From assembly GCA_041686025.1 (NCBI GenBank), contig JAWLEP010000043.1:1-20415 (forward strand): DNA of 20,415 nucleotides. The letters run 5' to 3'. The notes below the pieces were generated by a model. The model did no database searches and had not been told where the DNA came from. It was given only the letters and a program-made list of their open reading frames with translations. The translations under genes and the position numbers were made by a program. The DNA comes from Candidatus Fermentibacteraceae bacterium. GTDB lineage: Bacteria > Fermentibacterota > Fermentibacteria > Fermentibacterales > JCC-6. Below, piece by piece: positions 1 to 20,415 of this stretch. Within the stretch, counting starts at the first letter, position 1; each line of letters starts with the position of its first letter.

Positions 1-64
1 GCCTATATTATTCGGCAATGCCGCGTCAGGGCTGGCGGCAATACAACCGTAAGGAGGAGAACGT

Positions 65-1144
65 ATGAGACTTGCACTTGCAGCAGTCGCTGTAGTGGCA
101 CTGGTCGCCTTCGCAGGCGGCGAGTTCGCCACCGGAGGAAGCGACCTCATGAAGTTCAAGGGCTACGGAATGGCCACCCTGAACATGTGGGGCGAGGAGG
201 ACGCCAACCCCGCCATGAGCTTCGAAGGGTACGCCAGGTTCCAGTGGCTGCCCCAGGTGAACGACTGGATCAACGCCAAGGTCGACTGGGACGTCAGCAC
301 AAACGAGGGATACCTGGAGCTCAACGACGCCTGGCTGAACCTGGACCTCACCGAGAACTTCGCCGTCATGGCGGGCCAGTTCAAGAGGCCCTGGGGCTAC
401 GCCTACACCCGCTCCAGCTCCAGCATGTACTTCCTGGACCGCTCCATCATCACCGAGGCGACGGCATACCCCGGTGGCGAGGGAGAGCCCATGGACGCCT
501 TCGGCTGGTTCGGCGGCTACGACGTGGGCATGAACGTGCGCGGCGACTTCGACGTGGTTGCCATCGACCTGGCCGTCCAGAACGGCACCGGCGGCAACGC
601 CGACGCCATGGATGACAACCTCATCGACAAGCAGGTCACCGTCCGCGCCGAGGCCATGCCCAACGAGTGGGCCACCATCGGCGTGGCCTACGGAATGGCC
701 AACCGCGAGACCACCGACATGGAGGACACCTACAGCGCCGGCGGAATCGACGCCTACGGCGTGGTTGAGTATCCCATGAGCGAGACCGGTACGCTGCTGT
801 TCACCGGCGAGTACCTGATGCTCCCCTACCTCGGTGCCGAGGTAGAGGGACAGGAGGCCCAGGACGGCATGGCCTACAGCGCCATGCTGGGCGGCATGTT
901 CGAGGTGGACCTGGGCAGAATCACGGCCCTTACGCCGGCGGTCCGCTACGACCAGGTCGACCCGGCCTGGTACGATGAGATGGACCCGGAACCGGAGGAC
1001 AACTTCGGCGCCATCGACTTCTGCCTCAACGTCCACACCGGTCCCATGAACACCCTTCAGCTGGGTGCCCGCAACTACACCTTCGAGAACGAGGATGCTG
1101 ACGGGTGGACCGACATCTACGCCAACTGGAGGATGACCTTCTAG
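65..1144 (+). CDS. Outer-membrane porin, phosphate-selective porin OprO/OprP-like (359 aa)
   Basis: SD AAGGAGGA at 51-58. N-terminal signal peptide MRLALAAVAVVALVAFA. Segment LELNDAWLNLDLTENFAVMAGQFKRPWG resembles the Porin_O_P 'l.DAy...GQFK.Pf' pattern. Alternating amphipathic strands and C-terminal beta-signal YANWRMTF. Very D/E-rich. Confidence 0.75.
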   Translation: MRLALAAVAVVALVAFAGGEFATGGSDLMKFKGYGMATLNMWGEEDANPAMSFEGYARFQWLPQVNDWINAKVDWDVSTNEGYLELNDAWLNLDLTENFAVMAGQFKRPWGYAYTRSSSSMYFLDRSIITEATAYPGGEGEPMDAFGWFGGYDVGMNVRGDFDVVAIDLAVQNGTGGNADAMDDNLIDKQVTVRAEAMPNEWATIGVAYGMANRETTDMEDTYSAGGIDAYGVVEYPMSETGTLLFTGEYLMLPYLGAEVEGQEAQDGMAYSAMLGGMFEVDLGRITALTPAVRYDQVDPAWYDEMDPEPEDNFGAIDFCLNVHTGPMNTLQLGARNYTFENEDADGWTDIYANWRMTF

Positions 1145-1165
1145 ACAGCCCGAAGAAGGCAACTG

Positions 1166-1196
1166 GGGGCCCGGCGCTGCCGGGCCCCTTTTTCTT
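1166..1196 (+). terminator. Rho-independent terminator of the porin gene
   Basis: Perfect 10-bp stem GGGGCCCGGC (1166-1175) / GCCGGGCCCC (1179-1188), loop GCT, followed by TTTTTCTT, 21 nt after the stop codon. Confidence 0.9.
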
Positions 1197-1211
1197 GCCC
1201 CTGGAGGTTGC

Positions 1212-1475
1212 ATGCCCGCGATGCGAATGCTGGCCGCCAGAGCCCGGTGCCCCGACTGCGGCTGGACGGTGGTGCTGAAGCAGCGGATACCGGACGTGGT
1301 CACCGAGTGGGACCCGGAGCGGGACTACTTCGACTACGCCAGGGAGTGCCCCGCCTGCGGCTCTGCGCGGGTGGAGATATCCCGGCCCTCCATGTGGGAG
1401 CGGATGAGCCCGGCGGAGGGGGTGCGGCGGATGCTGCACCGTCTGCGGGGCACCTATCCCACGCCGCCCGAATAG
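1212..1475 (+). CDS. Small zinc-ribbon protein of unknown function (87 aa)
   Basis: SD GGAGG at 1203-1207. Two CxxC motifs (CPDCG, CPACGS). Fills the gap between the terminator and the convergent lipoprotein gene. Confidence 0.7.
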   Translation: MPAMRMLAARARCPDCGWTVVLKQRIPDVVTEWDPERDYFDYARECPACGSARVEISRPSMWERMSPAEGVRRMLHRLRGTYPTPPE

Positions 1476-1484
1476 CCTTAGACG

Positions 1485-2597
1485 CTACTCCGCGAGCTCC
1501 AGCCTTATCAGCCTCGGGTAGTCCTCCGGGTTGGGATTGAAGTGTACAAATCCCCCTGGAGAGACGCTTATCCTGCCGTCGGCCAGTGAGCTGTCGGCCA
1601 CCGCGACGAAGAGCAGATCACCGCTTCGGGGGTCGTAGACCTCGAACGTCGGCCTGAAGGGCCGGCTGCCCAGCTCGATCCACAGCCTCCCCCGGGAGTC
1701 CGCCGCCACCTGCTCGATGGCGTTGCGCCAGGGAACGACATCCTCGGTGGCCCGGGCCTCGGTGGTGCTGCCGCCCTCGCCGTCGCGGCTCACCGATATG
1801 GACATGCCGCCGCCCTCCATCTCCCGGGGCGTCTTCTCCATGCGCTCCCATGGCCTCTCCACGGCTCTCAGCAGATTCCCGTCGGCGTCGTAGACCTCCA
1901 CCAGGAAGCGGTCCACCGACTGGTATCCCACGAAGACCAGGCTGTCGGAGGCGGCCACTGTCAGCTCCTCCACGGGGTCTTCGGGGTCCGGCTCCATCGT
2001 GGCCGGCTGCTGAATGGACGTCAGGACCCTCTCCGGGCCTGTGGAGTCGGGCGACCATATCCCCGCCCTGGAGTAGACTGCCGGCCGCTCACCCTCCAGG
2101 TCCACGCTGATGTCGCTGGCCACGAAATGGCTGTCATGAAAGCCGGTGAGGAACATGGGCGGCGTGGGGAAGAAGCCCTCCAGGGAGCTCCTGTACTCAA
2201 GGGCGGGGTCGTAGAAGGTCAGCCGGCCGCTCTGCAGGTCGTTGACCACCACGCTCCCGTCGCCCAGCACCGCGAAGTCCATGGGGAGCTGCAGCTCCCC
2301 CGGGCCGCTGCCCCGTCCCCCGGCGAAGCCCAGGAAATCCCCGTCTCCGTCGAAGGCGGAGAGCCGGCAGAGCTGGGGGTCCAGTGCAAGCAGGCGTCCG
2401 CCTCGGTCCACCTCCGCCGCCAGCATCATGCCGAATACGTAGTTGCTGTCCCCGACGTCGACCCCGATGGTGTCCATGGGCACGATGTGGAGCGTATCCG
2501 GTGCGGCTTCGGCCGCCGGGTCCGGCTGGCCGCCGGAACCTCCGCAGGCTGTCAGGAATAGAGTCAGTGTGAAAACGGGCGGCAACACGAATCTCAA
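1485..2597 (-). CDS. 6-bladed beta-propeller (NHL-like) lipoprotein (370 aa)
   Basis: Start moved from 2687 to TTG at 2597, with SD GAGGAG 7 nt upstream. Signal peptide with lipobox LFLTAC-GG. NHL-type motif GGRGSGPGELQLPMDFAV and blade motifs DRGGRLLALD and DSRGRLWI. Confidence 0.8.
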   Translation of the reverse strand: MRFVLPPVFTLTLFLTACGGSGGQPDPAAEAAPDTLHIVPMDTIGVDVGDSNYVFGMMLAAEVDRGGRLLALDPQLCRLSAFDGDGDFLGFAGGRGSGPGELQLPMDFAVLGDGSVVVNDLQSGRLTFYDPALEYRSSLEGFFPTPPMFLTGFHDSHFVASDISVDLEGERPAVYSRAGIWSPDSTGPERVLTSIQQPATMEPDPEDPVEELTVAASDSLVFVGYQSVDRFLVEVYDADGNLLRAVERPWERMEKTPREMEGGGMSISVSRDGEGGSTTEARATEDVVPWRNAIEQVAADSRGRLWIELGSRPFRPTFEVYDPRSGDLLFVAVADSSLADGRISVSPGGFVHFNPNPEDYPRLIRLELAE

Positions 2598-2740
2598 GGC
2601 ATCGCTCCTCTGCTGTTGTGACCCTCCGAATGGTCTACCTCTCCTCCCCCGGCGGGTTCCACCCGAAGACGCGGGTGAGGTTGCCACGGGCAGGTGCCCC
2701 CATCATCTTCGGCTGAACCGAGCAGTTGAAAGGATAATGG

Positions 2741-3331
2741 ATGCTGCAGCTTTTGATAATCACCGCGGCGGTCCTGGCTCCCGGGGACCTGGTCCTCAGC
2801 GAGCTGATGTACGACCCCGACGGGGCCACCCTGGGCGACGATGACGACATGGAGTGGATAGAGCTCTACAACGCGTCGGGGGAGACCCAAAGCCTCCATG
2901 GGATGACGCTGGAGGACCCCAACAACATGCTCATACTGCAGGGCTATCTCCTGGGGCCGGGCGAGTTCGCGGTGGTGGCCGCGAACGCCGAGGAGTTCGA
3001 GGCGGTCTACGGAGAAGGCGTGCCCCTGGTGGGCTGGAGCGGCAGCTGGACCAAGATGAGCAACAGCGGAGACATAATCGTCCTGCGTGACGCCGAGGGC
3101 GTTCTCATGGACAGCGTGGCCTACTCCGACGAGTGGGGTACGCCGGAGGGTGCCGACAGCAGCCCCGCCGACGGCGACGGCTCCAGCCTGGAAAAGATCG
3201 ACCTGACCGGGGGAAGCGGCCGCGAGAACTGGTGGCCCTCAATCGACTGGGCCAATCCCACGGCCGGTGGGGACGCCGATCCGGTCTGCTGGGGCACGCC
3301 GGGGGCGCCGAACAGCGTCTCCGACCGCTAG
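2741..3331 (+). CDS. Secreted lamin tail domain (LTD) protein (196 aa)
   Basis: SD-like AAGGA upstream. Short hydrophobic N-terminus. Classic bacterial LTD motifs VLSELMYDP, EWIELYN, LGPGEFAVV, SNSGDIIVLRD...DSVAY, DGDGSSLE and terminal GTPGAPNS. Confidence 0.85.
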   Translation: MLQLLIITAAVLAPGDLVLSELMYDPDGATLGDDDDMEWIELYNASGETQSLHGMTLEDPNNMLILQGYLLGPGEFAVVAANAEEFEAVYGEGVPLVGWSGSWTKMSNSGDIIVLRDAEGVLMDSVAYSDEWGTPEGADSSPADGDGSSLEKIDLTGGSGRENWWPSIDWANPTAGGDADPVCWGTPGAPNSVSDR

Positions 3332-3334
3332 GGG

Positions 3335-4027
3335 CTAGTAGGCCACGTCCTCGGTGGAGGCAACCATGTTTATGGAGTCCACCCCGTGCACCGCCTCCAG
3401 GCGGGCTATCAGATCGGAGTGGGTGGCTCCCTTCTCCAGGGTGATGTCGTAGCTGAGGGTAAGGTACCTTCCCCTCTCACCGGGCTCTATGTGCACCAGG
3501 GTGCTGCTGCGGGTGAGGTCGGAGATGGCCCTGACGTAGCCCTCCTCGTCGCCCTTCGTCCTGTCGAAGCGGAAGCGGAGTATGTACTCCGACCGCCGGA
3601 TGGCGCCGTAGTTGGTCTTGGCCAGCATCAGCGCTATGGCGGAGATGAACGGGGTGGAGAAGCCCGCCAGCAGGTAGTTGCCGGTACCGGAGGCGATGCC
3701 CTCGGTAAGCGCGAAGAATATGAAGGCCGTGTCCCGGGTGTCCTTCACCACGGTCCGGAAGCGGACGATGGTCAGCGCGCCCACCAGGGCGAAGGCCCGG
3801 GCCAGGTTGCTTCCTATCACCATCATCACCGCCCCCACCGTAACTGCCATCAGCACAAGCGTCACCACGAAGGACTGCGAGTAGGAGAGGCCGCGGTGCG
3901 ACTTGCGGTAGACCCATCCGATTACCAGGCCGCAGATCAGCGCCAGTACCAGGTTGATCACTATGGACAAGGGGCTGTACCCCGTGTCGGGGTGCGTCTG
4001 CGCGAACCACTCGGTCAGCTCCGACAA
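3335..4027 (-). CDS. DUF4956 family membrane protein (230 aa)
   Basis: TTG start with GAGAGGGG upstream. Family-typical motifs YSQSFVVTL, IGSNLARAFALVGALTIVRFRTVVKDTRD and FIFFAL. Several TM helices followed by a soluble ACT-like C-terminal domain. Overlaps the VTC gene by 13 nt. Confidence 0.9.
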   Translation of the reverse strand: MSELTEWFAQTHPDTGYSPLSIVINLVLALICGLVIGWVYRKSHRGLSYSQSFVVTLVLMAVTVGAVMMVIGSNLARAFALVGALTIVRFRTVVKDTRDTAFIFFALTEGIASGTGNYLLAGFSTPFISAIALMLAKTNYGAIRRSEYILRFRFDRTKGDEEGYVRAISDLTRSSTLVHIEPGERGRYLTLSYDITLEKGATHSDLIARLEAVHGVDSINMVASTEDVAY

Positions 4028-4806
4028 ATGACGCCCCTCTCCATGAATCTGTCCAGCGCTCCGGCCGGGTCGTCGATGTAGACCCTCTCTGTGGCCTCGG
4101 AGAACTTGGAGAAGGACCTCCTGCGCAGCTGCAAGTCCTGGATCAGCCGGTGGAACCAGGCCGGCAGGCGGTATCGGAACTTGATCTCAAGCACGGAGAA
4201 CGATGAGGCCAGATCTTGTGGCCTGCCGGTCGGGAGACCGGATTGGCCGCAGCGTCGGGCGATTATCCCGGTATCCAGCGTAGCGCGGAAATCGGGGTCC
4301 GCCCGGTGCTGGAATGCCGTGCGCCGGTATTCAACGACTACGCTGGGGGACAGCCCCCGCCGGAAGAGGTCGAAGAGGAAGCTGTCCGCCACCCCGTTGG
4401 CTCCGGGGCTGGACGCCACCAGGTCGGCGATGGCCGACCTGCCCGCCGACAGAGCCGGCGCAACCCCTTCCGCCTCCAGGGGCATGCGGTGCTTGTAGAC
4501 CAGCATGTCGTCCTTGCCCTTCAGCTCCATGAAGAGGGGGTCGCGAAACCTGTCCGACTCGCTGTACATCCGCAGCCGGAACTTGTGACGGCGCCGGTGG
4601 CCGTGAATCTTCTCGCGGTGGCAGACCAGGCCGGCGGAATCGAAGTAGTGGCTGCGGACGTAGTAGTAGCCCTGCGAGGAGGAGTGCACGTCCCGTTCCA
4701 TCCTCCGCTCCAGCTCGGCCAGCACCCTCTCCTCCTCGAAGGGCCTCAGCAGGTACTTGAACTCGTAGCGGTGGAAGTGCAGGCGCGGGAACTCGCCGGA
4801 GCCCAT
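4015..4806 (-). CDS. VTC-domain (polyphosphate polymerase domain, CYTH-like tunnel fold) protein (263 aa)
   Basis: Motifs RYEFKYLL, YYVRSHYFDS, EKIHG..RRHKFRLRMY, FMELKGK, VEYRRTAF, RATLD, VLEIKF and FSKF match bacterial VTC proteins. Canonical adjacency to DUF4956. Confidence 0.9.
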   Translation of the reverse strand: MGSGEFPRLHFHRYEFKYLLRPFEEERVLAELERRMERDVHSSSQGYYYVRSHYFDSAGLVCHREKIHGHRRRHKFRLRMYSESDRFRDPLFMELKGKDDMLVYKHRMPLEAEGVAPALSAGRSAIADLVASSPGANGVADSFLFDLFRRGLSPSVVVEYRRTAFQHRADPDFRATLDTGIIARRCGQSGLPTGRPQDLASSFSVLEIKFRYRLPAWFHRLIQDLQLRRRSFSKFSEATERVYIDDPAGALDRFMERGVICRS

Positions 4807-5849
4807 CAGAACTCCGCCCCCAGCTCCAGGATGATGTCCGTGTACTCCTCGTCGGCGCCGACGTCGAAGCTGTGGGTCATCCCCGCCATCCTTATCCGCC
4901 AGGTGTCCGCCGGCCAGATTGTGACCGCCGGTGTAAGCAGCCGGTGGTAGCCGCTGCCGTCTCCGGTGTCCAGCGTCTCGTACCCCACAGCCAGATCTAT
5001 TCGCTCCACGCGGCCGCCGGAGCTGGGGTACCAGGTGAGCCTTCCCCTGGCCCAGATATCCTTCATGATCGGGGCCTCGGCCCCCTCCAGCACCTCCGCC
5101 TCCAGCCAGTTGTCCGCCTCCAGGTACTCCGCGGTCAGCCCGGCCTCCACCCGGTTGCTCAGCGGCCTGCTCAAACGGGCGTCGACCCCCCAGGCCATCT
5201 GCGGGTCGGAGCTTTCGTAGCCCTCCACAGACTGCGGGTCCTCCTGGCCCAGCCTGAGCCGGGAGCCGCTCAGTCCCAGGGTTACGTTGCCGGGAATCTC
5301 CGCCTCGGCTCTGGCCGTGTACTGGAGCTCGCGGTCCTCGGGCTCCGGTTCGGGCGGGCCGCCGTTGGAGACGCAGAGCATCAGCTCAGCGGGTCCGTAG
5401 GGGCTGATGGAGAGCATGGCCCCCAGGTCGCGGCCGGCGTAGTACAGGTCCGACAGCTCCCCGTGCCCCAGACTGTGCTCGGGGGAGTAGAGATCCCAGG
5501 CCCCGTTGAGGGTATTCAGGCAGAAAGGCACCTTGAACAGGCCCAGGGTAAGCCCGACCCTGTCCGCAGGCTCCCACTCGGCGTAGCAGTCCTTGAGATA
5601 GATCTCGTCGGTACGGGTCTCCACCTGCAGCTGTCCGCCCAGGTTGGAGGAGAGGGCGAAGTCGGTCTTCAGGCCCGCACGCCTCAGCTCGAAGGCGTCG
5701 TCGGGTATGGAGCCCTCCTGTCCGTAGACCCCGTAACGCAGGTAGACATAACCTTCCAGGTCCAGGTCCAGGGCGTTGTCAGTGGTCACGTCGGTCCGGG
5801 CCGCGGCGGAGGCCGCCAGCAGAGCAAGCAGTGCAGCGCAAAGTCTCAT
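4806..5849 (-). CDS. Outer-membrane porin, OprO/OprP-like (347 aa)
   Basis: SD GGGGAG. Signal peptide MRLCAALLALLAASAAA. Motifs FELRRAGL, YLKDCYAEW...LGLFKVPF and GRDLGAML. C-terminal ILELGAEF beta-signal. Stop overlaps the VTC start (TGATG). Confidence 0.8.
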   Translation of the reverse strand: MRLCAALLALLAASAAARTDVTTDNALDLDLEGYVYLRYGVYGQEGSIPDDAFELRRAGLKTDFALSSNLGGQLQVETRTDEIYLKDCYAEWEPADRVGLTLGLFKVPFCLNTLNGAWDLYSPEHSLGHGELSDLYYAGRDLGAMLSISPYGPAELMLCVSNGGPPEPEPEDRELQYTARAEAEIPGNVTLGLSGSRLRLGQEDPQSVEGYESSDPQMAWGVDARLSRPLSNRVEAGLTAEYLEADNWLEAEVLEGAEAPIMKDIWARGRLTWYPSSGGRVERIDLAVGYETLDTGDGSGYHRLLTPAVTIWPADTWRIRMAGMTHSFDVGADEEYTDIILELGAEF

Positions 5850-5911
5850 CCGATCTCCCCCGACCCGTTAGTCCGTTCACCGTCGAACTTGTCCGATAAC
5901 CGTTGCTGTCT

Positions 5912-5941
5912 AAACTATGCAGGAGTCGCGCCCAGGTGCAA
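5912..5941 (-). promoter_or_regulatory. Possible sigma70-type promoter of the porin-VTC-DUF4956 operon
   Basis: Minus strand TTGCAC (5941-5936), 18-nt spacer, TAGTTT (5917-5912), about 60 nt upstream of the porin start. Moderate match only. Confidence 0.35.
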
Positions 5942-6039
5942 CCTGGGTCCCATGGAGGTCGTTTCTCCAGAAGCCGCCTGCAGGGGCGGAGGATAAGGCA
6001 CGCAGGGCTGGAGGGTCAAGCATCGGCCACAGCCGGCGG

Positions 6040-6351
6040 TCAGAGACTGAACTCGATCTCCCAGGAGATGCAGAACTCGCCGTAGCGGTAGTCGGGACGG
6101 AGGTTCCAGAGCTCTATATCCCTCAGCTTCTCCCGGATGGGGCGGGCCAGCTCCATAAGTCCGGACAGGAGGGGATGGAAGCTGCGGAGCTTCGAGGTTC
6201 TCTCTACGGGCATTCCCGGGAACAGGATCGGTTCCGGCCCCTCGCTCTCATCGGCCTGGTCCGGTGCGGCCGGGGGACCGCCGACACCGCTGTCCAGACC
6301 CAGGTCGGGGGCGGCCGGAACCAGCAGAAGAAGGGTGAGAATGGAGATCAT
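6040..6351 (-). CDS. Small secreted hypothetical protein (103 aa)
   Basis: Start moved to ATG 6351 (SD AAAGGA). Hydrophobic N-terminus MISILTLLLLVPA, Pro/acidic linker, C-terminal strand-like FCISWEIEFSL. TATAAT on the same strand 46 nt upstream. Confidence 0.6.
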   Translation of the reverse strand: MISILTLLLLVPAAPDLGLDSGVGGPPAAPDQADESEGPEPILFPGMPVERTSKLRSFHPLLSGLMELARPIREKLRDIELWNLRPDYRYGEFCISWEIEFSL

Positions 6352-6396
6352 CGGGTCCTTTCGGGGAGGGCTTCGATGCGTCCGTTCCGTCCAACA

Positions 6397-6404
6397 ATTA
6401 TAGT
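6397..6404. promoter_or_regulatory. Overlapping divergent -10 boxes
   Basis: ATTATAGT gives TATAAT on the minus strand (6402-6397) and TATAGT on the plus strand (6399-6404). It is an AT-rich patch midway between divergent starts 6351 and 6454. Confidence 0.5.
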
Positions 6405-6453
6405 ACATTCCCGTAGAGGTGGTTCCAGAGGAGAGCGCCCGAGAGGAGGGGCC

Positions 6454-7491
6454 ATGACCGAGCAGGCCAGGATGCACGAGCAGAGCTGCGACAACTGCGG
6501 CGCACCGCTTTCATACGTGGAGGGCGAGGCGGTGATCACCTGCGAGTACTGCGGCACCACCAACATGATCGCGGACTCCGATCACATAGTGCGGGTTGAG
6601 TCTCACTACCTCAAGCCTCCGCAGTTGGACGCCGAGGGCGCCATCGGGGTGGCCCGGGAATGGCTGAAGAAGGGGTTCCACAAGTCATCGAAGCTGGCCG
6701 GGAAGGCCGGCTTCGGAAAGACGGAGGGCCTCGTGCTCCCCTACTGGATCGTGCGCTGCCGGGCACAGACCTACTGGCGCGGGCAGAAGAAGAAGACGCG
6801 TACGGTGGGCACCGGAGACGACAAGAAGACCATCACCGAGTGGGAGCCGGTGAGCGGCCAGTTCAGCGAGGAGTACACCTGGCCGATATACGCCCGCGAG
6901 AACCGCGAGGAGTTCTGGGGCATAGGCAGGCTCAAGCCCGGCGCGAAGTACACTTTCCCCGACTGGGGCAGGTTCGTTCTGCGTTTCGGGGGCTCGAAGC
7001 GCTCTCCCAACCTGAACCTTCTCGAGGGCGCCGACACCCTGGACATCAAGAAGGTCGAAGAGATGAAGATGGTGAACGGACAGGTGGTCCAGGAGCGGGC
7101 GGAGCGCCATGCCCGCAACGAGATAGAGCGCATGCACGCCGACAGGGCCGAGAAGAAGGCCACCAGGATCACCGACTGCGACACCACCGTGGACATCTCC
7201 GGGACCGATCTGGTCTACATCCCGGTCTGGGAGCTGGAGTACTCCGCCGCAGGCAGCTACCGGGTGCTGGTGGACGCCCACGGCAAGCGGGTGGTGGCGG
7301 GGGAGTATCCGGTGGGCAAGTGGCCCAAGGCCGTGATATGGGACGTGACCAACCTGCTTCTGGGGGGCGTATTCGCGGCGCTGGCGGCGGCTGCGAACAT
7401 GTCCTGGGCCTGGTACGTGGCCGGAGCATTCGGGGTCTCCGCCCTGGCCTACACGCTGTGGACGGCTTTCGGAGGCGGATCCAACGGCTGA
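6454..7491 (+). CDS. Zinc-ribbon domain membrane protein of unknown function (345 aa)
   Basis: Start moved from 5917 to ATG 6454 (SD AGGAGG). N-terminal CDNCGAPL...CEYCGT ribbon. Conserved-looking LPYW, YIPVW and VDAHG.....GEYP segments. Two C-terminal TM helices. Confidence 0.8.
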   Translation: MTEQARMHEQSCDNCGAPLSYVEGEAVITCEYCGTTNMIADSDHIVRVESHYLKPPQLDAEGAIGVAREWLKKGFHKSSKLAGKAGFGKTEGLVLPYWIVRCRAQTYWRGQKKKTRTVGTGDDKKTITEWEPVSGQFSEEYTWPIYARENREEFWGIGRLKPGAKYTFPDWGRFVLRFGGSKRSPNLNLLEGADTLDIKKVEEMKMVNGQVVQERAERHARNEIERMHADRAEKKATRITDCDTTVDISGTDLVYIPVWELEYSAAGSYRVLVDAHGKRVVAGEYPVGKWPKAVIWDVTNLLLGGVFAALAAAANMSWAWYVAGAFGVSALAYTLWTAFGGGSNG

Positions 7492-7581
7492 AACTCCGGA
7501 CCGATTCCAGAGTAGACAATCGGGGAGGGATCCGTACATTGGCAGCATGAACTGGAGATTATGATCATTAAATCATCGAAT

Positions 7582-7610
7582 TTGCGGCACCGCGCAGAGT
7601 ATGCTATGTT
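7582..7610 (+). promoter_or_regulatory. Sigma70-type promoter of the RND operon
   Basis: TTGCGG (7582-7587), 17-nt spacer, TATGTT (7605-7610) with an extended -10 TG at 7602-7603. Lies in an AT-rich intergenic stretch. SD AAGGAGG precedes the GTG at 7643. Confidence 0.55.
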
Positions 7611-7642
7611 CGTATAAACAAATTTGAAGGAGGGCCGCTTCC

Positions 7643-10639
7643 GTGAAGCTCACTGACGTTGCAGTATCCCGACCGGTAGCCGTAACGGTACTCGCAGTGG
7701 TGGCGGCGCTGCTGGGCGCCATTGCCGTATTTCGCATGCCCGTGGACCTCCTGCCCTCCCTGGAGTACCCCCGGCTTACGGTGGAGACCACCTATCCGTC
7801 GTCCAGCCCCTACGAGGTGGAGAGGCTGGTCACCGACCCCCTGGAGGAGTCGCTGGCCGGCATCCGCAACCTCCGCAGCTACACCTCCCGGTCCTACGGC
7901 GACCGCAGCCGCATAGTCCTGGAGTTCGACTGGGGAACCAGGATGGACTTCGCCCGGCTGGAGATCCGCGAGAAGCTGGACGTGGCCAGCTGGTCGCTTC
8001 CCGAGGAGGCCGGCCGGCCCACCCTGGTGGACTACGACCCCTCCAGGCGGCCCTTCATGGAGGTTCTGCTCGCCCGCGAGGGCGACTGGACCGAGACCAC
8101 GGACTTCGCCCGTCGGGTGATCGCCACCAGGATCGAGCAGGCCGACGGCGTGGCCTCCTGCGAGATCGACGGAGAGGCAGAGCCCGCCGTCTACCTGCGG
8201 CTTCGCGACGGAGCGCTGGAGGAGCTGGGCATAAGCCCCACTACGGTGGCCCAGGCGCTGCAGGGGGCCAACGCCACCATGCCCGGCGGCCTGGTGCGCG
8301 AGGGACGCAAGGAGTTCTTCCTCTCCCTGGAGGGGGAGTTCACCTCCCTGGACGACGTGGCCAACACGGTCATCGGCTTCCGCGGCTCCACCCCCATGCT
8401 GCTGGGCGATGTGGCCGAGATCTCCCTCACCGAGAAGCCTCCCACCGAGTGGGCCAGCTACAACGGCAACCGTTGCATCATTCTGCGGATACGCAAGATG
8501 TCCGAGGCCAATACCGTGGAGGTGGCCGCGGATGTGGAGGAGGTCCTGGCGTCGATGCGGCGCGAGCACCCGGACGTGGAGCTGGAGGTCATCCAGAACG
8601 ACGCCCAGTTCATCCGGGAGTCCATCGGCGGCGTGGTGGAGGCCCTCCTTCTTGGCGGCCTTCTGGCCTTCGGCGTGCTCTTCTTCTTCCTGAGGGACTG
8701 GAAGAGCCCGCTGATACTGGGGCTCTCTCTGCCCCTGAGCATTGCCCTGGCCCTGTTCTTCCTGTTCATAACCGGGGTCACCGTGAACATCATGTCCCTG
8801 GGCGGGCTGGCCCTGGGAATCGGCCTTCTGGTGGACAACGCCGTGGTGGTGCTGGAGGCCATCTACCGCCGCCGCGAGCTGGGTGACAGCGCGGAGCAGG
8901 CCGCCCGCTCCGGAACATCGGAGGTGGGCCAGGCCATCGTGGCCAGCACTCTCACTACCATCGTGGTCTTCTTCCCCGTGGTGTACCTGCAGGGCATCTC
9001 CAGCCAGCTCTTCCGCGACCAGGCCCTGGCGGTGGGATCGGCGCTGCTGGCCAGCCTTCTGGTGGCGGTGACGGTGATCCCGTCCATCTCGGCACGTCTG
9101 AAGCGGGCGGCCGGGGGCGGGGACGTCACCGGCGGCGTCAAGGACCGCTACGGCAGGATGATGGGCGGAGTGCTGAGAAGGCGGTGGAGGATCATGGGGG
9201 TGTCGCTGGTCCTTCTGGTCCTGGCCCTGGTGGGGGCCACCAGGCTGCCCATGCAGCTGCTTCCCAGCACTCCGGTGGACCAGCTGGAGATTACGTTCTC
9301 CGCCCCGGAGGGCACCTCCATGCAGCAGCTGGTGGAGCTTTCCGGCCGGGCCGGAAGCCTGGCCGAGGCCTCCGGCGCCCTGTGGCACAGCGCCAGGATA
9401 GGCGTCCGGGCCGAAGAGGGGGTGGACGCCCTTCTCACCGCGGCATACGAGAGCCCGCACGCCGCGGAGTCGGCGGCCCCCGCCATCGCCGGGAGCTGGA
9501 GCCGGGGCTACGACTTCCCGCTGTCGGTGGACAAGCGGGAGACCCTTCTGGGAGAGATACTGGGCGGCGGCAGCGGCTTCACCATCTACATGGAGGGCGA
9601 GCTGGTGGAGACGGACCTGGCGGCGGCCAGGGCCCTCTCGGGGGCGGTGGACAGCCTGCCCGGCGTGGACGGCACCGACATCGAGTACCTTCCCGGGAGG
9701 CCCGAGCTGGTGGTGGAGCCGGACGAGGAGCTGCTCAGCCTGGTGGGCCTGTCGGTGTCCGAGCTGGCCGACTACCTGGAGAGCCTCTCCCGGGGAATTC
9801 CGGCCACCAGCTACTACCGTCAGGACGAGAAGGTGGACGTGATGCTGCTGGCCGGCCAGGGGGAGGGAATCGCCCTGGACCGGCTGCTGGACAGGTCGGT
9901 GCCGGTGGGACAGTCACTGGTGCCCCTGCGCCGGCTGATGAGCGTGACCCGCAGGAGGACGCCGGGGTTCGTGGAGCACTACCAGGGCAACCGCGCGGTC
10001 TCCATGCGGGTGCTCTCCGGGGGCAGCAACATGTCCGGCCTGCTGCGGCAGGTGGAGTTCGCCGCGGACTCCCTGCTGGCGGGGCAGCCGGTGAAGCTTC
10101 GGGCCGGCCCCGAGATCGAGGAGATGGAGCGGACGGTGTCCGACCTGATACTGGCCGGCCTGCTGGCGGTGGGCCTGGTATACGTGCTGCTGGCGGTGCA
10201 GTTCGAGAGCTTCCGGGAGCCCTTCGTGATAATGTTCACCGTTCCCCTGGGCATCATCGGCGTGGTGGCGGCCCTGGCTCTGTTCGGCCAGAGCTGGAAC
10301 GCCCTGTCGGGGATCGGCCTGGTGATACTATCGGGCATCGTGGTCAACGACGGAATCCTGCTGGTGGAGCGGATAGGGCAGCTCCGCAGGAAGGACATGG
10401 GCATCAGGGAGGCCATCGTACAGGCGGGACGTGACCGGTTCCGGCCGGTGATAATGACCACCAGCACCACGGTGCTGGGCCTGCTCCCCATGGCCCTGGG
10501 CTTCGGAACCGGGGCCAGCCTGCGGCAGCCCCTGGCCATCGCCGTCATAGGCGGCATCATCGTGGCCACCGTGCTCACACTGGTGGTGGTGCCGGTGATG
10601 TACCGCATACTCAGCCGCAGCGGGCGGGGCTCCGACTGA
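7643..10639 (+). CDS. RND efflux transporter permease, AcrB/AcrD/AcrF family (998 aa)
   Basis: GTG start with SD. Motifs RPV, PVDLLP, EVERLVTDPLEE, NIMSLGGLALGIGLLVDNAVVVLE, ASTLTTIVVFFP, QFESFREPF, RDRFRPVIMTT and PLAIAVIGG. Typical 12-TM RND layout and length. Confidence 0.95.
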   Translation: MKLTDVAVSRPVAVTVLAVVAALLGAIAVFRMPVDLLPSLEYPRLTVETTYPSSSPYEVERLVTDPLEESLAGIRNLRSYTSRSYGDRSRIVLEFDWGTRMDFARLEIREKLDVASWSLPEEAGRPTLVDYDPSRRPFMEVLLAREGDWTETTDFARRVIATRIEQADGVASCEIDGEAEPAVYLRLRDGALEELGISPTTVAQALQGANATMPGGLVREGRKEFFLSLEGEFTSLDDVANTVIGFRGSTPMLLGDVAEISLTEKPPTEWASYNGNRCIILRIRKMSEANTVEVAADVEEVLASMRREHPDVELEVIQNDAQFIRESIGGVVEALLLGGLLAFGVLFFFLRDWKSPLILGLSLPLSIALALFFLFITGVTVNIMSLGGLALGIGLLVDNAVVVLEAIYRRRELGDSAEQAARSGTSEVGQAIVASTLTTIVVFFPVVYLQGISSQLFRDQALAVGSALLASLLVAVTVIPSISARLKRAAGGGDVTGGVKDRYGRMMGGVLRRRWRIMGVSLVLLVLALVGATRLPMQLLPSTPVDQLEITFSAPEGTSMQQLVELSGRAGSLAEASGALWHSARIGVRAEEGVDALLTAAYESPHAAESAAPAIAGSWSRGYDFPLSVDKRETLLGEILGGGSGFTIYMEGELVETDLAAARALSGAVDSLPGVDGTDIEYLPGRPELVVEPDEELLSLVGLSVSELADYLESLSRGIPATSYYRQDEKVDVMLLAGQGEGIALDRLLDRSVPVGQSLVPLRRLMSVTRRRTPGFVEHYQGNRAVSMRVLSGGSNMSGLLRQVEFAADSLLAGQPVKLRAGPEIEEMERTVSDLILAGLLAVGLVYVLLAVQFESFREPFVIMFTVPLGIIGVVAALALFGQSWNALSGIGLVILSGIVVNDGILLVERIGQLRRKDMGIREAIVQAGRDRFRPVIMTTSTTVLGLLPMALGFGTGASLRQPLAIAVIGGIIVATVLTLVVVPVMYRILSRSGRGSD

Positions 10640-13600
10640 TGATCGAGACCGTGCTCAAAAGGCCCCGGGGCACCGTGGTGGCCTACCTGGCCCTGATAGC
10701 CCTGGCGCTGGTTTCCATCAACCGCATTCCCATCGAGGGAACCCCGGATACCACGCTGCCCTCCCTGAACGTCTCCACCCAGTGGCCGGGGGCGGACCCG
10801 GAGGCGGTCTGCGAGCAGCTCACCAGGCCCATAGAGGAGGCGGCCAAGCTGGTGGAGGGGGTGGAGGAGATATCCTCCAGCTCCCGTTCGGGGCAGTCCG
10901 TGGTGACGGTCTCCTTCGCCAAGGGCACGGACATGGACGTGGCCGCCATGGAGCTCACCGAACGGATATCCTTCCTGCAGGAGGACCTTCCTCCCACCGT
11001 CATGCCCAGCACCATCACCCAGTCCGTTCCCCGGGAGATGGAGAGCGAGGGGTTCCTGGTCTACGCTCTGGCCGGGGCGGAGCCCAGCGTACTCAAGCAG
11101 CTGGCCGACGACGTGGTCATACCCAGGCTGGAGAGGATCGACGGCGTGAGCTCGGTCCTGGTGGAGGGTCTGGGAGAGGGCGAGGTGGTGGTGGACATAG
11201 ACCCCGATGCCATGCGGGCCCAGGGAATCACCCTGGCCCAGGTGGCATCTGCCATTCGCGGCGGAATAGTGGACAGGAACGTGGGCGTGGTAACAGACAC
11301 CACGGGCCTGGAGACGGTGCTCCGCATCTCCACCGTGCCTTACAGCTCCACCCAGCTGGGGGACCTGATACTGACCCAGAGGGAGGGGCGGTTCGTCCGG
11401 CTGCGGGACGTCACCTCCTCCATCAGGCACCGCTACAGCCAGCAGCGCTCCTTCATCTACCGCTACAACGGCCTGGAGCAGGTGACCCTGGAGGTGGACC
11501 GCAGCGCCGGCAGCAACGCCGTCCGGGTGGCCGGCCGGGTGAAGGACGTGGTGGAGGGCCTCTCCGCCGACCTTCCCGAGGGGATACAGCTGGAGCTGGT
11601 TGAGGACGGCACCGAGGGCATACGCGAGGACCTGCGGGGACTTTCCTGGCGGGCCCTGCTGGCCCTGGCCGGCATTACCCTGGTGCTGATACTCCTCAAT
11701 CCCAGTCCCCTGGCCACGCCGCTGATACTCAGCTCCATCGTCATCTCCGCGGCCCTGTCCGTAACCGCCGTTTACCTGGTTGGCTACACCATCAACGTCC
11801 TCACCCTCAGCGCCCTGGCCATCGCCTTCGGCCTGCTGGTGGACGGGGCGGTGGTGGTGATGGAGGCCATCGGCTACAACCGGAGGATAGGCAGGCCGCC
11901 GCTGGAGGCGGCCCGGGTGGGGGCCAAAGAGGTGGCCATGCCCATACTGGGCGGCATTCTCACCACCCTGGTGGTCTTCGTCCCCATACTGGCCAGCGAG
12001 GGTCTTCTCAGGCTCTACTACCGCCCCTTCTCCTTCACCGTGGCGGCCACCCTGCTCTCCTCCTACCTGGTCTGCCTTACCCTGGTGCCCTCCCTGGCCG
12101 GACACTGGAAGTCCAGGGGGTGGTTCCGCCAGAGGGCCTGGGACCGCACGCTGGCCCGCTGGGTCTCCGTCCTCCACCACAAGCCCCTGATTGCCGTGAT
12201 CCTGTCGGTGCTGCTGGTGGGCGGCGCGGTGTACATTCTGGTGGACAAGGTGGAGACCGGCCGCAGCTGGGGCTGGGACTTCACCCGGGAGTCGGTGACG
12301 GTGTTCACCCAGTTCCCCCCGGGCACGCCCCAGGACGTGGTGGACGACGTGATGAAGCAGTTCGAGGAGATACTGGCCGGCAGGGAGGGCGTGAAGTCCA
12401 CCCGCACGTCGGTCTGGGGCGAGAACGGCCATCTCACCGCCATTTTCACCGAGGAGGCCCTGGAGAGCGGTCTGGCCCTGCAGATAGAGGCGGAGGCCAT
12501 GGCCCTGGCCACCACGGTGGGGGGGATCAAGTCCATATGGGTGGGGGGCATAAGCCCCGAAGGCTACTGGAGGAGCACCGAGAGCGCAGGGATGCTGCAG
12601 CAGATAGAGCTGCGGGGCTACGACTACGAAGGGCTGAAGCGCATAGCCATCAACCTCCGGGAGACCATGCAGCGGCATCCCCGGGTGGGGGAGGTCAACA
12701 TCGACTGGAACCGCCGGGTCCTGGACCGTGAGCAGCTCACGGTCACCTTCGACCGCGAGGAGCTGGCGGAGCTGGGCCTGAATCCCTACCAGGTACTGAT
12801 GGCCCTCCGCTACAGCCTTCCCGGCGGTTACGGAGGAGAGATTCAGCTGGGTGAGGAGACCCAGGACCTGACCTTCAGCATCGCCGGACAGGACAACCCC
12901 GAGCTGGAGGAGGTGCTGGCCAGCCGCATAGGGACCTACGACGGCACCATCCGCCTCCGCGACGTTGTGGACATCGACACCACCTCGGTGCAGGGCTCCG
13001 TGGAGCGCGACGACGGAGAGTACATACGAACCGTGGCCTACTCGTTCATGGGCGCGGAGCGGATGGCGGCCCGGTTCCGGAGGAGCATGCTGGACAACCT
13101 CAGCCTGCCCCCGGGATTCCGGGTATACGAGGATACCACCTGGGTGCCCCGCTGGCTCCGCGAGGAGGACGAGATCGACATGAACCTGCTGGTGATCGGC
13201 GCCATTATTGCCGTCTTCGCGGTCACCGCCATCGTATTCGAGTCCTTCAAGGCTCCGCTGTACATTCTGGCGGTGATACCCATGGCCATGGTGGGAGTGG
13301 TGGCCGGCTACTGGGCCTTCGACCGCCTCTTCACCAATCACGCCTACGTGGGAAGCGTCTTCCTGGTGGGCATCGCGGTGAACAACTCCATACTACTGGT
13401 TGACAGCTTCGAGAAGAAGAGAAAGGCCGGCACACATCTGAAGGAGGCCGTGGACAAGGTGGTTGCGGAGAGGCTGCGACCCGTCCTCCAGACCACCGCC
13501 ACCACCGTAGTCGGCCTGCTGCCCCTGGTACTCTGGCCCATGTCCGGCACCGACGACCTCTGGGGGACTCTGGCGTTCACGGTGGTCTGCGGCATGGTGG

Positions 13601-13674
13601 TTTCCACGCCTCTGGTCCTGGTTACCCTGCCGGCGCTGATACAGCTTACAACCCGCAGGAGGGAAGTACAGTGA
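10639..13674 (+). CDS. Second RND efflux transporter permease, AcrB/AcrD/AcrF family (1011 aa)
   Basis: TGATG overlap with the upstream permease. Motifs TRPIEE, INVLTLSALAIAFGLLVDGAVVVME, LTTLVVFVP, FESFKAP, GIAVNNSILLVD and ERLRPVLQTT. Confidence 0.95.
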   Translation: MIETVLKRPRGTVVAYLALIALALVSINRIPIEGTPDTTLPSLNVSTQWPGADPEAVCEQLTRPIEEAAKLVEGVEEISSSSRSGQSVVTVSFAKGTDMDVAAMELTERISFLQEDLPPTVMPSTITQSVPREMESEGFLVYALAGAEPSVLKQLADDVVIPRLERIDGVSSVLVEGLGEGEVVVDIDPDAMRAQGITLAQVASAIRGGIVDRNVGVVTDTTGLETVLRISTVPYSSTQLGDLILTQREGRFVRLRDVTSSIRHRYSQQRSFIYRYNGLEQVTLEVDRSAGSNAVRVAGRVKDVVEGLSADLPEGIQLELVEDGTEGIREDLRGLSWRALLALAGITLVLILLNPSPLATPLILSSIVISAALSVTAVYLVGYTINVLTLSALAIAFGLLVDGAVVVMEAIGYNRRIGRPPLEAARVGAKEVAMPILGGILTTLVVFVPILASEGLLRLYYRPFSFTVAATLLSSYLVCLTLVPSLAGHWKSRGWFRQRAWDRTLARWVSVLHHKPLIAVILSVLLVGGAVYILVDKVETGRSWGWDFTRESVTVFTQFPPGTPQDVVDDVMKQFEEILAGREGVKSTRTSVWGENGHLTAIFTEEALESGLALQIEAEAMALATTVGGIKSIWVGGISPEGYWRSTESAGMLQQIELRGYDYEGLKRIAINLRETMQRHPRVGEVNIDWNRRVLDREQLTVTFDREELAELGLNPYQVLMALRYSLPGGYGGEIQLGEETQDLTFSIAGQDNPELEEVLASRIGTYDGTIRLRDVVDIDTTSVQGSVERDDGEYIRTVAYSFMGAERMAARFRRSMLDNLSLPPGFRVYEDTTWVPRWLREEDEIDMNLLVIGAIIAVFAVTAIVFESFKAPLYILAVIPMAMVGVVAGYWAFDRLFTNHAYVGSVFLVGIAVNNSILLVDSFEKKRKAGTHLKEAVDKVVAERLRPVLQTTATTVVGLLPLVLWPMSGTDDLWGTLAFTVVCGMVVSTPLVLVTLPALIQLTTRRREVQ

Positions 13675-14711
13675 GATCAACCCTTTTCAAGACGTTTCCG
13701 TTGCTGCTGATGGCCGCCGTCCTGGCCTGCGGGTCCGAGGAGGAGGAGCCCGAGCAGGAGAGCCTGGACGCCTCCCCCCTGCCGGTCACCGCGGAGGTGG
13801 CCAGGAGGGACACCCTCTTCCAGGTCATCGAGTCCACCGGCAGGATCGCCTCCTCACGGACCCAGACCCTCACCGCCCAGATCCAGGGCGAGGTGGTGCA
13901 GGCCCCCGATCGCGAGGGGGAGGCGGCAACCAGCGGAGACGTGCTGTTCCGCATAGCCTCGGGAGAGGCTGCTGCCGCCCTTTCGGAGGCGCAGAGCGCC
14001 TACCGGAGCGCCGAGACCGTCTACGAGTTCGAGCTGGAGAACTACCAGGGCGAGCTAACCGACCAGGTGCGCAGGAGCCTTCGCCGGACCACGGGGCTGG
14101 AGGACGCCGCTGCGGCGCTGGCCCGGGCCCGCACCCAGTACGGAAACTCGGCGGTCAGGGCAGGGTTCGACGGAGTGGTCTCCCAGGTGGACGTCCGTCC
14201 CGGCGTCACCGTCTACCCGGGGACCCAATTGGGGAGGATCGTGGACCCGGAGAACCTGGAGGTCCATCTGGACCTGGACGAGAGGCAGCTGGCCAAGTGC
14301 GAGGAGGGCCAGCGGGCCTACGTGACGGTCCCCTCCCTGAACGACACCACCCTTGTTGGATCGGTGAAGTCGGTGTCGCCCACGGTTGACCCCGACCTGA
14401 GGGCCGGACGGGTGGTGGTTGAGCTGGCCGGGATCGGGAAGCTCAGGCCCGGTGCCACGGCCAACACCGAGATAGTGACCGACGTCCATCCCCAGGCCCT
14501 GGTGGTGCCCCAGGACGCTGTGCTGGTGCGCGACGACCGCAACATGGTCTTCGTGGTGGAGGACGGGAAGGCCAAGTGGCAGTACGTAACCACCGGGCCC
14601 TCCGGCCGCGGCCTGGCCTCCATCGAAGAGGGCCTGGAGGAGGGCGACCAGGTGATAACCTCCGGCCACTACTCCCTGGCCCACGAGGCGCCCGTGGCCG
14701 TAGTCAACTAA
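13671..14711 (+). CDS. RND efflux periplasmic adaptor (membrane fusion protein), lipoprotein (346 aa)
   Basis: GTGA overlap and SD AGGAGGG. Lipobox AVLAC-GS. Lipoyl halves flank a helical hairpin (VRAGFDGVV). Motifs LRPGAT, ALVVPQDAV and GLEEGDQVITSG. Confidence 0.93.
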   Translation: MRSTLFKTFPLLLMAAVLACGSEEEEPEQESLDASPLPVTAEVARRDTLFQVIESTGRIASSRTQTLTAQIQGEVVQAPDREGEAATSGDVLFRIASGEAAAALSEAQSAYRSAETVYEFELENYQGELTDQVRRSLRRTTGLEDAAAALARARTQYGNSAVRAGFDGVVSQVDVRPGVTVYPGTQLGRIVDPENLEVHLDLDERQLAKCEEGQRAYVTVPSLNDTTLVGSVKSVSPTVDPDLRAGRVVVELAGIGKLRPGATANTEIVTDVHPQALVVPQDAVLVRDDRNMVFVVEDGKAKWQYVTTGPSGRGLASIEEGLEEGDQVITSGHYSLAHEAPVAVVN

Positions 14712-14890
14712 CGGGGACGGAGTTTAAGTTCATCAAGTTCAGGAAATGTCAGGGACGGAGTTGTAAGTTCATCAAATTCAGTGCGTTAGGCGCCATGTAC
14801 TATTGCAGGCTCTGAATTTGATGAACTTAAACTCCGTCCCATTCTTAGCTAAACGGCCTCTGAACTTGATGAACTTAAACTCCGTCCCCG
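14712..14890. repeat. 179-bp nested inverted-repeat element, four copies of a ~29-bp unit (REPIN/MITE-like)
   Basis: Unit GGGACGGAGTTTAAGTTCATCAA(G/A)TTCAG. Forward copies at 14714-14742 and 14752-14781 (the second has a 1-nt insertion). Inverted copies at 14812-14840 and 14860-14888. The outer pair forms a perfect 31-bp terminal inverted repeat (14712-14742 / 14860-14890). Confidence 0.92.
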
Positions 14891-14894
14891 GTGG

Positions 14895-15935
14895 TTACTG
14901 GCCGAAGCGCTCCAGCTGCTGCAGGTAGAACTCGTTGTCCGGGTCCAGCTCCAGGGCCCGCTCCTCCCACCTGACGGCCTCCTCCCGGTTGCCGTTGATG
15001 AAGTAACAGGTGGCCAGGGTGTCCATGATGTTGGGGTCATCGGGTGAGAGCTCGATGGCCTGCAGGGCCAGCTCCAGGGCCCGCTCCTCGTAGCCGGAGA
15101 CCTCGGTGGCCAGGGTCCAGGCGAAGTTGTTGAGCATGCCGGCGCGCATCTCGGGGTCTTCCTCCTCTGCCAGGAAGTCCTCCATGATCTGCAGCGCCCA
15201 CTCCGTCTCCCGCCGGACCCCCGACTCCAGGTATACCTGCATCATGAAGGTAGGCTCCCACAGGCCGTAGATGCGGGTCAGCTCCCCCACCGGGTCCACG
15301 TGGTCGGCAACCCGGACATCCACCAGTCGCTCCGAGCTTCCCTGGTAGCCGCCTTCGGGGCGGACCACCAGCATGGCGGCCGACTGCCTTCCCCTGCTGT
15401 CGCCGCCGGCGTCGTCTCCGGCCCGCAGGGCGGCCAGGAGCCTCCTGGCCAGGGGGCCCTCGGCGGCCAGGAAGGCGGCCTCCATCTCCTCCACCACCTC
15501 CGGGCCCACCAGTATGTTGCCCTGTATGGCGTAGCCGGGACCGGTGACCCCTCCGGCCCAGTCCAGTGTGCCGGTTCCGGTGAAGCTGGCCGAGCCGCCG
15601 GCCATGTCCACCACGCCCAGCTGCCTCTGCTCGATCTCGGGGTCGGCGGCCCGGAGGCTGTCCAGAACCGCTTCCGCCGGCACGCCGGACTCCAGGAGCT
15701 CCAGGCCCAGCGGGCCGAAGCCGGCATTGGCCAGGGCCTGTGTGGCCACCGCGCCGGCGTCCGCATCGGCCCAGGGGACTATGTAGCCCACCGAGAGCAC
15801 CCTGGACGCCACGGCAACCCCGGCCTCTCCCGCTGCCGTGTCCACGGCGGCGATGGAGAAGGTGGAAGTGCAGATATCCGCCCGGCCCGCCAGGGCGGGT
15901 GCGGCGATGGCCAGCAGAAGCGCGATGTACCTCAT
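14895..15935 (-). CDS. Secreted DUF1028 family (Ntn-hydrolase-like) protein with C-terminal TPR (346 aa)
   Basis: Start moved from 16763 to ATG 15935, an ATGA overlap with the trkA stop. Signal peptide MRYIALLLAIAAPALA. DUF1028 motifs TFSIAAVD, GVAVAS, GAVATQA, RQLGVVD, QGNILVG and GGDSRGRQSAAM. TPR-like tail NNFAWTLA...ALQAIELSPDDPNIMDTLA...ALELDPDN. Confidence 0.88.
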   Translation of the reverse strand: MRYIALLLAIAAPALAGRADICTSTFSIAAVDTAAGEAGVAVASRVLSVGYIVPWADADAGAVATQALANAGFGPLGLELLESGVPAEAVLDSLRAADPEIEQRQLGVVDMAGGSASFTGTGTLDWAGGVTGPGYAIQGNILVGPEVVEEMEAAFLAAEGPLARRLLAALRAGDDAGGDSRGRQSAAMLVVRPEGGYQGSSERLVDVRVADHVDPVGELTRIYGLWEPTFMMQVYLESGVRRETEWALQIMEDFLAEEEDPEMRAGMLNNFAWTLATEVSGYEERALELALQAIELSPDDPNIMDTLATCYFINGNREEAVRWEERALELDPDNEFYLQQLERFGQ

Positions 15936-16663
15936 TCTTCGCCGTCCTTTCGTCCGTGTCGTCCCAGAAGCCGGCTGAGCCTGCCCCCCGGGCTCACGGT
16001 GAGGACCTCCACCAGCCGGTTGATGTCCGAGGGCCTGGCGATGACGAACACGCGGTCGTTCGCCCTGAGTATCCGCTCGCCCCGCGGGATCAGGAAGGTC
16101 TCGTCCTCGTCGCGGTAAATGCCCATGAAGAGACTCTCCTCGGGGAACTTCTCCAGCCGGGCGATGTCGCTGACGCTCTTGCCCACGCAGCCCGCATCGG
16201 GGGGTATGCGCAGGGCGTAGACGTTGGCCGCTCCGCCCCCCAGTGGCATCATCTCCTTCACCCGGGGCTGCTCTATCTCGGTTATGATCCTGTTCAGGAG
16301 GAGGTCGGCCACGCGGACGATGGTGGTGACGCCCGCCAGGCGGTAGGCCTCCTCGTAGCCGGGGTCGCGCATGCGGACCACTATGCGGGGAACGTCCATG
16401 CTCTTGGCCAGGATGGCGGCGGCTATGTTGTCCGAGTCCCTGCGCATCAGGCAGAGAAAGACGTCGGCGCGGTCGATCTTTGCCTCCCGCAGCGTCCGCA
16501 GCTCGGTGGCGTTGCCGTGTACCGTCACCGCCCCGGTCTCGGCGTAGATCATCTCGCAGACCTCCAGGTCGATGTCCACGGCAACCACGTCGTGGTCGTT
16601 CTCTACCAGCCTGTTGGTTATCTCGTGCCCCACCAGGCCCGCCCCGGCCACAATCACAAACAC
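15932..16663 (-). CDS. trkA: Trk/Ktr potassium uptake regulatory subunit, short form with RCK_N and RCK_C (243 aa)
   Basis: Start moved from 17743 to GTG 16663. NAD-binding VIVAGAGLVG, DVVAVDID, HGNAT..TLREAKIDRAD and D.DN. RCK_C motifs VGKSVSDI...IYRD...IPRG..IL..NDRV. Directly downstream of trkH. Confidence 0.9.
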   Translation of the reverse strand: MFVIVAGAGLVGHEITNRLVENDHDVVAVDIDLEVCEMIYAETGAVTVHGNATELRTLREAKIDRADVFLCLMRRDSDNIAAAILAKSMDVPRIVVRMRDPGYEEAYRLAGVTTIVRVADLLLNRIITEIEQPRVKEMMPLGGGAANVYALRIPPDAGCVGKSVSDIARLEKFPEESLFMGIYRDEDETFLIPRGERILRANDRVFVIARPSDINRLVEVLTVSPGGRLSRLLGRHGRKDGEE

Positions 16664-16677
16664 GATGCCCCCGTTCG

Positions 16678-18168
16678 TCAGCTCCGCCAGGCGCGGCGGC
16701 TGAACAGCAGCAGCACCGGCAGTATCTCCAGCCTTCCGGCCACCATTCCGAATATGTAGACAACCTTGATCAGCGGGTCCAGTCCGCCCATCTCCGCCAC
16801 CGGTATGTAGCAGGGACCGATGTTCCCCAGGGCGCTGAACATCCCCGAGGCCGACTGCAGGGGGCCGTAGTCGGAGAGGACGGCTGTCACGCCGGCTCCC
16901 GCCAGCAGCAGGACCATCCAACCGAAGAGGAGGGAGGAGACCCTGTGGGCCTCCGCGGGATCCAGAAGGCCTCCGTCCACAACCGTCCTCTTCACCGCCC
17001 TGCGGGGCAGGAAGATCCGCTCCAGCTCCTGTTTCAGCTGCCTGTAGAGTATGCCCACCCGCAGCACCTTGATTCCCCCTCCGGTGGACCCCACGCAGCC
17101 CCCTGTCACCATCATGGCCAGGAACAGCAGACGGGCCAGGCCTCCGAAATATGGGGAGCCGATGTCCCGGGTGCCGAAACCGGTGGTAGTGGTGATGGAC
17201 ACCACCTGGAAGAGGGTGGTCCGGACCTCCGCCTCCAGACCGCCCATGGCTCCCGACGCCCACCTCTCCACCAGTATCAGGGCGGTGAATCCCACCAGCA
17301 GCGACCACCAGAGGCGCATCTCCAGCCCCCTGAACAGGGAGAGGGGCTTTCCGGACAGGACGCTGTAGTGCACCACGAAGCTGGTTCCCCCCAGGAACAT
17401 GCCCAGTATCAGGACGTACTCGAGCGCCCGGAAGTGGGCCAGCCCCGTATTCGCGTAGTGGGCTATGCTGGCGTCGTAGGGGGAGAAACCGCCGGTGGAG
17501 AGGGCGGTGAAGGCGTGACATACGCCGTCGAAAAGCGACACCCCGCACAGCCTCAGCAGCAGGGCTATGCCCAGGGTGAAGGCCGTGTATATCAGCCAGA
17601 GGATCCTGACCGTATGCGCCATCCCCGGCACCGGCCGGCCGGAGTCTATCTTGTGGGTCTCCGCTCCGTACAGGTTGTAGGCCCCCGGGACCTCCGCGGT
17701 GACGCCCAGAAAGAAGGTCAGTATGCCCAGGCCTCCCACCCACTGGGTCAGCGCTCGCCAGAAGATGATGCTGCGGGGCAGCCCGTCCAGGCCTGTGATC
17801 ATGGTGATGCCGGTGGTGGTGAAACCGCTCACCGTCTCGAAGTAGCCGTCCAGAAAGTCAGTGGTGCCGGATATGACGAAGGGCATCGCGCCCACGGCGG
17901 ACAGCAGGAACCAGGCCAGGCCGCAGAGGAGCATGGCCTGGGCGACGGTGGGCGTCCGCGGCCGGAAGACCAGCCGCAGCAGCGCACCCAGGGCCACTGA
18001 CCCCCCTGCGGGGAAGGCGAATGCGTTCACGGTGCTCCAGCTCTGGTGATGCTCCGAGTAGAGCGCGGCCACCAGTATGGGAAGAAGCATTATCAGGCCC
18101 AGCACCATGAGAAGCGACCCGCTGAAGCCCAGTACCGTCCTGATCGACCTGCCTGTGCTCAGCCCCAC
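16678..18168 (-). CDS. trkH: Trk system potassium uptake membrane protein (496 aa)
   Basis: Four pore-loop signatures FETVSGFTTTG, LSTGGFS, TTTTGF and ALGNIGP, plus QWVGGLG, GGCVGSTGGGIK and GRLE. The GTG start has no clear SD, so the start is approximate. Confidence 0.95.
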   Translation of the reverse strand: MGLSTGRSIRTVLGFSGSLLMVLGLIMLLPILVAALYSEHHQSWSTVNAFAFPAGGSVALGALLRLVFRPRTPTVAQAMLLCGLAWFLLSAVGAMPFVISGTTDFLDGYFETVSGFTTTGITMITGLDGLPRSIIFWRALTQWVGGLGILTFFLGVTAEVPGAYNLYGAETHKIDSGRPVPGMAHTVRILWLIYTAFTLGIALLLRLCGVSLFDGVCHAFTALSTGGFSPYDASIAHYANTGLAHFRALEYVLILGMFLGGTSFVVHYSVLSGKPLSLFRGLEMRLWWSLLVGFTALILVERWASGAMGGLEAEVRTTLFQVVSITTTTGFGTRDIGSPYFGGLARLLFLAMMVTGGCVGSTGGGIKVLRVGILYRQLKQELERIFLPRRAVKRTVVDGGLLDPAEAHRVSSLLFGWMVLLLAGAGVTAVLSDYGPLQSASGMFSALGNIGPCYIPVAEMGGLDPLIKVVYIFGMVAGRLEILPVLLLFSRRAWRS

Positions 18169-18183
18169 AAGCTCATCGCGGCG

Positions 18184-18759
18184 TCAGAAACCATACTGCA
18201 GAGTAACTCCGGCAACGGGATCCATGAGCCCCTTGCCGAGCTCCACCTCCGCGCCGAACTTTGGCCCGAATCCTTCGCCGAGGTGGTAGATGCAACCCAG
18301 GGTGGCGGTGACTCCGGAGCCGAAAACCTCCTCAAGGTCCAGCCATCCGTCCTCGCCTTCGTCTTCCCAGTCCGGACGGTAGCCCAAAGCACCGTACGGC
18401 TCCCAGCCTCCCAGCTGCCTCGACGCCAGAAGAGCGGTCCTGGAGGGGAATCCGGCTACCACGTCCTGCTCCACGGCGATGTCGGCGAAGCCGTTCTTCG
18501 GCGCTTGCAGGCGGAACCCCCCGCACAGCCCCCAGTCATCCCCATCCTGGTTGTAGGCCAGCACGTTTACACCGAGCCCGGGCCAGGAGGAGGCGGGCAG
18601 GCCCGTCTCGACGTTCAGTCCCGGCACGACATCGCCGTCCACGTACACGGCCTGCGCCCCGGCGCTGAAGGGAACCACACGTGCGGTGTGAAAAGTCCCG
18701 AAGCAGGAACAGGCTATCAGCAGAACCGCCAATGCCGATGTTGCGAGTAGCGCTCTCAT
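18184..18759 (-). CDS. Putative outer-membrane beta-barrel protein with lipoprotein-like N-terminus (191 aa)
   Basis: Start moved to ATG 18759 (SD GGAGGT). Signal peptide ending LLIACSC. Gly-rich amphipathic strands. C-terminal beta-signal VAGVTLQYGF. Confidence 0.65.
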   Translation of the reverse strand: MRALLATSALAVLLIACSCFGTFHTARVVPFSAGAQAVYVDGDVVPGLNVETGLPASSWPGLGVNVLAYNQDGDDWGLCGGFRLQAPKNGFADIAVEQDVVAGFPSRTALLASRQLGGWEPYGALGYRPDWEDEGEDGWLDLEEVFGSGVTATLGCIYHLGEGFGPKFGAEVELGKGLMDPVAGVTLQYGF

Positions 18760-18846
18760 GCGGACCTCCAGGTTTGTGCAATCCATTTCCGCTTTTGCGG
18801 AGCTTCCATTCCCCAAGATCAGCGATTTGCACTCGGGGAGCAAGTG

Positions 18847-18874
18847 TTGACTGTCACACCGCGGCAGGTATAGT
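18847..18874 (+). promoter_or_regulatory. Sigma70-type promoter upstream of the Trp leader and trpB2
   Basis: TTGACT (18847-18852), 16-nt spacer, TATAGT (18869-18874). Both boxes match consensus at 5/6 in otherwise GC-rich DNA. Confidence 0.7.
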
Positions 18875-18884
18875 TACAGTCACC

Positions 18885-18980
18885 ATGAGGGAAGCGAAGA
18901 GACTTCACGCCCGTGTGAACGACAGCTGGTCCTGGAGCCTCCGGACCTGGTGGGCGGCCTCCGCCGCCCATCGTCTTTAG
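18885..18980 (+). CDS. Trp-rich leader peptide, TrpL-like (31 aa, MREAKRLHARVNDSWSWSLRTWWAASAAHRL)
   Basis: ATG 10 nt after the -10 box. Four TGG codons (18927, 18933, 18948, 18951) including a tandem WW. Stop is 58 nt before the tryptophan synthase beta gene. Confidence 0.75.
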   Translation: MREAKRLHARVNDSWSWSLRTWWAASAAHRL

Positions 18981-19038
18981 TCTCTCTCTACCGACCCAAC
19001 TTACATTTTAACGCAGGAACCAAACGGAGGAGGCTCCG
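18928..19038 (+). promoter_or_regulatory. Putative attenuator RNA structures of the trpB2 leader
   Basis: Hairpin A 18928-18947 (GGTCC...GGACC). Hairpin B TGGGCGGC (18951-18958) / GCCGCCCA (18963-18970) followed by a pyrimidine-rich tail. GGAGCCTCC (18934-18942) is the exact reverse complement of GGAGGCTCC (19029-19037), which spans the trpB2 SD. Confidence 0.6.
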
Positions 19039-20388
19039 ATGCGACGCTTTGCACCCAGAGATTTTGAACTGCTTCCCGAGAGCTACTACAACCTCAAGCC
19101 CCGGCTGAAGAGGCTGCCGCGGCCCCCGCTTCACCCGGCAACCGGAGAACCACTTTCCCCCTCGGACCTGGAGCCCCTGTTCCCCCGGGGGTTCATCGCC
19201 CACGAGGGCAGCATGGAGCGGGAGGTGGAGATACCGGGGCCGGTGAGGAGCGCGTACTCCATCTACAGGCCCACCCCGCTTGTCAGGGCGCTGGGCCTGG
19301 AGCGGGCCCTGGACACGCCGGCGGAGATCTACTTCAAGTTCGAGGGCGTGGGCCCCATGGGGAGCCACAAGAGCAACACGGCCATCGCCCAGGCCTTCCT
19401 GGCAGCCGAGGAGGGGGTGACCACCCTCACCACCGAGACCGGTGCCGGGCAGTGGGGCTCTGCCCTGTCCCATGCGGCCCGGCCATTCGGGCTGGACGTC
19501 AGGGTCTTCATGGTGCGCTGCAGCTTCAGGCAGAAGCCGGGCCGAAAGACGCTGATGGAGCTGTGCGGGGCCAGCGTGGTGGAGAGCCCCAGCCACCTGA
19601 CCGCCACCGGCAGGCGCTACTTCGAAGAGGACGCCGACCATCCGGGAAGCCTGGGAATAGCCATCTCGGAGGCGGTTGAGATGGCGGTGGAGGTGGACGA
19701 CGTCCGCTACTCCCTGGGCTCTGTGCTGGACGCGGTAATGCTTCACCAGTCGGTGATCGGGCAGGAGGCCCGCAGGCAGATGGAGCACTTCGGGGCTCCC
19801 CCGGACGTGGTGGTGGGCTGCGTGGGCGGCGGGTCCAACTTCGCCGGCCTGGCCTTTCCCTTCGTGGGGGAGATGCTGGAAGGCGGCGGCCGGACCAGGT
19901 TCGTGGCTGTGGAGCCGGAGCTCTGCCCCACCCTTACCCGGGGGCCGCTGGGGTACGACAGCGGGGACAGCGCCGGCCTCACCCCCCTGGTCTACATGCA
20001 CTCGCTGGGCAGGGACTTCGTCCCGCCCCCCATCCATGCCGGAGGACTGCGATACCACGGCATGGCGCCTCTGGTGAGCCAGCTGGTGGCCGACGGCATC
20101 GTGGAGCCCCTGGCCCTGGGCCAGGAGGAGGTATTCAGGGCGGGACGTCTGTTCCTGGAGTCCGAAGGGGTGCTTCCGGCCCCCGAGTCCTCCCACGCGG
20201 TGGCCGCGGCCATACGGGAGGCGGAGAGGGCACGGGAGGAGGAGGCCCGCCGCCGTATACTGCTGGGCCTCTCCGGACACGGCCTTCTGGACCTCGGCGC
20301 CTACGAGGCTCCGTCCGCCCCGGCGTTTACAGGGCGGCTGCGCCGGGGGTATAGTGCTCTCGAAGACAAGGAGCTCCCACACTCTTGA
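19039..20388 (+). CDS. trpB2: Tryptophan synthase beta chain-like PLP-dependent enzyme, TrpB2 type (449 aa)
   Basis: SD GGAGGAGG. TrpB2-type N-terminal extension (LP..YYNL, PPLHPATGEP). Motifs RPTPLVRA..LE, GSHKSNTA (PLP lysine), TETGAGQWGSAL, GCVGGGSNFAG, PIHAGGLRYHG, PAPESSHA and LSGHGLLD. Confidence 0.95.
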   Translation: MRRFAPRDFELLPESYYNLKPRLKRLPRPPLHPATGEPLSPSDLEPLFPRGFIAHEGSMEREVEIPGPVRSAYSIYRPTPLVRALGLERALDTPAEIYFKFEGVGPMGSHKSNTAIAQAFLAAEEGVTTLTTETGAGQWGSALSHAARPFGLDVRVFMVRCSFRQKPGRKTLMELCGASVVESPSHLTATGRRYFEEDADHPGSLGIAISEAVEMAVEVDDVRYSLGSVLDAVMLHQSVIGQEARRQMEHFGAPPDVVVGCVGGGSNFAGLAFPFVGEMLEGGGRTRFVAVEPELCPTLTRGPLGYDSGDSAGLTPLVYMHSLGRDFVPPPIHAGGLRYHGMAPLVSQLVADGIVEPLALGQEEVFRAGRLFLESEGVLPAPESSHAVAAAIREAERAREEEARRRILLGLSGHGLLDLGAYEAPSAPAFTGRLRRGYSALEDKELPHS

Positions 20389-20402
20389 AGAAGGAGACCC
20401 TG

Positions 20403-20415
20403 ATGATCCGTACCG
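20403..20415 (+). CDS. Probable start of the next gene, truncated by the window edge (MIRT...)
   Basis: SD AAGGAG at 20391-20396 followed by ATG at 20403, 14 nt after the trpB2 stop. Only four codons are visible. Confidence 0.5.

Follow-up and report, generated by a model that had tools for sequence, protein, structure and literature searches.

How is a stand-alone trpB2 gene controlled when a short reading frame rich in tryptophan codons lies between it and its promoter? This question is raised by a 20,415-nt stretch of DNA from a Candidatus Fermentibacteraceae bacterium (contig JAWLEP010000043.1, positions 1 to 20,415, forward strand), hereafter referred to as the window. A preliminary description, made from the letters alone, had reported a 31-codon ORF with four Trp codons behind a near-consensus promoter, with a nearly leaderless ATG that has no SD and a trpB2 gene downstream. 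Our analysis recovered each of these elements, and added a promoter-like site near the end of trpB2:

18847-18874, plus strand: sigma70-type promoter TTGACT-16-TATAGT, predicted start site near 18881.
18885-18980, plus strand: leader ORF of 31 aa, MREAKRLHARVNDSWSWSLRTWWAASAAHRL and stop, with the Trp residues W15, W17, W22 and W23.
18927, 18933, 18948 and 18951, plus strand: the leader Trp codons, from the translation of ORF 18885-18980.
19039-20388, plus strand: stand-alone TrpB2 of 449 aa with a single Trp (W139).
20326-20355, plus strand: promoter-like site TTTACA-18-TATAGT, which would serve the next, unrelated gene (20403 onward).

The promoter ahead of the leader was the sole such site in 18300-19500, where 0.1 would be expected by chance. 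Because the leader ATG lies 10 nt past the -10 box, the 5' untranslated part would, at the usual spacing, comprise 3-4 nt, and the interval contains no GGAG-type SD. Among 344 short ORFs of the whole genome that start 33-39 nt 3' of a TTG[AC][CA] box, 25 had at least two Trp per nine residues, and the leader of the window alone had more than two within nine residues. Three metatranscriptome runs from a single study contain contigs that agree with 18899-19088, 18941-19158 and 19004-19239 at 0-1 differences. Such contigs do not reveal the strand, the ends or the level of a transcript and could originate from DNA, and no conclusion is drawn from them. The promoter region is common to the leader transcript and a divergent gene (18184-18759, minus strand) without NCBIfam family.

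Assignment of the downstream gene as trpB2 is based on scores of 571 bits against TIGR01415 and 622.6 bits against NF009057 (PRK12391), both above the curated cut-offs, and on a score far below cut-off against TIGR00263 (trpB1); the best solved relatives of the protein are TrpB chains. Its C-terminus is longer than in complete relatives (449 aa versus 418-446 aa), and the promoter-like site at 20326-20355 falls within the last 21 codons (20326-20388). A 464-codon frame opposite trpB2 (18988-20382, minus strand) is most likely a high-GC shadow ORF. The suggestion that the gene starting at 20403 might continue a trp operon did not hold. The window end overlaps contig C2 by 99 nt, and the gene, which runs on there and has a promoter-like site of its own, encodes a 738-aa protein with only a sub-threshold Ig-like match and no trp family; a trp operon 3' of trpB2 was rejected. 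Reading the translations by eye likewise gave no trpA-like ORF behind trpB2 in the 42 relatives analysed below. Other genes of the window include a TrkH-like potassium transporter (16678-18168, minus strand; below cut-off), which adjoins TrkA-like frames, and two tandem genes at 7643-13674 (plus strand) that we take from their translations to be RND-type efflux genes.

In order to see what other tryptophan genes the organism has, its genome (G000, 94.75% complete) was searched by family for trpA, trpC, trpD, tnaA and TrpR, and by tblastn with the operon proteins of a same-genus relative for trpE, trpF and trpB1. None of these was found, trpB1 and trpA included, so that TrpB2 is the only trp enzyme detected in G000. 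Searches of G000, G008, G024 and G038 for trpC, trpD, tnaA and TrpR were equally negative, and rho was found in all four genomes. A search for serA gave no match above cut-off.

The leader recurs before this gene in relatives. Within the order, 46 relatives were compared: 13 encode a TrpB2 orthologue over its full length, each of them preceded by the leader, and in one more a fragment of the gene lies at the edge of a contig. Collection scans yielded at least 160 further TrpB2 loci, 146 of them with enough upstream DNA to screen. The analysed set, drawn from the matches listed, comprises 43 leaders (the window and 42 relatives) in 20 clusters after three duplicates were dropped; L008, which is cut upstream, was left out of the leader counts. 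A Trp-codon ORF precedes trpB2 in 43/43 of these clade members. A tree was computed for 161 proteins (43 with leader, 115 other TrpB2 and three TrpB1), the TrpB2 loci being those with upstream DNA; there, the enzymes behind a leader group together in a single clade (support 1.0) from which every other protein is absent. Record titles within it include Ca. Fermentibacteria, Aminicenantes, Saccharicenans and uncultured Eubacteriales; one record titled Ca. Fermentibacteria encodes a TrpB2 64% identical to that of the window and has the same leader.

A covariance model of the hairpin described below found a single site in G000. Across 61 genomes and at E 0.0015 or better, it found only 14 trpB2 leaders (13 of them training sequences) and no second leader in G000 or the 60 other genomes. 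In 80 further genomes outside the training set, two new sites appeared, both before trpB2. Four weak matches (three at E 0.015-0.04 and one more) were rejected as leaders, and in three genomes with trpB1-trpA operons the model placed no leader before them, its sites lying at trpB2 only. A simple IUPAC pattern of the hairpin was uninformative in G000 (17 matches versus 20 for the reversed control), and Rfam gave only chance matches, none at gathering score, for the trpB2 leader. Judged from this comparison of sequences, the Trp leader on trpB2 is real and conserved, and very probably a Trp sensor.

Two further elements recur between the first Trp codons and the gene:

18949-18972, plus strand: hairpin P1, 10-bp and GC, with the W22-W23 codons as its 5' arm.
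18981-19025, plus strand: C-rich, G-poor spacer, candidate Rho loading region.

In 41/43 leaders, the in-frame ATG is preceded at 33-39 nt by a TTGAC box, and by this promoter geometry they look leaderless or nearly so, while the distance from this ATG to the Trp codons ranges from 13 to 31 codons. The nine codons ending at the last Trp contain three Trp in 21 leaders, two in 17, one in four and four in one. In all 43 leaders, the last UGG opens a GGGCG..CGCCC hairpin, P1, which in the window has a folding energy of -23.1 kcal/mol (z -4.65). Pairing occupies 86% of the alignment cells at this register versus 44-60% when the arms are slid, and four sequences have a 7-nt loop that is out of register. 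Compensation is limited to one clear G-C to C-G change in three sequences; there is little covariation to be had from a 5' arm that hardly changes (TGGGCG throughout), UGGUGGGCG serving as P1 arm and as W-W-A codons at once. The last Trp codon is followed by the leader stop after 2-9 codons, and in 40/43 leaders by the trpB2 ATG after 79-110 nt. Optimal rut sites are described as C>G regions of 60-90 nt (PMC12360218), with which this distance agrees. In the window, the 51 nt 5' of the SD contain 17 C and 5 G, and the first bases of the spacer can also pair with the SD. A C/G skew above 0.3 was seen in the spacers of 36/43 leaders versus 13/118 other trpB2 upstream regions, a contrast between kin that are not independent samples. 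At the level of composition, a rut-like C>G region 3' of the leader and a rho gene in the genome are thus both present.

The preliminary description had proposed attenuation that senses Trp-tRNA. A leader of Trp codons that is conserved ahead of trpB2 and starts almost without a 5' untranslated part is supported, and it would do the sensing. The output had been left open; it is not the classical terminator/antiterminator switch, a separate terminator being found in 0/43 leaders. We consider it likely that the leader ORF is a ribosome-read Trp gauge that switches on the stand-alone TrpB2 without an intrinsic terminator, i.e. ribosome-mediated attenuation on an unusual target. That Trp starvation induces trpB2 through the leader can be proposed with considerable confidence. 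As for the output, the balance tips slightly towards a stalled ribosome that keeps the RBS open and also denies Rho its loading site. When charged tRNA-Trp is plentiful, the ribosome would finish the leader and leave, and P1 would refold. The RBS would then be closed, in G000 by the W17 segment, and about 150 nt of naked pyrimidine-rich leader and spacer would load Rho, which would end transcription near the trpB2 start. When Trp is scarce, the ribosome would sit on the Trp codons and hide the anti-RBS and pyrimidine segment that lies upstream, so that the emerging RBS would be preceded by no more than about 60-80 nt of naked RNA. With too little naked RNA for Rho and an open RBS, trpB2 would be translated and escape Rho, and TrpB2 would make Trp from indole, a predicted indole salvage. 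A ribosome stalled 20-25 nt upstream leaves the spacer uncovered, so the exclusion of Rho rests on a length argument.

Among other explanations, the first is that a stall frees the trpB2 RBS and nothing more, Rho having no regulatory role and the C-rich stretches being only anti-SD segments or unstructured spacer. The elements concerned, which the output favoured above also uses, are:

18933-18942, plus strand: anti-RBS segment UGGAGCCUCC (W17-S-L codons), complementary to 19029-19038.
19025-19038, plus strand: trpB2 RBS GGAGGAGG, inside a local 5-bp hairpin CGGAG-GAGG-CUCCG.

This purely translational attenuation would be served by the 10-bp helix between UGGAGCCUCC and GGAGGCUCCG, just 5' of the trpB2 ATG (duplex -21.5 kcal/mol; own versus foreign RBS z -2.6), by 7-10 bp between the first Trp codon region and the trpB2 start codon in L007, L009 and L011-L014, and by pairing of the segment 5' of the Trp codons with the SD in L061, L066, L133, L134 and L136; its logic is that described for mycobacterial polycysteine leaders (bioRxiv 10.1101/834739). 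The probability of the window pairing in free RNA is only 0.01-0.46, varying with the 3' end folded, and to open the RBS takes 10.1-10.4 kcal/mol when a ribosome occupies any of the Trp codons, 10.5 in free RNA and 12.4-12.7 when it stands at the stop; free and Trp-stalled RNA thus differ little (10.5 versus about 10.2). Own-RBS pairing beat foreign pairing for the upstream segment in 10/43 leaders and for the post-hairpin segment in 6/43, compared with 2/43 and 1/43 for two control segments, and in constrained folding a Trp stall opened the RBS by more than 1 kcal/mol over free RNA in only 21/43. A single universal anti-SD switch was not supported, since neither folding nor own-versus-foreign pairing was uniform and RBS switching held in only some half of the relatives. 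Of the 20 clusters, about one in two lacks pairing with its own RBS that exceeds foreign pairing, yet keeps P1 and the C-rich spacer, and we therefore regard a solely translational output as unlikely.

The second explanation reverses the signal: a ribosome halted at the leader stop, by TnaC/SpeFL-like arrest with Trp or indole or through translational coupling, would cover a post-stop anti-SD or rut and turn trpB2 on. Indeed, strong post-stop:SD helices of lineage-specific sequence occur in L002-L006, L010 and L053, the C-rich region comes after the stop, and four leaders end in Arg-Pro-stop. In L002-L006 and L010, a Trp stall leaves most of this 10-12 bp helix intact, and only a ribosome at the stop opens it; the helix may, as modelled, act as a second gate that needs the ribosome to finish the leader. 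Constrained folding of the stop state opened the RBS in 20/43 leaders, and in 12/43 more than the Trp stall did. Against this, a ribosome at the stop makes the RBS of the window still less accessible, the stop lies within the hairpin loop in 7/43 leaders, and the C-terminal residues are variable, W-A being the one peptide motif fixed in frame. We consider an arrest peptide unlikely because the stop position varies from two to nine codons after the last Trp, and the Trp-depleted enzyme described below speaks against induction by Trp. Taken together, induction from the stop codon appears quite improbable.

A third possibility is that the leader acts on mRNA stability or through a P1-binding protein, the stalled ribosome shielding the 5' end or removing the binding site. 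The P1 5' arm does vary less than pairing needs, and compensatory changes are few, but Trp-Ala codons plus pairing explain this invariance as well, and no candidate regulatory protein gene adjoins trpB2. We give this reading little credence.

Still less can be said for classical intrinsic attenuation with P1 as the terminator, which we consider highly improbable. A terminator scan does accept P1 of the window, which has UCUUUAGU behind it and five U within the next 8 nt, but the other 42 leaders have at most four U there, and a separate hairpin with U tract between P1 and trpB2 was found in 0/43. A ribosome would melt P1 whether stalled or not, and Rfam gave no match above threshold. The lack of a terminator after P1 and the variable stop position together show that this is not a classical attenuator, and an intrinsic terminator/antiterminator switch was rejected for all 43 leaders. 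Constrained folds likewise gave no conserved partner for the freed P1 3' arm and hence no conserved antiterminator. In L002-L004, an extra GC hairpin between leader stop and SD has a 5' arm that is by eye complementary to the P1 3' arm. It lies within the post-stop:SD helix and resembles a 1:2 / 2:3 / 3:4 layout that lacks a U tract, and such a 2:3/3:4-like option was seen only there.

That the ORF is untranslated, its Trp codons a by-product of a conserved G-rich hairpin, can be virtually dismissed: the hairpin arm does double as W-W-A, and 4/43 leaders have a single Trp, but additional in-frame UGG codons lie outside the hairpin (W15 and W17 in the window), at least three Trp occur in 22/43 leaders, and the in-frame ATG is kept at the predicted start site in 41/43 despite the changing ATG-Trp distance. 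A frameshift switch at a hungry Trp codon was also rejected, as the +1 and -1 frames each reach the last 20 nt ahead of the trpB2 start without a stop in no more than 16/43 leaders and the trpB2 frame is not fixed.

The composition of the enzyme agrees with a gauge that answers to Trp shortage. Enzymes made while an amino acid is short tend to avoid that amino acid when it is their own product. TrpB2 of the leader clade contains a mean of 1.1 Trp versus 4.3 in the other 118 tree proteins, and 38/43 keep solely the invariant Trp. Four positions that hold Trp in 53-88% of other TrpB2 do so in 0-7% of the leader clade, with three of them mostly F/Y, and no such drop was seen in Phe, His, Cys or Met counts. 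This is the depletion expected of an enzyme made during Trp starvation. Because the 43 sequences form one clade, the composition and depletion contrasts are not made between independent samples, and Trp depletion is to be counted as one event. In line with the earlier proposal that TrpB2 serves Trp supply here, the sole trp enzyme found in G000 is thus also a Trp-depleted protein. No trpA was found in the 12 same-order leader carriers searched, and the two trpA-containing genomes among 39 of the order both have trpB1. Three of five other leader carriers checked have trpA beside trpB1; the leader clade is therefore not restricted to auxotrophs.

Other layouts for the control of Trp genes were seen in the surroundings of this clade. 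G001, a genome of the same genus, has a complete trp operon, trpE-D-C-F-B1-A-G, preceded by a classical attenuator that had not been annotated (L232, 3816-4030): a 53-codon leader containing WYWW and ending in GWYWWYHISAAGGEGPPD, an alternative pairing, and a terminator hairpin followed by seven U. It has no Rfam match. Ribosome-read Trp sensing thus plausibly works in this lineage. In genus g2, a TrpR-family gene directly precedes trpB1 (G010, L234, 3529-5044; PF01371 confirmed), and by eye TrpR-like frames also precede trpB1 in L024, L025, L026 and L030. No trpA was found in the three such genomes searched, and the arrangement corresponds to a repressor-controlled indole-salvage layout like that of Chlamydia. 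Different Trp-rich short ORFs lie 80-200 nt 5' of trpB2 in L084, L087, L090, L091, L104, L141, L154, L169, L175 and L189 (e.g. ...FYWWWPNPLG, ...DWWWSYSPR and ...KYWWQPFV), with record titles naming Thermotogae, Deltaproteobacteria, Bipolaricaulota and others; their enzymes are mostly not Trp-depleted (2-8 Trp). Going by these reading frames, trpB2 leaders may have arisen several times. In G054, from another phylum, trpB1 is preceded by a frame ending in TIWWAAILAKLA and stop but without its own ATG (L235, 3835-3910, minus strand); an ATG in a neighbouring frame runs over an A-AAA-AAC run, a possible frameshift or homopolymer error, and trpA was not found in this genome.

Among known systems, the proposed gauge would work most like the mycobacterial leaderless polycysteine attenuators. 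As Ms5788A is described (bioRxiv 10.1101/834739), the two have in common a short ORF that starts leaderless (for trpB2, going by promoter geometry), a run of cognate codons, the lack of an intrinsic terminator, a codon tract that can pair with the downstream RBS (for trpB2, in the window and some relatives), and Rho polarity as a possible consequence. Unlike Ms5788A, the trpB2 leader has Trp instead of Cys codons, a fixed hairpin over the sensing codons and a 40-115 nt C-rich spacer, and codon:RBS pairing occurs in only part of the family. With classical trpL leaders (enterobacterial, and those of Corynebacterium and Streptomyces treated in PMC1262725) it shares Trp codons in a 5' hairpin arm near the stop and a Trp-synthesis target, but it has no U-tract terminator or conserved antiterminator, appears to start leaderless and precedes a single stand-alone gene. 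The actinobacterial LEU element of the same paper differs in amino acid (Leu), in its proposed pseudoknot, and in gene and phylum. The Rho attenuators tnaC, speFL, mgtL and cruR, as reviewed in PMC12360218, likewise combine a leader ORF, a C>G region of rut size and the presence of Rho. They respond to free ligands or Mg via arrest peptides or refolding, whereas the trpB2 leader would sense the lack of Trp-tRNA, and its peptide end is not conserved.

Stand-alone TrpB2 is proposed to convert indole to Trp (PMC1854888, PMC11917138, PMC2700814), and use of O-phosphoserine by TrpB2 is cited in PMC11917138. Like these enzymes and the Chlamydia trpRBA salvage operon (PMC7755916), the TrpB-type enzyme studied here is separate from the other pathway genes or occurs where these are missing. 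The available text of the three TrpB2 papers describes no RNA leader on the gene, and Chlamydia is described as regulating via TrpR and YtgR (PMC7755916). A terminator-less Trp leader on trpB2 was not found described in the literature available to us, although comparative attenuation surveys and the leader-gene tables of PMC4833913 could list trpB2 leaders. Within that literature, trpB2 occurs together with a leader peptide or attenuator only in PMC1262725, where a C. diphtheriae operon written trpB2A has a classical attenuator ahead; this name may not denote a type-2 TrpB.

A more far-reaching reading, which we put forward as a tentative possibility, is a length-gated Rho attenuator that reads aminoacyl-tRNA shortage. 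Here, the stalled ribosome would neither refold an antiterminator nor cover a rut, but shrink the naked leader below Rho loading size until the next RBS is captured. Together with a TrpB2 purged of Trp, it would form a self-contained cassette for indole salvage, common to two phyla, by which seeming Trp auxotrophs would become prototrophs that depend on indole.

What stand-alone TrpB2 is for has been disputed, with indole salvage, serine deaminase and an unknown role under discussion (PMC1854888). Three genomic signs, a Trp-codon leader, a Trp-stripped enzyme and no other trp gene found, point to Trp supply under starvation. Within one family, three solutions coexist: the full operon under a classical attenuator, a trpR-trpB1 pair lacking trpA, and trpB2 behind its leader, again lacking trpA. 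With the 160-nt leader, amino-acid attenuation may gain a form that is linked to Rho and needs no terminator, and for these uncultured anaerobes the arrangement predicts indole cross-feeding and, with it, a medium supplement.
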